A stretch of DNA of 64,000 nt, from assembly GCA_032430995.1 (NCBI GenBank), contig GCA_032430995.1_3952.1; one strand, given 5' to 3'. The position numbers and the translations under genes are program-made. The notes below the pieces were generated by a model. It did no database searches and was not told where the DNA came from. It was given only the letters and a program-made list of their open reading frames with translations. This DNA is from a phage. Positions 1 through 64,000 of the stretch are shown piece after piece. How positions within the stretch are numbered: the stretch's first letter is position 1; each line of letters begins with the position of its first letter.

Positions 1-113
1 AAAAAAAGCTTCTACAATCCAAACAAACAGATGCTTGAAAGTAACTTTGCAGTATCTACAAGTATCGTCCATGACAGAAGCTTTATCCTTTACAAAAATA
101 TGAGAGGTGAGTC

Positions 114-290
114 ATGCAAGCATATTGGATAGAAATTTTACTGTCACTTGGCAGCGTAGCAGTATTTGTTTACCTTCTTTGCAAGTACTATGCAGAGTAC
201 AAGAAGTGTGATTACTGCAATGGGGAAGGGTATACAAGAGCAGGTTGTTGCCCTATGTGTGGTGGTTCTGGTAAAATGTTTAATAAGTAA
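114..290 (+). CDS. small membrane protein with DnaJ-type zinc finger (58 aa, below ORF-track cutoff)
   Basis: ATG at 114 after GAGAGGTGA RBS; own translation gives a hydrophobic N-terminus and two CxxCxGxG motifs (CDYCNGEG, CPMCGGSG); stop at 288-290. Confidence 0.4.
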   Translation: MQAYWIEILLSLGSVAVFVYLLCKYYAEYKKCDYCNGEGYTRAGCCPMCGGSGKMFNK

Positions 291-318
291 TTTAACAGTA
301 AACTAAGAGGAAAGTATT

Positions 319-2685
319 ATGCGCATGGTAAATGACCACGCAGAAGTGATTAAGAGTTCAACTTCTTTAGAGACGTCTCAAGCACAGATTACAATGACAC
401 CTGAGATGTTCAGCCTTTTGAGTTCTGGTGTGTATACCTTTAAAGAAAGGGCAGTGATTCGTGAACTGTCATGTAACGCAGTAGATGCTCAGAAAGAAGC
501 TGGAAAAGAGAACATTCCATTCCATGTGCATTTACCTACTCGTTTTGAGCCTTACTTCGAAGTTCGTGATTTTGGAACTGGATTGACTCATGATAAAGTT
601 ATGAGTTTGTACCTAAACTATGGAGCTTCTACGAAGAATGACTCTAATGACTACATTGGTGCAATGGGTATCGGCTCAAAGTCACCATTTGCAATTGCTC
701 AGTCATTCACAGTATCTAGCTATGTTGACGGTGTTGTTAATAAGTACTCTGTTTATCTTGAGAATGGTATCCCTCAAGTAACTAAGCTTACCACTAACCC
801 AACAAAAGAGCCTAATGGTTTAGCTGTACGTGTAGCAGTTGCTGACCACCGTATCTCAAAGTTCTTTGAAGAAGCTGGAAATGTGTACTCATACTTCACT
901 GTAAAACCAGAAAGTAATATTGAGTACGACGATGTATTAGCAGATATGAACGTCATTGCCCGTGAAGAAGGTGTTTATGATGCCATGATTCATAAGCAAA
1001 GCTGGCGTTCTAGTGGTAACAGGACAGAGTTTAATGTGGTGATGGGTAATATTGCCTATCCAGTGAACATGGAAGCATTACTTGGTGATGATTTCTTCAA
1101 AGTCTTGCCAGAGTTTTTCCGTAGGAGCGTAGACCTTGTAAACATCTACATGCCTATTGGTTCAGTTGCTATAGCAGCTTCTCGTGAAGCATTGCAGATG
1201 AATGATACGACAAAAAATGTTATCATCGAGGCTACCAAAAAGATAACTGAAGCAATTACAAAGGATGTTATCAAGAAAGTTAATAGCCAACCTACACTCA
1301 TGGATGCTGCACAGGCTTATGCAGAGCTACGTTTGAACTCACGAGAGATGTTTAATGCTGTGTGTCCAAAGCTAGAGTGGGGAGGCATTAAGCTTGATTC
1401 TCTGGAAGAAGAATTGTTAAACATTCGTCGTGGAATTATCTACGCAGAAGACGGCTCAGTCATTTATGAACGTGACGGTAAAGGCAATATTAAGGTTGAT
1501 AGGAACGGGAACAATATCCCTAAAGTAGATTATCTTTATGACCCAGTTGCTTATGTCAAGTTCAACTCTTTAGAGAGTAAGATTCGTGCAACAGCACTTT
1601 CCTACACTCAAGAGGCAAGCATGTTCAATATCTTTGGTGCAATGCGTAAAAGCCAAATTGAACAGTTTTTGTTCGTGATTAATGACCGTCGCAATAAAAA
1701 CGGTACTGAGAAGACTGTAGGACGCAATCAAATTTTGCGTGGTGCATGTCGAGACTACGCCAGTGAGTCAAATCTGTTTCACAGATACAATGGTATTGTC
1801 TTTGTATTCTCTACAGAGAAAGAGCTAGATGACTTAATCAATCTGCACAAACTTGATAAAAGCTTGTTAAAGATTGTGAAGATGTCTGATAAGGAACATC
1901 ACTATCAGCGTAAAGAAGCTGTAAGGGGTGTTGTAAAACTCTGGAAAGCTGTTCCAGCAGAAACTAAAGCTTCATACAAAGAGGTGTCAGAAGACTTAGA
2001 CACAATTGAAGAGCCTCAGCTTTATATTAAGGCAGTAGGTGACACAGTTGATGGTAGATGTTTTTGCTCATCTCCAGAGGATGTAGCTAAGTCAGTTGCT
2101 AATGTTACAGGCAAGACAGTCTATGTTTTCCGAAAAGCAAATTGGAAAAAGATACCAGAAGACTGGATTGAAGTAGATGAGAAGCTCTTGAACGACAGCT
2201 TAACTGATGTTCATTGGATTAACCATAACAGGTATATGACACGCATCTACATGGATGGTGTCCTCGACCTTACAAGCAGTTGGATTATTGCCAGAAACTT
2301 TACGTTCAATAACAGGAAGATTTCTCGCGGGTATTGTTATTCAAGGGATACTATTAAGACAATCTTCTTAGAAGGTAATGAAGATGCTGTAGAGGCAATG
2401 TTTGGTAAAATCCAATACGTTGCTGCACCTTTTGCATACACTTACACTATTAGTGTGTTGCAAGATTTAAAAAGATGTCTTGATAATGATACAAAGCTGT
2501 ACAAGAAAATTAAGAAAGCTGGTGACCGCATGGTTATCAAGCTGACAAACTATCTTTCAAAAAGAAAACAAGAAAACTTCTTGCTTTCACACTTAGATTG
2601 GAATAAAGTATCACCTATCGAAGTGAGTAAGTTTTTAGGCTTTAATGTGAAATGTGTTCCAGAAGGTACAACAATTTACGATTAA
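319..2685 (+). CDS. rIIA: rIIA-like protein (GHKL/Bergerat ATPase fold)
   Basis: 788 aa; N-terminal motifs RAVIRELSCNAVDA, VRDFGTGL, NDYIGAMGIGSKSPF match T4 rIIA from memory; followed by rIIB homolog. Confidence 0.8.
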   Translation: MRMVNDHAEVIKSSTSLETSQAQITMTPEMFSLLSSGVYTFKERAVIRELSCNAVDAQKEAGKENIPFHVHLPTRFEPYFEVRDFGTGLTHDKVMSLYLNYGASTKNDSNDYIGAMGIGSKSPFAIAQSFTVSSYVDGVVNKYSVYLENGIPQVTKLTTNPTKEPNGLAVRVAVADHRISKFFEEAGNVYSYFTVKPESNIEYDDVLADMNVIAREEGVYDAMIHKQSWRSSGNRTEFNVVMGNIAYPVNMEALLGDDFFKVLPEFFRRSVDLVNIYMPIGSVAIAASREALQMNDTTKNVIIEATKKITEAITKDVIKKVNSQPTLMDAAQAYAELRLNSREMFNAVCPKLEWGGIKLDSLEEELLNIRRGIIYAEDGSVIYERDGKGNIKVDRNGNNIPKVDYLYDPVAYVKFNSLESKIRATALSYTQEASMFNIFGAMRKSQIEQFLFVINDRRNKNGTEKTVGRNQILRGACRDYASESNLFHRYNGIVFVFSTEKELDDLINLHKLDKSLLKIVKMSDKEHHYQRKEAVRGVVKLWKAVPAETKASYKEVSEDLDTIEEPQLYIKAVGDTVDGRCFCSSPEDVAKSVANVTGKTVYVFRKANWKKIPEDWIEVDEKLLNDSLTDVHWINHNRYMTRIYMDGVLDLTSSWIIARNFTFNNRKISRGYCYSRDTIKTIFLEGNEDAVEAMFGKIQYVAAPFAYTYTISVLQDLKRCLDNDTKLYKKIKKAGDRMVIKLTNYLSKRKQENFLLSHLDWNKVSPIEVSKFLGFNVKCVPEGTTIYD

Positions 2686-2764
2686 AGTGTTTGACAAGGG
2701 GCTTTGAAGCCCCTTAGAATATCCTCACAAAATGATTTATTAACTAACAAGAGAGAGTAATAAG

Positions 2765-3874
2765 ATGACTACTAAAACTAAAGCACAGATTGACGCAGAA
2801 ATTTACAAACTGGTTAAAGAAGGTAAGCTGACTAAAACAGCTATTGCACAGAAATTTAATACTTCAACCCGTTCAGTCGGTCGTGCTGTAGAGCGTCATG
2901 AAGCAACCTTAAAAGGGAATAAGAAGGCAACTTCTACACCAGCTACGAAGTCTTTGAAACAAGTTGCTAAGACTTTTAAAAAGAAAGCTGGCAAACCAGT
3001 TGAAAAGGTTGTTAAAGATGCTGTACAGAAAGCTCCAGTAAATAAACTGCATGAAGCTATGCAGAAAGATGACAAGATTGAGTACATGATTACTGGTGAC
3101 TCTGTAATTATGACTTACGGTTCAGAGTCTGAAATTGTTGAGTCTACTCATCCGAACTATCAAGAGATTGTAGTTCATGTTGTGAAAGGTGAGTTTAAGA
3201 AAGCCTTTGAACTGATGAACATTCGTAAGTCTATCGAAAACTTCACTCAGGGTGCTATCACAATCAAAGGTGACAAACTATTCTACGGTGCTGTTGAGAT
3301 GCGTTCTACTCTGGTTGACCGTATTCTTCACATGATGAAGACTGGAGATAAAGGTTTTGAACGCCTTGTAATGTTCTTTGAAAAACTGATGGAAAACCCA
3401 TCTAAAGACTCTGTAGAACAACTTTGGGGCTTCGTATCTCACCTTGATGTTGAAATTGATGAAGAAGGCTACATCATTGGTTGGAAGAAAGTCTCTACTC
3501 GTGAAGGTAAGCTGGTTGACTCCCACACCTACAAAGTTCCTAACGATTTGGGTAACATTGTAGAGATGCCACGTTGGATGGTTGATAATAACCGTAACGT
3601 GACTTGCTCTCAAGGTCTTCATGTTGGTGCTTGGGATTATGTTCGTTGTTTCTCAGGTGATACAATTCTGAAGGTTCGTGTCCATCCACGAGATGTTGTA
3701 TCTGTTCCAACTGATTACAACGATATGAAGATGCGCTCATCTCGTTATGAAGTTGCAGCAATCGTTGATAATCAACGTAAAGTGTTGAAAGCATGGGATG
3801 GCAAGACTGAAGCTTTACATGTCATCGTTGGCACTGCTGGTGAACTCATCTCTCAACGTAAACGTGAAATCTAA
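2765..3874 (+). CDS. rIIB: rIIB-like protein
   Basis: 369 aa; C-terminal motifs LVDRIL, ENPS, TCSQGLHV, KVRVHPRDVVSVPTDYNDMKMR resemble T4 rIIB as recalled; sits directly after rIIA. Confidence 0.75.
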   Translation: MTTKTKAQIDAEIYKLVKEGKLTKTAIAQKFNTSTRSVGRAVERHEATLKGNKKATSTPATKSLKQVAKTFKKKAGKPVEKVVKDAVQKAPVNKLHEAMQKDDKIEYMITGDSVIMTYGSESEIVESTHPNYQEIVVHVVKGEFKKAFELMNIRKSIENFTQGAITIKGDKLFYGAVEMRSTLVDRILHMMKTGDKGFERLVMFFEKLMENPSKDSVEQLWGFVSHLDVEIDEEGYIIGWKKVSTREGKLVDSHTYKVPNDLGNIVEMPRWMVDNNRNVTCSQGLHVGAWDYVRCFSGDTILKVRVHPRDVVSVPTDYNDMKMRSSRYEVAAIVDNQRKVLKAWDGKTEALHVIVGTAGELISQRKREI

Positions 3875-3890
3875 TAAGTAATTTCTTAAA

Positions 3891-3914
3891 AGGCTGCTTC
3901 GGCGGCCTTTTTTA
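3891..3914 (+). terminator. rho-independent terminator after rIIB
   Basis: GGCTGC-TTCG-GCGGCC hairpin followed by T6. Confidence 0.6.
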
Positions 3915-3974
3915 TTTGTATTTTGTGCAGAGTGCTGTATAATTGTTGTCACGATAAACTAAACAGGAGAACCA

Positions 3975-4523
3975 ATGAAGAAATTGATTCTAGGTTTGTG
4001 CTTAATGTTTACAGCACACTTATCTTATGCAGTTGACTGCCCAGAGCTATCAATTAGCCAAAAAGTAAACATGTTAAAAGCTTACCAGTATGGTGAGAAT
4101 AACATGGGTAAAGGTTGGGGTATCACTCTAGCAGCTATAGCCTTACAAGAGTCAGAGTTAGGTCTGAAGGTAGAAAATAAAAAGACCCATGACTACGGTA
4201 TCTTCCAGAATCACTTGAAGACTGTTGTAAAGCGTAACAAAATTAGTCCTAATGTTGCTAAAAAGAAACTCTTAAAAGATTTTGACTATGCCGCAAAAGA
4301 AACACATAAAGAGCTTGAGTTTTGGACGAAGGTGCATGGTCACCCAAAGTCAAAGAAGACTTTACAAAAAGTTTTAGCATCATATAATGCTGGGTATTCG
4401 TACAGAATCCCTAAAGCTAAGAAATATTCTCAAGATGTCTATAACAACATGAAAGTTATTGCTCAATGTGAATTTGCAACAAACATTTCTAAGGTAAACC
4501 ATGAAAAAATTAAAAAAGTCTGA
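3975..4523 (+). CDS. secreted lytic transglycosylase-like protein (SLT domain)
   Basis: N-terminal signal peptide; ALQESELG ... DYGIFQ resembles the SLT catalytic-Glu motif. Confidence 0.5.
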   Translation: MKKLILGLCLMFTAHLSYAVDCPELSISQKVNMLKAYQYGENNMGKGWGITLAAIALQESELGLKVENKKTHDYGIFQNHLKTVVKRNKISPNVAKKKLLKDFDYAAKETHKELEFWTKVHGHPKSKKTLQKVLASYNAGYSYRIPKAKKYSQDVYNNMKVIAQCEFATNISKVNHEKIKKV

Positions 4524-5196
4524 TGAAGTCCTGTGCCACGCTTATGACTTACATCCTCATGAGTTAGGTCTTGATTCCTGTGTATGGACTCCAGAACAGT
4601 GCAGGGATTTTGAAGACACTGCAAGAGAAGTTGTATGTTCACTTGAAGAGTTCCACACATCAGAACCCATTGTGAACGTTGTGGACAAAGAGACCGGACA
4701 AACTATAGGTGTAAGACGTGACAGTTTAGTCATAGTCAATAAAGACCTTGTAGAAAAAGGTAACCTCATCTTAGCAGATATTGATGGTGTTCTTACAAAT
4801 TTTAATCACGAAGATTGCTCAACGGAATTGACTGATGGGTCATTCTCACAGTACACTAATCTTCTTGACTCTGTAAGAGCAAAACCAACGTATGTTTTTA
4901 GTATTATTGATGCAATTGCTAATCATGCTGCCATTGGACTCTTGACAGCGAGAGGTGAATCTCAGAGAATACCTACTGAGATGTTTTTAAGGCATAACAT
5001 AGAGCATGATTACATGCTTTTTATGCGTGGTTTTGGAACTAACTCTATAAGTGCAGAAAGTTTAAAAGTGAGGATGATTCAGTCTTGCATTCTTCCTTAT
5101 TTTAATATAGTATGCTTTATAGAAGATACAGAGAAGAATGTTCAGAAGGTAAACAGAATCCTTCCACACATTAAAACCATGTTAGTTAAACATTGA
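4501..5196 (+). CDS. HAD-superfamily phosphatase, 5'(3')-deoxyribonucleotidase-like
   Basis: motif ILADIDGVLTNF resembles HAD motif I (DxDGV) of nucleotidases. Confidence 0.4.
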   Translation: MKKLKKSDEVLCHAYDLHPHELGLDSCVWTPEQCRDFEDTAREVVCSLEEFHTSEPIVNVVDKETGQTIGVRRDSLVIVNKDLVEKGNLILADIDGVLTNFNHEDCSTELTDGSFSQYTNLLDSVRAKPTYVFSIIDAIANHAAIGLLTARGESQRIPTEMFLRHNIEHDYMLFMRGFGTNSISAESLKVRMIQSCILPYFNIVCFIEDTEKNVQKVNRILPHIKTMLVKH

Positions 5197-5672
5197 GAGA
5201 AAAACTTATGAACAATATCATTACGGTAGCACTGGACGATACGGCAAACAAATCTGAAGTAGTTCGTAAAATGATTCAAGGTAACTTTGAAGGTAAAATT
5301 TTCCGTGCTGTTAATGTAAAAGCTGATGGCAGTATTCGTGAATACCGTGCATTGTTGAATGTTAAAAAGCACGTAAAAGGTGCTGGTTCAACGACTGCAC
5401 ACAAAGAAAACCTGATGACTATCTATGATATGGGTAAGGCTTCAGAGTTAGGTGCTGAAGGTATCGTTAAAGAAGGTGCTCCGTATCGCTCTTTCAATCT
5501 GGAAACTACTCTTATGCTTTCCTTTACGAGTGGTTCTAAAACAATCACTTATCTCTTTACTGATGCTGCAACGGTATCTGCTATTAAGGATAGCACTGTC
5601 AAAGCTGGCGTAGTTGCTGCTGCAAAAGCTTCTTCGATGGCTGCAAATATCCTTGCTAAAGTCCTCGGTTAA
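5193..5672 (+). CDS. hypothetical protein
   Basis: 159-aa ORF, start overlaps upstream stop, terminator downstream. Confidence 0.55.
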   Translation: MREKLMNNIITVALDDTANKSEVVRKMIQGNFEGKIFRAVNVKADGSIREYRALLNVKKHVKGAGSTTAHKENLMTIYDMGKASELGAEGIVKEGAPYRSFNLETTLMLSFTSGSKTITYLFTDAATVSAIKDSTVKAGVVAAAKASSMAANILAKVLG

Positions 5673-5684
5673 GGTTAAGATACA

Positions 5685-5705
5685 GGCTCCTTCGGGAGCC
5701 TTTTT
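5685..5705 (+). terminator. rho-independent terminator
   Basis: GGCTCC-TTCG-GGAGCC hairpin plus T5. Confidence 0.7.
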
Positions 5706-5724
5706 CATTTCAGGAGATTGTTAA

Positions 5725-6072
5725 ATGACATTTAAAGAGTTCTGTCAAGCTACTTTCATAATTGTTTTCTTAGTTGGGGCAGGTGTCTGGGGAGGATACT
5801 CTTACAGAGACTACCAAGTTGCTGAAGCTGAGTTAAGCAATGAGAAACTAATAAGTGTTGCTAAAGATGCTTATCAGGAAGGTTTAGCCACACTGAGCAC
5901 CAATTACAAAAATGATTTGAAAGATGTGCTTGCTAAGAATAAGCATACAAAAGAGGTACTAACATATGAAAAAACTAAGCCAGAGTTTTATAATGTTTGT
6001 GTTACTGATAATTATGTCAGGGTGTTCAACGAACAAAGTGAACAGTACATTCAAAAACTCCCAAGTAAGTGA
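5725..6072 (+). CDS. membrane-anchored protein (N-terminal TM helix, coiled-coil-like)
   Basis: 115 aa; hydrophobic N-terminus FIIVFLVGAGVWGG; 3' end overlaps a lipoprotein ORF in +1 frame. Confidence 0.5.
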   Translation: MTFKEFCQATFIIVFLVGAGVWGGYSYRDYQVAEAELSNEKLISVAKDAYQEGLATLSTNYKNDLKDVLAKNKHTKEVLTYEKTKPEFYNVCVTDNYVRVFNEQSEQYIQKLPSK

Positions 6073-6235
6073 GGGTGACAAGTACACTCAAGAAGAATCA
6101 CGGTATATCATCAAAGGTAACACAGGCAGTGATGTAGCAGCAGCACTTGAGTTCTACCGTGACGGCTTTTACCAGTGTACAATTAAAGCTAATAACCTTA
6201 TTGACATGATTTTATTAGGAAATAAACAGCAATGA
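5966..6235 (+). CDS. lipoprotein (lipobox IMSGC)
   Basis: 89 aa; signal peptide ending LLIIMSGC; start embedded in 3' end of upstream ORF. Confidence 0.45.
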   Translation: MKKLSQSFIMFVLLIIMSGCSTNKVNSTFKNSQVSEGDKYTQEESRYIIKGNTGSDVAAALEFYRDGFYQCTIKANNLIDMILLGNKQQ

Positions 6236-6501
6236 CAGAGAATGAAGATACTTTTTACGTAGAAGGGTACTTACTGTTACCGCGACCAAAAGAAACTTAT
6301 ATGCGAATTGACTTCATACCAACCATTATGGATAATGTGATGTGTCATATCTTTATGCAGGGTGTCACAGCACAGCTTAAGTATGTTGGTAAAGAGTGCA
6401 AAATAAAGGTTGACACTCATCCAGAAATCAAAGAGAATCACTACACATGGTTCTTACCAGACTCTAAAGAAATCTTAGCAGTTCTTAAAACGAGGAAATG
6501 A
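6232..6501 (+). CDS. hypothetical protein
   Basis: 89-aa ORF, start/stop overlap with neighbours. Confidence 0.5.
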   Translation: MTENEDTFYVEGYLLLPRPKETYMRIDFIPTIMDNVMCHIFMQGVTAQLKYVGKECKIKVDTHPEIKENHYTWFLPDSKEILAVLKTRK

Positions 6502-6812
6502 TTATGCAATTCCAGCCAACAAATCGTGGATTTTCTTATGCAGAATTTAAAGATGCTAAAGGGGAAATTTGTACTTTACAAGAGAGTTCATCATACGAAC
6601 CATGTATCTGGTTAGGTGCTAAAGAGGTCTCTGTTCAGTACCTAGATAATGGCTGGAAAACACTTGATATCCCAGCATTAGTAGGTAAAGACTTTGTAGG
6701 TAATCAAAGAATGAAGCTCAATCAAGAACAGGTAAAAGAATTGTTGCCGTACCTTCAATACTTTGCTGAAAATGGTGAATTACCAACAGAGGAACTTACA
6801 AATGCAGATTAA
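6498..6812 (+). CDS. hypothetical protein
   Basis: 104-aa ORF, ATGA start/stop overlap. Confidence 0.5.
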   Translation: MIMQFQPTNRGFSYAEFKDAKGEICTLQESSSYEPCIWLGAKEVSVQYLDNGWKTLDIPALVGKDFVGNQRMKLNQEQVKELLPYLQYFAENGELPTEELTNAD

Positions 6813-7128
6813 TGGAAGAGACTTTGTAGCCGTTTACTACGAGAAAGGTAAAGAAGTTGGCGTAGCGCAAGTATCTTATGGCAATGGTGGGTGGCTATAT
6901 GGAACAATCGCAGTAGTTGGAACGAGAAGTGATACAAAAACTTTTAAAGATTGTGTTGACCTTCTTGAAGAATCCATTCAGAATCATTGGTGTCTGATAT
7001 GGATGACTGACAACGAAGTGATAGAACGCTTCAAAAAGATTGATATCAACATTGATAGTATTGAGCATGTTGATTTATATGAGCTAACTGAGAAGGTAAA
7101 CTATGAGAGTAATTCTAGCCAGAGATAA
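6802..7128 (+). CDS. hypothetical protein
   Basis: start moved to ATG 6802 (MQINGRDF) with GAGGA RBS; track gave 6763. Confidence 0.45.
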   Translation: MQINGRDFVAVYYEKGKEVGVAQVSYGNGGWLYGTIAVVGTRSDTKTFKDCVDLLEESIQNHWCLIWMTDNEVIERFKKIDINIDSIEHVDLYELTEKVNYESNSSQR

Positions 7129-7330
7129 AAAGACACGGAAACTCATCCGGTCAGCAGTATTCATTGGAAGAAATGAAGTCATCCCGTTTACAGCAAACGA
7201 TGTGATAGCCTACAGGAAAAACTTAGTGTTTAGTGATTGCTTGCGTGGCTTCATCTCCCAACCGTTGGAAGACTTTAAAAGCCGTTGTGGTAAAGGTATC
7301 ATCATTCAAGAGGCAATTATCAATGGCTGA
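7103..7330 (+). CDS. hypothetical protein
   Basis: 75-aa ORF with GAGAAGG RBS. Confidence 0.45.
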   Translation: MRVILARDKKTRKLIRSAVFIGRNEVIPFTANDVIAYRKNLVFSDCLRGFISQPLEDFKSRCGKGIIIQEAIING

Positions 7331-7523
7331 CTTCTGCAAAGACTGTTCTATCGAAATGTTCGGACGTGATACAGGTGACTTAAAAGGTCTTATCACTGAA
7401 GATGACTTTAAAGCTGGTTATGCAATGCCAGTAATCTGTGAAGGCTGTGGGTGTATCTGGGTAGACCACGAAGGACAACGTGTAAAACCTTCAGAAGACA
7501 AAGAATCTTGGGAGAGATGTTAA
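7323..7523 (+). CDS. small Cys-rich protein (putative zinc ribbon)
   Basis: internal ATG 7323 (MADFCKDC...CEGCGC) overlapping upstream stop. Confidence 0.4.
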   Translation: MADFCKDCSIEMFGRDTGDLKGLITEDDFKAGYAMPVICEGCGCIWVDHEGQRVKPSEDKESWERC

Positions 7524-8309
7524 ATGGGTATTGTAAAAATAATTAATGGTGATATCTTTGCCGCATTTGATAAAGGTAAGTTTGACATCATCGGTCACGG
7601 TTGCAACTGTATGAACTTAATGGGTGCAGGTATCGCTGACAAGATTTCTAAACTTTACCCAAAAGCGTATGAGACCGATACAGAAGTTTATCTGTATGCA
7701 GGTGGTATAGGTCACAAACCCTGTGAAAATTTACTAGGTAATTTCTCTGTAGCACGTTTAAAACAAGGTCGTATAGCTAATCTTTACACTCAGCTTAAGA
7801 CTGGTAAAGATGCCCGATACAGTGCTTTAGAGTCATCTTTGAAACAGCTTAACAGATACTGTGAAGTTAACCAGTTGAAGAAAGTTGGTTTACCTATGAT
7901 TGGTGCAGGTATTGGTGGGCTGGACCCTCAAGCTGTCACAGTTATCATCAATCAGGTGATGAAGAGTGTAGATGTTTATCTGTATGTCTATGAAGGCGAG
8001 ATGTACCACAAGTTACGCTCAGGTTGGAAGAACTACTGTGAACCAGAATACTTTGCAGGTGTAGCAGTGTTCACGGATAACGCAGTTACCCTCTTCAGAC
8101 GAAGAAAAGGTAAGATACATCAAAGTAACCCTCCGGTTGAAAAGATGTCTCTAGGTAATGCTCTAGTTACCCACCTGTCGAAGAGCAATCACAGAATGGC
8201 TGTGACATTTGGTAGTGATGCAGAAGCTTATATCTATGCAAGAACTGATGAGGATATCGAGGCAATCTTCTCTTCACCAGAAGTTACCTTCTTAGACGCA
8301 AAGAACTAA
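7524..8309 (+). CDS. macro-domain protein (ADP-ribose binding/processing)
   Basis: N-terminus IINGDIFAAFDKGKFDIIGHGCNCMNLMGAGIADKI resembles the macro-domain Gly-rich core. Confidence 0.55.
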   Translation: MGIVKIINGDIFAAFDKGKFDIIGHGCNCMNLMGAGIADKISKLYPKAYETDTEVYLYAGGIGHKPCENLLGNFSVARLKQGRIANLYTQLKTGKDARYSALESSLKQLNRYCEVNQLKKVGLPMIGAGIGGLDPQAVTVIINQVMKSVDVYLYVYEGEMYHKLRSGWKNYCEPEYFAGVAVFTDNAVTLFRRRKGKIHQSNPPVEKMSLGNALVTHLSKSNHRMAVTFGSDAEAYIYARTDEDIEAIFSSPEVTFLDAKN

Positions 8310-8381
8310 GAAACTCTGTAGAATATTCACAATAGACTAAGCCTTTCTTATCTGGTAAATTTTTCAGGTAAGGAGGGCTTT

Positions 8382-8563
8382 TTCATTTCAGAATTGTGCA
8401 GGTAGAGTTCTGTAGAGAAATCTGTAGAGAGAATTTTGAACTCCAAAGAGAAAATTCATTTTCAAACTGTGCAGGTAATCTCCAAAGAGCTTTTTCATTT
8501 TCAAAACGTGCAGACCCCGCTCAGGTCGGGCAAGAAAAATCATTTTAGAATTGTGCAGGTAGG
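8382..8563. repeat. four direct copies of a 22-23 bp repeat (TTCATTTTCARAAYTGTGCAGGTA)
   Basis: copies at 8382-8404, 8456-8478, 8495-8516, 8540-8563; followed by C/CT-rich tract 8585-8618. Confidence 0.7.
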
Positions 8564-8737
8564 TTTTTATAGACAGCCAGCCCAACACCTCTCCCCCTCT
8601 TACTCCCCCTCTCCCCAAAAGTCAATAGAAAAATTTGTAGCGGATTGAAAAATAATTCTTGATTTGCGTTCTGTTTTGTGGTAGTCGTGTGCGCACGTTT
8701 CATTACAGTTTTTCCAAAAATATTTTTAAAATTTTTC

Positions 8738-8829
8738 TTGACTCTTTGAACGGGGTTATCTAGTATTTGCATCAACGGGGAGGGAATGACCTTCCCCACT
8801 AAATAAAGTCCTAAACTGGAGATTCAAAA
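8738..8829 (+). promoter_or_regulatory. early promoter + 5' stem-loop + conserved leader cassette (type A)
   Basis: TTGACT-17-TAGTAT, hairpin GGGGAGGGAATGACCTTCCCC, leader CCACTAAATAAAGTCCTAAACTGGAGATTCAAAAATG. Confidence 0.6.
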
Positions 8830-9210
8830 ATGGCATACCGTGCACCTAAATTCATCAACAAAGACAACTTTCGCAACGCACTGGAGAAGTCACTTGATGA
8901 GAATTTTAAAGGTAACGTTATTGTTGTTCACTCGTTCAATTTCAAGTATGATATTAACGGGAATAAAATCAACCATTACACGGCGACAATGCTAGATGGT
9001 ACTCTTTCAAGTGAAAAAGCCATTTTACATGCACTTGCTGGACGTGGTAAAAACCTGATAAGATGCGATAAGAGACGTTATCAGGGTGGCGCATATGGTT
9101 ACGATGATGCTGTTTATCATCTTGAAAATATGGGCTATCAAGTAGAAAAAGCTGGAGTGTCTCAAATAATCGGTAGTGATGGTTATGTAACAATCTTCAA
9201 AATTAACTGA
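8830..9210 (+). CDS. hypothetical protein (cassette gene)
   Basis: 126-aa ORF directly after conserved leader. Confidence 0.6.
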   Translation: MAYRAPKFINKDNFRNALEKSLDENFKGNVIVVHSFNFKYDINGNKINHYTATMLDGTLSSEKAILHALAGRGKNLIRCDKRRYQGGAYGYDDAVYHLENMGYQVEKAGVSQIIGSDGYVTIFKIN

Positions 9211-9298
9211 TAAAGTACTTTACAAGGGGCTTATAGTTCGATAAAGTAAGCCCCAGATAAAGAGCTTTACCACTAAATCCTAAATTGGAGATTCAAAA
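9211..9298 (+). promoter_or_regulatory. stem-loop + conserved leader cassette (type B)
   Basis: hairpin GGGGCTTAT...ATAAGCCCC then conserved leader ...CCTAAATTGGAGATTCAAAAATG. Confidence 0.5.
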
Positions 9299-9589
9299 AT
9301 GGCTACTATCAAAAACGTTGTAATTCCTGTAAAAACTCGTGATGACGCTCGCATCATGGCGAAAAAGTTAGGCGGGAAAGTGGTTGACAACGGAAAACAA
9401 TCTGCTGTAAGATGGGGTGTGAAGGCTGATAAACAGTTGAAGTTAAAAAATTCACCAATAAATCTTTTTACATGTGTAAACACTATCGGAAAGACAAATG
9501 TATACACGAAAAAGGCATATATTAGACGCGTAGCCTTAACATCTCCAATTCGTACAATGAGAGGTTATGCAAAGCTGAAAATTAGCTGA
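9299..9589 (+). CDS. hypothetical protein (cassette gene)
   Basis: 96-aa ORF after conserved leader. Confidence 0.55.
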   Translation: MATIKNVVIPVKTRDDARIMAKKLGGKVVDNGKQSAVRWGVKADKQLKLKNSPINLFTCVNTIGKTNVYTKKAYIRRVALTSPIRTMRGYAKLKIS

Positions 9590-9677
9590 TAAAGTACTTT
9601 ACAAGGGGCTTAAAAGTTGGTATCTTAAGCCCCAGATAAAGAGCTTTACCACTCAATCCTAAACTGGAGATTCAAAA
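9590..9677 (+). promoter_or_regulatory. stem-loop + conserved leader cassette (type B)
   Basis: hairpin GGGGCTTAAAAGTTGGTATCTTAAGCCCC (9-bp stem) plus conserved leader. Confidence 0.5.
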
Positions 9678-9974
9678 ATGAAATTATCAAATAAAGTTCG
9701 TGAAAATCTAAGCAAATTACTCAACAAAATTGATTTCATTGAAACATCAAGAAATAGCCATGATGTTATGGAATGGTTACACGGCAAAATAAAAGGTCGT
9801 CGTGTAGTGATTTGCTTATGGAATAGTTGCAGGGAGTATAAAAAACCTGTATTGCAAGTCAATATCTATGATGATACTTTTAAAAGCCCTGTAAAGTCTA
9901 AAAGTGATTTATTAGAATCCTATGAGATAACTGTAAATGGCAAAGTATCAAGTAAAGAGGAAACACCATGTTAA
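9678..9974 (+). CDS. hypothetical protein (cassette gene)
   Basis: 98-aa ORF after conserved leader. Confidence 0.55.
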   Translation: MKLSNKVRENLSKLLNKIDFIETSRNSHDVMEWLHGKIKGRRVVICLWNSCREYKKPVLQVNIYDDTFKSPVKSKSDLLESYEITVNGKVSSKEETPC

Positions 9975-10300
9975 TGACTGGTATCACTGCAATCATTGCC
10001 ATTTTCGCGCTATATAAGGCATATAAAGCCTATAATCTAGCAAATAAGGCAATCACACAGCAGGTTAGCAATAGCCTTGTAGAAAGCTTTCTAGGGCGTC
10101 TCAGTGATGAGCAAATAAAGCGGTTAGAAATGAGCTTCAGATTCAAAGCGAAAACCTATCAGATAAGTGACATCTTCAAGGATGATTTCCAGTTAGTCGA
10201 TGATTATAATTCTCTGATAAATGCTTTAAATATCAGTGACTTAAAAGACTACTACGCTGTAATTGTTCAAGAGTTGAGCAAACGAAAACAAAACTGTTGA
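9968..10300 (+). CDS. hypothetical protein with N-terminal hydrophobic segment
   Basis: 110-aa ORF overlapping upstream stop. Confidence 0.5.
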   Translation: MLMTGITAIIAIFALYKAYKAYNLANKAITQQVSNSLVESFLGRLSDEQIKRLEMSFRFKAKTYQISDIFKDDFQLVDDYNSLINALNISDLKDYYAVIVQELSKRKQNC

Positions 10301-10389
10301 CACTGATTTTTAGATAGATTAAATTACACATCAACGGGGAGGGAACAACCTTCCCACTAAATAAAGTCCTTAAACTAGGAGATTCTAAA
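10297..10389 (+). promoter_or_regulatory. early promoter + stem-loop + leader cassette (type A)
   Basis: TTGACA-17-TAAATT, hairpin GGGGAGGGAACAACCTTCCC, conserved leader. Confidence 0.6.
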
Positions 10390-10662
10390 ATGTATACTAC
10401 TAACAATGGCCTCACTTTGAACGTCACACTACGTCACTATGTAGATGGTGTCATGCACTTTGAAGATTTACAAGCTGAACAACATATCTTAGATTGGCAA
10501 GTCGCAGGACTCCAAAAAACTGCTACGGGATACGGTAAAAAGATTCCAACTAGTTGGAAAGTTCACTATGAAGGACGTTTGCGCAGAATTTATCAAGATG
10601 TGCAAAGCAATAGCGCATCGAGTTACATTATAGTAAAAGGTGAAAAACTGCATTTAGTATAA
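10390..10662 (+). CDS. hypothetical protein (cassette gene)
   Basis: 90-aa ORF after conserved leader. Confidence 0.55.
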   Translation: MYTTNNGLTLNVTLRHYVDGVMHFEDLQAEQHILDWQVAGLQKTATGYGKKIPTSWKVHYEGRLRRIYQDVQSNSASSYIIVKGEKLHLV

Positions 10663-10747
10663 AGTACTTTACATGGGGTTTAAAAGTTGGTATCTTAAGC
10701 CCCAGATAAAGAGCTTTACCCCTAAATCCTAAATTGGAGATTCAAAA
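10660..10747 (+). promoter_or_regulatory. stem-loop + conserved leader cassette (type B)
   Basis: near-identical copy of the 9590-9677 element. Confidence 0.5.
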
Positions 10748-11152
10748 ATGGCTATTAATAATCGTGAGTTATCAATCTTAAAAGCACGTTTAACCGTTAA
10801 TCGAATCAATGTTATCACGTCATCAGCACCAGACGAGACATTACACAACATTATCGGGAAGATTCAAGGTGTTATCTTAGACGTTGAGAATGTAAAAAAC
10901 TCATTAGCAGACGTTGCAGCAGGTGTTACACTAGACGGCGCACAATATGAAATGATTGACATGTTAGGCAAATCAAAGGTTATGAATAAAGAGTTAGACT
11001 TAAAAATGTTTCGATTTGCCGTGAAAGTATGGCTATCTGTCGAGTATGATGCTAATTTTGCAATTGCTGATTTCTTTGCCACTTGGTTGCAACGTAACTT
11101 AACAAATCATGATTTTCGTGATATCTGTGATGCAATTTACGCAGAACTTTAA
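10748..11152 (+). CDS. hypothetical protein (cassette gene)
   Basis: 134-aa ORF after conserved leader. Confidence 0.55.
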   Translation: MAINNRELSILKARLTVNRINVITSSAPDETLHNIIGKIQGVILDVENVKNSLADVAAGVTLDGAQYEMIDMLGKSKVMNKELDLKMFRFAVKVWLSVEYDANFAIADFFATWLQRNLTNHDFRDICDAIYAEL

Positions 11153-11160
11153 AAATTTTA

Positions 11161-11252
11161 TTGACACTGATTTTTAGATAGACTAAATTACACATCAACG
11201 GGGAGGGAACAACCTTCCCACTAAATAAAATCCTTAAACTAGGAGATTCAAA
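11161..11252 (+). promoter_or_regulatory. early promoter + stem-loop + leader cassette (type A)
   Basis: TTGACA-17-TAAATT, near-identical to the 10297 copy. Confidence 0.6.
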
Positions 11253-11795
11253 ATGAAATGCTTTCACGGTACTACTCAAGAAAACTTTATCAACCTGATT
11301 AATAACGGTGATAAACCATCAGGTGTATGGAATTGTTCGGATATGGACGGCAATTTTTACGTGTACCCAGAAAATAAACTCTATGGTGATGATGAGGAAG
11401 AGATAGCATCGGAAGGTATCCAGCAAGCTCTAGGAAATGCCACTATCACGGCAGCTTTTCAGATGAAAACTCAAAATATTGTTATCTTAGAACTTGACAT
11501 TCCAGAGGATGAGCTAAATGATGATTATTCTTGTGATAACATGTCAAATATAGCAAGCTTTACAGAGTACTTTGATGTAAATTGGATTAAAAAGGTCTAT
11601 ACAACAGAGTTCAACGCTATGTATTCACCTTTTTGTCTCCCTTCACTGGATAACCCAAATTTGAATTATCTTGATGAAACATTGGAGCTACTTGCTAAAA
11701 GTATCCAACAATCCGACAGTATTCAGGTTTTTTGTGACATCATGGATACACTGACAGAAAACATTGTAGAGAGTGATTTAAAGGTCTTTTTCTAA
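11253..11795 (+). CDS. highly acidic hypothetical protein
   Basis: 180 aa; by eye about 34 Asp+Glu versus about 8 Lys and no Arg. Confidence 0.55.
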   Translation: MKCFHGTTQENFINLINNGDKPSGVWNCSDMDGNFYVYPENKLYGDDEEEIASEGIQQALGNATITAAFQMKTQNIVILELDIPEDELNDDYSCDNMSNIASFTEYFDVNWIKKVYTTEFNAMYSPFCLPSLDNPNLNYLDETLELLAKSIQQSDSIQVFCDIMDTLTENIVESDLKVFF

Positions 11796-11861
11796 AAACC
11801 TATACATTCACCTTATAAACACTGATTAACCCCTTACAGGGGCTTTTAGAGGGCTTAAATC

Positions 11862-12095
11862 ATGCTTACAACCATTTATCTCATCCTTTCTATCTGTAAC
11901 GGTCATTCATGTGACTTTAAAGGGCTTGAAGAGTTTACAGGAAGTAAAGAAAATGCTATTCAGGTTTGCCAGATAGCAAGACAAGACTATCCCGCCAGTG
12001 ACGACATTCAATGCTACTTTAAGACAGAAGATGAAGACGGCATCTATTTTGACAGCGTTGACGGTCAATATGAAATTATCATTGAAAAAGACTAG
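11862..12095 (+). CDS. hypothetical small protein
   Basis: 77-aa ORF. Confidence 0.4.
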   Translation: MLTTIYLILSICNGHSCDFKGLEEFTGSKENAIQVCQIARQDYPASDDIQCYFKTEDEDGIYFDSVDGQYEIIIEKD

Positions 12096-12186
12096 ACAAG
12101 CCTGATAAAAGTCTGTAAATTACACATCAACGGGGAGGGAATGACCTTCCCCACTAAATAAAGTCCTTAAACTAGGAGATTCAAAA
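12093..12186 (+). promoter_or_regulatory. early promoter + stem-loop + leader cassette (type A)
   Basis: TAGACA-17-TAAATT, hairpin GGGGAGGGAATGACCTTCCCC, conserved leader. Confidence 0.55.
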
Positions 12187-12528
12187 ATGGCTTATGTAAC
12201 CGTAATTACCGATAAAGCTGGCTCATCTTGGTCAACTCAGGTTAGTGATAAGATGTCGCCTATGCAGTGCCTAAAATACTTTGAGCAGTGGAACAAAGGC
12301 GAGGATGTAAGCCCCTTTCAAGTGATGCAAATCATCCATACAGATAACGAAGGGAATAAAACGACCTTGAACAGTGAATACTACGCAAGCCGTTTTGAAA
12401 CGAGAAGTAAAACAATGAAGCTTTTACGTGAATCCGGCTATTCTCATATTGCCGCGCTAATCTGGGATGACCTGCTAAAAAGCCAGCGTATCAGCTATGT
12501 AAAACCTGAAAAAATATTCATCAGTTAA
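12187..12528 (+). CDS. hypothetical protein (cassette gene)
   Basis: 113-aa ORF after conserved leader. Confidence 0.55.
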   Translation: MAYVTVITDKAGSSWSTQVSDKMSPMQCLKYFEQWNKGEDVSPFQVMQIIHTDNEGNKTTLNSEYYASRFETRSKTMKLLRESGYSHIAALIWDDLLKSQRISYVKPEKIFIS

Positions 12529-12647
12529 TCAATAACTTACAAAAAACTTTTAAAAAAGTGTTGACAATACCCCTTGACATTGGTAACTTTGTTCGAGGGG
12601 GTTTATCTAAAAGGGATTCACTTAAAAGATTCTTTATAGATAAACTT

Positions 12648-12728
12648 AAAAAATTGCTTGCAATCATCTTCCAAAAACTTTATAGTTTATCTCAAGCAAT
12701 AATGCTTTCCTAAACTGGAGATTCAAAA
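12648..12728 (+). promoter_or_regulatory. sigma70-like promoter plus conserved leader
   Basis: TTGCAA-17-TATAGT then ...CCTAAACTGGAGATTCAAAAATG. Confidence 0.55.
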
Positions 12729-13259
12729 ATGAACAAGTTCAAAGCTATCAACTACATTCGCTCAAATAGTGTCATGTCTAAGCCTGTTAAGGATACCTAC
12801 GAATTTCGTTGCAATGGTGAACACTTTGCTACCATCACCAAATCAAACAACGGGGCTTATTATATCCATCGTCGTAATGTTTCTACGGTTGTAGTTTCTA
12901 ACTTTATGCAAGCTGTAGCGGAACTCCTCCCGCTCTTCTTAGAAAAGTATGCCGTACAGTGTGAAAGTGTTCGTGAATGCACTAAAACAGTGTTAAACGG
13001 TTATCGTATGGCTTACGAGCGCTCTTTAAAGAATCTCAATAAATACTACAAAGCACCGGAAGGCACTTCATCCACAGCCTACGGGGTAGGGGGCTTCAAT
13101 GTCAGCCTTTACGAAGTGGAAGAAATCGAGCTTTATGACCATCGCCCAAATGGTTACGCTAAGACACTGGGAGAGGGGTTAATGCTGAATATCAAGAACT
13201 TAGAAAAAACTTTAAGAGAAATTGAAAAAGATATTGACGAGACAATCAAAAATCTGTAA
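12729..13259 (+). CDS. hypothetical protein (cassette gene)
   Basis: 176-aa ORF after conserved leader. Confidence 0.55.
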   Translation: MNKFKAINYIRSNSVMSKPVKDTYEFRCNGEHFATITKSNNGAYYIHRRNVSTVVVSNFMQAVAELLPLFLEKYAVQCESVRECTKTVLNGYRMAYERSLKNLNKYYKAPEGTSSTAYGVGGFNVSLYEVEEIELYDHRPNGYAKTLGEGLMLNIKNLEKTLREIEKDIDETIKNL

Positions 13260-13327
13260 ATTGTCAATCAACGGGGGGGGGGGGTAACCTGCCCCACTAA
13301 ACAAAATCCTAAACTGGAGTTATCAAG
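13234..13327 (+). promoter_or_regulatory. early promoter + stem-loop (with G12 tract) + leader cassette
   Basis: TTGACG-17-TAAATT; hairpin position carries a 12-G run at 13273-13284. Confidence 0.5.
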
Positions 13328-13591
13328 ATGGAAAACGTAGAATTAACCACACTATTGCAGATTGCAACTGACAAAGAAGACGTAGCGTTGTTTCACCGTA
13401 TCGAAAGTGATTTGTTCAATGGTGAAATCATTAAAGAATCTTACGAAGTTGTCGGATTCAAAGATGGTAAAGCATTTGGCTTTTTTGACCTCGACAAAAG
13501 CAAAGCGGTTACAATGTACGATGTTCTATCTTGTGAAATTCTGACAAAATACAACGAAAAAAGGCTTGCAACCTACGCCAATATGCAGTAA
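13328..13591 (+). CDS. hypothetical protein (cassette gene)
   Basis: 87-aa ORF. Confidence 0.5.
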   Translation: MENVELTTLLQIATDKEDVALFHRIESDLFNGEIIKESYEVVGFKDGKAFGFFDLDKSKAVTMYDVLSCEILTKYNEKRLATYANMQ

Positions 13592-13658
13592 ATTACTAAT
13601 CAACGGGGAGGGAATGACCTTCCCACTAAACAAAGTCCTAAACTGGAGAATCTAAATT
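13566..13658 (+). promoter_or_regulatory. early promoter + stem-loop + leader cassette (type A)
   Basis: TTGCAA-17-TAAATT, hairpin GGGGAGGGAATGACCTTCCC, conserved leader. Confidence 0.55.
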
Positions 13659-13907
13659 ATGTCAACTATCCGCGTAACTGTTAATGCTTATGGCTGCCAT
13701 CAACTTGATGCAAAATTCGATATCGGTGGAACAGATAACACCTTTGACCTTATCAAAATGCTGATTCAGCAGGTGATACCAGATTATAACCCTACTGATG
13801 ACTTCTGGAAAGATGCCGTAAAAGAAGCCATAAACGAGGAATCTCACTACCATTATTGGGGTGACTTGATTATCTCTCTGTACTACAGCAAACAAGGTTA
13901 CAACTAA
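13659..13907 (+). CDS. hypothetical protein (cassette gene)
   Basis: 82-aa ORF. Confidence 0.5.
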   Translation: MSTIRVTVNAYGCHQLDAKFDIGGTDNTFDLIKMLIQQVIPDYNPTDDFWKDAVKEAINEESHYHYWGDLIISLYYSKQGYN

Positions 13908-13917
13908 TCGACGCAGC

Positions 13918-13970
13918 GGGGCTAAATAGCCCCAGATACCTGAAAAGCTCCTTCTCATAGGGGCTTTTTT
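13918..13970 (+). terminator. terminator region closing the plus-strand cassette block
   Basis: GGGGCTAAATAGCCCC hairpin, then GGGGC followed by T6. Confidence 0.5.
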
Positions 13971-13974
13971 ACGT

Positions 13975-15540
13975 CTATAAAGAGACTCTATACAGTCCCT
14001 TTCCTTTCCTTCCTAGAATCTATCCCACTAATTCGATAGAGACTATCTCATACCTTAAAAAGCAATAACTCTATAGTCTACTCTATAACCTCTTATCAAA
14101 TTAACTTAAATAAAAGCCCATAACCCGAAAGGGAAGGGCAACCACTAAAACGCTCTATAAAGCTCTATAACAACCTTATCAACCTAACTTAAGCAATCAT
14201 ATTAACCCACTCTAAAAAGCCCTTTATAGAGCTTCCTATAGCCTTAAAAGAATCTTATAAGGGTGTAGCCTTATAGGCTGGCTAGTATCTTGTGAATAAC
14301 TAAACAATCCCTTGATAGTCTCTAAAAAGTATGTTATAGGGGCTGTTAAGTTACTTTGAAGTTACGTGATAGATAGCTTAAAAGTTACGTAAATGCTAGC
14401 CCCCTTAACATTTTCTTAACAATTTCTTAACAATCCCTACATAGTTATGCTTTTAAGGCACTTGTTAGCAACTTGTTAGCCCCTTGTTAAATCTCTGTTA
14501 AGACCACGTAAAAGCCTTGTAAGAGTCTTTAGCATAGCCTTTAAAGCCTCTGTAAAGCCCTATAAAGAGGTGTCTGTATAGTTGGGGTGTAATTACTAGG
14601 AAGAGACTTAAAAGAGCTTACAAGGAGCTATAGAGAGCTTTTAAGAGGGCTATTTAGAGAATCACTAAGAGGGAAAGGGAACGATAAGAAAAGAGATAGT
14701 GACCATGTTAATAGCTTGTTAAAAAGATTAAACACTTGTTAGGAACTTGTTAATTATCCCTACAAAATAACTCTTTAAAATTAACTTGTTAGCTCTCGTT
14801 AGTTATCTGTTAAGATTCTATAAAGACTATTCAGCACTTGTTAGAAAACTGTTACAGCCTTGTTAGTTCTGTTAAGAATCTGTTAAGACTTTTGAAGGGT
14901 TGTTAAGAGCTTGAGAGAGTTGTTAAGAGATTGTTAAGGATATTTTAAAATTTTGCAAAGTACTTGTAAGGGAGCTGTTAAGGGCTACCAAGCAGATATA
15001 CATCTTCTACAGATATTTTTCAGTTCCTTCAAAGACCCTAAAAAATGACTTGATAGTCCTATTTTATAAAAATTTTAAAATTCTGAATAATTACCTAGAC
15101 AGTCTTTTAAAAATACAGGTAGAAACAGGCTTATAAGATACCTTGTTAGTACCGTGTTAGACCTTGTGAGATAAGGTCTGTAAAGATATTCCTGTTAAGT
15201 TTGTTAAAACAGTCTATATAGAGGCTTAGTATTTCCTAGTGAACACCTATAGAGGGTAACATAGCTAACCTAGAGATTAAGAGGTGTATAGGAGCTTCTA
15301 AGAGGGTGTAGAGAGATGGTTAAGGTGATTGTATAGGTTGTTAAGAAGGCTTGTTAGAAGAGTGTTTAGAGGGGCTATACAGAGGGGCTATTAAGACCAC
15401 TAGATAGATACTAAGATACTATATAGTACTATATAACTATATAGAGAGTAAGATTAAGAAGGTTGTTAAGAAGGGTAGATATTTTATTCACATATGATGG
15501 TGACCCAGCGGTTGGGACAACCGATAAATTTTATAAAAAT
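13975..15540. repeat. ORF-free region dense in degenerate short repeats
   Basis: no ORF of 60 aa or more in any frame; more than 20 copies of CTTGTTAG / TTGTTAAG / CTGTTAAG and CTATAAAG / CTATAG words; AT-rich tandem TACTATATA copies near 15410-15445. Confidence 0.7.
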
Positions 15541-15565
15541 TAAAAAGCCCCCGATTAAGGAGGCT
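15541..15565 (-). terminator. minus-strand terminator after ORF 15577..16200
   Basis: A5 then GCCCCC-GATTAA-GGAGGC hairpin on plus strand (hairpin plus T-run on minus). Confidence 0.5.
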
Positions 15566-15576
15566 CTTAAGATATT

Positions 15577-16200
15577 TTAAATCAGTGTTTCCAGAACTGT
15601 TTTCAATGATGACTTGGTTGTCTGATAAAAATGAGTAAATCCATTGTTATTATCGAATACCTGCATCATGATATCATCTCCCTTGATTGGGTACACTCGG
15701 ATATCATAGTGAAAACCATTAAAGACACAAGAACCACTACAGAATGCTCTAAAGTCATCTACTGAGATATACTCTTCATGACCTGTGATTTTTATACAAA
15801 CGCCTTTACTCGGTCTCTTAGGGTTGATATCTTCCATCACAGACATACTCTGTCCACCAAGAGATACCATAGTGACCACTTTACGGTTCTTCTGTTTAAA
15901 GTGCATCTTAACTTTCTGCAAAGTGTCTTCATAGAATGGATAAGACCTTTCTACAAAGATTCCTTCAAGTGGCTCTTTACCATTTTCAACTTCTCGGTTA
16001 TGCCGTACTGCAAAGATAATTTGTTCGAACCAGTCAAGATTTTCTTCGGAGAGTGCTTCCCGAACATCCTTCCAGTCAAGGACTAGATAGTTACCTTCAA
16101 CATCTTTTAAGTTATCTTTTTCCATATCTATCACACCATTATCGTAAAACTTGATATTCTGGTACTGCGAATTTATTACTATTGTTCTTGATGAGGTCAT
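15577..16200 (-). CDS. hypothetical protein
   Basis: 207-aa ORF, last gene of minus-strand block. Confidence 0.55.
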   Translation of the reverse strand: MTSSRTIVINSQYQNIKFYDNGVIDMEKDNLKDVEGNYLVLDWKDVREALSEENLDWFEQIIFAVRHNREVENGKEPLEGIFVERSYPFYEDTLQKVKMHFKQKNRKVVTMVSLGGQSMSVMEDINPKRPSKGVCIKITGHEEYISVDDFRAFCSGSCVFNGFHYDIRVYPIKGDDIMMQVFDNNNGFTHFYQTTKSSLKTVLETLI

Positions 16201-16603
16201 CCTCTGAAACTAAAAATGTAATACCACATAAGTGTCTGTAACGACTATCATACTCGAATATCTTAAACAGATATTTACCATCATGATAAACCTGTTGCAC
16301 TTCACCTTCTGCAACAATCTCGCCTGTAATAAAATTTTTTAGTTTATACACATTACCGACCTTAGGTACTGTTTTCATCTCAGGCTCTTTTAGTGCTACA
16401 CCTATTTTTACATCACCGAGTAAATGAGAACTCTCAAAAGCTACGTGTTCCATATAGGCTTCTGAGCATTCCCAAATAAAACAATGTACAAGAACCTTAG
16501 CAGCATGTCTTGAGCAGTTCAACTTATCACAAATTTCTGTGTACATCTCATCTTTAGTAGAATTGTCAAGCATTGCTCTTTGCACTACTTCTTTAATTTT
16601 CAT
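16139..16603 (-). CDS. hypothetical protein
   Basis: 154-aa ORF. Confidence 0.5.
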   Translation of the reverse strand: MKIKEVVQRAMLDNSTKDEMYTEICDKLNCSRHAAKVLVHCFIWECSEAYMEHVAFESSHLLGDVKIGVALKEPEMKTVPKVGNVYKLKNFITGEIVAEGEVQQVYHDGKYLFKIFEYDSRYRHLCGITFLVSEDDLIKNNSNKFAVPEYQVLR

Positions 16604-17021
16604 AAGCTCTCCGAATAACCCTATTAAGCATCTCTAAAGTCAGCTTTCCAGATTCTAAATGCGGCATAACAAGCTTTAAAGCTTTTTCAACATCATGCAC
16701 AACATCTGTTATACCTTCTTCATAGGCTTCTACAAGGATATCTTTTACGTTTTGTTGGTTATCTTTTTGTGGTATTGCTAGACGCATATTAAACTCATTT
16801 GCTTGAGGGTGGTCACTACCACGCCAGTAACCATCTTTGTTAAAGCTGATGTAGTCACCGTGGTAAAAGTGTACACCATTAGCTTTAAACTTCTCCAGCA
16901 CAAGGCATTGAATTGGGTATTCAGTATTCCACTCCCTGACTCCTATAACCTTCACTGTTGCGATGTACTCCTGTGTTTTTGCATCTATGATGTCAAGTTC
17001 TTGACCAGCTATGATTTGCAT
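16593..17021 (-). CDS. hypothetical protein
   Basis: 142-aa ORF. Confidence 0.5.
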   Translation of the reverse strand: MQIIAGQELDIIDAKTQEYIATVKVIGVREWNTEYPIQCLVLEKFKANGVHFYHGDYISFNKDGYWRGSDHPQANEFNMRLAIPQKDNQQNVKDILVEAYEEGITDVVHDVEKALKLVMPHLESGKLTLEMLNRVIRRAYEN

Positions 17022-17074
17022 ATTCGCTACCTTCTAAGTTCTACAAAGGGGCTATCAAGTAACCCCTCAAGCTA

Positions 17075-17299
17075 CTACTCAGACTTTTCAGTCTTCTTAT
17101 CGGATTTCTTACTAGTCTTCTTCTCAGCTTTCTGTTCAGGTTCCTTCTCAGAAGTTGCCTTGATAACCATATCAAGAAGCTCTGATAAGTCACTCTTCAG
17201 CAAAGTAACAGGTTGCTCATTGTAGAAGTTTTTGTCAAGATAGACTTTGAACTCTTCAATAGATGGAAATCCAAAAATTGGTACAGGTGTCTTAATCAT
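17075..17299 (-). CDS. hypothetical small Lys/Glu-rich protein
   Basis: 74-aa ORF. Confidence 0.4.
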   Translation of the reverse strand: MIKTPVPIFGFPSIEEFKVYLDKNFYNEQPVTLLKSDLSELLDMVIKATSEKEPEQKAEKKTSKKSDKKTEKSE

Positions 17300-17375
17300 T
17301 ACTTAGTTTCTCCATAAGCATCTTTCAAGATTGCCTTGTTAATCATTTCAGCGATTGCAAAACGAACACATACAG

Positions 17376-17879
17376 CTATAATTGTAGGTTGCATTCTTTA
17401 CTTACCTCTTCAAGTTTAACCTCAGAGTCCTTAAGTCGTTTCTTATGAACTCTGAATCTTATTAGTGAGATGATGATACCAGCTAAAGGAACAGCATACA
17501 AGTACCAGATATCATGTAGCTTTGCATTAATCTGTGTAATTGTCAAATCTTGAGCTATGTAGCTGATTGCTGATACTGCTAGTAATGTTGCTAAGAAAAA
17601 CACTAGTATCATTGCAATATTCATACAACCTCTTGCATGGTACTCATGCTTAATACACTTATTCTTTTCGTCAACAACCCTGTTGTAGTCGTTTGTAAAG
17701 TCTCTGTAGAAAGCTTTCAAGTATTCTTTATTGTAGCCTTCAAAGCAACCTGTACCGTACCAATAATCACCACCAAAATGTGCTATGATACCAGTATCTC
17801 CGTTTGGTTTGGTTACTCTTAGAGAGACATGATGACCAGTCTTCTGGTAATCTATCTTATATCTTTCTTCGTAAATCAT
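17376..17879 (-). CDS. hypothetical membrane protein
   Basis: 167 aa with two hydrophobic helices in the C-terminal half. Confidence 0.5.
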   Translation of the reverse strand: MIYEERYKIDYQKTGHHVSLRVTKPNGDTGIIAHFGGDYWYGTGCFEGYNKEYLKAFYRDFTNDYNRVVDEKNKCIKHEYHARGCMNIAMILVFFLATLLAVSAISYIAQDLTITQINAKLHDIWYLYAVPLAGIIISLIRFRVHKKRLKDSEVKLEEVSKECNLQL

Positions 17880-18094
17880 TTTTCAACCCCTCTCAATCTC
17901 TTGTTCCATTCAAGGTCAACAAATCTTTGCAGAACTTTTCCTCTAGGTGTTACACCTTTTAAATCTGCATCGTAACAATGGTAAAAGTCACCTTCAGCGT
18001 GTTTACCATAGCATTTTCTGATATTCTGGCTTCTGCGATACTGTTCTAACAAGGACAGTTTGTAGTAATCTTCAACTGTAGTTAGTTTTTTCAT
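17876..18094 (-). CDS. hypothetical small protein
   Basis: 72-aa ORF. Confidence 0.4.
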   Translation of the reverse strand: MKKLTTVEDYYKLSLLEQYRRSQNIRKCYGKHAEGDFYHCYDADLKGVTPRGKVLQRFVDLEWNKRLRGVEK

Positions 18095-18177
18095 TCTTTC
18101 ACCACGTATCTTCTCAAGAAACTAAAAAGGGAACTACCTCTCGATAGCTCCCATCATAGTTAATGTTGTATATTCGG

Positions 18178-18759
18178 TCAAGAGTATTTTTTAGGCAGTA
18201 ATGCACTGCGCTTATTGCTCTCTTCACTCAATAGTGCGATAAATTCATCACCTTTACCCTTCCACGGGCTGAATGTCGGAATGTGCTCTCTGATAGCATC
18301 AATCACTGTTTTAAGGGCGTTGTTCTTTAACCACCAATCAGATACCGCTGAAGCTACAATGTAGTAAGCACCGTCATCTGTGAAGATTGGCTCAGAGATA
18401 CATGGCGAAATCATAGTGGTAATGATAGAACCATTATTCATGTAATATGTTCTTTTTTCAACCTTATCAAGAAGCTTATGAAGGTCTGCAAAGAGACTCA
18501 CCACCTCTTTATGGTCAATATCTTTTTCAAGATTTGCTCTATATTTCAATAGTGCAGCATCGACCTCTTTGTCATTGAATTTGAAGTATTGAACTTCTTC
18601 ATTCACACATACACTGATGTTGTTGGTGTTTATCGTCAATTTGCACAGTTTGACTGGAGAGTTAATGTTGGTCTGAAAAAGTGCTACACAGCCTTCTACA
18701 TTCCCGAAATGTTTGACTAATGTAACTTCTGGTTGAATGTGCTCATGTTCTTCTGACAT
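18178..18759 (-). CDS. hypothetical protein
   Basis: 193-aa ORF. Confidence 0.5.
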   Translation of the reverse strand: MSEEHEHIQPEVTLVKHFGNVEGCVALFQTNINSPVKLCKLTINTNNISVCVNEEVQYFKFNDKEVDAALLKYRANLEKDIDHKEVVSLFADLHKLLDKVEKRTYYMNNGSIITTMISPCISEPIFTDDGAYYIVASAVSDWWLKNNALKTVIDAIREHIPTFSPWKGKGDEFIALLSEESNKRSALLPKKYS

Positions 18760-19103
18760 TATAGTTTCCTCATTAAATACTTTTTAAGTTGTGTGTTAGG
18801 TTTCTCAAAAACTTCTATAGAAGATATCTTGACAGACTCACCACGCATACCTGTATGTTTAAATATGTAATACTCTAACATCCCTATGTACTTTGCTGGT
18901 AAGTCATGTTTGACATACACTGTTACAGAATCTTCAAATTCAACAACCTTTGTACCATCCTTGTAGTTAAACTCTCTAGGGTGGTTGTAGTTATCAATGT
19001 CATACATTAAAAAGAGTCTTTTACGTTGTAAATCAAGCTTATTTGTTAAAGACTCTTTGATATCTGAGAAGTTTTTGTACACTGTGACATGGAGCTTACT
19101 CAT
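18759..19103 (-). CDS. hypothetical protein
   Basis: 114-aa ORF. Confidence 0.5.
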   Translation of the reverse strand: MSKLHVTVYKNFSDIKESLTNKLDLQRKRLFLMYDIDNYNHPREFNYKDGTKVVEFEDSVTVYVKHDLPAKYIGMLEYYIFKHTGMRGESVKISSIEVFEKPNTQLKKYLMRKL

Positions 19104-19389
19104 CGTTAAACTCTCTGACGAAGAAATAGTTGACTTTGTTATTACCTACCATAAGGTCAAAGCAGGTATTTTCAAAAGGTTTGTTGTAGGCATCGTATGA
19201 AGTGTACGTATCAGCTACTTGTTTAGTATTGAGCTTTTTACTTGATGGGTTTAAGAGGCCACCATACAGTTTCTTGATAGCCTCTTCTACAACAGACCAG
19301 ATGATTTCGTCAGTAATTTCTTCGTACAGGTCAAGTTCACGCTCTAGTGAGAAGTCACAAATAGGGAAGATAACCTGTACTTTGCTCAT
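19096..19389 (-). CDS. hypothetical protein
   Basis: 97-aa ORF. Confidence 0.45.
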   Translation of the reverse strand: MSKVQVIFPICDFSLERELDLYEEITDEIIWSVVEEAIKKLYGGLLNPSSKKLNTKQVADTYTSYDAYNKPFENTCFDLMVGNNKVNYFFVREFNDE

Positions 19390-19784
19390 TAACGAATAAC
19401 CTGTGAAACTTGAATTGCTTCAGTTACAGACAAATCACCAACTTTCTCTTCTTTGATGAAAGTAAAGGTGAGTTCAACAGGTTCTTGCTCTTCTTGCTCA
19501 ACTGGAATACCGTTAAGCTCATCAAAGATTGATTGGGTAGTCCAGTCTTCTCCACCATCTGGATAGTGGATGGCATAAAGAGGAAACTCTAAATTATACC
19601 AAGCAAAAACAGGACAACCGTCTGCATCATCTCGGCATCTGTGGAGGTACGTATTTGTACCTTCAAAATGCAAATGAAGATTGCCATTCTTCTCAAAGAG
19701 AAGAGCATCTCGCAGGTCTAGTTCCTCATTTTCGCTGTAACGACTGACATCAACTTTAACGTGGATATGACTGTTATTATTCAT
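19389..19784 (-). CDS. hypothetical protein
   Basis: 131-aa ORF. Confidence 0.5.
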   Translation of the reverse strand: MNNNSHIHVKVDVSRYSENEELDLRDALLFEKNGNLHLHFEGTNTYLHRCRDDADGCPVFAWYNLEFPLYAIHYPDGGEDWTTQSIFDELNGIPVEQEEQEPVELTFTFIKEEKVGDLSVTEAIQVSQVIR

Positions 19785-20175
19785 AAAAACCTCTCTCTGC
19801 TTGTTCGATTTTTACTCTTAAAGTTTCGCAATACTGTAAATGGTAGTTAGCTTCTTGTTCATGTGTTGCTAACTGCCTTTCAAGAACAGTTTTATAGTAA
19901 CCTGCAAGTTGCTCTTTTGTCAATGGGTGCTCTGAAATAATATCAAGTCCACTTTCACCAAGAGGATTGAATTGTCCATGCTCATTGACATTGTAAGTCT
20001 CAAACTTGAACATACCATTGTTCACAGACTCAATAGGTGACAGTTCAACAAGCTCTACAGTAAACCGTGTATACACCTTGTCGCCTCTTGAAACTACATT
20101 GTTTCCAATGATGCGTACAAGCGAACCATTACGAGTGTATTTAAAAGTCCCAAAATCACTAGCCCAAAGCTTCAT
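19777..20175 (-). CDS. hypothetical protein
   Basis: 132-aa ORF. Confidence 0.5.
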   Translation of the reverse strand: MKLWASDFGTFKYTRNGSLVRIIGNNVVSRGDKVYTRFTVELVELSPIESVNNGMFKFETYNVNEHGQFNPLGESGLDIISEHPLTKEQLAGYYKTVLERQLATHEQEANYHLQYCETLRVKIEQAERGFYE

Positions 20176-20190
20176 AGTTTTCTCCTTAGA

Positions 20191-20216
20191 AAATAAAAAA
20201 GGCTCCCGAAGGAGCC
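20191..20216 (-). terminator. minus-strand rho-independent terminator after lysozyme gene
   Basis: A-run then GGCTCC-CGAA-GGAGCC hairpin on plus strand. Confidence 0.6.
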
Positions 20217-20226
20217 TATGAAGATA

Positions 20227-20691
20227 TTACTTTGGATATACACTGTCAAGATAAATGTCAGCTTCCATTCTACGTCTATTTTTCAAGCCGTTTGAAGTTA
20301 CCTTCTTACCTTTGACTGTAATCTTGTTCCACCACTGCATAGCTTCTGCACAACCTACCTTATTACCAGCATTGTGGCGCTTGATAAATGTAGAGTCCTG
20401 CATAGCTGTGATACCGATGTTATATGTTTCACTTACAAGTGCATCGAACTCATTCTGAGAAGTTGGAGCCTTGATAGCTTTGTTCACTGCTGCAACAAAC
20501 TTTTCAACATCTGCGAGAAGATACTGTTCAGCTTGTTCAGCCGTGATTTTCATACCCATCTTAACAGGTTTCCCGTCAATACGGATTGTACCATACCCGA
20601 TTGTTGGGATTCCGGCAGAGTCTTCGTAAGCCTCTAACTCCAGACCTTCGAAGAACTTAATAGCGTCTAAACCTTTTCTTGAGAGTTGCAT
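20227..20691 (-). CDS. phage lysozyme (T4 e-type muramidase)
   Basis: N-terminus AIKFFEGLELEAYEDSAGIPTIGYGT matches the Glu/Asp/Thr catalytic region of T4-type lysozymes. Confidence 0.75.
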   Translation of the reverse strand: MQLSRKGLDAIKFFEGLELEAYEDSAGIPTIGYGTIRIDGKPVKMGMKITAEQAEQYLLADVEKFVAAVNKAIKAPTSQNEFDALVSETYNIGITAMQDSTFIKRHNAGNKVGCAEAMQWWNKITVKGKKVTSNGLKNRRRMEADIYLDSVYPK

Positions 20692-21824
20692 TACGCCTCC
20701 CCTGCTGGGTTAACTGTAACTGTTGCTGCATTGGATGTTACAGAGCCACCTGCACCAGTAACTACACAGGTGTAGCTTCCTGCATCAGCAGCGGTTGCAC
20801 CCTCTTTGGTGTAAGTTGCAGTAGTTGCATCGAGGATGTCTTCCTCACCTTTCTTCCATTGGTAACCTGTCGCACCTGTTGCCACAACATTCAGCGTTAA
20901 GGTCTCACCTTCAGTGATTTCTTGATTGGTTGGCTGTTGAGTGATAACTGGTAAAGCTTTCACAGTAACGGTTGCAGGGTTAGAAGTGACAGAACCACCT
21001 GCACCTGTTACAACGCAAGTGTATGAACCTGCATCTGCTGGCAGAGCACCAGACTTACTATAGGTTGCATCTGTAGCCGAAGGAATGTCAGAGCCATCTT
21101 TCTTCCACTGATAACCTGTTGCACCTGTTGCAGTCACTTCCAAGTTGATGTTTCCACCCTCATTGACGGTCTGGCTAGAAGGTTGTTGTGTAATCACAGG
21201 CAGTGCGTTGACAGTAACTGTTGCCGCATCTGAGGTAACGCTTGTCCCAGCCTCTCCAGATACAACACAAGTGTATGAACCAGCATCAGAAGGTTCTACA
21301 GACTGTTTTGTGTAGGTTGCAGATGTGGCGCTAGTGATATCCTCACCATCCTTTTTCCATTGATATCCAGTGGCATTAGTTGCAATAACACTTAGGGTAA
21401 GTGTACCACCTTCATTTACTGTTTGATTGGTTGGTTGCTGAGTGATTGATGGTGGCTTGATAGCGTCCTTCAACTTAGCATTCAACATTGAGAATGGTTT
21501 AACTCTTGCCAGCCATTCACAATAAACTGTATCAACGTCTTTACCATTGATAATTGCATATTGTAAGTCCATGAAGAAGTCAGAAGTTCTCATTTGAGCA
21601 CCAACACTGTAAAGCAACTCATCACTAAATGGAACTTTGTAGTCTGGTTTATAGTCAAACTTCTCAACTTCTGCAATATCAGCTTCAGGCCAATACGAGC
21701 TATAGGTAAGTGGTAAAATAGCCTCTTGATATGTTCTAAAATCATATCTCTTACCAGCCTTTACGTTTGCAATGAAGCCCTTCACAAACTCTTTGAAGTC
21801 TGGGTAAGTCTTTGCTTTAATCAT
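20691..21824 (-). CDS. protein with three tandem Ig-like repeats
   Basis: three repeats of about 90 aa (ITQQP..QTVNEGG..YQWKKDG..AGSYTCVV..TV); N-terminal 130 aa paralogous to the next ORF. Confidence 0.55.
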   Translation of the reverse strand: MIKAKTYPDFKEFVKGFIANVKAGKRYDFRTYQEAILPLTYSSYWPEADIAEVEKFDYKPDYKVPFSDELLYSVGAQMRTSDFFMDLQYAIINGKDVDTVYCEWLARVKPFSMLNAKLKDAIKPPSITQQPTNQTVNEGGTLTLSVIATNATGYQWKKDGEDITSATSATYTKQSVEPSDAGSYTCVVSGEAGTSVTSDAATVTVNALPVITQQPSSQTVNEGGNINLEVTATGATGYQWKKDGSDIPSATDATYSKSGALPADAGSYTCVVTGAGGSVTSNPATVTVKALPVITQQPTNQEITEGETLTLNVVATGATGYQWKKGEEDILDATTATYTKEGATAADAGSYTCVVTGAGGSVTSNAATVTVNPAGEA

Positions 21825-22192
21825 TTCTTTTCAGCCTCTAAATGTGCGTTTAGTCTAAAATAACCTTTGTGATTCGGAGATACATCACCAACGACAATAC
21901 CTTTAACCTTATATCCTTTACCAATTACATACTGGATATCCATAAGGAATCTTCCAAGACCAACAATATGGAACATTGGGTATAATAGACTCTCAGAGTC
22001 TGGAATATTGATTTCAGGTTTGTAGGTACGCTGTTCGCTTGTTGGTGTAATATCTTCTTCAGGCCATTTACTGAGTCTCCATGTCAAAGGTGTTGGGATA
22101 ACATCATTAAGGTTGTACCTTTCACCATTTTGCACGGAATTGATATAGGATTGTAGGAAGCAATAAAAGTCTTTTGCACTCTTAGCTTTCAT
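21821..22192 (-). CDS. hypothetical protein, paralog of N-domain of the Ig-repeat protein
   Basis: shared motifs (FLMDIQYVIGKG vs FFMDLQYAIINGKD). Confidence 0.5.
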   Translation of the reverse strand: MKAKSAKDFYCFLQSYINSVQNGERYNLNDVIPTPLTWRLSKWPEEDITPTSEQRTYKPEINIPDSESLLYPMFHIVGLGRFLMDIQYVIGKGYKVKGIVVGDVSPNHKGYFRLNAHLEAEKK

Positions 22193-22239
22193 TAAATATC
22201 CTTATAAATAGTTAAAGGGGCATAAGCCCCTATTCACAC

Positions 22240-22830
22240 TTAAGCTTTGGTCTTAAGTAGGTTCTTAAGTTTTTTAAGATTCATACTCTCATCAAACTTA
22301 AAACCAAATCCATTGACATAATCAATGAACTCGGATTTCTTACTGAGTGACAATGCGTAACTCATATCAAAGTTCTTACTTGTTTCTGCATCTGGACTAG
22401 AGTTCACATCAAATGAAATTTCCGTAGGCTCTTGCTTACTTTTTCTCATATTATCAACCAACAAACATGTATAGTTTGCTGGATAGAAATTTACACTACC
22501 ATCAACGTAGCTGTACTTATTATTATGGACAAGGTTGGAAAATACCTTAAGGAATGTTTCTGAGTCGTGGCAAACAAGTTTGAATTGGCTGCTCTCTCCA
22601 AGCGCAACTAATGAATACGGACTTTCACTATCGAAGTGATAATTTGGATTCGATGCCGTTACTGTTACACGCATCAAGTTATTAGCAATAGTCTTCTGTT
22701 TAAAAGAATTTTGAACATAGTGAAGACCTCTATCACACTGATTGACTAGCTCTTTAAGTAGGTCATTTGCATATGGTGAATTAATTGATACAGAGCCATC
22801 ACTATTGTAATTAAAACTTACTGTTAACAT
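22240..22830 (-). CDS. hypothetical protein
   Basis: 196-aa ORF. Confidence 0.5.
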   Translation of the reverse strand: MLTVSFNYNSDGSVSINSPYANDLLKELVNQCDRGLHYVQNSFKQKTIANNLMRVTVTASNPNYHFDSESPYSLVALGESSQFKLVCHDSETFLKVFSNLVHNNKYSYVDGSVNFYPANYTCLLVDNMRKSKQEPTEISFDVNSSPDAETSKNFDMSYALSLSKKSEFIDYVNGFGFKFDESMNLKKLKNLLKTKA

Positions 22831-23057
22831 TTTTCAGTTCTCCTGCGATTTATAATTTTGCTGCAATAGAGAAACGAAGTAAACTCACTGGAAGAAACCA
22901 TTAAGTGTTGTTCACTAGATTGAGCTATTGCCCTGAAATACATTCCAGTCAAAGCATCATAGTGACTATTCTTTCCAATTGAGGTTATATAGCCATGACT
23001 CTTTGCAGTTTGATATAAATCTATAATATCTGCGATTTCTAATTGGGAACTACACAT
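22824..23057 (-). CDS. hypothetical small protein
   Basis: 77-aa ORF. Confidence 0.4.
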   Translation of the reverse strand: MCSSQLEIADIIDLYQTAKSHGYITSIGKNSHYDALTGMYFRAIAQSSEQHLMVSSSEFTSFLYCSKIINRRRTEKC

Positions 23058-23221
23058 AGATAATCCTCTTGTCTTCTGTAATTTTGAAAGAACAGGTACA
23101 GACCAATTTCAGAGGATGAATAGTAGATTAACTCTACCCTTTTTGATTCCTTACAGTGATTGGTATTCTTACCTTTCTTCGGTTTATTTGATTTTCTCAT
23201 TAAGTCTCCTTTGTAGAACAA
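23039..23221 (-). CDS. hypothetical small basic protein
   Basis: 60-aa ORF, first gene of minus-strand block. Confidence 0.3.
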   Translation of the reverse strand: MFYKGDLMRKSNKPKKGKNTNHCKESKRVELIYYSSSEIGLYLFFQNYRRQEDYLCVVPN

Positions 23222-23448
23222 GGCAGACCTACAGCTTTAACTAAGATGGTACAGTAATCCATACAACAAGTCAAGAACTATTGCAAGTTAAAAAAGTTGT
23301 TGACAAAGTACTTGACAAGGTGTAGGCTTATAAATACTTAGAAGATAACTTAAAAGGTTCCTCTAAAAGGCTATTTAAACAGATATCTTTCTGGATATCT
23401 ATCTTTTATCTTAAAAGCCTTTTAAGAGGTCTTATAAGAGGCATACCA

Positions 23449-23820
23449 ATGAAAAACAGAACAAACAAAGGCCAGTTTAAAAAAGGCCAGTCTGGAAACC
23501 CATCTGGAAGACCAAAAGGCTCTCGTAACAAAAGCTCACTTGTAAAAGCTCAACTGACCATTGATAATTCTGCTGAGTTTGCTGCAAAGTTGTTTGAAGC
23601 AATTGTTACAAGGGATGCTGCTAAGCTTGCAGAGTTCGGGTTAAACACAGACGACGTAACCATCAAGAGCATGATTGAGGTCGGTAAAACTATCATGACT
23701 CACTCAGCAGGTGAGATGAAAGCCATTGCAGCAGACACTAAGAAGACTCCTGATAACGGTGGTCAGTCTCAGACAGATAACAAACCAACGTTCTCTGCTG
23801 TAGCGACTCTTAAAAAATAA
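23449..23820 (+). CDS. hypothetical protein with N-terminal basic GNPSGRPKG motif
   Basis: 123-aa ORF. Confidence 0.5.
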   Translation: MKNRTNKGQFKKGQSGNPSGRPKGSRNKSSLVKAQLTIDNSAEFAAKLFEAIVTRDAAKLAEFGLNTDDVTIKSMIEVGKTIMTHSAGEMKAIAADTKKTPDNGGQSQTDNKPTFSAVATLKK

Positions 23821-23901
23821 TTTTAAAAGATGTTGACAGACTCTACAAAGTTGCTCTAAAGTCTGTCACATCAAACAACAAATGAGAGAAGAGAGTAAAA
23901 T

Positions 23902-25317
23902 ATGAGCGAATTATTTAAACATGCGCACCTTCATGCAGGTCGAACTGAAAATGGTGCTGTAAACCATACTTCATCAATGTCTGCTCTTGTAGACTTTTAC
24001 AAAGCTGCTGGTTCAAGCCGTAGCAACGTAGAAATCTTACCAGACCTGTTCTACAAAGCTTTGCGTGAGGATGTTGATGTTGCAGTTCGTATTTTGCTTC
24101 ATATGCGAGATGTACGAGAAGGTATGGGTGAGCGTAAAGCCTTCAGAACTGTTTTGCTTCAAGCAATTGAAGATAAAGTTTTAGAGCCTACACAGGTTCT
24201 TCGCATTATGGATAAGATTGCAGAACTTGGTCGTTTTGATGACTTCAAAATCTTCGTGGGTACTTGTTTCGAGACAGATGCCTTCAAACATTTAGAAGCA
24301 GCATTACTAGACCCTGCAACAGCAGGTTTGGCGGCTAAGTGGTTACCACGAGTCAAACCACGTCATAAGCAGTTTGTAAAACGTTTCTGCAAGTTTGCCA
24401 ACTTGAGTGAGAAAGAGTACCGCACACTGTTGTCTGCACTATCTGATACAGTTGAGCAAAAAATCTCTGCTAATGAGTTTGGTAAGATTGACTACAGTAA
24501 GATTCCTTCACTTGCTGCTGCACGTTACCAAAAACTGTTTAACCGTAAAGATGGAGAGCGTTACAAAGCTTACATCGAGTCCTTATCAAAAGGTGAGACT
24601 AAGATTAGCGCTGGTGCTGTTTACCCATACGATGTGATTAAATCTGTCAAGCATGGTAATGCAGATGTTGCTAATGAGCAGTGGAAAGCACTACCAAACT
24701 GGATGGCAGAAGGTGAAAACATCTTGTGTATGTCTGATGTATCAAGTTCAATGTCTTGGGTGAATTTTGGCTCCATTACTGCTCTGGATATTGGTGTATC
24801 ACTTGCCTTGTATGTAGCAGAACGCAATACAGGTTGCTTTAAGAATGAGTTGATGGTTTATTCAACAAACCCTCACTTCATCGAACTGAGTGGTGATTTA
24901 CGAAACCGTCATCGTCAGGTGATGCGACACGTTGAATATGGCTCAACTAACTTACAAGCAGCTTTTGACCGCATTCTTGAGACAGGCAAAAGAAACAACT
25001 TGACTCAGAAAGATATGCCAAGTAAGCTTATCATCTTCTCCGATATGGAGTTTAATCAGGTTGATGGGGCTAACGGTCGTACAAACTTTGAAGCAATTCA
25101 GAGTAAGTACAAAAAAGCTGGATATGAGATGCCACAACTGGTATTCTGGTACTTAGCAAACCGTAATGGTACTTGCGAAGTATCTGTTAAGGATAACGGT
25201 GTAGCAATGGTATCAGGGTTCTCTCCAGCCACTTTAAAAGCTCTGCTTGGTGGTGAGAAGTTTGACCCAATCAGTGTAATGCTCAAAGCAGTAATGATTG
25301 ACCGTTATATCTGGTAA
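23902..25317 (+). CDS. Ro60/Rsr-like protein (TROVE-like N-domain plus vWA domain with MIDAS motif)
   Basis: 471 aa; MIDAS-like DVSSSM; C-terminal blocks (GSI, IIFSDMEF, VSGFSPATLKAL) resemble the Ro60 vWA region as recalled from memory. Confidence 0.45.
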   Translation: MSELFKHAHLHAGRTENGAVNHTSSMSALVDFYKAAGSSRSNVEILPDLFYKALREDVDVAVRILLHMRDVREGMGERKAFRTVLLQAIEDKVLEPTQVLRIMDKIAELGRFDDFKIFVGTCFETDAFKHLEAALLDPATAGLAAKWLPRVKPRHKQFVKRFCKFANLSEKEYRTLLSALSDTVEQKISANEFGKIDYSKIPSLAAARYQKLFNRKDGERYKAYIESLSKGETKISAGAVYPYDVIKSVKHGNADVANEQWKALPNWMAEGENILCMSDVSSSMSWVNFGSITALDIGVSLALYVAERNTGCFKNELMVYSTNPHFIELSGDLRNRHRQVMRHVEYGSTNLQAAFDRILETGKRNNLTQKDMPSKLIIFSDMEFNQVDGANGRTNFEAIQSKYKKAGYEMPQLVFWYLANRNGTCEVSVKDNGVAMVSGFSPATLKALLGGEKFDPISVMLKAVMIDRYIW

Positions 25318-25335
25318 AAAGTTTTAAAAAGGGTA

Positions 25336-25364
25336 TTGACAATGTGTTTAATACCCTTTAATAT
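25336..25364 (+). promoter_or_regulatory. sigma70-like promoter upstream of tRNA array
   Basis: TTGACA-17-TAATAT. Confidence 0.5.
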
Positions 25365-25481
25365 GTTCTACATAGAAACGAAATGAGAGCTTTTCTAAGA
25401 TACTGAAAAATATTTTAAAAAGTTCTTGACAACCACTAAAAAATAATGTTAAAGTGGTTACATAGAGTTTGAAAAGTTTAT

Positions 25482-25558
25482 CTCTGTTTAGCTCAGCTTG
25501 GTAGAGCGTTCCGTTTGGGGCGGTAAGGCCGGAGGTTCAAGTCCTCCAACAGAGACCA
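25482..25558 (+). tRNA. tRNA-Pro (anticodon TGG)
   Basis: hand-folded cloverleaf; acceptor CTCTGTT/AACAGAG; T-loop TTCAAGT; CCA encoded. Confidence 0.7.
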
Positions 25559-25565
25559 AATTAAT

Positions 25566-25643
25566 GTTCCAGTGGACAAAATGGTAAAGTCACCACTCTT
25601 TCAAAGTGGATATTTGAGGGTTCAAATCCCTTCTGGAACGCCA
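25566..25643 (+). tRNA. tRNA-Glu (anticodon TTC)
   Basis: acceptor GTTCCAG/CTGGAAC; anticodon stem CCACT/AGTGG; CCA encoded. Confidence 0.7.
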
Positions 25644-25733
25644 GTTTTGACAGAAGACCAATTACAGCAAACTTAATCTACTCATCTGAAAGTTAATCGG
25701 ACAAAGAAGATATTTGGTCTGGTCATTAAGAAT

Positions 25734-25810
25734 TGCGGGTATAGAGAAAGGGCGTCTCACATGTCTCATTAGCATGGTATCGGCAGGTTCGACTCCTGCA
25801 CCCGCCTCCA
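25734..25810 (+). tRNA. tRNA with CAT anticodon (Met or Ile-lysidine), atypical
   Basis: T-arm GCAGG-TTCGACT-CCTGC; anticodon loop CTCATTA; 1:72 mismatch and 3-bp D-stem. Confidence 0.45.
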
Positions 25811-25893
25811 AATTTACAGAAGACCGTTTACAGCAATATTTATTAAATTTTTAGCGGAAAAATTGAAAGATACGGTCTGGTAATACTAAACAT

Positions 25894-25970
25894 GGTTAGG
25901 AAGCACATAAGGTATGTGCGGTCGCCTGTTAAGCGAATGGCACAGGGTTCGAATCCCTGACTAACCGCCA
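25894..25970 (+). tRNA. tRNA-Asn (anticodon GTT)
   Basis: T-arm CAGGG-TTCGAAT-CCCTG; anticodon loop CTGTTAA. Confidence 0.6.
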
Positions 25971-26039
25971 AATTTAGGAGAGAAGCGATTGCTCACCGAT
26001 TTGTAAGGTGCAAGTCCTTAGCCTGAATAGAAATCAAAT

Positions 26040-26127
26040 GTGTCGTTATCCCGTAGATGGTAGCGGTGGGGACTGTAAATCCCTTGTCATTGAGACTCGG
26101 TAGGTTCGACTCCTACACGGCACACCA
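26040..26127 (+). tRNA. tRNA-Tyr (anticodon GTA), class II
   Basis: long variable arm; anticodon loop CTGTAAA; T-arm GTAGG-TTCGACT-CCTAC. Confidence 0.65.
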
Positions 26128-26133
26128 AATAAA

Positions 26134-26211
26134 GGTTATGTAGTTTAATCTGGTTAAAATACTCCCCTGTCACGGGAGATGATGAGGGTTCAAATCCCTT
26201 CGTAACCGCCA
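26134..26211 (+). tRNA. tRNA-Asp (anticodon GTC)
   Basis: anticodon stem CTCCC/GGGAG, loop CTGTCAC. Confidence 0.7.
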
Positions 26212-26359
26212 ATTTTGAGAGGGCTATTTAGCCCCTCCCTTAAAGGGTTCTTACGAGTATTCTTTAAAGGAGCAGAAGACCAAATACAGCAAGTTATTTA
26301 AAATTTCAAGCCAATTTAATTTTGAAAAATTTAAAACTTGGTCTGGCTCAACAAATTTA

Positions 26360-26491
26360 CAGAAGACCGTTTACAGCAAAACTTAAACAATCTATTTCTC
26401 CGGTAAAGAAAAGGCGAAGGTTCGATTCCTTCACTCGGCAGATGTCGAGTTGGTGTAATGGTAGCACTTAAGATGATAAACAACGGTCTGG
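26360..26491 (+). ncRNA. candidate structured RNA with orphan tRNA-like T-arm (Y-RNA/YrlA-like hypothesis)
   Basis: flanked by AGACCGT / ACGGTCT arms; contains GAAGG-TTCGATT-CCTTC T-arm (26416-26432) without a full cloverleaf. Confidence 0.3.
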
Positions 26492-26640
26492 TAATTATCT
26501 TTGTAGATAAGTTATTAAGCTTACCTGTGAGTATGCGACCACAAAGGGTGAAAGGGTAAATTCTAGATTTAAACCCAAAAAGGCACATCGCTACAGACCT
26601 TAAGCAAGTCTGGGTAGCTTATCTACAAAGATAATTTAAT

Positions 26641-26716
26641 GGAAGTGTAGCAGAATGGTGATGCGGCAGACTTTTAATCTGACAGGCGATGGGTTCGAAT
26701 CCCTCCACTTCTACCA
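26641..26716 (+). tRNA. tRNA-Lys (anticodon TTT)
   Basis: acceptor GGAAGTG/CACTTCT; anticodon loop CTTTTAA; weak T-stem. Confidence 0.55.
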
Positions 26717-26794
26717 AATTCACCCTTAACTGAGAAACACCTGCGCGGCTGGAAACACCCACTCAACAGTTTCTCTAACTAGGGTACTTATTCT

Positions 26795-26871
26795 GGTTCA
26801 GTCGCAGATAAGGTAATGCAAGGGTCTCATAAGCCCTATGAATGTGGGTTCGATTCCCATCTGAACCTCCA
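26795..26871 (+). tRNA. tRNA-Met (anticodon CAT)
   Basis: acceptor GGTTCAG/CTGAACC; anticodon stem AGGGT/GCCCT, loop CTCATAA. Confidence 0.65.
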
Positions 26872-26872
26872 A

Positions 26873-26948
26873 GCTGGTATAGTTAAGAAGGTTATAACAC
26901 TCCCCTGATAAGGGAACATCGGTGGTTCGATTCCACCTACCAGTACCA
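26873..26948 (+). tRNA. tRNA-Ile (anticodon GAT)
   Basis: T-arm GGTGG-TTCGATT-CCACC; anticodon loop CTGATAA. Confidence 0.65.
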
Positions 26949-26963
26949 ATTTCAATAAAGTTG

Positions 26964-26992
26964 TTGACATTGAGATGTGACTACTTTATAGT
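26964..26992 (+). promoter_or_regulatory. internal sigma70-like promoter within tRNA array
   Basis: TTGACA-17-TATAGT. Confidence 0.55.
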
Positions 26993-27194
26993 AACCTTAG
27001 TTTTCGTTGCGTAGCGTCTATTTTGCAAATTTAAAATAAATGCAAACGACAATGTTTTTCTGGCAGTAGCTTGATAGGCTAAACACCAGTGAGGTCTTCC
27101 AATCCCTCATCAAAGAATTTGGCGTACTCGCCCACGGTATGATTAATAAGGTGGGCATCTTTAAGGGCTTTCTAAGAGAGTCTTTAAAGATAAT

Positions 27195-27271
27195 GCACCC
27201 TTAGTTCAATTGGATAGAGCAACGGTCTTCTAAATCGTTAGTTACAGGTTCGAATCCTGTAGGGTGTACCA
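27195..27271 (+). tRNA. tRNA-Arg (anticodon TCT)
   Basis: D-arm GTTCAATTGGATAGAGC; anticodon loop CTTCTAA; T-arm ACAGG-TTCGAAT-CCTGT. Confidence 0.7.
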
Positions 27272-27413
27272 AATAGTTAGCAGATTACTTAGACGGCCTT
27301 AGCGGGTCTTCCTGTAGGGAGGTGGTCTGTATCTCATGTTTTCCAGAACATGTAAATAATCTGAGAAGGAGCTTGACAGTGTTGAGATAACAGGGTAAGC
27401 TTCGAATTATAAT

Positions 27414-27496
27414 ATGGGACGATGTTAAGACTCTAAGGCATGAGCAACGGCCTCCAAAACCGTTTCAAAGGGGTTCAACTCCTCCGTCCCATGCCA
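27414..27496 (+). tRNA. tRNA-like gene, possible Trp (anticodon CCA), atypical D region
   Basis: acceptor ATGGGAC/GTCCCAT; loop CTCCAAA; D region about 6 nt longer than canonical. Confidence 0.35.
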
Positions 27497-27509
27497 AAGT
27501 CTTATTAGG

Positions 27510-27597
27510 GGTAGGTAGCGGCTAATGGTAGCCAAACTGTCTTGAAAACAGTTGCCACTGTAGAGATACGGTGAGGGTTCGACTCCTTTACTTACCG
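27510..27597 (+). tRNA. tRNA-Ser (anticodon TGA), class II
   Basis: anticodon stem ACTGT/ACAGT, loop CTTGAAA; long variable arm; no CCA encoded. Confidence 0.65.
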
Positions 27598-27853
27598 CCT
27601 AATAAGATTTACTCCGTCCATGCTTGTTCGCATTGTCGGTTTATCCCTCGTGTATTGTCGTACACTGTCAAAGCACCTAGTAGGTGTCACGGAGAAGAGA
27701 TAATATCAAGCTCTCCAAAGGTTCTAGTCACCGGATTAAACAAGACTATGCAAAGACCTATTTAGGTCTTTTTAGAGGGCTTCTAAGGTTATTAGTCGCT
27801 TGTTGTGGAACCTTGTTGCTTAGGTTCTTAGAAGTTCTCTAAAAAGATTTAAT

Positions 27854-27931
27854 GGGAGATTGACGGTAATTGGTAAACCTACCATCCTTAGAAGTTGGTG
27901 TTTGAGGGTTCGAATCCCTTGTCTCCTACCA
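27854..27931 (+). tRNA. tRNA-like gene, anticodon uncertain (best fold gives TAG)
   Basis: acceptor GGGAGAT/GTCTCCT; T-arm GAGGG-TTCGAAT-CCCTT; anticodon stem has a mismatch. Confidence 0.4.
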
Positions 27932-27938
27932 AATTAAT

Positions 27939-28014
27939 GCAGGTGTAGCAAAATGGTTATGCGGCTGACTCTTAATCAGTAAGACGATGGGTTCAATTCC
28001 CTCCACCTGTACCA
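27939..28014 (+). tRNA. tRNA-Lys (anticodon CTT)
   Basis: anticodon stem GCTGA/TCAGT, loop CTCTTAA; T-arm similar to Lys(TTT) copy. Confidence 0.5.
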
Positions 28015-28020
28015 AACATT

Positions 28021-28096
28021 GGGGATGTAGTTTACATGGTTAAAACATAAGTTTTGCAAACTTAAGTACAGGGTTCAATTCCCTGCTTCTCCACCA
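28021..28096 (+). tRNA. tRNA-Ala (anticodon TGC)
   Basis: D-stem GTTT/AAAC; anticodon stem TAAGT/ACTTA, loop TTTGCAA. Confidence 0.6.
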
Positions 28097-28102
28097 ATTA
28101 GT

Positions 28103-28177
28103 GCATCCATAGTTTAAACGGGAAAATTACAGTCTTCCAAACTGAGGTTGAGGGTTCGATTCCCTCTGGATGCTCCA
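28103..28177 (+). tRNA. tRNA-Gly (anticodon TCC)
   Basis: acceptor GCATCCA/TGGATGC; loop CTTCCAA; T-arm GAGGG-TTCGATT-CCCTC. Confidence 0.65.
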
Positions 28178-28183
28178 AACAAT

Positions 28184-28260
28184 GCTGCTTTCGTATAATT
28201 GGCTATTACACATCCCTTGTAAGGATGGAAATGCAGGTTCGAGTCCTGTGAGCAGCACCA
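28184..28260 (+). tRNA. tRNA-Thr (anticodon TGT)
   Basis: anticodon stem CATCC/GGATG, loop CTTGTAA. Confidence 0.7.
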
Positions 28261-28356
28261 ATTCAGAGGTCAAGTGAAAGACCGCTTTGAGTCAACTGAA
28301 GACCGTAACAAATACCACGGAGTTGAGTTAGCGGCACAACTTCAGACCTCTTTCAT

Positions 28357-28431
28357 ACTCGCTTAGTTTATATGGTAAAACATCACCCTTACAAGATGAA
28401 GAAAAAGGTTCAAGTCCTTTAGTGAGTACCA
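28357..28431 (+). tRNA. tRNA-Val (anticodon TAC)
   Basis: T-arm AAAGG-TTCAAGT-CCTTT; loop CTTACAA. Confidence 0.6.
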
Positions 28432-28432
28432 T

Positions 28433-28510
28433 GTTCCAGTATCCCAATTGGCAGAGGATGCAAGCTCAAACCTTGTATTAGTGACGGTTCGAATCCGTCT
28501 TGGAACACCA
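28433..28510 (+). tRNA. tRNA with CAA anticodon (Leu-reading), short variable arm
   Basis: anticodon stem GCAAG/CTTGT, loop CTCAAAC; T-arm GACGG-TTCGAAT-CCGTC; 75 nt. Confidence 0.5.
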
Positions 28511-28515
28511 ATTTT

Positions 28516-28591
28516 GCAGGATTAGTTCAAATGGAAAGAGCAACAGTCTACGAAGCTGTTAATAGGGGTTCGAATCCCTTATCCTGCGCCA
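28516..28591 (+). tRNA. tRNA-Arg (anticodon ACG)
   Basis: perfect acceptor GCAGGAT/ATCCTGC; loop CTACGAA. Confidence 0.75.
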
Positions 28592-28608
28592 GATAAAAAG
28601 GTGATACT

Positions 28609-28851
28609 ATGCAAACATTAACAGTAGTTGAACATGAAAACTGTGAGAGTATTGAGTTTGTCAGGGTCATTGGTGTTGAACACCACATTTTCTTAAAAGT
28701 GGGATACTTATGCGACCCCGCTAGAGTAGAAAGATTTATACGTGATTGTTTTGGTGGTAGACATCTGAAGAGTGTTATTTTTGAGACAGTTTTACCAGAA
28801 GGTTTAGAAACGAATAATAACATTTACCTCCTTACGAGGATTAGACAATGA
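28609..28851 (+). CDS. hypothetical protein embedded in tRNA array
   Basis: 80-aa ORF with AAAGGTGA RBS. Confidence 0.5.
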   Translation: MQTLTVVEHENCESIEFVRVIGVEHHIFLKVGYLCDPARVERFIRDCFGGRHLKSVIFETVLPEGLETNNNIYLLTRIRQ

Positions 28852-29405
28852 GATACTTAAAGTATGCTTCATGGATTTTCTTAGCTTTGTTAGAGCCATT
28901 TGCAGCAATCTTAGCAGTTATCTTAGCACCTTTTGTAGTTCCATTCTACAGTGAGAAGAAAGGACACTTACCTTTCGGGTTCAGATGGATGGAGACATAT
29001 GACAACCCAATTGATGGTGATGAAGGTCACGTTAAAAGATGGGCTAATATTAGATGGGTTGGTAAACTAGGTGTCTACATGCAAAGAGTCGGATGGCTCT
29101 GGAGAAACAAAGCTTATAACTTCTCTTACCATGTATTAGGAAGAGATGTAAGAGATGTTACTAAGTGGAAAGGTAATATCAACGTAAGTTCTAACCCTGA
29201 AGATAATCAGACTGGTTATCTCCTAATGTGGAACAGTAATGCTTGGGGATTATTCGCTTTTATCCCATCAATTAAAGTCTTCGGTAAACAGTTTTACTGG
29301 AGAATTTATGTTGGATGGAAACTTAAAAGTGTTGTCCCAGAAGAAAGAGCATTCTCAAGGGAAAGAGTTATGTTGGCATTCTTTATTCATCCACTGAGAA
29401 AGTAA
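28848..29405 (+). CDS. hypothetical membrane protein (Trp-rich) embedded in tRNA array
   Basis: 185 aa; N-terminal hydrophobic helix; ATGA start/stop overlap. Confidence 0.5.
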   Translation: MRYLKYASWIFLALLEPFAAILAVILAPFVVPFYSEKKGHLPFGFRWMETYDNPIDGDEGHVKRWANIRWVGKLGVYMQRVGWLWRNKAYNFSYHVLGRDVRDVTKWKGNINVSSNPEDNQTGYLLMWNSNAWGLFAFIPSIKVFGKQFYWRIYVGWKLKSVVPEERAFSRERVMLAFFIHPLRK

Positions 29406-29413
29406 AGATTTAA

Positions 29414-29489
29414 AGGGGATTAGTTTACAAGGTTAAAACCTCGGTCTTTGAAATCGAAGAAGTTGGTTCAATTCCAACATCCCCCGCCA
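29414..29489 (+). tRNA. tRNA-Gln (anticodon TTG)
   Basis: loop CTTTGAA; unpaired 1:72 (A:C); T-arm GTTGG-TTCAATT-CCAAC. Confidence 0.6.
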
Positions 29490-29491
29490 AT

Positions 29492-29570
29492 GCTCCATTA
29501 CTCCAATTGGCAGAGAGGCCAGACTTAAAATCTGTGTTATGTATCGGTTCGAATCCGATATGGAGTACCA
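29492..29570 (+). tRNA. tRNA with TAA anticodon (Leu-reading), short variable arm
   Basis: loop CTTAAAA; D-arm homologous to the 28433 tRNA. Confidence 0.5.
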
Positions 29571-29575
29571 AATTT

Positions 29576-29651
29576 AGCGGTATAGCATAACTGGCAATGC
29601 AGCAGTCTCTGAAGCTGTCCTATTAAGGTTCAAATCCTTATGCCGCTGCCA
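29576..29651 (+). tRNA. tRNA-Gln (anticodon CTG)
   Basis: acceptor AGCGGTA/TGCCGCT; D-stem GCA/TGC; loop CTCTGAA. Confidence 0.5.
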
Positions 29652-29682
29652 CTTCTAAGGATTCTTACGAGAGTCCTTAAAT

Positions 29683-29758
29683 GTGGCCTTATCATAAATG
29701 GTAATGACCCATGCTGTGAACATGGTCTATACGGGTTCAAATCCCGTAGGTCACCCCA
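29683..29758 (+). tRNA. tRNA-His (anticodon GTG)
   Basis: anticodon stem CCATG/CATGG, loop CTGTGAA; discriminator C; no encoded G-1. Confidence 0.7.
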
Positions 29759-29763
29759 ATTTA

Positions 29764-29840
29764 TAGTCCAAGTAGCTTATATGGTTAAAGCGCGTGTCTG
29801 AAAAACATGAGAAGAGGGTTCAAATCCCACTGGACTACCA
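29764..29840 (+). tRNA. tRNA-Phe (anticodon GAA), boundaries uncertain
   Basis: anticodon stem CGTGT/ACATG, loop CTGAAAA; acceptor register ambiguous. Confidence 0.5.
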
Positions 29841-29856
29841 ATTTCAAAGGTGCTTA

Positions 29857-30591
29857 ATGAAAGAGATGACAGAACAAGGTAAGGAGATTTTCAATCTCTT
29901 AAAAACCGGTAAAGGGTTTTCTAACCCCCTTATTACTGGTGCAGCAGTTCTCGGTGGAACCGTAGCTGCCTCTACATCACTTGTAAGCTCTATTAGCTCT
30001 GTATCAGACCCTACAGTAAAGGATAAGCTTGTTGCTGCTGGACTTACAACAGTTCTGCTTAACAGCTTTACCACGAGTCTGACAAGCACTACATCAACCA
30101 CCAAAACACTAACAGATTACGGTCAAAAGTCCATTGATGAGTTTTCATCACGTATGCAGGTAGCAAAAGGTTACTCTAATGTTATGGGTGCAGCAGGTGA
30201 ACAAGTTGGCTGTACACCATTTAGTGGTATTATGGGTGTTGCTACAGAGTATGGTCAAAAAGCTATTGATACGATTAACAGTGCACTAGACGGTGTTAAT
30301 GGTGTGTTAAGTGACTTACAAGACGCTATTGACAAAGGTCTTGATACTATTTCTGATTTAGCTAACCAAGCTGTTAGTAAGATTAATGAAGGTATCTCAA
30401 AGATTACAGCTTATGCAGATGAAGTTGTGCAGATGATTGAAGAAGAAGCTGCTCTTATTGCAGAGTACCTTAAAACGAATATCAATGGGTTCTTAGCAGG
30501 TATCTTACCAGACTGGTTTGATGATGCTTGTAAAACTGGTGTAATTGACACTATTGCAACACCAGAAATGAAGAGCGCATTACAGAAATAA
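29857..30591 (+). CDS. hypothetical Ser/Thr-rich protein
   Basis: track ORF 29794..30591 trimmed to ATG 29857 (MKEMTEQ) because the 5' extension overlaps tRNA-Phe. Confidence 0.5.
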   Translation: MKEMTEQGKEIFNLLKTGKGFSNPLITGAAVLGGTVAASTSLVSSISSVSDPTVKDKLVAAGLTTVLLNSFTTSLTSTTSTTKTLTDYGQKSIDEFSSRMQVAKGYSNVMGAAGEQVGCTPFSGIMGVATEYGQKAIDTINSALDGVNGVLSDLQDAIDKGLDTISDLANQAVSKINEGISKITAYADEVVQMIEEEAALIAEYLKTNINGFLAGILPDWFDDACKTGVIDTIATPEMKSALQK

Positions 30592-30592
30592 T

Positions 30593-30685
30593 GGAAGATT
30601 AACCCTAAAAGGTAAGGGAGCAGTTTGCTAAACTGCCAGTAGCTGAGAAATCGGTGTACCAGTTCAAGTCTGGTATCTTCCTCCA
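30593..30685 (+). tRNA. tRNA-Ser (anticodon GCT), class II
   Basis: perfect acceptor GGAAGAT/ATCTTCC; anticodon stem GCAGT/ACTGC, loop TTGCTAA; long variable arm. Confidence 0.7.
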
Positions 30686-30689
30686 ATTT

Positions 30690-30765
30690 GAATCCGTGAC
30701 AGAAATGGCTATGTACCTGTCTGCAAAACAGGTTTATAAGGGTTCGAGTCCCTTCGGATTCTCCA
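30690..30765 (+). tRNA. tRNA-Cys (anticodon GCA)
   Basis: perfect acceptor GAATCCG/CGGATTC; anticodon stem CCTGT/ACAGG, loop CTGCAAA. Confidence 0.75.
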
Positions 30766-30802
30766 AGTTATTTTACTCTCTCTCAATTAAAATAATAATA
30801 AT

Positions 30803-30862
30803 GCCCTGCTATAAGTATTCTTCCTTTCGCTACCGAAGAGTATTTTTAGACAGGGCTTTTTT
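30803..30862 (+). terminator. structured terminator closing the tRNA array
   Basis: GCCCTG ... CAGGGC stem followed by T6. Confidence 0.5.
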
Positions 30863-30987
30863 ACAGAGTTATACTTTATAAGAAGACTTATACAGTATGT
30901 CTCTGACGTACATTGTGGTTTCTCCTTGACGGTCTCTGTACCGTCTTTTTTAAGGGGAAACATGGTTAAATATTTGGAGAAAACATA

Positions 30988-31188
30988 ATGAGCGAGACCG
31001 TTTATAAAGAACTTTATGAAGCTAATAAGAAGCTAGAATTTATGCAGAATACTATCATGGCAATTGCAGACAGATTATCTGTAGCAACAGGTATTGATAT
31101 TAAAGAAGCGTCTATGGATGCACTTCTTGATGCTGTTGATGCAAAGTTCGAAGTTAAGAAAGAAGAGACTGCTACAGACTCTGAATAA
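30988..31188 (+). CDS. hypothetical small acidic protein upstream of terminase
   Basis: 66-aa ORF. Confidence 0.45.
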   Translation: MSETVYKELYEANKKLEFMQNTIMAIADRLSVATGIDIKEASMDALLDAVDAKFEVKKEETATDSE

Positions 31189-31209
31189 TTCTATTTGCGG
31201 AGGTGCTTA

Positions 31210-32811
31210 ATGGACTTAAATGCTGTTAAGCAGAAGCGAGTGGAAGATGTTAGGAAAGTCCTAGCTGGAGAGTTGGGGCTTTCTGATGAAGTAAAAGAAA
31301 TTATCAAATCATTCGGTAAAGACCCCTCTAAATTCCTTCCAACTCAAATTCTGACTTTATTAAGATACACCCCAGACCAAGTTAGACTTATCTTCAAATT
31401 GATGACTGATAAGAACTATGTAGCCCCTCAGCCGGGTTCTCAAGAGGTCTTTTTAAATACTAATGCTGACTTGGTTCTCTATGGTGGTGCTGCGGGTGCT
31501 GGTAAGACTGCTGCATTGTTAATGGACTCTTTAAGGTTTATTGATGACCCTAATTATAATGCTGTATATTTCCGTCGAAATACAACACAGCTACAAGGTG
31601 GTTTGTGGCCTGCTGCAAAGAAACTATTTGGTAAGTTTGGTGGGGTTCCTCACGAGCAGAAGATGACTATCACATTCCCTTCTGGGGCAACTATCAAGTT
31701 TACCTATCTAGAGCTTGAAAAGCACGCTGAAGGTCATCAGGGTATTGAGTATTCAGCTATTTACTTTGACGAAGGTACTCACTTCTCTGCTTCACAGATT
31801 TCATACCTACAGACTCGTCTACGTTCTGGGGCTGAAGGTGATTCATACATGAAGATTTCTATGAACCCAGACAGAGACCACTTTATTTACGATTGGGTAG
31901 AACCATTCTTAGATGAAGAAGGTTACCCAGACCCTGAAAAGTGTGGTCGTATTCGTTGGTATGTAATGAATGATGGTGTTATGGTTTCTGATTGGGAGAG
32001 AGACAAGATTCTTGAAATGTTTCCTCTTGAGATTCCTCAAACATATACATTCATCTCTGGTACGATTGATGATAACCCAATTCTTGACTTCTTAGAACCT
32101 AAATATCGTGGTAAGTTGGAAAACAACACCCCTGTAAACGTTGCAAGACTTCGTTTCGGTAACTGGAAGGCTCGTGCAGAAGGTTCAAACTATTGGCAAA
32201 GACAATGGTGTGAAATTGTTGATTCACTCCCAGAAGATGTATTCGATGTCAGAGCATGGGACTTAGCAGCAACTTTACCATCTGAGATTAACCCTAACCC
32301 AGACTGGACAGCAGGTGTTAAGATGGGTAAATCTAAAAAAGACGGTTGCTATTATATCATTGATGTAGTAAGATTTAGAGATAGACCCTCTGGAGTCGAA
32401 ACACAAATTAATTTGACTGCTGAAAGTGACGGTAAGCGAACTGGTATTTTTATCCCTCAAGACCCAGGCGCTGCTGGTAAATCCTACGCAACATCCCTCA
32501 TCAGGAAACTTGCCGAGAAAGGTTATCGAGCAAGAGCTAAACCAACAAATAAAGACAAAGTTACCCGATTTGCGGGGTTTTCTGCTGCTTCTGAAGCTGG
32601 ACTTGTAAAAGTCTTGAGAGGTAGTTGGAACGAAGCTTACTTTCAAGAACTTGAAGGTTTTTGTGGTGATGGTAAAACTAAAGATGACCAAGTGGATGCT
32701 ACCAGTGATGCTTTCAACAGTCTTAACGAAGTTAAATTATTCAAGCCACCATCAATGGGTGCTCACACAGACTTAGTGAGAGGAAACCCATATGAGGGGC
32801 TTAGACGTTGA
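31210..32811 (+). CDS. terminase large subunit
   Basis: Walker A-like LYGGAAGAGKT; start set at ATG 31210 after GGAGG RBS. Confidence 0.75.
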   Translation: MDLNAVKQKRVEDVRKVLAGELGLSDEVKEIIKSFGKDPSKFLPTQILTLLRYTPDQVRLIFKLMTDKNYVAPQPGSQEVFLNTNADLVLYGGAAGAGKTAALLMDSLRFIDDPNYNAVYFRRNTTQLQGGLWPAAKKLFGKFGGVPHEQKMTITFPSGATIKFTYLELEKHAEGHQGIEYSAIYFDEGTHFSASQISYLQTRLRSGAEGDSYMKISMNPDRDHFIYDWVEPFLDEEGYPDPEKCGRIRWYVMNDGVMVSDWERDKILEMFPLEIPQTYTFISGTIDDNPILDFLEPKYRGKLENNTPVNVARLRFGNWKARAEGSNYWQRQWCEIVDSLPEDVFDVRAWDLAATLPSEINPNPDWTAGVKMGKSKKDGCYYIIDVVRFRDRPSGVETQINLTAESDGKRTGIFIPQDPGAAGKSYATSLIRKLAEKGYRARAKPTNKDKVTRFAGFSAASEAGLVKVLRGSWNEAYFQELEGFCGDGKTKDDQVDATSDAFNSLNEVKLFKPPSMGAHTDLVRGNPYEGLRR

Positions 32812-32827
32812 TAGCTAGGTGAGAAGA

Positions 32828-34294
32828 ATGGCAGATATTACAGAAACACAAGAAAGCTTACCACCATTTAGAATGGGTGAAGTAGGTTCTTTGGGTCTGA
32901 AGGTTAAGAATGGAAGAATCTATGAAGAACCTCGTCAGGCACTAAGGTTCCCTGAAAGTATTAAAACTTTCCAATTAATGATGCGTGACCCTGCTGTAGC
33001 AGCATCTGTAAATATTATTAAGATGTTTGTCAGAAAAGTCAACTGGAGATTCGTACCTCCAAAGGGAAAAGAGCAAGACCCTAAAATGCTTGAAAGAGCA
33101 GACTTCTTTAATTCTTTAATGGATGACATGGAGCATGATTGGGCAGATTTTATTAATTCTGTAATGTCATTCTGCACTTATGGGTTCTGTGTTAACGAGA
33201 AAGTTTATAAGAAGCGTCAGGGTAAAAAAGGAAAGTACCAGTCTAAATTTGATGATGGTCTAATTGGATGGGCTAAATTACCAATCAGAAACCAATCAAC
33301 ACTTGATAAGTGGTATTTTGACGAAGACTTTAGAAAAGTTACAGGTGTTAGGCAGAATCTGAGAAATGTTTCACATATTGCTGGAGCAATTAATCTCGGA
33401 GAAAGACCACTAACAAGAAAACTTCCACGAGCTAAATTCATGCTGTTCAAGTATGACGATGAATATGGAAATCCAGAAGGTCGTTCACCATTACTTAATG
33501 CTTATGTACCGTGGAAGTATAAAGTACAGATTGAAGAGTATGAAGCTGTTGGTGTTTCAAGAGACTTGGTAGGTATGCCAAAGATTGGTTTACCACCAGA
33601 TTATCTGGATGAAAATGCAGAACCTGAAAAGAAAGCTTTCGTACAATACTGCAAAACTGTTGTCAACGATATGATTGCTAATGACAGAGCAGGTTTAATC
33701 TGGCCTAGATATATCGACCCAGATACTAAAGAGGATATTTTCGAGTTCTCATTAGTTTCTAGACAGGGTGCTAAAGCATACGATACAGGTTCTATTATTG
33801 ACAGATACTCCAAGCAGATTATGATGGCATTTATGTCAGATGTTCTTGCTATGGGTCAGTCAAAATACGGTTCATTCTCTCTTGCAGATTCTAAGACAAG
33901 CTTATTAGCGATGTCAGTAGATATTCTGCTCAAGCAAATTAAGAACGTAATTAACCGTGACTTAGTTGCACAGACTTATGCTCTTAATATGTGGGATGAT
34001 GAAGAACATGTACAAATCACATATGATGATATCGAAACTCCAGACCTTGAAGCAATTGGTTCTTATATTCAGAAGACTGTTGCAGTAGGTGCTTTGGAAG
34101 TTGACAAAGAACTATCTAACAAGCTTAGAGAGCATATTGGTCTTCCTCCTGCTGATGAGTCTCAGCCAGTATCTGAAAAGCTTTCTCCAAATAGCCAAAG
34201 CCGTTCAGGAGATGGTTATAAGACCGCTGGAGAAGGTACTGCAAAGACACCTTCAGCGAAAGACCCAAGCACAGCAAATAAGGCAAATAAATAA
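32828..34294 (+). CDS. portal protein
   Basis: about 490 aa directly after terminase; start set at ATG 32828 (MADIT); call by position and size. Confidence 0.55.
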   Translation: MADITETQESLPPFRMGEVGSLGLKVKNGRIYEEPRQALRFPESIKTFQLMMRDPAVAASVNIIKMFVRKVNWRFVPPKGKEQDPKMLERADFFNSLMDDMEHDWADFINSVMSFCTYGFCVNEKVYKKRQGKKGKYQSKFDDGLIGWAKLPIRNQSTLDKWYFDEDFRKVTGVRQNLRNVSHIAGAINLGERPLTRKLPRAKFMLFKYDDEYGNPEGRSPLLNAYVPWKYKVQIEEYEAVGVSRDLVGMPKIGLPPDYLDENAEPEKKAFVQYCKTVVNDMIANDRAGLIWPRYIDPDTKEDIFEFSLVSRQGAKAYDTGSIIDRYSKQIMMAFMSDVLAMGQSKYGSFSLADSKTSLLAMSVDILLKQIKNVINRDLVAQTYALNMWDDEEHVQITYDDIETPDLEAIGSYIQKTVAVGALEVDKELSNKLREHIGLPPADESQPVSEKLSPNSQSRSGDGYKTAGEGTAKTPSAKDPSTANKANK

Positions 34295-34794
34295 TGGCTG
34301 AAGTTATCTCTATTTCAAATGCTACACGAGTGCATTCGTATAGAGGTGTTCTTATTATCACTGACAAATTATCTGTAGAGGTTGGCTCAAGGGTCAGCCT
34401 TTCAGGTTATGTAAGTGATGGTGAAACCTCTGACGTTTTCACTATTTGCAGGTTACTTGATGCTCCAATGAGTGGGAAACCGTTTATTTCAGGAAATTGT
34501 AGTGAAATTGTTAAAATTCCATTTGACAGTTCATGCCTTTTGGGTGTAAAGTTATATAACTGCGAGAATAAACGTATCAATGTTAATAGCATTGAAGCCG
34601 CTTTCATTACCCTCGACACTGCATTTCAATCTCCAATGACAGTTAATAAAGAAACAAACAGACTTGAATACATTTTTTCACAAAATGATTACAAAGTACT
34701 TGTCAAAGGTAAAGTATATGATATGATTGTAAATGTGGTAGATGAATCTGGTAACCATTCAACAGTCCTTAAACAAAAAGTAAGGTTTAATTAA
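34294..34794 (+). CDS. hypothetical head-module protein
   Basis: 166-aa ORF, ATGA overlap with portal stop. Confidence 0.45.
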   Translation: MAEVISISNATRVHSYRGVLIITDKLSVEVGSRVSLSGYVSDGETSDVFTICRLLDAPMSGKPFISGNCSEIVKIPFDSSCLLGVKLYNCENKRINVNSIEAAFITLDTAFQSPMTVNKETNRLEYIFSQNDYKVLVKGKVYDMIVNVVDESGNHSTVLKQKVRFN

Positions 34795-35126
34795 TGGGAA
34801 CATTAACTATTGATGGTAAGAATAAAATCCTCGCCACGCTAACCCCAACGACTATTATTTTACACAATGTAGACCCAACGGCAGACCCTACAGCAAATAA
34901 GGTTACTCAGCCAGTGGCTATTTATTTTTCTGAACCGGATAACGGCTTAATTGCCTCAGAAGACACAGTTAATATTACTGTTCCAGCTTCTGCAACGGTC
35001 TCACACTATAGCTTGTGGGATGCTAACGATAAATGCGTGGCAACTGGTGCTCTTAGCAAACCTCAATTCTTTGCTGAAGAAGGTATTTATGTTATCTCTT
35101 CAGTCTCTGTAGATTTAAACAAATAG
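34794..35126 (+). CDS. hypothetical head-module protein
   Basis: 110-aa ORF. Confidence 0.45.
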   Translation: MGTLTIDGKNKILATLTPTTIILHNVDPTADPTANKVTQPVAIYFSEPDNGLIASEDTVNITVPASATVSHYSLWDANDKCVATGALSKPQFFAEEGIYVISSVSVDLNK

Positions 35127-35137
35127 GGTGAGTAAAA

Positions 35138-36484
35138 ATGAGTTCGAATATCTTCAGACTTGCTGATAGATTATTCAACCAACCTTTACTAGCCACTGAA
35201 TCATTAGCTCACTCAGCAGCAACTTATGTGAATAACAGATTGCTGGGTGATGTCCAAGCAGCAGTAAACTTTGATAAACCCAAAGGTGACGCAAGAAGTC
35301 TTTTAAAAGTAAAAGATGACATTGCTATTATCCCTATTATGGGTGGTTTAACTCATCGTATGACGTTCATTGATGCAATGTGTACAGGTGGATTAAGCTC
35401 TTATGAGGGTTTACGTAGAGGCTTTGACGAAGCTTTAGCAGATGAGTCAATCAAGACTATTGTTCTGCATATTGATTCTGGTGGTGGTGAAGCTTCAGGT
35501 TGCTTTGAATTAGCACGTCACATCATGGCTTCAAGAGGCCAAAAGAAAATTATTGCTTATGTAGATGAGTTCGCTTGTTCCGCTGCATATGCTCTTGCAT
35601 CTTCTGCTGAAGAAATTATTGCATCACCAGATGCAGATGTTGGTTCTATTGGTGTAATCATGGTTCATCAGGAATTAACTAAGGCATTTGAAAAGAATGG
35701 CGTAACAATTAACGTCATCAAAGCTGGTGAGTTTAAAGGTATGGGTTCACCATTCCAAGCACTCTCAGAAGAAAGCAAAGAAAGACTTCAAAAGAGAATT
35801 AATGATACCTACGCAACCTTTACAGGTTTTGTAGCTGAAGCTCGTAATATCTCTGAAGAAGCTGTAAAGAATACTGAGGCGAATGTTTATTCTGCTCAGG
35901 AAGCTCTTGAACTTGGTTTAATTAACTCAATCATGTCTCAAGATGATTTCTTAAATTACTTACAAGGTTCTGAAGAGGCTCCTGTAAGTTTAAACGTTAA
36001 CAATTCAGGTGAAGAAATGACTGAACAAGAAAAGCAAGAACTAGAAGCTTTGCGTCTTCAGGTTGCTCAAATGAAAGCTAAAGAACAGGAAGCTGCTTTG
36101 TCAGATTTGACTAATAAGATTTCTGCTTCTGCTGAAGCTTTTGGATTTGATGCAAAAGAAGCTGCAACGACTATTTTAGGTGCTGGTCTTGATAACCCTC
36201 TGAGTGTTCTGTTTATGAATGCTATGGAAGGTGCTAACCAGAAACTTAATGAAACTATCGCGTCCCATGCTTCTGCAATGGAAGAAAAAGAATCAGAAAT
36301 TACCAAGCTGAAAGAAACTGCTGGTGCTGTTCTTGAACATTCCAACGCTATGGAAGAAGTGGGTAATGACGGCGAAGCTGATTTAGTTGAAGAAGAAAAA
36401 GAACCAGCTAAGAATGCTTCCGAAGACACCGCTGAACAACGCAAACTGGCTCTCCAGAATGCTCTAAAATCTCTTATCAAATAA
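35138..36484 (+). CDS. prohead protease (S49/ClpP-like) with C-terminal scaffold-like coiled coil
   Basis: IVLHIDSGGGEASG ... FACSAAYALAS resembles S49 peptidase core; C-terminus Glu/Lys/Ala-rich. Confidence 0.55.
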   Translation: MSSNIFRLADRLFNQPLLATESLAHSAATYVNNRLLGDVQAAVNFDKPKGDARSLLKVKDDIAIIPIMGGLTHRMTFIDAMCTGGLSSYEGLRRGFDEALADESIKTIVLHIDSGGGEASGCFELARHIMASRGQKKIIAYVDEFACSAAYALASSAEEIIASPDADVGSIGVIMVHQELTKAFEKNGVTINVIKAGEFKGMGSPFQALSEESKERLQKRINDTYATFTGFVAEARNISEEAVKNTEANVYSAQEALELGLINSIMSQDDFLNYLQGSEEAPVSLNVNNSGEEMTEQEKQELEALRLQVAQMKAKEQEAALSDLTNKISASAEAFGFDAKEAATTILGAGLDNPLSVLFMNAMEGANQKLNETIASHASAMEEKESEITKLKETAGAVLEHSNAMEEVGNDGEADLVEEEKEPAKNASEDTAEQRKLALQNALKSLIK

Positions 36485-36495
36485 GGAACACAATA

Positions 36496-36873
36496 ATGGC
36501 ATATCAAGGTTTTACTAAGTTAGGTAAAAGAGAACCTCTGAATGATATCATTCTTTGGGAACAGGTTACCCCAACAGGCCACTCTCGTAAAGAGTACACC
36601 CCACAGGCATCTACAGAATATCGTGTAGGTGAAGTTCTGAAAGCAGATGGTACTAAAGTTGCAGCAGGGGAAGAAGCTCAGGCTGATTCTGTATGTATCG
36701 TTAACTTTTATGCAGACCTGCAACTGTCTTACCACGGTCAGTTGAAAGTTGTTGGTATTTACCGTGACGCAGAACTGAAAGACATGCTGACTCTTGAGTC
36801 TGGTGTTAATGCCGAGAGCGTCAAGACAGCTCTGGCTGCTAAAGGTATTGATTTCGTACCAACTGGCCTGTAA
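36496..36873 (+). CDS. possible head decoration protein
   Basis: 125-aa ORF between protease and capsid gene; positional inference only. Confidence 0.3.
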   Translation: MAYQGFTKLGKREPLNDIILWEQVTPTGHSRKEYTPQASTEYRVGEVLKADGTKVAAGEEAQADSVCIVNFYADLQLSYHGQLKVVGIYRDAELKDMLTLESGVNAESVKTALAAKGIDFVPTGL

Positions 36874-36906
36874 TAACAATAATAAGACATTCTGGAGAAT
36901 TTTACA

Positions 36907-38013
36907 ATGTTGACTAATTCTGAAAAAAGCAGATTTTTCCTTGCTGACCTGACTGGTGAAGTCCAGTCTATCCCAAATACTTATGGGTATATTTCCAACT
37001 TAGGTCTGTTCCGTTCAGCACCAATCACCCAAACTACTTTCCTTATGGACTTGACTGATTGGGATGTTAGCTTGCTTGATGCGGTAGACCGTGATAGCCG
37101 TAAAGCAGAGACTAGCGCACCTGAGCGTGTTCGTCAAATCAGCTTCCCAATGATGTACTTCAAAGAAGTTGAAAGCATTACTCCTGATGAAATTCAGGGT
37201 GTACGTCAGCCAGGCACTGCAAACGAACTGACTACTGAAGCTGTAGTACGTGCTAAGAAGCTGATGAAGATTCGTACCAAGTTCGATATTACTCGTGAGT
37301 TCCTGTTTATGCAAGCTCTGAAGGGTAAAGTTGTTGATGCTCGTGGTACTCTGTATGCTGACCTGTACAAGCAGTTCGACGTTGAGAAGAAGACTGTTTA
37401 CTTCGACCTTGACAACCCTAATGCTGACATCGACGCTTCTATTGAAGAACTGCGTATGCACATGGAAGACGAAGCTAAGACTGGCACTGTAATCAACGGT
37501 GAAGAAATTCACGTAGTTGTTGACCGTGTATTCTTCAGCAAGCTGACTAAACACCCTAAGATTCGTGATGCCTATCTTGCACAGCAGACCCCACTGGCTT
37601 GGCAACAGATTACTGGTTCTCTGAGAACTGGTGGTACTGACGGCGTTCAGGCTCACATGAACACTTTCTACTACGGTGGTGTTAAGTTTGTCCAGTACAA
37701 CGGTAAGTTCAAAGACAAGCGTGGTAAGGTTCATACTCTGGTGAGCATTGATGGTGCTGGTGCAGAGGTTGGTGTAGGACACGCTTTCCCTAACGTTTCT
37801 ATGCTGGGTGAAGCAAACAACATCTTCGAAGTGGCTTATGGCCCATGCCCTAAGATGGGTTACGCAAATACACTTGGTCAGGAACTGTATGTATTCGAAT
37901 ACGAAAAAGACCGTGATGAAGGTATTGACTTCGAAGCTCACTCTTACATGCTGCCATACTGTACTCGTCCTCAGTTGCTGGTAGACGTTCGTTCTGACGC
38001 TAAAGACGAATAA
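36907..38013 (+). CDS. major capsid protein
   Basis: 368 aa; position after protease/decoration genes; C-terminal region loosely resembles lambda gpE-type capsid. Confidence 0.55.
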   Translation: MLTNSEKSRFFLADLTGEVQSIPNTYGYISNLGLFRSAPITQTTFLMDLTDWDVSLLDAVDRDSRKAETSAPERVRQISFPMMYFKEVESITPDEIQGVRQPGTANELTTEAVVRAKKLMKIRTKFDITREFLFMQALKGKVVDARGTLYADLYKQFDVEKKTVYFDLDNPNADIDASIEELRMHMEDEAKTGTVINGEEIHVVVDRVFFSKLTKHPKIRDAYLAQQTPLAWQQITGSLRTGGTDGVQAHMNTFYYGGVKFVQYNGKFKDKRGKVHTLVSIDGAGAEVGVGHAFPNVSMLGEANNIFEVAYGPCPKMGYANTLGQELYVFEYEKDRDEGIDFEAHSYMLPYCTRPQLLVDVRSDAKDE

Positions 38014-38034
38014 TATTCTTAAGGAGGGTTATGA

Positions 38035-38484
38035 ATGTGTTATACAGGCGACCCAGCCAATAACCCTCTTGATAGAGTAAGAATCCTCTGCACAGACACC
38101 AATAATGATGAAATTCTTATTGAACAGTCTGTGCTAGAGTGGTTCTATCTAGAATCTGGAAAGGATGAAAAGAAAGCAGCCATCAAAGCTCTTAAATATT
38201 TACTCTTTCAAGTAGCCAAGATGGGAGATGAGAAGGTTGGTGGTGTTTATTTACGTAACTCTTCCAGATTCAAATCTCTGAAAGCTGTTTATGATGACCT
38301 TGTTAAAAGCTCTGTTTCAGGACTACCCTATGCAGGTGGTATTAACCAGTGCGATATTGATATGCGTCGTCAGAATCCTTGCTCTGTCAAGAAATACACA
38401 GAATATGGTGATGCTGCCAGATACGAAGGCAGAGATTACTGCAACCGTGTTAATGGCGTATTTATTATCGAGCGAGATGAATAA
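38035..38484 (+). CDS. hypothetical head-tail joining protein
   Basis: 149-aa ORF. Confidence 0.4.
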   Translation: MCYTGDPANNPLDRVRILCTDTNNDEILIEQSVLEWFYLESGKDEKKAAIKALKYLLFQVAKMGDEKVGGVYLRNSSRFKSLKAVYDDLVKSSVSGLPYAGGINQCDIDMRRQNPCSVKKYTEYGDAARYEGRDYCNRVNGVFIIERDE

Positions 38485-38966
38485 TGGTTAAAAGGGTTAT
38501 TCACCCCGCTAGAGCAAAATTAGTCGGGGCTATGAAGAACTTGCAAACGGCTAATGCTCAAGTTGGGTATTTTCAAGAACAAGGTCAACATAGCTCTGGT
38601 TTTTCTTATCCTGCTTTAATGTATTTGCAAGAAGTTATTGGGGTTCCCTCAGTTTCTGGTAAAGTATATCGTAGGTTGTTTGAAATCACTATGATGCTAA
38701 ACAGACAGACCTTGTTAGAGCAGACTAAGAAGAATCTATATAAGCAACTTAGCAGTCTCAACACAGACCCTTCAAATACTTTAGAAGCATTTGCAAAGAA
38801 TGCTCAGAAGGCAATTAAAAGGGGTTTTGGTAATTCTGCTATACTCCCTCCTAACGCACCTTCCACAGTCAAGAAAAAAGGCTTTAACGCACCTCTTGTT
38901 GAGACAGGTGACTTAAGGGATAGCCTTGCTTATAAAATTTCTACTAAGAAGGGTATTAAGAAATGA
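38484..38966 (+). CDS. hypothetical head-tail joining protein
   Basis: 160-aa ORF. Confidence 0.4.
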   Translation: MVKRVIHPARAKLVGAMKNLQTANAQVGYFQEQGQHSSGFSYPALMYLQEVIGVPSVSGKVYRRLFEITMMLNRQTLLEQTKKNLYKQLSSLNTDPSNTLEAFAKNAQKAIKRGFGNSAILPPNAPSTVKKKGFNAPLVETGDLRDSLAYKISTKKGIKK

Positions 38967-39364
38967 GACTCTTAAACAGACACAGCTTTGTAGTAAAGCG
39001 TAAAGTCTCTGAAGATGGTTATTACAATGATGATGGTGATTGGGTAGCTTCACAAGATATTGTAGAGGTTAACTGCAAAGGTAATATCCAGCCATATATC
39101 AAAGGTTCTGTAAAGAATGGTACACAGATTGCTTTACCGGAAGGTATCAGGCTTACCGATACAAGAATCCTGTATACTACATATAAACTTAGAACTTCAG
39201 ATGATGTAGAGTGGAATGAGTCTGACATTGTTATGATTGATGGTCATGAGTATGAAGTATTTATGACTATGGATTGGTCACAACAATTAGCCCATACGTC
39301 CCATTATGAATATATCATTATTAGAAGGGATAAAATGAATGCAGTTAGAAACAGCAGAACTTGA
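38963..39364 (+). CDS. hypothetical head-tail joining protein
   Basis: 133-aa ORF. Confidence 0.4.
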   Translation: MRLLNRHSFVVKRKVSEDGYYNDDGDWVASQDIVEVNCKGNIQPYIKGSVKNGTQIALPEGIRLTDTRILYTTYKLRTSDDVEWNESDIVMIDGHEYEVFMTMDWSQQLAHTSHYEYIIIRRDKMNAVRNSRT

Positions 39365-39938
39365 AAAAGGTCTAGTTAGAACCTTAGTGGATGTTATTGG
39401 TCACAGACTAGCTCGTGATAAAAATAATAGACCAAACGTAATTAGAGCTTACCCTTCTGATAACTCAAATGACAAAGGTTTAAAACCTGACCAGCCATTT
39501 ATTACCGTATATTGTCAAGATGCTGCAACACCTTATGGTTGGGTTCTTGATAAGTTTGTTGAGGATGATGTAGTTTGCTACAGAATTGCTTTTCAGATTC
39601 CTGTACTAATTACGGTGAATGGTAAAGGTGCTCACAGCATCATGCTTGAGCTTAAACAACGATTAGAGATGAGTTCAGTCAGAGATTTAATTCTTGAAGA
39701 GACAGGAGCTACAGTTCTAGACACTGGAGCTATCCCAAATGACTACACTTATCTTAATACAGATTTCGAAAATTCTGCACCTCTTGTTGTAACTCTTGTA
39801 AAAAATTCAGTCCTGAAAGATGAACGTGGGGGAATTATTGAACGTGTCATTGTTGATGGTGAATTAGTTTACGAAGAAGGACAAGAGCCACCAGAATATA
39901 CTATCCATCTAGATGTAGACTCCAAAGGGGTAAAATAA
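39339..39938 (+). CDS. hypothetical tail completion protein
   Basis: 199-aa ORF. Confidence 0.4.
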   Translation: MQLETAELEKGLVRTLVDVIGHRLARDKNNRPNVIRAYPSDNSNDKGLKPDQPFITVYCQDAATPYGWVLDKFVEDDVVCYRIAFQIPVLITVNGKGAHSIMLELKQRLEMSSVRDLILEETGATVLDTGAIPNDYTYLNTDFENSAPLVVTLVKNSVLKDERGGIIERVIVDGELVYEEGQEPPEYTIHLDVDSKGVK

Positions 39939-41291
39939 ATGTGGAATCCAATTGTTAATGTAGATATTACATTGAACACCGCAGGAACTACAAGAGAAGG
40001 TTTTGGGCTACCACTATTTTTAGCTTCAACAGATAACTTTGAAGAAAGAGTCCGTGGTTACACTTCCTTAACTGAAGTTGCTGAAGATTTCGATGAAAAC
40101 TCTGCTGCATATAAGGCTGCTAAACAACTTTGGAGTCAGACTCCTAAAGTAACTCAGCTTTATATTGGTAGACGTGCTATGCAGTACACTGTATCAATTC
40201 CTGATGAGGTTACTGAGAGCACCGACTATTCTTTAACTGTAGCTGTGAGCGGTGGAGTTTCTCAGCCATTCCAGTACACTTCACAGTCAGAAGATACTGC
40301 TGAGAAGGTGCTACAGCAGCTTAAAACTCAGATTGAAGCAGAGCCTTCTGTAAAAGACCTTGTTACCGTCAATGTAACTGGTGCTGGTGGTTCAGCAACA
40401 ATGGTAATCACCAAAGCGGGTGACAATGACTTCGTGAAGGTTACCACTACAGCACAAACAGTGTCAATTGCAAGTACAACTGCTGACACAGCATCGACTG
40501 CTCTGGCAGCTATTGAGGCTTATTCAACTGACTGGTATTTCATTGCAGCAGAAGATAGAACTCAACAGTTTGTCTTAGCAATGGCTTCTGAGATTCAAGC
40601 TCGTAAGAAGATTTTCTTTACAGCTAACTCTGATGTAACAGCCCTACAAGGCACAGAATTAGCCAGTGCAAATGATGTTCCAGCACAGCTTGTTAAGAGT
40701 CAGTACACTCGTACCGTTTGCTTGTGGCATCACACAGCAGCAGAAGACTATCCAGAAATGGCATACATTGCTTATGGCGCTCCGTATGATGCAGGTTCAA
40801 TTGCTTGGGGTAACGCACAGTTAACTGGCGTAGCTGCTTCTCTACAGCCATCTAATCAGAGACCTCTGACAAGTATTCAGAAGTCAGCTTTAGATGCACG
40901 TCACTGTAACTTTATTGACCTTGATGGTGGTGTTCCAGTGGTTCGTAGAGGGATTACTTCTGGTGGGGAATGGATTGATATCATCCGTGGTGTTGACTGG
41001 TTAGAATCAGACCTGAAAACTTCTCTGAGAGACTTGCTAATTAACCAGAAGGGTGGTAAGATTACTTATGATGATACTGGTATTACCCGTATTCGTCAAG
41101 TCATTGAAACCTCTCTGCAAAGAGCAGTCAACAGAAACTTCCTGTCATCTTACACAGTTAATGTTCCTAAAGCCTCTCAAGTTGCTTTGGCAGACAAGAA
41201 AGCTCGTATCCTGAAAGACGTTACCTTCGCAGGTATCTTAGCAGGGGCTATCTTGGATGTTGACTTGAAAGGTACAGTGGCTTACGAATAA
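39939..41291 (+). CDS. tail sheath protein
   Basis: 450 aa followed by 148-aa tube-sized ORF, chaperone pair and tape measure. Confidence 0.5.
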   Translation: MWNPIVNVDITLNTAGTTREGFGLPLFLASTDNFEERVRGYTSLTEVAEDFDENSAAYKAAKQLWSQTPKVTQLYIGRRAMQYTVSIPDEVTESTDYSLTVAVSGGVSQPFQYTSQSEDTAEKVLQQLKTQIEAEPSVKDLVTVNVTGAGGSATMVITKAGDNDFVKVTTTAQTVSIASTTADTASTALAAIEAYSTDWYFIAAEDRTQQFVLAMASEIQARKKIFFTANSDVTALQGTELASANDVPAQLVKSQYTRTVCLWHHTAAEDYPEMAYIAYGAPYDAGSIAWGNAQLTGVAASLQPSNQRPLTSIQKSALDARHCNFIDLDGGVPVVRRGITSGGEWIDIIRGVDWLESDLKTSLRDLLINQKGGKITYDDTGITRIRQVIETSLQRAVNRNFLSSYTVNVPKASQVALADKKARILKDVTFAGILAGAILDVDLKGTVAYE

Positions 41292-41306
41292 TAGAGGTAA
41301 ATTGGA

Positions 41307-41753
41307 ATGGCTATGTATCAGCAATATTCCCCTAAAGACGTTGTGTGTAGCTGGAATGGTATTGCTATTGAAGGCTTTGCCCCAGACTCATTCTTACGTC
41401 TACAGAGAACATCACCACTTGTGACACCAGTTGTAGGTGCAGGTGGTCAAGTTGCTCTGACAAGAAATGCAGACAAGACAGGTACTATTGAGATTGAGCT
41501 AATGCAGACTTCTCTCTCTAACCAGATGCTTTCTGCAATTCAAGCTAAACAAGACAATATGGAACTTGAAGAAGATATCTCTTCTAACTTCGTAATCTAC
41601 GACCCATCAGGCTCTGTTCTGGCAACTGGTATTAATGCTTGGTTGCAGGAATTACCACAGATTGAACTTGGTCGTGACCAGAACTCTAAGACTTGGATTT
41701 TTGGTTGTGAGAAGCTAGACTACACTTCTACAATTCCAGCGTCAAGTGTTTAA
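41307..41753 (+). CDS. tail tube protein
   Basis: 148 aa, position between sheath and chaperones. Confidence 0.45.
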   Translation: MAMYQQYSPKDVVCSWNGIAIEGFAPDSFLRLQRTSPLVTPVVGAGGQVALTRNADKTGTIEIELMQTSLSNQMLSAIQAKQDNMELEEDISSNFVIYDPSGSVLATGINAWLQELPQIELGRDQNSKTWIFGCEKLDYTSTIPASSV

Positions 41754-41765
41754 TAAATCCTATAA

Positions 41766-41797
41766 GGGGGAGACTTTAAAAGGTCTTCCCCTTTTTT
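41766..41797 (+). terminator. rho-independent terminator after tail tube gene
   Basis: GGGGGAGAC ... GTCTTCCCC hairpin plus T6. Confidence 0.6.
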
Positions 41798-41826
41798 GTT
41801 TCTTTTAAAAATATTAAGGAATCACA

Positions 41827-42225
41827 ATGAAAACAGAATCTAGAGTAATTAATGGTAAGAAAGTAAATATCGTTCTGCTTGGGGCAAGAGATGGTATTAA
41901 GATGTCTATGAAGTTGGGTAAAATTGTTGTTCCAACCTTTGCACAGATGCTGTCAAGTCTGACTGATAAAGACAAGAAAGAAGCTCCAATGGTTCCATTT
42001 AAAGAACTTGTTGAAGCTTGTTTTGACAGAATTGAAGAAATTAACCTTGAAGAAATGGCTACCTTACTATTTCAAGGGGCGACTGTTGATGACTTCCCAC
42101 TAAATATTGATACCTACTTCCAAGCAAACTACGGTGAATTTATTGATTACTTAGCATTTGCGCTGGAGGCAAACTTCGGAAGTTTTTTCGAAGCAAGCAT
42201 TTTCAAAAGCCTAACTTCTCAGTAA
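41827..42225 (+). CDS. tail assembly chaperone
   Basis: 132-aa ORF upstream of tape measure; slippery T_TTT_TTC at 42183-42189. Confidence 0.5.
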   Translation: MKTESRVINGKKVNIVLLGARDGIKMSMKLGKIVVPTFAQMLSSLTDKDKKEAPMVPFKELVEACFDRIEEINLEEMATLLFQGATVDDFPLNIDTYFQANYGEFIDYLAFALEANFGSFFEASIFKSLTSQ

Positions 42226-42227
42226 AC

Positions 42228-42466
42228 ATGGGTAACACTCTACAGACACCACTGACTGATGCTGCTGTAGAGGCAACCTATGAAGAAGCAGACGAGATGA
42301 AATTTGTGCTTGCTATTTATGGTATGGAAGGGTGTAAAGAAACACTTGACCAACTCTTTGCTATGACATTCTCTGATTTATTATCATTGAGACAATTTCT
42401 TGAGATTCAGAGGTCGTATAAAGAGGAAATTGCTTACAACGAACTTAGAAGAGCAGGAAAAATGTA

Positions 42467-42467
<1 letters not shown>
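42228..42467 (+). CDS. tail assembly chaperone frameshift-extension ORF
   Basis: 79-aa ORF in -1 frame relative to 41827..42225, open from slip site. Confidence 0.4.
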
Positions 42468-47851
<5,384 letters not shown>

Positions 47852-47852
<1 letters not shown>

Positions 47853-49321
47853 TGGCAGGACTAACTACAACAGGATTACAAACTCTAAGATATCAGGAGA
47901 TTTTTGATAATATCAAATCAAGACTTCTTAGAGATATTTCACCAAACCTTGACGTCTCTGAAGACAGTCAATTAGGTCTCTTCCTAGCTTCAATTGCAAG
48001 GTCTTTAGCAGATACTCATGAGATTCTATCAGAAATCTACGATGGGGGTACAATTGATAAGGCTGAAGGCTTTAACCTTGATGATATTACAGCTTTAAAT
48101 GCGGTATACAGATACGTTGCTCAGGCAACAAGAGGTCAAGTTGAGTTTACTGGAACTACTGGTGCTACCATTCCTTCAACAACAAGATTAAGAAGTACTG
48201 CCGGAAACATCTTTTATCCAGTTAATAACATTACTCTTACTCCATCATATTGTGTTGAAGCTACCCTTGAAGTTAACTCTTTACGAACTGATGCAGATTA
48301 TGTTATTATTATTGATAACGTCATTTTCTCATATAAACCAACCTCATTAGATACAATCACCACGCTGCTAACAAAATTAGCAGAAGCTATTAATGGTGGT
48401 ATTGTAGCAAAAGCAGAAGTCATTAATGATGGAGCCGCATTAAGAGTCTATAAAGATGAAGGTGATATCATTGCAAGAACAAACCCTATGGTTGTCACTG
48501 CAACAACGTTTCTGACCTTTACAAAGATTACAACTATCTCAGATGTAGTAGCTGAAGAGGTTGGTGCTATTCCTGCTTTAGCTGGAACTCTTATTGAGAT
48601 TGAGACAACTGTTGATGGTCTTGACAGCATCTATAACAGGTATGACTTAACGACTGGTAGAAACGAAGAAACTGACACAGAACTTAGACAGAGATATTTA
48701 GAATCCTTAGCAGTTACTGGTGTAGGGACTTTGGATGCAATTGTAGCTGCTGTTAAAAGAGTTCAAGGTGTCTCAGATGCTTCAGGTGTTGAGAATGATA
48801 CTGAAGAGACAAACTCAGAAGGTCTTCCACCAAAATCTTTTAGGATTGTTGTAGTTGGTGGTCAAAATGATAATGTTGCTCAAGCAATCTGGGATACAAA
48901 ACCTGCTGGTATCAGGGCTTATGGCTCAATTTTTGGTACAGCCTATGATTTAGGTGGTCTGGCACATAATATCTATTTTAGCAGACCAACACCAAAATAC
49001 GCATTTGTTAAGGTGTCTTACTCATTATATGACGAAGAAAGTTTGACAATCCCTGAAGAAGATATCAGAGATAGTATTGTGCAAGGTATTAACGCCTACG
49101 GAAGAACTCTTAAGGTTGGTAATGATGTTATCCCTAACAGAATTTATGGGTACATCTATGACGTAATCAAAGGTATTGAGATTAATGAGGTGAAAGTAGC
49201 ATTATCAAACAGCCAATCAGTTCCACCTAGTGACGGACAATATACTACAGCAAGAATTACTGTTGACGGTGACCAATATACTGTTTGGGAAAGTAGCCAG
49301 TATACCATCACTAAGGAGTAA
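47852..49321 (+). CDS. putative baseplate wedge protein (gpJ-like size)
   Basis: 489 aa; positional inference. Confidence 0.3.
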
Positions 49322-49323
49322 TA

Positions 49324-50178
49324 ATGTTTGAAAAGATTGATAGTGTTTATTATAAAACACTTGATGAAAGGACTGTAACACAGTTTAAAGATAAATTTAT
49401 CTATACAAGTATCTTGAAAGCAATCACTGATGAGCTACAAACACTAGAGGATGTTTGCTGGCAGATGCACACAGAGAGAAATATCAGGACGTCAGTAGGT
49501 CAACAACTTGATAATATTGGCTCACTGATTAAAGTTCCTAGACCTTTAGGTGCTGATGATGAAACATACAGAGCTATGCTTTATATCCAAATCTTCCTAA
49601 GACGTTCTGATACTACTCCAACATTCTTGCAAAAAGCAATTATGACATTGTATGGTGCAACTTTCTCTCAGATTTTTGAGCATATTACTCCTAAGACTGG
49701 TGGTATCGTTATCCGTATTAATACTAGAAAAAGCGTTCTTGATGCTGCATATACACTGTCAAAGATTTCTGCAACAACCACTGGTTCCGCTGTTATCTTA
49801 AGAGATGTTACTTTAAATGGGACTGCTTGGACACCTGTAGAGGTTGCTGATTCATCACTTGCTATTGTTGATGATAAAGAGAACTGGTTTGTAACTGATG
49901 CTAACAGAGGTCTGGTCACAAATAACACTGGTGGCTCTCTGGAGTCCAACCTAGTAGGGAGTCTTGCAGATGCTGGTGTTATTGATGGTTACTTTAAGGT
50001 TGACAGAACAGCAAACTCACAGAGCGATGATTATATGACTGTAGATAGGTCTAATAAGAGTGGTTATTTCATCGTTGGTAAAGAAGCTATTGCAGGTGGT
50101 GCATACGGAATCATGGCTGAGGTTGCACAAATTGTCAAAGGCAGAAAAGATAAATCACAACAAGAAGGAAATTCTTAA
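49324..50178 (+). CDS. putative baseplate/tail fiber base protein
   Basis: 284 aa; positional inference. Confidence 0.3.
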
Positions 50179-50480
50179 TGGCAGTTCTAAATTGGTCTAC
50201 AAACGAAGTAGATACTGATGGTAATCAGTTAAAAGTTTTACCACCACCGGAAGTTCAAGAGACAGGTCTTTTAAAGGGTGAGCCTATGGGTAGACAGTGG
50301 TTCAACTATATTATCAACTACCTGCTGAATAAAGTAAATGGCACTGTTGGTGAAGTTCGTTCATATGCAACTGAGCAACCAGATTTAGTGGCTAATGGCT
50401 GGAACCTCATTAAGTCTGAGACAGGGACTGCATCAACAAGTACAAGAAACCTTTACACATATGAATATGTAGGAGCTTAA
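50178..50480 (+). CDS. hypothetical tail protein
   Basis: 100-aa ORF. Confidence 0.4.
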
Positions 50481-50482
50481 TA

Positions 50483-51658
50483 ATGGCAGTAGGTGAAATT
50501 CAAATTAGTGCCTTGCCACAAGCGGCCTTACCAATTGATTTGAGTGATATCTTCCACCTTAAGCAAGGTGTTGAGGATAAAAGATGTACGCTTGAGCAGT
50601 TGTTAGCACCTCACGCATCTCTGAGGAATAATCCTCATGGTGTAACTAAATCACAAGTGGGTCTTGATAATGTTATTAACTCTCTTCAATTAGTTGCAAC
50701 TAATAACTTGTCAGACATTGTGAATGTTGCTGAGGCAAGAGCAAATCTACAAATTATGTCGTCAGAGGAAGTGAATAACTTAATTCAGCAACATATTGAC
50801 GACAAAAGTAACCCACACAATACAACGAAAGCACAGGTTGGTTTAAGTAATGTTCAGAACTGGACAACATCTAATCTGTACAATGAAGATGCTGATAAGT
50901 ATGCTACAGCGAGAGCAGTGAATAACTTATACAAAGCTATCCAAGCATCATATCCAGTGGGGACTATTCATCTGTCTGTTAACTCTGCTAACCCATCCAC
51001 TTACTTGCTTTGTGGTGGCACTTGGGAGTTAGTTTCTAAAGGTAGGGCACTAGTTGGTTATGATACAGATTCTAGACCTGTTGGTTCAATGTTTGGTTCT
51101 CAGACTGTAGCATTAACAAATAATAATTTACCAGCACATACTCACTCTATCTACCTAACAGGTGGTGGTCATACACACTCTGCAAGTGTATCTATCTCTA
51201 GTTTTGATTATGGTTCAAAAAGCACATCAACTTTTGATTACGGTACAAAAACGACTAATAGTGCTGGTGCTCACACTCACACGTTTAGTGGCACAACAAG
51301 TAATGCTGGTAACCACAACCATAGAGTTCCTATGAGGGGTAATGATAGGGGTGGCACAAATGCTATTACTGCATCTGCTGATGCTGGTGTTGGTAATGCT
51401 ATGTATACTGATTTAGCTGGTGCTCACACCCATAGCTTCTCAGGTACAACTGCATCATCTGGTGCTCATAGTCATACTGTCGCAATTGGTGCTCACAGCC
51501 ACACTGTTAATATTGGTTCGCACAGTCATACAGGCACTGTTACTGTTTCTAGCTCTGAGCATACACACTCAGGGACAACTGGTTCTGTTGGTGGTGGTCA
51601 AGCATTCAGTGTTGAGCAGCCATCTTTTGTAGTGTATGTGTGGCAGAGAACAGCTTAA
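50483..51658 (+). CDS. tail fiber protein with His-x-His repeat tip
   Basis: N-terminal NPHGVTKSQVGLDNV / NPHNTTKAQVGLSNV repeats; C-terminal AHTHSFSG, AHSHTVAIGAHSHTVNIGSHSHTG. Confidence 0.6.
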   Translation: MAVGEIQISALPQAALPIDLSDIFHLKQGVEDKRCTLEQLLAPHASLRNNPHGVTKSQVGLDNVINSLQLVATNNLSDIVNVAEARANLQIMSSEEVNNLIQQHIDDKSNPHNTTKAQVGLSNVQNWTTSNLYNEDADKYATARAVNNLYKAIQASYPVGTIHLSVNSANPSTYLLCGGTWELVSKGRALVGYDTDSRPVGSMFGSQTVALTNNNLPAHTHSIYLTGGGHTHSASVSISSFDYGSKSTSTFDYGTKTTNSAGAHTHTFSGTTSNAGNHNHRVPMRGNDRGGTNAITASADAGVGNAMYTDLAGAHTHSFSGTTASSGAHSHTVAIGAHSHTVNIGSHSHTGTVTVSSSEHTHSGTTGSVGGGQAFSVEQPSFVVYVWQRTA

Positions 51659-51668
51659 TTTCTTTACA

Positions 51669-51688
51669 GGGGCTTTATAGCCCCTTTT
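51669..51688 (+). terminator. rho-independent terminator
   Basis: GGGGCTTTATAGCCCC hairpin plus T4. Confidence 0.55.
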
Positions 51689-51704
51689 AAGAGGAAAACT
51701 TATA

Positions 51705-54245
51705 ATGGCAGATTACAAATTGAGTCAATTAAACTCAATCGACACAATTCGTTCAGAAGACCTATTGCACATCAGAGTTAAGAAAAGACCTGAAATGTTG
51801 GGTGATGAAGACCGTAGAATGACCTATCAAGACTTCTTAGCTTCCTTCAAACTAGAAAGGTTTGTTCAGATTGCTGGAAGCACTATGACTGGGGATTTAG
51901 GTATTGTCAAGTTACTTTACGGTGGAAAGTCTGTATTTGACCCTACAGGCTCTTCTGAGATTACTATTGGGGATATTTTAAAGACTTTTAAAATTAACGC
52001 AAACGGTCTTAAACTAACTATTGCAGATGCTTCAAGGTCAGCAACTGTTTATCATACTCTGAATAAGCCAAGTCCTAATGAGCTTGGTATGAGGACTAAT
52101 GAAGAGAATGATGCAAGATACGCAAGACTTGCTATCACAAACACATTCTCTGGAACTCAAAATATTCAAGGTGATGCTAACTTACTTCGCCTTAGAAACC
52201 AAAATGCAAATAATGCACAATATATTGAAGGTGTAAACCTAGATGGTTCGGCTAGATGGTGGGTTGGTATTGGTAGTAATGGCTCTGACGAAGTAAAGCT
52301 GTACAATAACAAATACAACTCAGCCTTGACTGTTGCAAGTAATGTCTCTGTTAATAAGTCTTTAGCAATCACTGGTCAAGTTCAACCTTCAGATTTCTCT
52401 AACTTAGATGCTAGATACTTCACTCAGACAGTTGCTAATCAGAGATTTGCACAGTTAGCTGCTAATAATAATTTCACGGGCACTAACACGTTTAGTAGAA
52501 ATCTAACTATCATTAGTGACAGTGCTGCTTTAAGGTTGAAAAATGCAACAGCTAGCTCACTATTCATTCAGGGTGTTGACTCTCAGAACACTAACAGGTG
52601 GTATGTAGGGAACGGGGATAACACAGCCTCTGTGCTGCTACACAACTATGTACACGGTTCAAATATCAGACTTGATAATGGCTATATCTCAGTCAACCAG
52701 AACTTCAGAATCACTGGTCAAGTTCAACCTTCGGATTGGACTAATATTGATTCTAGATATATTCCGGCAGCCACATTAAGTACAATTGCAAGAACCAATG
52801 CTGCTAACACATTCTCTGCACAACAGGTTATCAACTCTGATGGTGAAGCTCTTGCGTTAAAAGCAAAAACTGCATCGTCATTATTTATTAGAGGGAAGGC
52901 TGTTGATGGAACCAGCAAGTGGTATATCGGTAATGGTGATGCCAGTGATATCTTAAACCTGTATAACTACAAGACAGGTAAAGGGCTTAACATTGGTTCA
53001 GTATTTGAAATGAATGCAACTTTAGCAATCACTGGTCAAGTTCAACCTTCAGATTTCTCTAACTTAGATGCTAGATATTTTACTCAAAGTGCTAGTGATA
53101 GCAGATACCTGAGAATCAGAAGCACCAGTTTTAATTTAGGAAACGATGAAAAGTGGGCTAAAATCGCTACTGTTGTAATGCCACAATCAACATCTACAGC
53201 AGTTATTGAGGTTTTTGGAGGTGCTGGTTTTAATGCGAATAACCCATACCAATCAGGCAAGTGTGAAATTGTTTTACGAACATCAAATAATAATCCAAAG
53301 GATTTAAATGCTGTAGCTTGGAGAACAGCAGATAATGCCCTCATCACGGATATTGGTTACGTTAACACTTCTGGTGACACTTATGATATTTACTGTAAGG
53401 TTGGAGGCTACCAAAATTCTACGGTATCTAGGGTTCAATCTTCTAGTAATGCAAGTGTACAGTTGTTTGAAGTCCCACAGACATTTGATGATGCTCCACA
53501 AGGTATTGTGAAGGGTACAATTGCAAAATACTACACAAGTTTGCAAAAACCAACCCCTTCAGATATTGGTGCATACACTAAAGCAGAAACTGACCAGAAG
53601 ATTGCAGAAGCAATTAGTGACTCTACAGACCTGAATAAAATCTATCCAGTAGGTATTGTAACGTGGTTTAACAGTAATGTTAACCCTAATACAGCACTTC
53701 CTGGGTTAACTTGGACGTACCTGAATAATGGTGTTGGTAGAACTATTAGAATTGCAGCAGCAAACGGTTCAGATGTTGCTACAACTGGTGGTTCAGACTC
53801 TGTAACGTTATCTGTTGGTAACTTACCTTCACATACACACAGTTTCTCTGCTACCACTTCATCATTTGATTATGGTACTAAGACTTCTAGCACAACTGGT
53901 AACCATAACCACAACAGAGGTACTATGGAGATTACTGGTTCATTTGGTTACTTCAGGAGTGACACTAGCAGCTTCTACACAGCAAGTGGTGCATTCCACC
54001 TCGGTAGTCAGGCAGGTTCTAAAGGGTATACTGGTAATAACTTTACTAATGGTATCCCTGTCAACTTCAACGCATCAAGAAACTGGTCTGGTGTAACGAA
54101 TACAACAGGTAACCACAGCCACACTGTTGGTATTGGTGCTCACAGCCACACAGTTAGTGGTAACACTGGTGGTACTGGTTCTGGTTCAGCATTCAGTGTT
54201 ACTAACCAGTTCTATAAGTTAATGGCTTGGGTAAGAACTGCTTAA
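51705..54245 (+). CDS. long tail fiber protein with internal triplicated segment and His-x-His tip
   Basis: 846 aa; AITGQVQPSD(F/W)(S/T)N(L/I)D(A/S)RY repeated three times; C-terminus GNHSHTVGIGAHSHTVSG paralogous to previous fiber. Confidence 0.6.
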   Translation: MADYKLSQLNSIDTIRSEDLLHIRVKKRPEMLGDEDRRMTYQDFLASFKLERFVQIAGSTMTGDLGIVKLLYGGKSVFDPTGSSEITIGDILKTFKINANGLKLTIADASRSATVYHTLNKPSPNELGMRTNEENDARYARLAITNTFSGTQNIQGDANLLRLRNQNANNAQYIEGVNLDGSARWWVGIGSNGSDEVKLYNNKYNSALTVASNVSVNKSLAITGQVQPSDFSNLDARYFTQTVANQRFAQLAANNNFTGTNTFSRNLTIISDSAALRLKNATASSLFIQGVDSQNTNRWYVGNGDNTASVLLHNYVHGSNIRLDNGYISVNQNFRITGQVQPSDWTNIDSRYIPAATLSTIARTNAANTFSAQQVINSDGEALALKAKTASSLFIRGKAVDGTSKWYIGNGDASDILNLYNYKTGKGLNIGSVFEMNATLAITGQVQPSDFSNLDARYFTQSASDSRYLRIRSTSFNLGNDEKWAKIATVVMPQSTSTAVIEVFGGAGFNANNPYQSGKCEIVLRTSNNNPKDLNAVAWRTADNALITDIGYVNTSGDTYDIYCKVGGYQNSTVSRVQSSSNASVQLFEVPQTFDDAPQGIVKGTIAKYYTSLQKPTPSDIGAYTKAETDQKIAEAISDSTDLNKIYPVGIVTWFNSNVNPNTALPGLTWTYLNNGVGRTIRIAAANGSDVATTGGSDSVTLSVGNLPSHTHSFSATTSSFDYGTKTSSTTGNHNHNRGTMEITGSFGYFRSDTSSFYTASGAFHLGSQAGSKGYTGNNFTNGIPVNFNASRNWSGVTNTTGNHSHTVGIGAHSHTVSGNTGGTGSGSAFSVTNQFYKLMAWVRTA

Positions 54246-54324
54246 TCCCTTGTTGACTGATTGTTAAGATGGTGTTAATATTCTTTATAGGTATTCTCAC
54301 CATCTTGGCTGATGAGGTGATTAA

Positions 54325-54519
54325 ATGCCTACAATCCTAGCAATTCTTCTAAAAAATCTAGGTAGCTTCTTCTGGAAACTCATTTTATCCCTTCTAAGTG
54401 AATACATGATTGAGAAAGTGTTCTTTAAGCTTGCAAGATACCTTGCGAGTAAAACAGATACACCTATTGATGATGAGTTCGTAGATAACTTAGAAAAAGC
54501 TTTTAAGGGGGAGAAATAA
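54325..54519 (+). CDS. small membrane protein
   Basis: 64 aa with hydrophobic N-terminal half. Confidence 0.4.
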   Translation: MPTILAILLKNLGSFFWKLILSLLSEYMIEKVFFKLARYLASKTDTPIDDEFVDNLEKAFKGEK

Positions 54520-54891
54520 ATGAAGTGGCTAGAGGAAGCTTTTAAAAATAATATTGGTGCAATTGTAGTTGGTATTTTTAGTGTTATTGGGATGTATACC
54601 ACTATGCAAGTCTCAAGTGGTAAGCAGGAAGTGTCTGTCACAACAAAGTTACAGCAGCTAGATAATTATTCCAAAAGTAACTATTCAGCTATTCGTGATT
54701 TACAGTCTGACATGAGATTGATTCAGCTAGGGATGGAGAACCAGAAAGTTCAGTTAGAGAATGTTAAGGGTGAAAACGCAAAACTTACCAAAACCCTTGA
54801 TAAATTCTCTGACAGTGTGAACAATCTGGCTCAATCAGTATCAGCCTTGCAAGCTATTACTGAAAAGAACACAAAGAATACTGAAAAATAA
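54520..54891 (+). CDS. membrane protein with coiled-coil region
   Basis: 123 aa; TM segment IGAIVVGIFSVIGMY then heptad-like region. Confidence 0.45.
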   Translation: MKWLEEAFKNNIGAIVVGIFSVIGMYTTMQVSSGKQEVSVTTKLQQLDNYSKSNYSAIRDLQSDMRLIQLGMENQKVQLENVKGENAKLTKTLDKFSDSVNNLAQSVSALQAITEKNTKNTEK

Positions 54892-54930
54892 AATTTAAGG
54901 CTCCCGTAAAAAGGAGCCTTTTTTGTTTTT
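54890..54930. terminator. bidirectional terminator between convergent fiber-side and thyA-side units
   Basis: A-run, GGCTCC-CGTAAAAA-GGAGCC hairpin, T-run. Confidence 0.65.
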
Positions 54931-55828
54931 ACTTACCTACTGACAGAGGTGCTTCAATCTTTCCTGCATGTTGGTAGTTGTAAATGCCACCAATAAAATC
55001 ACTTGCAGTAAGGTGTTTTAGGTCACTTAGTGTGTTAAGTGGTACACCAATCTCAAAAGTAGGTGCATGGAACTCTTCATTGTTCATCAGTTCATAAACC
55101 TGCTTCATATGGTTCTGATAAATCTGGGTATCCCCAAAGACACCTATCAAGTACCGTGGAGTGTATCCAGTCATCTTACAAAGAACTTCTAAGATGAAAC
55201 CATAAGACGCAATATTAAACGGAAGTCCTAAAAAGGTGTCTACTGAACGTTGATACCACTGTAAGTCAACTTCACCCTCATTAGTGATATAAATCTGAAA
55301 CAGAACATGACAAGGTGCTAAAGCCATTGAGTTTGCTGCAATATCTGCTGCATTCCAAGCATTAACAAGCATGTAACGGTCTGTGATATCACCCTTCATC
55401 TTCGTTACTAAGGTCTCTAGCTGGTCTACAACACAACCATTATGACCTTCAAAGTTTCTCCACTGAACCCCATAGATTCTCCCACCTGCATCTTCTAACC
55501 AATCTTGTTCAGAAGAATAATTAGAACTTAACCAGCGTTTAAAATCATCTGACCAGATAGTCCAGCGTTCTCCGTCATTTTCATCCCAAGTACGGTAACG
55601 AAGTTCACCCAGCTTATTCTCACCATTCAGGAACCATAAAGCCTCCCCAATAACTTGCCGTGTAAACACCTGTTTAGATGTTAAGAGCGGGAAACCAGTC
55701 CTCATATCAAAACGAAACTGAGGTGGAGCAAAAGCAGAGATAACATCTCCAGTTCGTGTAGTACGCAGTTCACCAACGGATAAAACATGGTTCAGGATAT
55801 TTTTGTAACTTGTATCTGCTTGTGACAT
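54929..55828 (-). CDS. thyA: thymidylate synthase
   Basis: motifs RTGTG-like TRTGDVISAF and active-site APCHVLFQ. Confidence 0.8.
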   Translation of the reverse strand: MSQADTSYKNILNHVLSVGELRTTRTGDVISAFAPPQFRFDMRTGFPLLTSKQVFTRQVIGEALWFLNGENKLGELRYRTWDENDGERWTIWSDDFKRWLSSNYSSEQDWLEDAGGRIYGVQWRNFEGHNGCVVDQLETLVTKMKGDITDRYMLVNAWNAADIAANSMALAPCHVLFQIYITNEGEVDLQWYQRSVDTFLGLPFNIASYGFILEVLCKMTGYTPRYLIGVFGDTQIYQNHMKQVYELMNNEEFHAPTFEIGVPLNTLSDLKHLTASDFIGGIYNYQHAGKIEAPLSVGK

Positions 55829-55829
55829 A

Positions 55830-56375
55830 TCAAAAGTGTCCTTTTACTTGTGGAACATAAATTTCAAAAGTTGCTTTACCATCCTCTGATGGTTTTGACT
55901 GTACCTTTGTAAACACACGGTTATCATACAGCTTCTCAAAGAAGTTTTCAAAAGGTAAATGCACAGTGGCCTCTTCAGTAACTTTATGGAAAACAGTATG
56001 GAACACCACACTAGCATACGGTAAAGCATTGACAAGGATACCTGCACCACCAATTACAAAGACATCTTCATCAATAGAGCTATCAAGATACTTCAAAAAT
56101 GCTCCAAATGACTCTTTACTGGCTTTAGCATACATTACATCATCTTTGCCAAAGTCTATACCTAAGTATGGTACAGAATTTGTTAAGATGAGGTTTGCAC
56201 GTTCTGGTAAAGGTTTACTACCCAGAGTCTTAAAAGTCTCATTACCCATGACTACTAAGTTATTTTTAGTGAGTCTCTTAAACTCTTGCATGTCCTGTTT
56301 ATGTCGAGGCCACGGCATACCAGTCGGTGTACCAAATTCACCGTTTTCACCACTTGCAAATATTAGCTTAATCAT
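55830..56375 (-). CDS. dihydrofolate reductase
   Basis: N-terminus IFASGENGEFGTPTGMPW and LVVMGNETFKTLG; adjacent to thyA. Confidence 0.75.
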   Translation of the reverse strand: MIKLIFASGENGEFGTPTGMPWPRHKQDMQEFKRLTKNNLVVMGNETFKTLGSKPLPERANLILTNSVPYLGIDFGKDDVMYAKASKESFGAFLKYLDSSIDEDVFVIGGAGILVNALPYASVVFHTVFHKVTEEATVHLPFENFFEKLYDNRVFTKVQSKPSEDGKATFEIYVPQVKGHF

Positions 56376-56632
56376 TTTGTAAACCCTTTCTTAATGAACC
56401 AGTTGATAACATTCTTCACAGCTTTATTGCTATGGTAGATTAAGTGTGGTGTAGGTTGGTATGAACCATAAGCCCAGAAAGCAATGATTTCATTACACTC
56501 TGTACACCTTGTACTCTCTTCAGCGATATGACCGTTGACTATTTCACTTACCTCGCCTTGCAAGTCTGTACACCCACAATGTGGACATCGGATAGGTGTT
56601 CCGTCAGGCTCATAGCAGTGTTCAATTTTCAT
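56372..56632 (-). CDS. small zinc-ribbon protein
   Basis: CPHCGC ... CTECN. Confidence 0.45.
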   Translation of the reverse strand: MKIEHCYEPDGTPIRCPHCGCTDLQGEVSEIVNGHIAEESTRCTECNEIIAFWAYGSYQPTPHLIYHSNKAVKNVINWFIKKGFTK

Positions 56633-57148
56633 TTATTTAACCTCAAAAACTGGTTCAAGAACCAATATAAAGTCTACACAGTCATCTTCTTCATCCAGAA
56701 TACCATCAAAGTTCTTAGGAACGAAGTCGAAGAGGCTCATCACAAAACAGTCAGAAGTAACCCTGATAGTTCCTCCAATGTTCTCTACAGTCAACACTGT
56801 ACGACTTTCTTTTACCTCCCTCAGAAGATTACTCACAAAGTCATCTAAGAAGTACTTCATCAGTGACTTAAAACCTTTAGGATAATCTGTACCAGAGTAT
56901 GTTTCAATCTGAGGTACAAGCTTAACATTTATACTAGTCTTTGTTAAGAACGTGCTAGAGAACATACTATCAGGTAGCTTACAAACAGTCTTTCCAGTAC
57001 CTTCATGTTCAATCTCAACAAAACCAGCTTCATCGCCACATGTAACTATTTTAAAAGATGCTTCATTATCACCCTGTGAAGCCATAAACTTTTTAAGCAT
57101 CACTTTAAGGAAATCTGCATGAGCATCTTGTAAGTATATATCAATCAT
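56633..57148 (-). CDS. hypothetical protein
   Basis: 171-aa ORF. Confidence 0.5.
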   Translation of the reverse strand: MIDIYLQDAHADFLKVMLKKFMASQGDNEASFKIVTCGDEAGFVEIEHEGTGKTVCKLPDSMFSSTFLTKTSINVKLVPQIETYSGTDYPKGFKSLMKYFLDDFVSNLLREVKESRTVLTVENIGGTIRVTSDCFVMSLFDFVPKNFDGILDEEDDCVDFILVLEPVFEVK

Positions 57149-57161
57149 AATTCATTACCTA

Positions 57162-57521
57162 TTATGGGAACAGACATTTGATGTCATCGTTTTTGAAAAC
57201 GAAGCTTGTGTAGTTGTGACCGTCAACATCCAGCCAAACAGCCTGAACATCTACACCATCAAGATTGTGGTAAAGCTCTTTGATGAAGTGGTCTTTCACA
57301 ATCTGGCTGCTAGTTGTCTCCAGCTTAATGTTAGAGATTGCCGAACCTACAGCCATATAACCCATGACACGTTTCTTCTCAGTATGCTTAATCTTACCAT
57401 CTTTGTAAGCCATAATGAGATTGGAGAGAATCTTCACACCATAATACTTTTCAAGGTGAGTAGGTGCACCATAAAAGCCTAATGCAAAGTTTTCAGAGTG
57501 GATAATGTTTTCACGTTTCAT
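57162..57521 (-). CDS. hypothetical protein
   Basis: 119-aa ORF. Confidence 0.5.
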   Translation of the reverse strand: MKRENIIHSENFALGFYGAPTHLEKYYGVKILSNLIMAYKDGKIKHTEKKRVMGYMAVGSAISNIKLETTSSQIVKDHFIKELYHNLDGVDVQAVWLDVDGHNYTSFVFKNDDIKCLFP

Positions 57522-57522
57522 A

Positions 57523-57852
57523 TTAATCTGCCAGCCTTAAATTAAAATTAACACCAAATTTTTCGCATACTTCCAACATATACTCAAGCGAGACATTTCC
57601 AGTGAGGTGGATTATGTTGGATACACGAGCCTGAGAGATACCACAAATTTTAGCAACTTGCTCTTGAGAAAGACCTCTGGATTTAATCTCTCTCTTAAAA
57701 CGATGTGCAACGAAATCTCTCATTTCGTCTACATCCATTGGACAAATATAACTCTCCATTTCAGCCTCTCTGTCAGCCTCCCAATCATCTTGTGGAGCAT
57801 AAGGGTCAAAAACCTCATTCATCTTTCTTCTTCCGTTTGCGTGAAGTGTCAA
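57523..57852 (-). CDS. putative HTH DNA-binding protein
   Basis: QEQVAKICGISQARVSNI resembles a helix-turn-helix. Confidence 0.4.
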   Translation of the reverse strand: MTLHANGRRKMNEVFDPYAPQDDWEADREAEMESYICPMDVDEMRDFVAHRFKREIKSRGLSQEQVAKICGISQARVSNIIHLTGNVSLEYMLEVCEKFGVNFNLRLAD

Positions 57853-58027
57853 TCAATGAATCTATGTTTGTAGCCCTAACCTTTTCACGTTCATCGTTAA
57901 GATAATCGTCAAGAATCTTTTCAATCTGTGAATCATCTTGACAGATAACTGTAAAGACTGTAAAGCCGTCTGTATCATCAATTATCTTACCATAACCGCT
58001 TCTGGGATGTAACTTTTTAAGAGCCAT
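57815..58027 (-). CDS. hypothetical small protein
   Basis: 70-aa ORF. Confidence 0.4.
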   Translation of the reverse strand: MALKKLHPRSGYGKIIDDTDGFTVFTVICQDDSQIEKILDDYLNDEREKVRATNIDSLIDTSRKRKKKDE

Positions 58028-58028
58028 A

Positions 58029-58412
58029 TCAAATACCTGTGCAGCTTCTGTTTTCTAAGAAATACTCAACACCATACATAGCTTTTTGCATCAAATCTTC
58101 TTTAAACTGAATACGATGATTGAGCATAGCCTGTACATCAATATCATCAGGGTGCTTCTCTTTAATGTTTGCAGATTGCAGGAAATACTCTGCAAGAACG
58201 CGATATTGATAGCCAGTCACCTTATCAGTCATCTCTGTTAAAGACTCTTCAGAGATTGGTTTAAGTAGTTCGCCATTAGCTAGAGCAACACCTTTAACAA
58301 TCTGACAAGTGTCTTCTGGAACACCTGATAAGTCCACATTTGGAAGTTCTGTTGCATTGACTGGTAAATTCATTGCCATAACCATTGCAGCAGCTAATAA
58401 AATCTTTTTCAT
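58029..58412 (-). CDS. secreted/periplasmic hypothetical protein
   Basis: signal peptide MKKILLAAAMVMAMNLPVNA. Confidence 0.5.
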   Translation of the reverse strand: MKKILLAAAMVMAMNLPVNATELPNVDLSGVPEDTCQIVKGVALANGELLKPISEESLTEMTDKVTGYQYRVLAEYFLQSANIKEKHPDDIDVQAMLNHRIQFKEDLMQKAMYGVEYFLENRSCTGI

Positions 58413-58800
58413 AATGACCTCAAAGTTATATTAAATTTTGTATTACATTGAGTATAAAAATAAGCTATAACACCTGACTTGTCAACAGATTTTATAGCTT
58501 ATTTGGCAGATTTTTTATAAGGCTACTGCCATCCTTCCATACCTCACCACACAAGACCAGACCATGCCGTACTCCACATCACCGTACATCACTTAAAAAC
58601 CCTTTTCAAAGACTCTTAAGTGATGTAATCGAATTTTTATGTAGCTCCGATTAACTACCCATACCATACAAAGCCATACCCAACCAAACATTACCGCACC
58701 ATACAGAACCGTACCTAACCTGACATAGCCGCACCTTACCTTGTTAAAAGACCCTCTTAAAAGACCTTTTAAAAAGGAGCCTCCGAAGAGGCTGCCTAGT
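58413..58800. repeat. CA-rich noncoding element, copy 1 of duplicated intergenic module
   Basis: CCATACC / ACCTTACC words; 10-bp-stem palindrome CATCACTTAA ... TTAAGTGATG (58587-58625); homologous to 59860-60190. Confidence 0.6.
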
Positions 58801-58804
58801 CAAC

Positions 58805-59245
58805 TTAGAAAGGTTTTCTGCGTTGCTTGTTAATGTTAGCTTTCATAGCAGCTAAGTGGTTTTGCTGTTCAATTAGTCGTGAACGTTCTTGGTGGCTAAG
58901 TGCCATAGTGTTCACATTCTCAATCGCTTGAGTAGCTTGCTTTAAAGCACGACCAATTTTACCAGACATTTTGCGTTTTGCAATAGTTGCTTGATGCTTA
59001 GGTTCAACCACACGATAACCAACACCCATTGAAGCAACCAGATAAATCTTCTCTTCTTTAAGAAGCTTCTCAATAAACTTCTCAAGTCGGTTTAGGCGTG
59101 TAAGTGCATAAGCCTTCATTTCATCTTCGTACTTAACAATGTCACCTTGATAAGTTGGCTTCACAATACCTAAGAAGGTATCCATCTCAGAATGTGATAC
59201 AGTGTCACCGTAACTAAACTTTGCTGCTAATGCTTTTGTATTCAT
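58805..59245 (-). CDS. hypothetical protein
   Basis: 146-aa ORF. Confidence 0.5.
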   Translation of the reverse strand: MNTKALAAKFSYGDTVSHSEMDTFLGIVKPTYQGDIVKYEDEMKAYALTRLNRLEKFIEKLLKEEKIYLVASMGVGYRVVEPKHQATIAKRKMSGKIGRALKQATQAIENVNTMALSHQERSRLIEQQNHLAAMKANINKQRRKPF

Positions 59246-59247
59246 AA

Positions 59248-59853
<606 letters not shown>

Positions 59854-59859
59854 TTAGTT

Positions 59860-60190
59860 GATTGTTAAGTTGTTTGTAAAGAACCCTCAACAGAGGACTC
59901 TTTAGAAACTTGGTAGATTTTTAACGTGGCTACTACCATCCACCCATACCGCGACACACCGAACCAGACCTTACACCACCTTACACCACCCCACCTCATT
60001 AAAAGACCCTCTTAAAAGGCCTTTTAAAAAGGTAAGTCTCATTTTAATGTAGCTGAGACTAACTACCCATACCTCACATCACCGCACCATACTACACCTG
60101 ACACCACCTTACACCACCGCACCATACCTGACCGAGCTACACATCACTTAAAAACCCTCTTAGAAAGACTCTTAAGTGATGCTGGTGAGT
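59860..60190. repeat. CA-rich noncoding element, copy 2 of duplicated intergenic module
   Basis: ACCTTACACCACC repeats; same palindrome at 60142-60181. Confidence 0.6.
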
Positions 60191-60396
60191 ACCTGTTGGT
60201 TTATGCTGCTCAGTATACTCACCAAATTTTCTATGTCAACAGCTTTTTATATAAAAGTCCTGATAGCTATATGTGTCACGAAACAAAAGATTGTAAACAA
60301 GACACCCATTGCAAAAGATGTGTCCAAAAGCTTACTTGCAACGTATGACAATACAAAGACAACCAGTATAAACAGAATGACTGTACTGAACATAGT

Positions 60397-61536
60397 TTAT
60401 TCATAATCCCTAATAACTAGCCCGACAGGAAACTGTAAAGAACCCTTACGAGTCATCTTCTGGAACTGAACCGTTAAAGGCTTCCCAATAAACTCTTCAG
60501 GATGCTCAGCAAGATACTGTTTCTTCTCATGAGTAGTCTTCCATGAGACATCTACAAAGACGTTAGGAAGAGTCTCTACAACGAACTTGCCATGACCACG
60601 CTTATCAGTCTTTACACCAGTCACTTTAAACTCTTCAGTGTGCATCTTCTTGTGCTTAATCAAGAAGTATGAACGGTGACAGCACTCATAGAAGGAGTCT
60701 TCAGAGATTGAACGGTACATTGCACCTTCAAACTTAGCTTCAACCCACTTATCATGAGCTTCATCAAACTCTTCCCAAGAATTTACACGACGAGACTTAA
60801 CAGGAACAACTTTACAGCCGTCTCTAAAGTCATTCAATGGTGAAGTCTCAATAATATCTCTACGCTCAGGCCACGTCTTAGTACTGTCACAGATATCATA
60901 CCAGTAAAACTTAAGTAGATGACGGTCAGGATTGTCTTCATTTTTAATCATAGAGACAATATCTTCTAAGTCCCACCCATGAGCATAAATCTCACCATCA
61001 AATTCATCAACATCTTTGTGGAGCCTTAACATTGCCATAATGTCAGGTATTAGCTCAGTGGGGATTTTATAAACAGTATTCTCACGAGAGTATGCTGTAA
61101 ATACACTACCAATGCTTAAGTGTCTTGAAATTCTACAACGGACACCATCAAGTTTTGGTTGAGCGTCAGCAGGGAACTTCAGATACTTTGCATGACTAAC
61201 CTTTGCAGCATCATGAGCAAGCTGTACACCTACCTTCTCAGTATTCTGTGCAGACTCTTTTGTGTAAGCATAACCTTTGCGGTCAACTTGTTTTTTATAC
61301 TTAGCAGCAACTTCAAAGAGAGCTTGTTGTTCAGCGTTACGCTCATTCTTTTTACCGATGTTTTTAGGTTCTGCTGTATACTCTTCAAACATCATCTTGC
61401 CATTTTCTTTGCCATACGTGGTAACAACTTTGTCACCTACAGCGACACATGACCAGACGTTAAAAGAGCCATCTTTATTTTGTTTGTATAGAATTGTCAT
61501 TTTATTCCTCTGAGTGATACAAAGTATTGCAAGCAT
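60397..61536 (-). CDS. ATP-dependent DNA ligase
   Basis: motif I KLDG in context KFPADAQPKLDGVRC, resembling T4 ligase KFPAFAQLKADGARC as recalled. Confidence 0.65.
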   Translation of the reverse strand: MLAILCITQRNKMTILYKQNKDGSFNVWSCVAVGDKVVTTYGKENGKMMFEEYTAEPKNIGKKNERNAEQQALFEVAAKYKKQVDRKGYAYTKESAQNTEKVGVQLAHDAAKVSHAKYLKFPADAQPKLDGVRCRISRHLSIGSVFTAYSRENTVYKIPTELIPDIMAMLRLHKDVDEFDGEIYAHGWDLEDIVSMIKNEDNPDRHLLKFYWYDICDSTKTWPERRDIIETSPLNDFRDGCKVVPVKSRRVNSWEEFDEAHDKWVEAKFEGAMYRSISEDSFYECCHRSYFLIKHKKMHTEEFKVTGVKTDKRGHGKFVVETLPNVFVDVSWKTTHEKKQYLAEHPEEFIGKPLTVQFQKMTRKGSLQFPVGLVIRDYE

Positions 61537-61693
61537 TACATGCGTAAAGCTCTAAGTCATTTTTATCTGGTTTATGAAAACAGTTTGCTCCGCAGTGGCA
61601 ACGAAATGGCTTTCCACCAACTGTAAGGATGAAGGATTGAACCTTTCCATCAGGAGTTCGTACAGCATTTTTATGTTTATCTTCTTTGTTCAT
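61502..61693 (-). CDS. small zinc-finger protein
   Basis: CHCG ... C ... CNAC pattern; paralog at 62063..62233. Confidence 0.45.
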   Translation of the reverse strand: MNKEDKHKNAVRTPDGKVQSFILTVGGKPFRCHCGANCFHKPDKNDLELYACNACNTLYHSEE

Positions 61694-61754
61694 TTTATCT
61701 CTTGCCTCACAAGCTATGCAACCTTTTGAGTAGAAGTAGTGCCAAGCACAACCA

Positions 61755-62021
61755 TCAAAGCTCTCTTTCGTGATTAATTGAATTTACTAATTCCATGTGT
61801 TTTTCGTAGAAACATAAACATTTTTTATCTTGCTCATTTATGTAGCTCTCATAAAATTCTGGTGATTCTGGTCTTTCACCAAATGAAATAACCTTTAGGT
61901 AGTACTTCCCATATGTAGAGCTATCTAACCAAGAGTCAAATAGTAATTTCTTAGTATTAGTCTTTGGAGGGATTACCAGACTTTTCTCATACAATCCCTT
62001 CATTTCTTGAGTTATCTTCAT
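61755..62021 (-). CDS. hypothetical protein
   Basis: 88-aa ORF. Confidence 0.45.
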   Translation of the reverse strand: MKITQEMKGLYEKSLVIPPKTNTKKLLFDSWLDSSTYGKYYLKVISFGERPESPEFYESYINEQDKKCLCFYEKHMELVNSINHEREL

Positions 62022-62062
62022 TGCATATCCTTAATCTTACCTAAGAACCTTACCTAAGAACC

Positions 62063-62233
62063 TTACCCACAGTTATTACACTCGTATATGTCTAACTTTG
62101 TGTTATCAGGTTTGTGAAAACAGTTTGACCCACAACGACACCGGAATAGCTTACCATCAACACGAAGAATGAATGTTTCAAGCTCACCATCTTCTGTAAG
62201 AACTGCGTTCTTAAATTTATCTTCTACAGTCAT
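62063..62233 (-). CDS. small zinc-finger protein (56 aa, below ORF-track cutoff)
   Basis: own translation MTVEDKFKNAVLTEDGELETFILRVDGKLFRCRCGSNCFHKPDNTKLDIYECNNCG. Confidence 0.4.
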   Translation of the reverse strand: MTVEDKFKNAVLTEDGELETFILRVDGKLFRCRCGSNCFHKPDNTKLDIYECNNCG

Positions 62234-62436
62234 TTTCTCTTACCACCAATCTCTACGTCAATAACTTGAACATCACCAGCAACATCAAACTTATGAATGA
62301 TGCTTTCCACAGTGTAAGTCCAACCATCGATTCTAACCAACTCACCCTCTCGTGGGACGATTGGGTTACGTTGAGCTACCGTTGTAGTGGAGTGAACAAC
62401 ATCATAACAGTAGATATAGTTTATTAAGACCTGCAT
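62230..62436 (-). CDS. hypothetical protein
   Basis: track ORF 62230..62535 trimmed to internal ATG 62436 to avoid overlap with lipoprotein ORF. Confidence 0.35.
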   Translation of the reverse strand: MQVLINYIYCYDVVHSTTTVAQRNPIVPREGELVRIDGWTYTVESIIHKFDVAGDVQVIDVEIGGKRK

Positions 62437-62446
62437 CGTAAAAACC

Positions 62447-62680
62447 TCACTCAATAACCGTAGTGTGTGATTGGCTATTTTTACCATATCTATAAGATGT
62501 TGTTGTTTGAGAGTTTGGACATCTGACAACAACAATATCTGTGCTTATTGCATCCCCATTTAACTTATAGACTTTGCAATCTTGCATCTCTGGTGGGAGG
62601 CTATAAGAAGCGTTTTTGTCCTCGTAAGATGGGTTACAGCCAGACAGAAAGATAACACCAACACAATTACTGCTTTCCAC
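62447..62680 (-). CDS. putative lipoprotein
   Basis: signal peptide with lipobox FLSGC. Confidence 0.4.
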   Translation of the reverse strand: MESSNCVGVIFLSGCNPSYEDKNASYSLPPEMQDCKVYKLNGDAISTDIVVVRCPNSQTTTSYRYGKNSQSHTTVIE

Positions 62681-62869
62681 ATAATACTTCTCCTATTACT
62701 GTTCACGATGTTCTACCTCTCTGTACGTTCGTCGATAGTTTATAATAAGCTGTGCTAATTCATTGCTTTTAACATCTGAACGTAGCAGTTGCCAATCAAA
62801 ACCTTTACCGACTCTTCCATATAAACTAAATAATTTTACTTTGCGTTTCATTTTGATGTCCCCCAATAC

Positions 62870-63097
62870 TCAGAGGTCAATACTAATACGTTCACCCTTA
62901 AGGACTCCTGTACGGTCCCTTGCAATCTTACCGTCAACAATAAGGATATGTGCAGACCTTAAAGATTCACTATTAAAACCTTTTACGAACTTACTAGGCA
63001 TAACCACAATAAGCATCTCCTGAATCAACTCTGGAGTATAGCAGTTGTCGTGAAGTTGCTGAATAACGTCTGCAAGTGTCATTTTTGATGTCTCCAA
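62870..63097 (-). CDS. hypothetical protein
   Basis: 75-aa ORF. Confidence 0.4.
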   Translation of the reverse strand: METSKMTLADVIQQLHDNCYTPELIQEMLIVVMPSKFVKGFNSESLRSAHILIVDGKIARDRTGVLKGERISIDL

Positions 63098-63288
63098 TAC
63101 TCAATGTCAATAAGTTCTTGTGCAATGCTTTTCAGATTACCTTTCAAGAAAACCTTCTCAGAACCTGAAAGAGATGAATTGTCAATCAACCTGTTCATTC
63201 TCTCAAACAACTTCTGCTTACGATTCTTGATAGTTTCCTTTGAAGCACCTTTCATCATCGCTGCATGGGTTCTTCCACGGTGGCTCAT
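63079..63288 (-). CDS. hypothetical small basic protein
   Basis: 69-aa ORF. Confidence 0.4.
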   Translation of the reverse strand: MSHRGRTHAAMMKGASKETIKNRKQKLFERMNRLIDNSSLSGSEKVFLKGNLKSIAQELIDIEYWRHQK

Positions 63289-63349
63289 AAGCCCTCCTAT
63301 ATAAGATATTGTATAAGGTACTCTTCCATGAGCACCTTGTCAATACTAA

Positions 63350-64000
63350 TTAGTGTACTTCAAGCCAGCTTTTACCAACCTTACCAGTACCTGTTACAAG
63401 TGTTTCTTTCTTTAGACCTAAGTTCTTAGAAGCTTGTCCATAATACCAGTCGGTAACTGCTTTCACTTCTGCCGTCATACTTTCTGGACATTCCCAACTT
63501 GTTTCATCGTGATATGCACAGAGTAAACGAGCACCAATAGCTGGTTGACGACCATTTAACTTCATCAAACCTTCGTCAATCATACGACGACAAGCAAGGT
63601 TAATTGCCTCATTTTGAATCTGAGCCTCTGAACCCATCAAAAGATAGTTCAACAGTTTGTGTGGAGATTTACACCACAACCAAGCTCCAGCAACCTTTAC
63701 AAATCCCCCTTTAGAGATTGCAGCGGTCTTACCAAACACCTCTTCAAGTGCCTTTTTAGTTGCTTTGTAGTCAGCTTCCAAGTCATCCAGCAGCTTCTTA
63801 ATCTTAGGTAAACGAATAAAGTAAGTCTGTTTAGTCAGTGCACCTTCCTGAGTAGTTGCAGCTTTAATCGTCTTAGCAAACTTCTCATCACCTGCACCGA
63901 ACAGCAGTGCATAGATACCATTCTTAGCTTTCTTACGACCCTTGCTAATCTCATGGAGAAGGTTCTCATCCTGAGTAGCTCGACAAGTCAAGATATCCTG
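63350..64000 (-). CDS. DNA polymerase, family A, C-terminal part (truncated by window end)
   Basis: motif-B-like RKKAKNGIYALLFG and motif-C-like CAYHDE; ORF open to window edge. Confidence 0.55.
   Translation of the reverse strand, partial: QDILTCRATQDENLLHEISKGRKKAKNGIYALLFGAGDEKFAKTIKAATTQEGALTKQTYFIRLPKIKKLLDDLEADYKATKKALEEVFGKTAAISKGGFVKVAGAWLWCKSPHKLLNYLLMGSEAQIQNEAINLACRRMIDEGLMKLNGRQPAIGARLLCAYHDETSWECPESMTAEVKAVTDWYYGQASKNLGLKKETLVTGTGKVGKSWLEVH

What the first reader, a model, noticed from the sequence alone, without database searches (positions are those of the whole stretch)
25651..28365. Family of conserved stem-forming spacer modules between tRNA genes
At least four spacers share the 5' word CAGAAGACC(N3-4)TACAGCAA and a 3' complementary word (A/T)(C/T)GGTCTGG 60-130 nt downstream: 25651-25722, 25817-25880, 26273-26346, 26360-26491. 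A short-loop variant lies at 26594-26614 and a related CAGAGGTC ... GACCTCTG element at 28262-28340. A second recurrent spacer word (TTCTTACGAG / TTCTAAGAGAG) appears at about 26229, 27165, 27810 and 29655. Ordinary tRNA spacers are short and unconserved; the repetition suggests discrete small RNAs or dedicated processing/protein-binding sites.
Basis: seen in the sequence. Interest (0 to 1): 0.65.

Follow-up and report, generated by a model that had tools for sequence, protein, structure and literature searches.

The report
Phage Y-RNA-like small RNAs beside Ro60-like gene
The repeated "spacer modules" in this Felix O1-like phage's tRNA cluster are a family of small non-coding RNA genes that almost always travel with a gene for a Ro60-like ring protein in many phages and bacteria, so they look like an undescribed relative of the Ro60/Y-RNA particle, with an RNA "handle" that also matches the Class I RNAs of social amoebae.

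Summary
Four modules (25654-25722, 25820-25880, 26276-26346, 26363-26492) share one "handle": AAG, a 6-8 bp terminal stem, NNN, CAGCAA, a variable interior, the complementary strand, then C-UG-G.

The window is a Felixounavirus. The gene just upstream (23902-25317; Pfam DUF2828+DUF7788) is predicted to fold like Ro60 (TROVE ring plus vWA domain).

The same handle lies next to DUF2828 genes on the same strand in unrelated phages (metagenomic, Listeria, Staphylococcus, Campylobacter, Mycobacterium, Vibrio) and in 80 bacterial contigs. A covariance model gives 172 of 173 hits on the gene strand. Ounavirinae that lack the gene at the matching position also lack the modules.

In 21 of 80 bacterial loci the layout is handle RNAs, DUF2828, then RtcB, often with WYL-domain genes upstream. 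This parallels Salmonella rsr-yrlBA-rtcBA.

Module D carries a permuted tRNA-like domain, as YrlA does. Short modules match the Rfam Dictyostelium Class I RNA model end to end, but below its threshold. No Rfam family reaches threshold.

Best reading: these are Y-RNA-like partner RNAs of a Ro60 paralogue. Expression, processing and protein binding are inferred, not shown. The 28262-28340 element and the TTCTTACGAG hairpins are separate features.

The parts
23902..25317 (+). Gene for a 471-aa DUF2828+DUF7788 protein with a predicted Ro60-like fold (helical-repeat TROVE-type ring plus C-terminal vWA domain). Proposed protein partner of the RNAs.
   Evidence: Pfam DUF7788 1.8e-43 and DUF2828 2.1e-30. 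PHROG 850 'RNA-binding protein'. AlphaFold2 model pLDDT 89.3, pTM 0.89. The Foldseek PDB top 12 hits are all Ro60/TROVE structures, E 1e-8 to 8e-7, TM 0.52-0.65 over the full length.
25336..25455 (+). Two tandem near-consensus sigma-70-type promoter-like sites (25336-25364 and 25426-25455), just upstream of tRNA-Pro. They probably drive the transcript that contains modules A-D.
   Evidence: The scan gives 10/12 matches for each site. It finds no plus-strand terminator-like site between them and 26700 except one at 25328-25359, which overlaps the first promoter. Consensus matches only.
25654..25722 (+). Module A, a short handle RNA. AAG; stem GACCAA (25656-25661) pairing with TTGGTC (25714-25719); TTA; CAGCAA at 25665-25670; 3' C-UG-G. 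Lies between tRNA-Glu and tRNA-Met.
   Evidence: Model R1 scores it 46.6 bits, but it was a training member. Its orthologues in other genera keep the handle while the interior is replaced.
25820..25880 (+). Module B, a short handle RNA. Stem GACCGT/ACGGTC; CAGCAA at 25831-25836. Lies between tRNA-Met and tRNA-Asn.
   Evidence: R1 scores it 51.3 bits, as a training member. Rfam Dicty_Class_I_RNA scores it 20.1 bits over the full model, on 25822-25879.
26276..26346 (+). Module C, a short handle RNA. Stem GACCAA/TTGGTC; CAGCAA at 26287-26292.
   Evidence: R1 scores it 52.2 bits, as a training member.
26363..26492 (+). Module D, a long handle RNA. Stem GACCGTT/AACGGTC; CAGCAA at 26374-26379. The interior is a permuted tRNA-like domain.
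   Evidence: R1 gives a partial hit of 21.7 bits; D was not in the training set. Rfam tRNA gives a partial hit of 22.5 bits over the anticodon-like arm, T arm and 3' acceptor strand.
26395..26467 (+). tRNA-like core of module D. Extra anticodon-arm-like hairpin 26395-26411; T arm GAAGG-TTCGATT-CCTTC 26416-26432; acceptor-like hairpin ACTCGGC-AGAT-GTCGAGT 26433-26450; D arm GTGT-AATGGTA-GCAC 26453-26467. The order (3' half before 5' half) is the same as in YrlA.
   Evidence: Sequence and fold. RNAalifold on 8 long modules from 6 phage lineages predicts the T arm, acceptor hairpin and D arm de novo, and 12 of 16 pairs show compensatory changes. The acceptor hairpin differs completely in Sf13 (ACACG/CGTGT) and in Mijalis (ACCCTTC-GCCAAACA-GAAGGGT).
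26492..26640 (+). Tentative fifth relative. A structured RNA closed by a stem of about 24 bp, whose inner hairpin (26594-26612, CAGAC-CUUAAGCAA-GUCUG) resembles a handle with no cargo.
   Evidence: z = -7.2. The stem and hairpin are conserved with compensatory changes in Mooglevirus and in pSJ21. R1 does not hit it, so membership is unproven.

Best explanation
Modules A-D are genes for small non-coding RNAs. They are co-transcribed with the phage tRNAs and released during tRNA processing.

Each RNA has a conserved 'handle'. Its 5' and 3' ends pair in a stem of at least 6 bp whose first pair is G-C. The stem is flanked by 5' AA and 3' UG-N, and the single-stranded motif CAGCAA starts exactly 9 nt after the G.

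I propose that the handle is the binding site for the Ro60-like ring protein encoded just upstream (DUF2828+DUF7788), in the way that the Y RNA stem binds Ro60.

The interior is a variable 'cargo'. In A-C it is a short AU-rich hairpin, comparable to YrlB or Class I RNAs. In D it is a permuted tRNA mimic, comparable to YrlA.

By analogy with Rsr/YrlA/PNPase and the rsr-yrlBA-rtcBA operon, the cargo would gate the ring or recruit enzymes that act on tRNAs or repair RNA. The particle would then survey or repair tRNAs and other structured RNAs during infection.

Shown here: the RNA family exists, its stem covaries, it is strand-specifically linked to DUF2828 genes across phyla, the protein has a Ro60-like predicted fold, and bacterial versions sit in RtcB operons.

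Inferred: expression and RNA ends in this phage, direct protein-RNA binding, and the biological role.
For: 1. Four exact copies occur in the window and nowhere else in 64 kb.

2. The upstream protein folds like Ro60: the top 12 PDB hits are all Ro60/TROVE structures.

3. In 75 distant phage loci (38-47% protein identity, 649 kb), AG-N8-CAGCAA occurs 76 times on the gene strand and 6 times on the other. Of the 76, 53 have a stem of at least 6 bp ending in C+UG within 230 nt; after shuffling the downstream sequence, none do. Of 56 strict modules, 44 lie within 700 nt of the gene.

4. Covariance model R1 gives 85/86, 74/74, 10/10 and 3/3 hits on the gene strand. The sets are phage metagenome loci, 80 bacterial contigs, four distant isolate phages (Listeria cka4, Staphylococcus 6ec, Campylobacter PC14, Mycobacterium Chaser) and Listeria cka15. 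Most of these hits were not training members.

5. The otherwise invariant closing G-C pair becomes A-U in all three Staphylococcus phage copies.

6. Erwinia M7 and Pectobacterium Arno162 keep the flanking DUF5681 gene and the tRNA array, but lack both the DUF2828 gene at that position and the modules.

7. RtcB follows DUF2828 on the same strand in 21 of 80 bacterial loci, and WYL-domain genes lie upstream.

8. Rfam YrlA hits long modules in relatives at 26-42 bits, E down to 6e-6. The tRNA-like core covaries.

9. In Listeria phage CKA15, the homologous protein (CKA15_055) was matched by HHpred to Rsr. The authors suspected that very abundant non-coding transcripts upstream of it were Y RNAs (PMC12282133).
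Against: There is no RNA-seq, end-mapping or binding data for this phage or for any handle RNA.

The Ro60 likeness rests on a predicted structure. Neither a single-sequence search nor a profile search against PDB sequences finds Ro60, and Pfam TROVE is not hit.

The handle lacks the Y-RNA/YrlA protein-binding motif GNCGAA(N0-1)G and the bulged helix (PMC4201824).

Window module D is not detected by the Rfam YrlA model even at E<=10.

At E<=0.05 the model finds a module in only about 42 of 75 distant phage loci. Either linkage is incomplete, or the model misses variants and long forms.

In CKA15, the single most abundant transcript maps to a different, ROOL-like RNA, not to the handle RNAs.
Confidence: 0.7

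Rival explanations
1. The modules are punctuation or processing signals for the tRNA array: RNase III, E or P sites, or spacers that help the precursor fold. On this reading they have no life as RNAs after cleavage.
For: They lie between tRNAs, 7-13 nt from tRNA ends, within one likely transcription unit. About a third of distant phage DUF2828 loci also have tRNAs nearby.
Against: The same handle occurs next to DUF2828 genes where no tRNAs are adjacent, as in Chaser and 6ec. Homologous tRNA arrays without the gene have none. A single-stranded hexamer that stays invariant at a fixed register across phyla points to a specific binding partner, not to a generic RNase site.
Confidence: 0.07
2. The modules are decayed tRNA genes or recombination scars in a fast-evolving tRNA cluster. 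Module D would be two broken tRNAs lying side by side.
For: D contains a T arm, a D arm and an acceptor-like helix. Rfam tRNA gives a partial 22.5-bit hit. Relatives carry homing endonuclease insertions in the array.
Against: The short modules have no tRNA features. The handle is conserved from Mycobacterium and Listeria phages to Clostridia. The permuted arrangement of T arm, acceptor hairpin and D arm recurs with compensatory changes in unrelated phages, and the YrlA model recognises it. Decay would not preserve this.
Confidence: 0.04
3. The handle RNAs are substrates or cis-elements of an RtcB-type pathway, not protein-bound cofactors. Examples: RNAs whose juxtaposed 5' and 3' ends are ligated into circles, or autoregulatory leader elements of the DUF2828 mRNA.
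For: The ends are held together by the terminal stem. RtcB is the commonest neighbour in bacteria. In bacteria most copies lie within 500 nt upstream of the gene on the same strand.
Against: In this phage and many others, the copies lie downstream of the gene and are separated from it by promoters and tRNAs, so leader-type regulation does not fit here. There are up to five copies per locus, with diverse cargo. Most phage loci have no RtcB nearby.
Confidence: 0.13
4. The modules are a miniature mobile repeat (MITE-like, or a homing-endonuclease target) spreading within phage genomes.
For: There are multiple copies per genome with inverted-repeat-like ends. The interiors appear to be swapped between genera.
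Against: They are strictly strand-specific relative to one gene (172 of 173 hits). They are never dispersed elsewhere in the 64 kb window. The stem sequence differs in every lineage while pairing is kept, and there are no target-site duplications.
Confidence: 0.03

Closest known systems
Bacterial Ro60 (Rsr) with its Y RNAs YrlA and YrlB, and the Salmonella rsr-yrlBA-rtcBA operon (Chen et al. 2013, 2014; PMC4201824; Rfam RF02553)
   Same: A ring-shaped TROVE+vWA-type protein gene has several small RNA genes on the same strand within about 1-2 kb. The RNA ends pair in a stem next to a short conserved motif. One RNA carries a permuted tRNA mimic in the same order (T arm, closed acceptor hairpin, D arm), and another is a short hairpin RNA. 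RtcB sits in the same operon in bacteria. The Rfam YrlA model scores long modules of related loci at 26-42 bits.
   Different: The protein is DUF2828/DUF7788, not Pfam TROVE, and its likeness to Ro60 shows only at the fold level. The motif is single-stranded CAGCAA after the stem, not GNCGAA(N0-1)G within a helix. All scores fall below the YrlA gathering score of 69, and window module D is not hit at all. Chen et al. searched only genomes annotated as having a TROVE protein, so they would not have covered these loci. In this phage the RNAs are embedded in a tRNA array.
Class I RNAs of dictyostelid social amoebae (Aspegren 2004; Avesson 2011; Kjellin 2021, PMC7919456; Rfam RF01414)
   Same: Both are about 60 nt long and start with AAG. 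Both have a 6-bp terminal stem whose structure, not sequence, is conserved and whose first G pairs with the C of a 3' CUG(U). Both have a single-stranded motif directly after the 5' strand: CCUUACAGCAA in amoebae, (N)UUACAGCAA here. Both have a variable AU-rich interior with an A-rich run before the 3' strand, and both occur in many copies per genome. The model trained on Dictyostelium hits phage modules end to end with matching boundaries: 20.1 bits in the window and 24.3-25.7 bits in relatives.
   Different: Scores are below the gathering score of 41.5. The G lies 9 nt before CAGCAA here and 10 nt in amoebae. The 3' end is CUGG, CUGA or CUGU rather than CUGU. There is no DUSE promoter. The hosts are phages and bacteria, whereas Class I RNAs were reported as unique to Dictyostelia. 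The known amoebal binder is the RRM protein Rnp1A. I could not test whether amoebae have a DUF2828 protein.
Eukaryotic Ro60-Y RNA, vault (TEP1-vault RNA) and telomerase TROVE particles
   Same: A TROVE-type ring protein is paired with small structured RNAs whose terminal stem is the protein handle and whose loop region is the effector part (established knowledge; PDB 1yvp and 2i91 are among the fold hits).
   Different: The RNA motif is different, the protein family has diverged at the sequence level, and the context is prokaryotic and viral.
Phage T4 stable RNAs (species 1 and 2, rnaC/rnaD) encoded in the T4 tRNA cluster (my own knowledge, not checked here)
   Same: They are small stable non-tRNA RNAs co-transcribed and co-processed with phage tRNAs.
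   Different: I know of no handle motif or linked Ro-like protein for them. Any relationship is untested.
Circularly permuted tRNA genes (for example in the red alga Cyanidioschyzon merolae; my own knowledge)
   Same: In module D, the 3' half (T arm and 3' acceptor strand) precedes the 5' half (5' acceptor strand and D arm).
   Different: The acceptor ends are joined by a 4-nt loop. The anticodon stem is replaced by the handle. There is no BHB motif and no evidence of maturation to a functional tRNA.

Membership tests
Y RNA / YrlA (Rfam RF02553; Chen et al. 2014) | Encoded within about 4 kb of, and on the same strand as, a Ro60 (TROVE) orthologue | tested here: inconclusive
   The modules lie 340-1175 nt downstream of, and on the same strand as, a protein with a Ro60-like predicted fold. 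However, that protein is DUF2828/DUF7788, not Pfam TROVE, and no sequence-level link to Ro60 was found.
Y RNA / YrlA (Rfam RF02553; Chen et al. 2014) | The 5' and 3' ends pair to form the protein-binding stem | tested here: met
   All four modules have a terminal stem of 6-8 bp. The stem covaries across lineages.
Y RNA / YrlA (Rfam RF02553; Chen et al. 2014) | GNCGAA(N0-1)G motif near the 5' end (vertebrate equivalent GGUCCGA, in a bulged helix) | tested here: not met
   The motif here is CAGCAA, single-stranded, just after the stem. In the cmscan alignment of a related long module, ACAGCAAAUAC falls on YrlA acggCgaAUGC. The position is similar but the bases differ.
Y RNA / YrlA (Rfam RF02553; Chen et al. 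2014) | tRNA-like domain with T arm, closed acceptor stem and D arm | tested here: met
   Module D spans 26416-26467. The consensus of 8 long modules has 12 of 16 covarying pairs. Modules A-C lack this domain, as YrlB does.
Y RNA / YrlA (Rfam RF02553; Chen et al. 2014) | Reaches the Rfam gathering score (69 bits) | tested here: not met
   Window D gives no hit at E<=10. Long modules in relatives score 26.2-42.1 bits.
Y RNA / YrlA (Rfam RF02553; Chen et al. 2014) | Physically bound to the Ro60-type protein | not testable with these tools
   This needs immunoprecipitation or in vitro binding.
Dictyostelid Class I RNA (Rfam RF01414; Kjellin 2021) | Short terminal stem (about 6 bp) joining the 5' and 3' ends, with structure rather than sequence conserved | tested here: met
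   Five of six pairs covary, and the sixth covaries in Staphylococcus phage 6ec.
Dictyostelid Class I RNA (Rfam RF01414; Kjellin 2021) | 11-nt motif CCUUACAGCAA next to the 5' strand, with U3, C6, C9, A10 and A11 nearly invariant | tested here: inconclusive
   A, B and D have UUACAGCAA (9 of 11) and C has AUACAGCAA. Across the family CAGCAA is invariant and the preceding U is found in at least 90% of members. The two leading C residues are absent and the register is shorter by 1 nt.
Dictyostelid Class I RNA (Rfam RF01414; Kjellin 2021) | Conserved ends: 5' AAG and 3' CUGU | tested here: inconclusive
   The 5' AAG is present in all four modules. The 3' end is CUGG here and CUGA, CUGU or CUGG across the family. 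True RNA ends are unknown.
Dictyostelid Class I RNA (Rfam RF01414; Kjellin 2021) | Reaches the Rfam gathering score (41.5 bits) | tested here: not met
   Window B scores 20.1 bits and D scores 12.8 bits. Relatives score 24.3-25.7 bits over the full model. Kjellin et al. used a working cut-off of at least 25 bits plus a stem.
Dictyostelid Class I RNA (Rfam RF01414; Kjellin 2021) | DUSE promoter about 60 nt upstream; dictyostelid host | tested here: not met
   This is a phage with sigma-70-type promoters.
Ro60 / TROVE protein family (for the upstream gene) | Helical-repeat ring plus C-terminal vWA domain | tested here: met
   The AlphaFold2 model has pLDDT 89. The best PDB matches are Ro60 from Xenopus, Deinococcus Rsr and Thermus phage phiLo Ro60, over the full length. 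The next-best matches are vWA domains. This is a prediction only.
Ro60 / TROVE protein family (for the upstream gene) | Sequence match to Pfam TROVE or to Ro60 sequences | tested here: not met
   Pfam reports only DUF2828 and DUF7788. A single-sequence search and a profile search against PDB sequences find no Ro60. NCBIfam gives no hit.
Canonical tRNA (for module D) | Cloverleaf whose acceptor stem is formed by the molecule's own 5' and 3' ends, with a 7-nt anticodon loop | tested here: not met
   ARAGORN does not call it. Rfam tRNA gives only a partial 22.5-bit hit, below the 29-bit threshold. The halves are permuted and the acceptor is closed by a loop.

The most novel reading that the evidence does not exclude
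The handle RNAs of phages and bacteria and the Class I RNAs of dictyostelid amoebae could be one family spanning domains of life. They would be the cognate 'Y RNAs' of the DUF2828 branch of Ro60-like proteins, a branch that also occurs in eukaryotes. On this reading, amoebal Class I RNAs, whose molecular function has been unknown since 2004 and which were reported as unique to Dictyostelia, would work as partners of a DUF2828-type ring protein. The phage version would be an RNA quality-control or repair particle that infection brings along with its own tRNA set.
Probability: 0.35. Interest if true: 0.92.

Novelty: new variant of a known kind. Interest (0 to 1): 0.8.

Why it matters
1. It gives a concrete, testable RNA partner and a likely activity to DUF2828/DUF7788. 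This protein family is in 710 phage records and had 1,891 database hits in a capped search, yet I found no functional study of it.

2. It explains conserved 'spacers' in the tRNA arrays of Felix O1-type phages, which are used for Salmonella typing and biocontrol. It also explains unannotated gaps next to 'RNA-binding protein' genes in Listeria P100/A511-type, Staphylococcus, Campylobacter and Mycobacterium phages.

3. It extends the Ro60/Y-RNA principle (ring protein, stem handle, exchangeable cargo including tRNA mimics) to a second protein family with a different handle.

4. It links Dictyostelium Class I RNAs to a prokaryotic and viral system, which turns an old open question into a direct experiment.

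5. The RtcB linkage in bacteria suggests a role in RNA repair. That is relevant to the contest between phages and host nucleases that target tRNAs.

Tried and rejected
- **Self-cleaving ribozyme or other known RNA family.** Rfam scans of the window region and of 20 related loci, at gathering threshold or by E-value, returned only tRNAs, tmRNA, a ROOL-like RNA and sub-threshold YrlA and Class I hits.
- **Protein coding.** Only trivial ORFs of 46-49 aa cross the modules. The interiors are replaced wholesale between relatives.
- **Functional permuted tRNA gene for D.** I considered this because of the 7-bp acceptor complementarity. I rejected it as the main reading because short modules share the handle without any tRNA parts, and because the architecture equals YrlA.
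- **Ro60 link by sequence.** phmmer and profile searches against PDB sequences gave nothing. Only the fold comparison worked.
- **Defence-system membership.** PADLOC gave no hit for the protein or for RtcB; only the WYL regulators matched.
- **Recurrent neighbours in the phage loci.** These were just lineage synteny (DnaJ, ClpP, RNase HII) and told me nothing about function.
- **A DUF2828 protein in Dictyostelium.** The AlphaFold-database fold library was unavailable, and literature searches for DUF2828, PF11443 and UCP015417 found only incidental mentions, mostly in plant papers. Avesson 2011 and the 2020 Wolin review are not held.
- **Mapping the Listeria CKA15 'three highly transcribed regions'.** The only region with published coordinates (26,236-26,727) corresponds to the ROOL-like RNA, not to the handle RNAs.
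- **The 28262-28340 element.** Its alignment with relatives gave no covariation information.

Full report
**What the window is.** The region is almost identical to the tRNA cluster of Felix O1-like phages (Felixounavirus, Ounavirinae). There are 327 phage records with megablast matches, and 235 records cover at least 80% of 25560-26720. ARAGORN finds 26 plus-strand tRNA genes between 25482 and 30765.

**The observation.** AGACCNNNTACAGCAA occurs exactly four times, at 25655, 25821, 26277 and 26364, all on the plus strand. Each is followed 58-126 nt later by N2-3-GGTCTGG.
- The pairing is (A)GACC+N2-3 with N2-3+GGTC(T).
- The variable positions covary between copies: AA/TT in A and C, GT/AC in B and D.
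- All four MFE folds are closed by this stem.
- The four-module observation is therefore confirmed.

**What lies next to the modules.** The ORF that ends 336 nt upstream of module A (23902-25317) carries Pfam DUF2828 and DUF7788. It belongs to PHROG 850, 'RNA-binding protein'.
- An AlphaFold2 model built from 38 homologues has pLDDT 89.3 and pTM 0.89.
- Its 12 best PDB matches are all Ro60/TROVE structures: Xenopus Ro60 with and without RNA, Deinococcus Rsr, Thermus phage phiLo Ro60, and a 'Trove domain' entry. E-values are 1e-8 to 8e-7 and TM-scores 0.52-0.65 over the full length. Isolated vWA domains follow.
- No sequence-level link to Ro60 is detectable.
- Some depositors already label homologues 'Ro-like RNA binding protein' or 'RNA-binding protein'. 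The protein's general nature is therefore anticipated in annotation, but not studied.

**Anatomy of module D.** Between the handle strands, D contains these elements in order:
- a short closing helix (CUUA/UAAG);
- an anticodon-arm-like hairpin (26395-26411);
- a canonical T arm, GAAGG-TTCGATT-CCTTC (26416-26432);
- a 7-bp hairpin, ACTCGGC-AGAT-GTCGAGT (26433-26450);
- a D arm, GTGT-AATGGTA-GCAC (26453-26467).

This is a tRNA whose acceptor ends are joined by a loop and whose anticodon side is opened and attached to the handle. It is the architecture described for YrlA (PMC4201824). In relatives the acceptor hairpin is entirely different but still pairs: ACACG/CGTGT in Shigella phage Sf13, and ACCCTTC-GCCAAACA-GAAGGGT in Citrobacter phage Mijalis, where the 3' strand is followed by GCCA.

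**The family outside this phage group.** A 149-kb metagenomic phage has a DUF2828 protein only 48% identical. Directly downstream of that gene it has a promoter and five modules with the same layout, two of them tRNA-like, followed by its tRNA array.

From such cases the signature is (A/U)AG, a stem of at least 6 bp starting with that G, then CAGCAA beginning exactly 9 nt after the G. After the variable interior come the complementary strand ending in C, then UG-N.

In 75 distant phage loci fetched through the protein (38-47% identity, 649 kb):
- AG-N8-CAGCAA occurs 76 times on the gene strand and 6 times on the other.
- Of the 76, 53 have the stem plus CUG within 230 nt. After shuffling the downstream sequence, none do.
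- The strict signature gives 56 modules on the gene strand and 1 on the other. Of the 56, 44 lie within 700 nt of the gene, either upstream or downstream.

I aligned 30 short modules (A2). The stem columns show four base-pair types at most positions. That set was selected for pairing, so one search is the fair test.

A covariance model (R1) then gave these results:

| Search set | Hits at E<=1 | On gene strand |
|---|---|---|
| Window plus 82 phage loci | 86 | 85 |
| 80 bacterial genome contigs (Clostridia, Chloroflexi, Bacteroidales, Rickettsiales and others; 33-42% protein identity) | 74 | 74 |
| Listeria cka4, Staphylococcus 6ec, Campylobacter PC14, Mycobacterium Chaser (27-37% identity) | 10 | 10 |
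| Listeria cka15 | 3 | 3 |

- Within the window, R1 hits only A-D.
- Most bacterial hits lie within 500 nt upstream of the gene.
- None of the bacterial contigs or the five isolate phages were in the training set.
- In the three Staphylococcus phage copies, the otherwise invariant closing G-C pair is A-U. This argues for pairing rather than sequence identity at that position.

**Co-absence.** Erwinia phage M7 and Pectobacterium phage Arno162 keep the DUF5681 gene that precedes the DUF2828 gene in this window, and they keep the tRNA array. They have no DUF2828 gene at that position and no model hit in their arrays. Mooglevirus and Yersinia phage P778 have the gene and have modules. The P778 stem GGACTGT/ACAGTCC differs from AGACCGT/ACGGTCT by two compensatory changes. 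This check covers only the 10 kb fetched per genome.

**Functional context.** Clustering ORFs in the 80 bacterial loci shows that the commonest neighbour is RtcB (PF01139, 3e-58). It lies directly downstream on the same strand in 21 loci. WYL/WCX-domain proteins lie upstream in about 25 loci. The order is therefore WYL gene, handle RNAs, DUF2828, RtcB. This mirrors rtcR and rsr-yrlB-yrlA-rtcB-rtcA in Salmonella (PMC4201824, PMC7790460). Phage neighbourhoods gave no comparable clue. Among phage loci, 24 of 75 have tRNAs within 4 kb.

**Relation to known RNA families.** No Rfam 15 family reaches its gathering score on any module. Below threshold, two families hit specifically.
- *YrlA (RF02553)* matches long modules in relatives at 42.1, 39.2, 38.9, 28.7 and 26.2 bits. 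E-values go down to 6e-6 in a 64-kb, all-family scan. Two of the matches span the full model.
- RNAalifold on eight long modules from six lineages predicts the T arm, acceptor hairpin and D arm de novo, with compensatory changes at 12 of 16 pairs.
- Window D itself is not reached by the YrlA model.
- *Dictyostelium Class I RNA (RF01414)* matches short modules over the full model, with boundaries exactly at G...CUG. Scores are 20.1 bits for window B, and 25.7, 25.0, 24.9 and 24.3 bits in Sf13 and two metagenomic phages.

Kjellin et al. (PMC7919456) define Class I RNAs by these features:
- a length of about 60 nt;
- a 5' AAG;
- a 6-bp terminal stem conserved in structure but not sequence;
- the adjacent single-stranded motif CCUUACAGCAA;
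- a variable remainder;
- a 3' CUGU.

They report finding none outside Dictyostelia. The phage modules share every one of these except the two leading C residues, a 1-nt difference in register, and the last base. In a single-family test, each of the four hits would have E of roughly 1e-3, and all of them fall on independently defined modules. The resemblance is therefore not chance. Whether it reflects common descent, or convergence on related proteins, is open. I could not determine whether Dictyostelium has a DUF2828 protein. The only demonstrated direct Class I binder is the RRM protein Rnp1A.

**Mechanism proposed.**
- *Shown:* the RNA family, its covarying stem, the fixed-register hexamer, its linkage to a protein with a Ro60-like fold, tRNA-mimic cargo in some members, and RtcB operons in bacteria.
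- *Inferred, transcription and processing:* modules A-D are transcribed from the tandem promoter-like sites at 25336-25455 together with the tRNAs. RNase P and 3' processing of the flanking tRNAs would free them. Module ends lie 7-13 nt from tRNA ends.
- *Inferred, binding:* the DUF2828 ring would bind and stabilise the RNAs through the handle.
- *Inferred, function:* the cargo would gate the ring or tether enzymes. Examples are PNPase-type exonucleases, as for Rsr/YrlA, or RtcB and tRNA-modifying or repair enzymes for the tRNA mimic. The particle would then act on damaged or misfolded tRNAs and other structured RNAs during infection.
- *Confidence:* about 0.7 for 'cognate RNP of the Y-RNA type', and clearly lower (about 0.4) for the specific repair or quality-control role.

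**Indirect experimental hint.** In Listeria phage CKA15, the homologue CKA15_055 was matched by HHpred to Rsr and was found in purified virions. The authors suspected that three extremely abundant non-coding transcripts within 2 kb upstream were Y RNAs (PMC12282133).

I located three handle RNAs in the unannotated gap directly upstream of that gene, at OR088597.1 25,288-25,553. However, the one region for which the paper gives coordinates (26,236-26,727, annotated as 'ORFs' 059-061) corresponds to the position of a ROOL-like RNA. That RNA scores 89.4 bits in the sister phage cka4, against a gathering score of 99.1. Expression of the handle RNAs is therefore still unproven.

- *26594-26614.* This is the conserved tip, CAGAC-CUUAAGCAA-GUCUG, of a conserved structure with a stem of about 24 bp at 26492-26640. 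It looks like a handle without cargo, but it lacks the C of CAGCAA and the model does not detect it. I rate it a possible relative.
- *28262-28340.* It folds well (z = -4.0) but has no motif and no informative variation. It is not a member.
- *The TTCTTACGAG/TTCTAAGAGAG words.* These are the tips of three simple hairpins directly 5' of module C, tRNA-Arg and tRNA-His. They are restricted to close relatives. They are a separate feature, and I did not determine what they do.

**Novelty.** Pairing a Ro-type protein with Y RNAs is a known principle, and annotators and one paper have guessed at it for phages. I believe four things are new:
- the RNA family itself, with its handle definition, its short and long forms, and its cargo diversity;
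- its near-universal linkage to DUF2828 genes in phages and bacteria, including RtcB operons;
- its presence as 'spacers' inside tRNA arrays;
- its match to Dictyostelium Class I RNAs.

I base this on finding no Rfam family and no paper in the held library linking DUF2828 or Class I RNAs to Ro60, TROVE or Y RNAs. I classify it as a new variant of a known kind.

Noticed in passing
window 26492-26640: A strongly structured RNA (MFE -48.3 kcal/mol, z = -7.2) lies between module D and tRNA-Lys. It is closed by a stem of about 24 bp that shows compensatory changes in Mooglevirus and pSJ21. Its interior differs between two allele groups.
   Followed up: partly
window 28261-28356: A stable structure (z = -4.0) lies between tRNA-Thr and tRNA-Val. 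It contains CTGAAGACCGTAACAAATACCACGG, which looks like a decayed B/D-type handle (AAGACCGT...ACGG). It is conserved in Sf13 but absent from Erwinia and Pectobacterium relatives, where Thr and Val are adjacent.
   Followed up: partly
window 26239-26271, 27157-27191, 29656-29679: Three hairpins of 10-16 bp share the stem core UUAAAG/CUUUAA and the tips UUCUUACGAG or UUCUAAGAGA (z down to -4.7). Each ends a few nt before module C, tRNA-Arg or tRNA-His. They may be processing or stabilising hairpins.
   Followed up: partly
window 27413-27494: A tRNA-like cloverleaf that ARAGORN does not call. It has a 9-bp acceptor stem, a 9-nt 'anticodon' loop CCUCCAAAA, an atypical T loop and a GCCA tail. Rfam tRNA-Sec scores it 23 bits. 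Relatives annotate pseudo or 'OTHER' tRNAs in this region.
   Followed up: partly
window 26964-27194: The best promoter-like site in the cluster (TTGACA-17-TATAGT, 11/12) is followed by about 200 nt of non-coding sequence before tRNA-Arg. This stretch gets weak tmRNA and permuted-tmRNA hits (29.2 and 15.7 bits), well below threshold.
   Followed up: no
L171 1929-2480 (Listeria phage cka4), corresponding to OR088597.1 about 26,195-26,746 in phage cka15: A ROOL-like RNA (RF03087, 89.4 bits, E 6e-17, against a gathering score of 99.1) sits between two tRNAs about 1 kb upstream of the DUF2828 gene. It coincides with CKA15 'ORFs' 059-061, which the CKA15 paper reports as up to 67% of phage transcripts without naming ROOL. 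An E<=0.01 scan of cka15 itself did not return ROOL.
   Followed up: partly
L050 3733-3835: In one metagenomic phage, a sequence scoring as a complete tRNA (Rfam tRNA 52.9 bits, UGU anticodon) is nested inside a handle: AAGGTTAG-TTT-CAGCAA...CTAACC-TGA.
   Followed up: no
L016, L017, L020, L024, L025 (for example L025 1264-1375): A third cargo class recurs inside handles in several metagenomic phages. Its core is CCUUUCUGGAGGGGAAAG...AAACUCGCC. No Rfam match was seen in the scans that included these loci.
   Followed up: no
window 25654-25722 compared with L010 5754-5817, L001 2846-2911 and L008 5550-5606: The interior of module A exists as two unrelated alleles. The other allele (hairpin UUUC-GCGCAUA-GAAA) is shared by a Felixounavirus, by Mooglevirus and, in similar form, by an unrelated 149-kb phage. 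This suggests that cargo subtypes are conserved or exchanged.
   Followed up: no
L002 3494-3613 (Citrobacter phage Mijalis): In the D-type module, the acceptor hairpin's 3' strand is followed by GCCA, that is a discriminator base plus an encoded CCA. This recalls M. smegmatis YrlA, which is cut by RNase P and receives CCA.
   Followed up: no
L170 4430-4705 (Mycobacterium phage Chaser): Three handle RNAs (short, tRNA-like, short) followed by an intrinsic terminator lie directly downstream of the 'Ro-like RNA binding protein' gene. Here the 3' flank is C-AG-U instead of C-UG-N.
   Followed up: partly
L006 2025-2453 and several records: Relatives carry HNH or endonuclease VII homing-endonuclease genes inserted at different places in the same tRNA and module cluster. 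This explains length differences between otherwise collinear arrays.
   Followed up: no

What the first reader, a model, noticed from the sequence alone, without database searches (positions are those of the whole stretch)
50483..54245. Two paralogous tail fibers with His-x-His metal-binding-type repeats and an internally triplicated segment
Both fibers end in related tips rich in H-x-H (AHTHSFSG, GNHNHR, AHSHTVAIGAHSHTVNIGSHSHTG; GNHSHTVGIGAHSHTVSG) with a shared C-terminal tail (AFSV ... W(Q/V)RTA), reminiscent of the metal-coordinating HxH repeats of T4-type fiber tips. The long fiber carries three copies of AITGQVQPSD(F/W)(S/T)N(L/I)D(A/S)RY, suggesting modular expansion. Two receptor-binding tips sharing a scaffold imply dual receptor specificity or recent duplication.
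Basis: partly seen in the sequence, partly recalled or inferred. Interest (0 to 1): 0.45.

Follow-up and report, generated by a model that had tools for sequence, protein, structure and literature searches.

The report
Felix O1-type phage's two tail fibers

Summary
ORFs 50483-51658 (391 aa) and 51705-54245 (846 aa) carry 9 and 4 H-x-H motifs (1.4 and 0.18 expected by shuffling). The long one has three repeat units.

The window is a Felixounavirus, 93-96% identical in DNA to wV8, D4 and O157 typing phages. The short fiber matches the crystal structure of the T4 gp37 tip (2XGF) at E=8e-27, with near-identical HxH spacing. The two fiber families align at 99.9% probability (hhalign).

Cryo-EM papers on relatives Bas63 and Sf14 (2025) already describe both fibers in the virion with a gp37-like collar, HxH needle and head. 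The Felix O1 genome paper (2010) had already noted the gp37 similarity.

- The chain doubles back, so the receptor-binding head lies between the HxH groups (short aa ~281-314, long aa ~737-803), not at the C-terminus.
- The duplication is ancient (31% identity).
- The triplicated motif marks the conserved boundaries of three old PF20744 domains (43-47% identical).

One addition: these boundaries act as recombination joints. Unit interiors, middle domain and head occur as discrete alleles that assort independently among relatives.

Verdict: already known, low interest.

The parts
50178..50480 (+). 100-aa protein just upstream of the fibers; probably the long-fiber platform (equivalent of Bas63 gp25, T4 gp9-like)
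   Evidence: phrog_4141, E=1.5e-60. It sits between the 284-aa wedge protein and the short fiber, as in wV8 and as described for Bas63 (PMC12609058). The assignment is inferred from gene order and size, not tested.
50483..51658 (+). Short tail fiber gene (391 aa); ortholog of Felix O1 gp76, wV8 gp82, Sf14 gp52 and Bas63 gp26
   Evidence: ORF; phrog_2097 8.7e-139; 99.2% aa identity to phage KEP1 and 98.5% to O157 typing phage 12; same position as wV8 gene 82.
50483..50617 (+). Short fiber N-terminal baseplate-binding region (aa 1-45) with the motif DIFHL...EDKRCT, shared with the long fiber (DLLHI...EDRRMT)
   Evidence: Pairwise alignment of the N-termini. The same ED(K/R)(K/R)(C/M)T motif is noted for Sf14 gp52/gp53 (PMC11821841). 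Bas63 cryo-EM shows a shared fold (PMC12609058).
50630..50854 (+). Two copies of NPHxxTKxQVGLxNV in the short-fiber shaft (50630-50674 and 50810-50854)
   Evidence: Regex hits. The shaft matches many tail-fiber PHROGs. A nearby shaft segment, profile positions 70-96, matches PDB 9zd7 'short tail fiber gp92'.
50942..51136 (+). Short fiber collar domain (aa ~154-218; the Pfam match runs on to aa 276)
   Evidence: Pfam Gp10_C 2.9e-18, above the curated cut-off. Aligns to the collar of T4 gp37 (2XGF) and to T4 gp10. Best-predicted part of the AF2 monomer, pLDDT ~87.
51137..51322 (+). Short fiber ascending needle strand with 4 HxH (aa 219, 230, 264, 278)
   Evidence: Spacing 11, 34, 14 against T4 gp37 32, 14. 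H219, H230 and H232 are invariant in 40 homologs.
51323..51424 (+). Short fiber head (aa ~281-314): the hairpin turn and inferred receptor-binding tip
   Evidence: 37-residue HxH-to-HxH gap, identical to T4 gp37 929 to 966. Most variable part of the gene: 42-50% DNA identity to Salmonella phages against 95-100% to O157 phages.
51425..51574 (+). Short fiber descending needle strand with 5 HxH (aa 315, 329, 338, 347, 360)
   Evidence: Spacing 14, 9, 9, 13 against T4 14, 9, 9; aligned on 2XGF.
51575..51655 (+). Short fiber C-terminal tail (GGGQAFSVEQPSFVVYVWQRTA), which by homology returns to the collar
   Evidence: Aligns with the T4 gp37 C-terminus ...IAFNYIVRLA. Q379, S381, Y385, W387 and R389 are invariant in 40 homologs.
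51668..51687 (+). GC-rich hairpin GGGGCTTTATAGCCCC followed by TTTT in the 46-nt spacer between the two fiber genes
   Evidence: Sequence. The spacer folds at -16.8 kcal/mol, z=-1.7. The wV8 record annotates the equivalent site as a Rho-independent terminator. It was not picked up by the consensus scan, having only 4 T.
51705..54245 (+). Long tail fiber gene (846 aa); ortholog of Felix O1 gp77, wV8 gp83, Sf14 gp53 and Bas63 gp27
   Evidence: ORF; phrog_4277 E=0 over the full length; 99% identity to P0121 and 83-84% to the O157 typing-phage (wV8-type) proteins.
51705..52076 (+). Long fiber N-terminal region (aa 1-124): baseplate-binding domain plus a first beta domain
   Evidence: At least 90% identical to the window in 119 of 120 homolog clusters; beta strands at aa 92-116 in the AF2 model, at low confidence.
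52077..53078 (+). Three tandem PF20744 (gp37_trimer) units: U1 52077-52418, U2 52419-52760, U3 52761-53078
   Evidence: Pfam PF20744, 3 stretches, 3.4e-70. Units are 43-47% aa and 52-58% nt identical. U2 matches the T7 gp17 C-terminal structure 4A0T at 1e-6. pLDDT 70-88. Fold hits to T7 gp17 and the T4 gp34 rod.
52360..52426 (+). Unit-boundary linker, copy 1 of the 67-nt direct repeat (encodes LAITGQVQPSDFSNLDARYFTQ)
   Evidence: A mosaic breakpoint against most relatives falls at about 52403-52462.
52702..52768 (+). Unit-boundary linker, copy 2 (70% identical to copy 1)
   Evidence: Island of 82-92% identity between two ~50% blocks in relatives. Left arm of the junction in the unit-deletion variant P0154.
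53020..53086 (+). Unit-boundary linker, copy 3 (97% identical to copy 1, 660 nt downstream)
   Evidence: Identity to wV8 and others recovers here. The alternative middle modules diverge from aa ~470-474.
53127..53522 (+). Long fiber middle beta domain (aa ~475-606), an exchangeable cassette
   Evidence: No Pfam match. 40-48% identical to an internal segment of T2/K3-type T-even gp37. pLDDT 70-85, all-beta. Replaced by a shorter PF12604 (gp37_C) module in ~785-793-aa homologs such as P0181, P0228 and phage MET-P1-301.
53634..53831 (+). Long fiber collar domain (aa ~644-709)
   Evidence: Pfam Gp10_C 7.7e-5, 24.1 bits, below the 27-bit cut-off. It aligns with the short fiber collar and is at least 90% identical in all 120 homologs.
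53832..53912 (+). Long fiber ascending needle strand with 2 HxH (aa 710, 734)
   Evidence: H710, H712, H734 and H736 are invariant.
53913..54113 (+). Long fiber enlarged head (aa ~737-803, 67 aa), the 'O157/Shigella-type' allele; inferred receptor-binding tip
   Evidence: 70-residue HxH gap. The positions of T4's HxH 929 and 966 are occupied by GSFGYF and NASRNW. Same head in wV8-type typing phages and HY02; Salmonella phages have a 30-aa head with 3+3 or 2+2 HxH. Bimodal identity distribution.
54114..54242 (+). Long fiber descending needle strand with 2 HxH (aa 804, 813) and C-terminal tail (SGSAFSVTNQFYKLMAWVRTA)
   Evidence: The last 36 residues are about 96-98% conserved across 120 homologs.

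Best explanation
The two genes encode the short and long side tail fibers of a wV8-like Felixounavirus (Ounavirinae). By homology and by cryo-EM of relatives, each protein forms a homotrimer. Its N-terminus anchors it to the baseplate: the short fiber on the large wedge protein, the long fiber on a small platform protein. Each ends in a T4 gp37-type receptor-binding module. After a collar domain, the chain runs outward as a beta strand studded with HxH, turns in a small head domain, and runs back with more HxH. Its C-terminus ends near the collar. In the trimer the six strands form a needle. Each HxH level contributes six histidines that coordinate one metal ion on the axis (Fe2+ in T4). This predicts nine metal sites in the short fiber and four in the long one. 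The head between the two HxH groups is the hypervariable, host-correlated part and is the likely receptor contact. The genus is reported to use LPS, not protein receptors. The long fiber differs by an inserted rod: an N-terminal beta domain, three PF20744 (T7 gp17 'pyramid' / T4 gp34 rod-like) units, and a T2/K3 gp37-like domain. Conserved linkers join these parts, and the 'triplicated' motif is three of those linkers. The linkers serve as homologous-recombination joints at which unit interiors, middle domain and head are swapped between phages. Shown here: ORFs, motifs, homologies, mosaic pattern. Taken from papers on relatives: trimer state, virion location, hairpin topology. Inferred: metal binding, receptor contact at the heads, roles of the two fibers.
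For: Identity of the phage and genes: 93-96% DNA identity to wV8, D4 and O157 typing phages, with both genes annotated as tail fibers. gp37-type tip: phmmer to 2XGF gives E=8e-27 for the short fiber and 6.5e-7, or 9.5e-18 with a profile, for the long fiber. HxH aligns on HxH, and spacings are 34,14,37,14,9,9 against T4's 32,14,37,14,9,9. Collar: Gp10_C 2.9e-18. Paralogy: E=1e-15 and hhalign 99.9%, E=4.9e-31. His conservation: HxH histidines are invariant or nearly so in both families. Hairpin topology is supported by co-variation: long-fiber tips occur as 3+3 or 2+2 HxH, and Salmonella phages SPJ41/D1-2 differ from SPT-1 by loss of one ascending and one descending 14-aa rung together. Head as specificity determinant: it is the most variable segment in both genes and tracks host, with the O157/Shigella type distinct from the Salmonella types. 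Virion presence and architecture in relatives: PMC12609058 (Bas63), PMC11821841 (Sf14), PMC3185647 (Felix O1 mass spectrometry), PMC2674420 (wV8 mass spectrometry). Cassette exchange: each segment of the window's long fiber has a different nearest relative (U2 JN01/DaR-2019a, U3 D4/MET-P1-301, middle ECOH1, head wV8/MET-P1-301), with switches at the linkers. Identity is bimodal, there are 11, 16 and 22 allele classes for U1-U3, 67 combinations occur among 121 sequences, and all four U2 x U3 combinations are present.
Against: No trimer model or metal data exist for this phage. The AF2 monomer models are poor in the needle (pLDDT below 50), and the short-fiber model gave no significant fold match. 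The long fiber's Gp10_C hit is below Pfam's cut-off. Fiber densities in Bas63 and Sf14 were interpreted with flexibly fitted AlphaFold models, and no Felixounavirus fiber chain is in the PDB sequence set, so even in relatives the metal sites are inferred. Which fiber binds what, and in which order, has not been determined experimentally (PMC8594841, PMC12609058). Bas63 is reported with 7 and 6 di-His motifs, not 9 and 4. Homolog counts show this is allelic variation, but I could not align Bas63 itself.
Confidence: 0.9

Rival explanations
1. The two tips result from a recent duplication within this phage lineage, so the second fiber is a young, possibly redundant copy.
For: The tips share the collar, HxH motifs and C-terminal tail. 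Short DNA repeats link the two genes at 63-78% identity (families D2-D4).
Against: Only 31% protein identity. Each gene has its own orthologous family; short-fiber orthologs occur at 44-47% identity in Erwinia, Hafnia, Pectobacterium and Yersinia phages. Both fibers are also present in the related phage Sf14 (PMC11821841). The duplication therefore predates the diversification of these phages.
Confidence: 0.02
2. The HxH runs are compositionally biased Gly/Ser/Thr/His low-complexity sequence with no metal-binding role.
For: The region is rich in G, S, T and H. No metal data exist for this phage. AF2 monomers are unstructured there.
Against: Residue-by-residue homology to the iron-containing needle of 2XGF, with matching spacing. 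Histidines are invariant across families while neighbours vary. Ascending and descending HxH are gained and lost in pairs. Counts far exceed shuffles.
Confidence: 0.03
3. The short fiber is not a receptor-binding fiber. It is a structural brace or trigger element that docks on the sheath, and only the long fiber recognises the host.
For: In Bas63 the short fiber's head sits between sheath domains in the extended state and stays fully occupied (PMC12609058). Its collar resembles T4 gp10, a baseplate lever protein. In Felix O1 virion mass spectrometry it was detected at only 9% coverage (PMC3185647).
Against: It has a complete gp37-type receptor module whose head is its most variable segment and differs between E. 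coli O157 and Salmonella phages, as expected for a part under host selection. The Bas63 authors suggest it acts like T4 short fibers in a second binding step (PMC12609058).
Confidence: 0.12
4. The variability of the long-fiber rod units reflects relaxed constraint and gradual mutation, not cassette exchange.
For: The Bas63 paper lists mutation tolerance as one of three possible explanations (PMC12609058).
Against: Identity to the window is bimodal (20-40% or 80-100%) with almost nothing in between. Adjacent segments have different nearest relatives, and all four allele combinations occur for U2 x U3. Breakpoints coincide with conserved linkers.
Confidence: 0.1

Closest known systems
[quoted passage not shown] 2010, as cited in PMC12609058)
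   Same: Collar domain, HxH motifs on an outgoing and a returning strand with the same 14/9/9 spacing and the same 37-residue head loop (short fiber), FDYGTK motif, and a C-terminal R-x-A.
   Different: The short fiber has two extra collar-proximal HxH levels, 9 against 7. The long fiber has only 4, with the head enlarged to 67 aa where T4 has two more HxH. No gp38, gp34, gp35 or gp36 homologs are in the window. Each fiber is a single short polypeptide attached directly to the baseplate, not the distal quarter of a four-protein fiber.
Bas63 (JohannRWettstein) short fiber gp26 and long fiber gp27, cryo-EM (PMC12609058)
   Same: Same genus, same gene order (489-aa wedge, ~285-aa wedge, platform, short fiber, long fiber). 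The paper describes the same domain plan: N-terminal baseplate-binding domain; the long fiber with five beta domains; both fibers with collar, HxH needle and head.
   Different: Bas63 is reported with 7 and 6 di-His motifs; this phage has 9 and 4. My homolog counts show both numbers are common alleles: 9 in 53 of 71 short-fiber clusters (the 4+5 arrangement in 36), and 4 in 76 of 120 long-fiber clusters against 6 in 41. I did not align the Bas63 sequences directly because I could not find the accession.
Sf14 gp52 (391 aa) and gp53 (792 aa) (PMC11821841)
   Same: The short fiber has the same length. The shared N-terminal motif ED(K/R)(K/R)(C/M)T is present here as EDKRCT and EDRRMT. T7 gp17-like domains and a gp37-like tip are noted in the paper.
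   Different: Sf14 is a more distant relative whose long fiber is 54 aa shorter. The short fiber of its relative Sf16 is 75% identical to the window's.
Felix O1 gp76/gp77 and wV8 gp82/gp83 (PMC3185647, PMC2674420)
   Same: Direct orthologs. The similarity of both C-termini to T4 gp37 was already reported in 2010. The block-wise conserved and divergent pattern of the long fiber was reported in 2009.
   Different: The window's long fiber differs from wV8 mainly in units 2-3 (48-76% DNA identity against 94-99% elsewhere) and the middle domain (~80%).
T7 gp17 C-terminal 'pyramid' domain (PDB 4A0T) and T4 gp34 rod (4UXG/5NXF)
   Same: The PF20744 units match T7 gp17 residues 368-442 by sequence (about 1e-6). 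The model matches both folds.
   Different: Three tandem copies here. No T7-type tip domain follows; the fiber continues into a gp37-type tip.
Recombination between conserved motifs in T-even gp37/gp38 adhesin genes (Tetart et al. 1998; recalled from my own knowledge, not checked here)
   Same: Conserved short sequence blocks flank hypervariable segments and allow swapping of specificity modules.
   Different: Here the joints lie at the boundaries of rod domains as well as around the head. Whether the rod cassettes affect specificity is unknown.

Membership tests
T4 gp37-type receptor-binding tip (collar, needle, head; 2XGF) | Significant sequence homology to the solved tip across collar and needle | tested here: met
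   Short fiber aa 145-362 against 2XGF 17-227, E=8.1e-27. Long fiber aa 704-825, E=6.5e-7; family profile 9.5e-18.
T4 gp37-type receptor-binding tip (collar, needle, head; 2XGF) | HxH motifs on both an ascending and a descending strand with gp37-like spacing | tested here: met
   Short 4+5 with spacing 34,14,37,14,9,9 against T4 32,14,37,14,9,9. Long 2+2 with spacing 24,70,9.
T4 gp37-type receptor-binding tip (collar, needle, head; 2XGF) | Collar domain of the gp10/gp12/gp37 type before the needle | tested here: met
   Short fiber Gp10_C 67.6 bits, cut-off 27. The long fiber scores only 24.1 bits on its own but aligns to the short fiber's collar.
T4 gp37-type receptor-binding tip (collar, needle, head; 2XGF) | Homotrimer with a six-stranded needle and octahedral metal sites formed by six His per level | not testable with these tools
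   Only monomer AF2 was available. The needle has pLDDT below 50. Metal content needs experiment or a multimer model with ions.
T4 gp37-type receptor-binding tip (collar, needle, head; 2XGF) | Dedicated assembly chaperone gp38 encoded next to the fiber gene | tested here: not met
   tblastn of T4 gp38 against the window finds nothing. The downstream ORFs have no chaperone family match. The Sf14 paper also reports no chaperone homologs (PMC11821841). This concerns T4's assembly pathway, not the fold, so it does not exclude membership of the structural family.
Felixounavirus short and long tail fibers (Felix O1 gp76/gp77) | Orthology by sequence and by position after the wedge and platform genes | tested here: met
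   Short fiber 98.5-99.2% aa identity and long fiber 83-99% to named Felixounavirus proteins. Gene order identical to wV8.
Felixounavirus short and long tail fibers (Felix O1 gp76/gp77) | Both proteins are virion components | not testable with these tools
   Shown for relatives only: cryo-EM of Bas63 and Sf14; mass spectrometry of Felix O1 gp77 (31% coverage) and orf76 (9%); wV8 gp83 (PMC12609058, PMC11821841, PMC3185647, PMC2674420).
Pfam PF20744 gp37_trimer repeat | Score above the curated cut-off, in tandem copies | tested here: met
   232.6 bits against a cut-off of 21.7, three stretches.

The most novel reading that the evidence does not exclude
The long fiber may be more than a rod with one adhesive tip. 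It may be a string of at least four independently assorting specificity cassettes: units 1-3, the middle domain and the head. These are exchanged between Escherichia, Shigella and Salmonella phages by recombination at conserved ~67-nt linker repeats. On this reading the rod domains contribute to host recognition, for example lateral contacts with O-antigen or LPS, or to evasion of a defence that targets the fiber. The Bas63 paper listed mutation tolerance, host recognition and defence escape as open possibilities and did not report cassette shuffling in the passages I read.
Probability: 0.3. Interest if true: 0.45.

Novelty: already known. Interest (0 to 1): 0.13.

Why it matters
For the finding as stated there is little new. 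The two fibers, their gp37-like HxH tips and their presence in the virion are published for this genus. The practical value is in annotation and engineering. Many deposited Felixounavirus records still label these genes 'hypothetical protein'. The map given here (head at short-fiber aa 281-314 and long-fiber aa 737-803, linkers at 52360, 52702 and 53020) marks where host-range swaps could be made without breaking the needle. The discrete-allele, free-assortment pattern of the rod units narrows the explanations offered for their variability. It also suggests a direct test of whether the rod domains take part in host recognition.

Tried and rejected
1. AF2 monomer predictions of both fibers were tried. 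Mean pLDDT was 61 and 53, and the needles were unstructured, as expected for an intertwined trimer. They cannot confirm or refute the tip fold. Only the collar, the PF20744 units and the middle domain were usable.
2. Foldseek of the short-fiber model against the PDB gave no significant hit (best E=0.059, gp10 homologs).
3. A Pfam scan of the middle domain alone found nothing. It was identified through tblastn to T2/K3-type gp37 instead.
4. I could not obtain Bas63's accession. It is not in the paper's text and no supplements are held, so the 9/4 against 7/6 di-His difference rests on the paper's wording plus my homolog counts.
5. The T4 gp37 tip paper (PMC2996694) is not held. Its content is cited through PMC12609058 and through the 2XGF alignment.
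6. P0154, a 740-aa homolog lacking exactly unit 3 with the junction inside the linker, looked like proof of unit loss by linker recombination. It comes from a 6.7x coverage SPAdes contig with only ~29 nt shared at the junction, so assembly collapse cannot be excluded and I do not rely on it.
7. Recent duplication and chance or low-complexity origin of the HxH motifs were considered and rejected (see rivals).
8. The consensus terminator scan did not flag the hairpin in the inter-fiber spacer. It was found by reading and folding the spacer.

Full report
**Observation.** All quoted peptides are present verbatim. The short protein has 9 H-x-H motifs, at aa 219, 230, 264, 278, 315, 329, 338, 347 and 360. 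The long one has 4, at aa 710, 734, 804 and 813. Composition-preserving shuffles give means of 1.4 (max 6) and 0.18 (max 3), and no other ORF of 100 aa or more in the window has more than two. The motif ITGQVQPSD[FW][ST]N[LI]D[AS]RY occurs at aa 222, 336 and 442 of the long protein. It lies in a 67-nt direct DNA repeat at 52360, 52702 and 53020.

**What the locus is.** The 3.8-kb region is 93-96% identical in DNA to Escherichia phages D4, wV8, the O157 typing phages and MET-P1-301. It is about 82% identical to Salmonella Felixounaviruses, and both genes are annotated there as tail fibers. Gene order matches wV8: 489-aa Baseplate_J wedge, 284-aa baseplate protein, 100-aa protein, short fiber, long fiber, two small ORFs, then convergent td and frd. 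The short fiber is 99.2% identical to that of phage KEP1. The long fiber is 99% identical to a metagenomic cluster and 83-84% to the O157 typing-phage (wV8-type) proteins.

**Homology to the T4 tip.**
- The short fiber aa 145-362 aligns to the crystal structure of the T4 gp37 receptor-binding tip (2XGF) at E=8.1e-27, with HxH on HxH. Its collar also matches T4 gp10 and Pfam Gp10_C at 2.9e-18.
- The long fiber matches 2XGF at 6.5e-7, or 9.5e-18 with a family profile.
- Aligned with T4 gp37 fetched from NC_000866, the HxH spacings of the short fiber are 11, 34, 14, 37, 14, 9, 9, 13. T4's are 32, 14, 37, 14, 9, 9. The short fiber is therefore the T4 needle, including its 37-residue head loop, plus one extra level at each collar-proximal end.
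- In the long fiber the positions of T4's HxH 929 and 966 are occupied by GSFGYF and NASRNW, and the last level is missing. That gives a short 2+2 needle with a 67-aa head.
- Both proteins end in R-T-A, like T4's R-L-A.
- The two fiber families are homologous over 220 columns (hhalign 99.9%, E=4.9e-31; BLASTP 31% identity, E=1e-15).

**What is already published.**
- The Felix O1 genome paper (PMC3185647, 2010) states that gp76 and gp77 resemble T4 gp37 at their C-termini. It found gp77 (31% coverage) and orf76 (9%) in virions.
- The wV8 paper (PMC2674420, 2009) identified gp83 in virions. It described a long-fiber pattern of conserved blocks separated by dissimilar ones, with both termini conserved.
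- The Bas63 cryo-EM paper (PMC12609058, 2025) shows a 430-Å short fiber and a 630-Å long fiber in the virion. Both have a shared N-terminal baseplate-binding domain and a gp37-like collar, HxH needle and head, with the chain doubling back at the head. The long fiber has five beta domains resembling the T4 gp34 rod.
- The Sf14 paper (PMC11821841, 2025) reports the same two fibers (391 and 792 aa), T7 gp17-like domains, and no chaperone.

1. The shared C-terminal tail is not the physical tip. The head lies between the two HxH groups, at short fiber aa ~281-314 (nt 51323-51424) and long fiber aa ~737-803 (nt 53913-54113). These are the most variable segments.
2. The duplication is ancient. The paralogs are 31% identical, and short-fiber orthologs at 44-47% identity occur in Erwinia, Hafnia, Pectobacterium and Yersinia phages.
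3. The 'triplicated segment' is the conserved end of three PF20744 (gp37_trimer) domains (3.4e-70). They are only 43-47% identical in protein and 52-58% in DNA. They are related to the T7 gp17 C-terminal structure and fold-match T7 gp17 and T4 gp34. Nearly all 120 homolog clusters have three units, so this is not a recent expansion.
4. The N-termini are also related, through DIFHL...EDKRCT and DLLHI...EDRRMT. The long fiber is in effect the short-fiber plan with a rod inserted.

**Family survey.** Among 71 short-fiber clusters, nine HxH is the norm, and the 4+5 arrangement is the commonest (36 clusters). Among 120 long-fiber clusters, 74 have the window's type (2+2 HxH with a ~70-residue gap) and 41 have 3+3 with a 34-48-residue gap. 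Named examples show host association. O157 and Shigella phages carry the window's large head. Salmonella phages carry a 30-aa head with 3+3 HxH. SPJ41 and D1-2 have 2+2 through loss of one ascending and one descending 14-aa rung together. That paired change is what a hairpin needle predicts.

**Beyond the tip.** The long fiber's middle domain (aa ~475-606) has no Pfam match. It is 40-48% identical to an internal segment of T2/K3-type gp37. About 17 clusters, and phage MET-P1-301, replace it with a shorter PF12604 module.

**Added value: mosaic structure.**
- Sliding DNA identity against nine relatives shows that each segment of the window's long fiber has a different nearest relative:
  - unit 2 matches JN01 and Salmonella phage DaR-2019a at 83-95%, about 50% to the rest;
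  - unit 3 matches D4, MET-P1-301 and Mushroom;
  - the middle domain matches ECOH1 at 93-98%;
  - the head matches wV8 and MET-P1-301.
- The switches fall at the three 67-nt linkers and at the collar borders.
- Over 120 clusters the N-terminus and collar are at least 90% identical to the window in essentially all. Units 1-3 and the head are bimodal, at 20-40% or 80-100%.
- At 80% single linkage there are 11, 16 and 22 allele classes for units 1-3 and 67 combinations among 121 sequences. All four combinations occur for units 2 x 3.
- This favours cassette exchange at conserved linkers over gradual drift, one of the options left open in PMC12609058.
- Linker copies 1 and 3 are 97% identical over 67 nt although the units they close are about 55% identical.
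- One homolog (P0154) lacks exactly unit 3, with the junction inside the linker. It comes from a 6.7x coverage contig and may be an assembly artefact.

**Limits.**
- Trimer state, metal binding and receptor contact are inferred from T4 and from relatives.
- AF2 monomers were uninformative for the needle.
- No Felixounavirus fiber chain is in the PDB sequence set.
- No gp38-like chaperone is present in the window.
- Receptors of the two fibers are unknown. The genus is reported to use LPS (PMC8594841).

**Verdict.** This is a correct observation with a correct core interpretation, already described for the genus. Interest is low. The cassette-shuffling pattern of the rod is a modest extension worth a note.

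Noticed in passing
window 46810-47433 (+), HxH at aa 188-190 (nt 47371-47379): The 207-aa ORF four genes upstream of the fibers ends in ...[10 protein letters not shown]. It is probably the central baseplate spike: the Bas63 paper places an HxH at the same residues (H188/H190) of its spike protein and proposes that it binds iron. That would make it a third HxH protein in the window.
   Followed up: partly
window 51668-51687 (+): GC-rich hairpin GGGGCTTTATAGCCCC plus TTTT in the 46-nt spacer between the short and long fiber genes. wV8's record annotates it as a terminator, but the consensus scan missed it. It could lower long-fiber transcription relative to the short fiber.
   Followed up: partly
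window 54897-54920 (both strands): A symmetric hairpin (AAGGCTCC...GGAGCCTT) flanked by T-runs on both strands. It sits where the rightward structural genes meet the leftward td/frd block and looks like a bidirectional terminator. GC skew changes sign here.
   Followed up: no
window 54325-54519 and 54520-54891 (+): Two small ORFs follow the long fiber: 64 aa with a hydrophobic N-terminus (phrog_402), and 123 aa with a hydrophobic N-terminal stretch plus a probable coiled coil (phrog_4038, with a faint Rz-like spanin hit). Their function is unknown. They occupy the position where T4 has gp38 and the holin, and neither matches a known fiber chaperone.
   Followed up: partly
L011 3001-5223 (ENA ERZ1505402 NODE_674, protein P0154): A long-fiber homolog of 740 aa lacks exactly repeat unit 3, with the junction inside the ~29-nt stretch shared by linker copies 2 and 3. 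It is either a natural two-unit fiber or a repeat collapse in a 6.7x coverage assembly.
   Followed up: partly
L010 1523-3883 (phage MET-P1-301) and proteins P0181, P0225, P0228 and others: A second long-fiber architecture of about 785-793 aa exists. In it the middle beta domain (window aa 475-606) is replaced by a shorter PF12604 gp37_C module, while both flanks stay 68-97% identical.
   Followed up: partly
window 50630-50674 and 50810-50854 (+): The short-fiber shaft carries two copies of NPHxxTKxQVGLxNV, a short motif that also appears in many unrelated phage fiber families (several PHROG hits at aa ~100-131).
   Followed up: no
L003 1254-3860 (phage D4 record PP886228): In the D4 record the long-fiber CDS is annotated as starting 23 nt inside the short-fiber gene. 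This is an over-extended start compared with wV8, JN01, ECOH1 and this window. In several records one or both fiber genes are still labelled 'hypothetical protein'.
   Followed up: no
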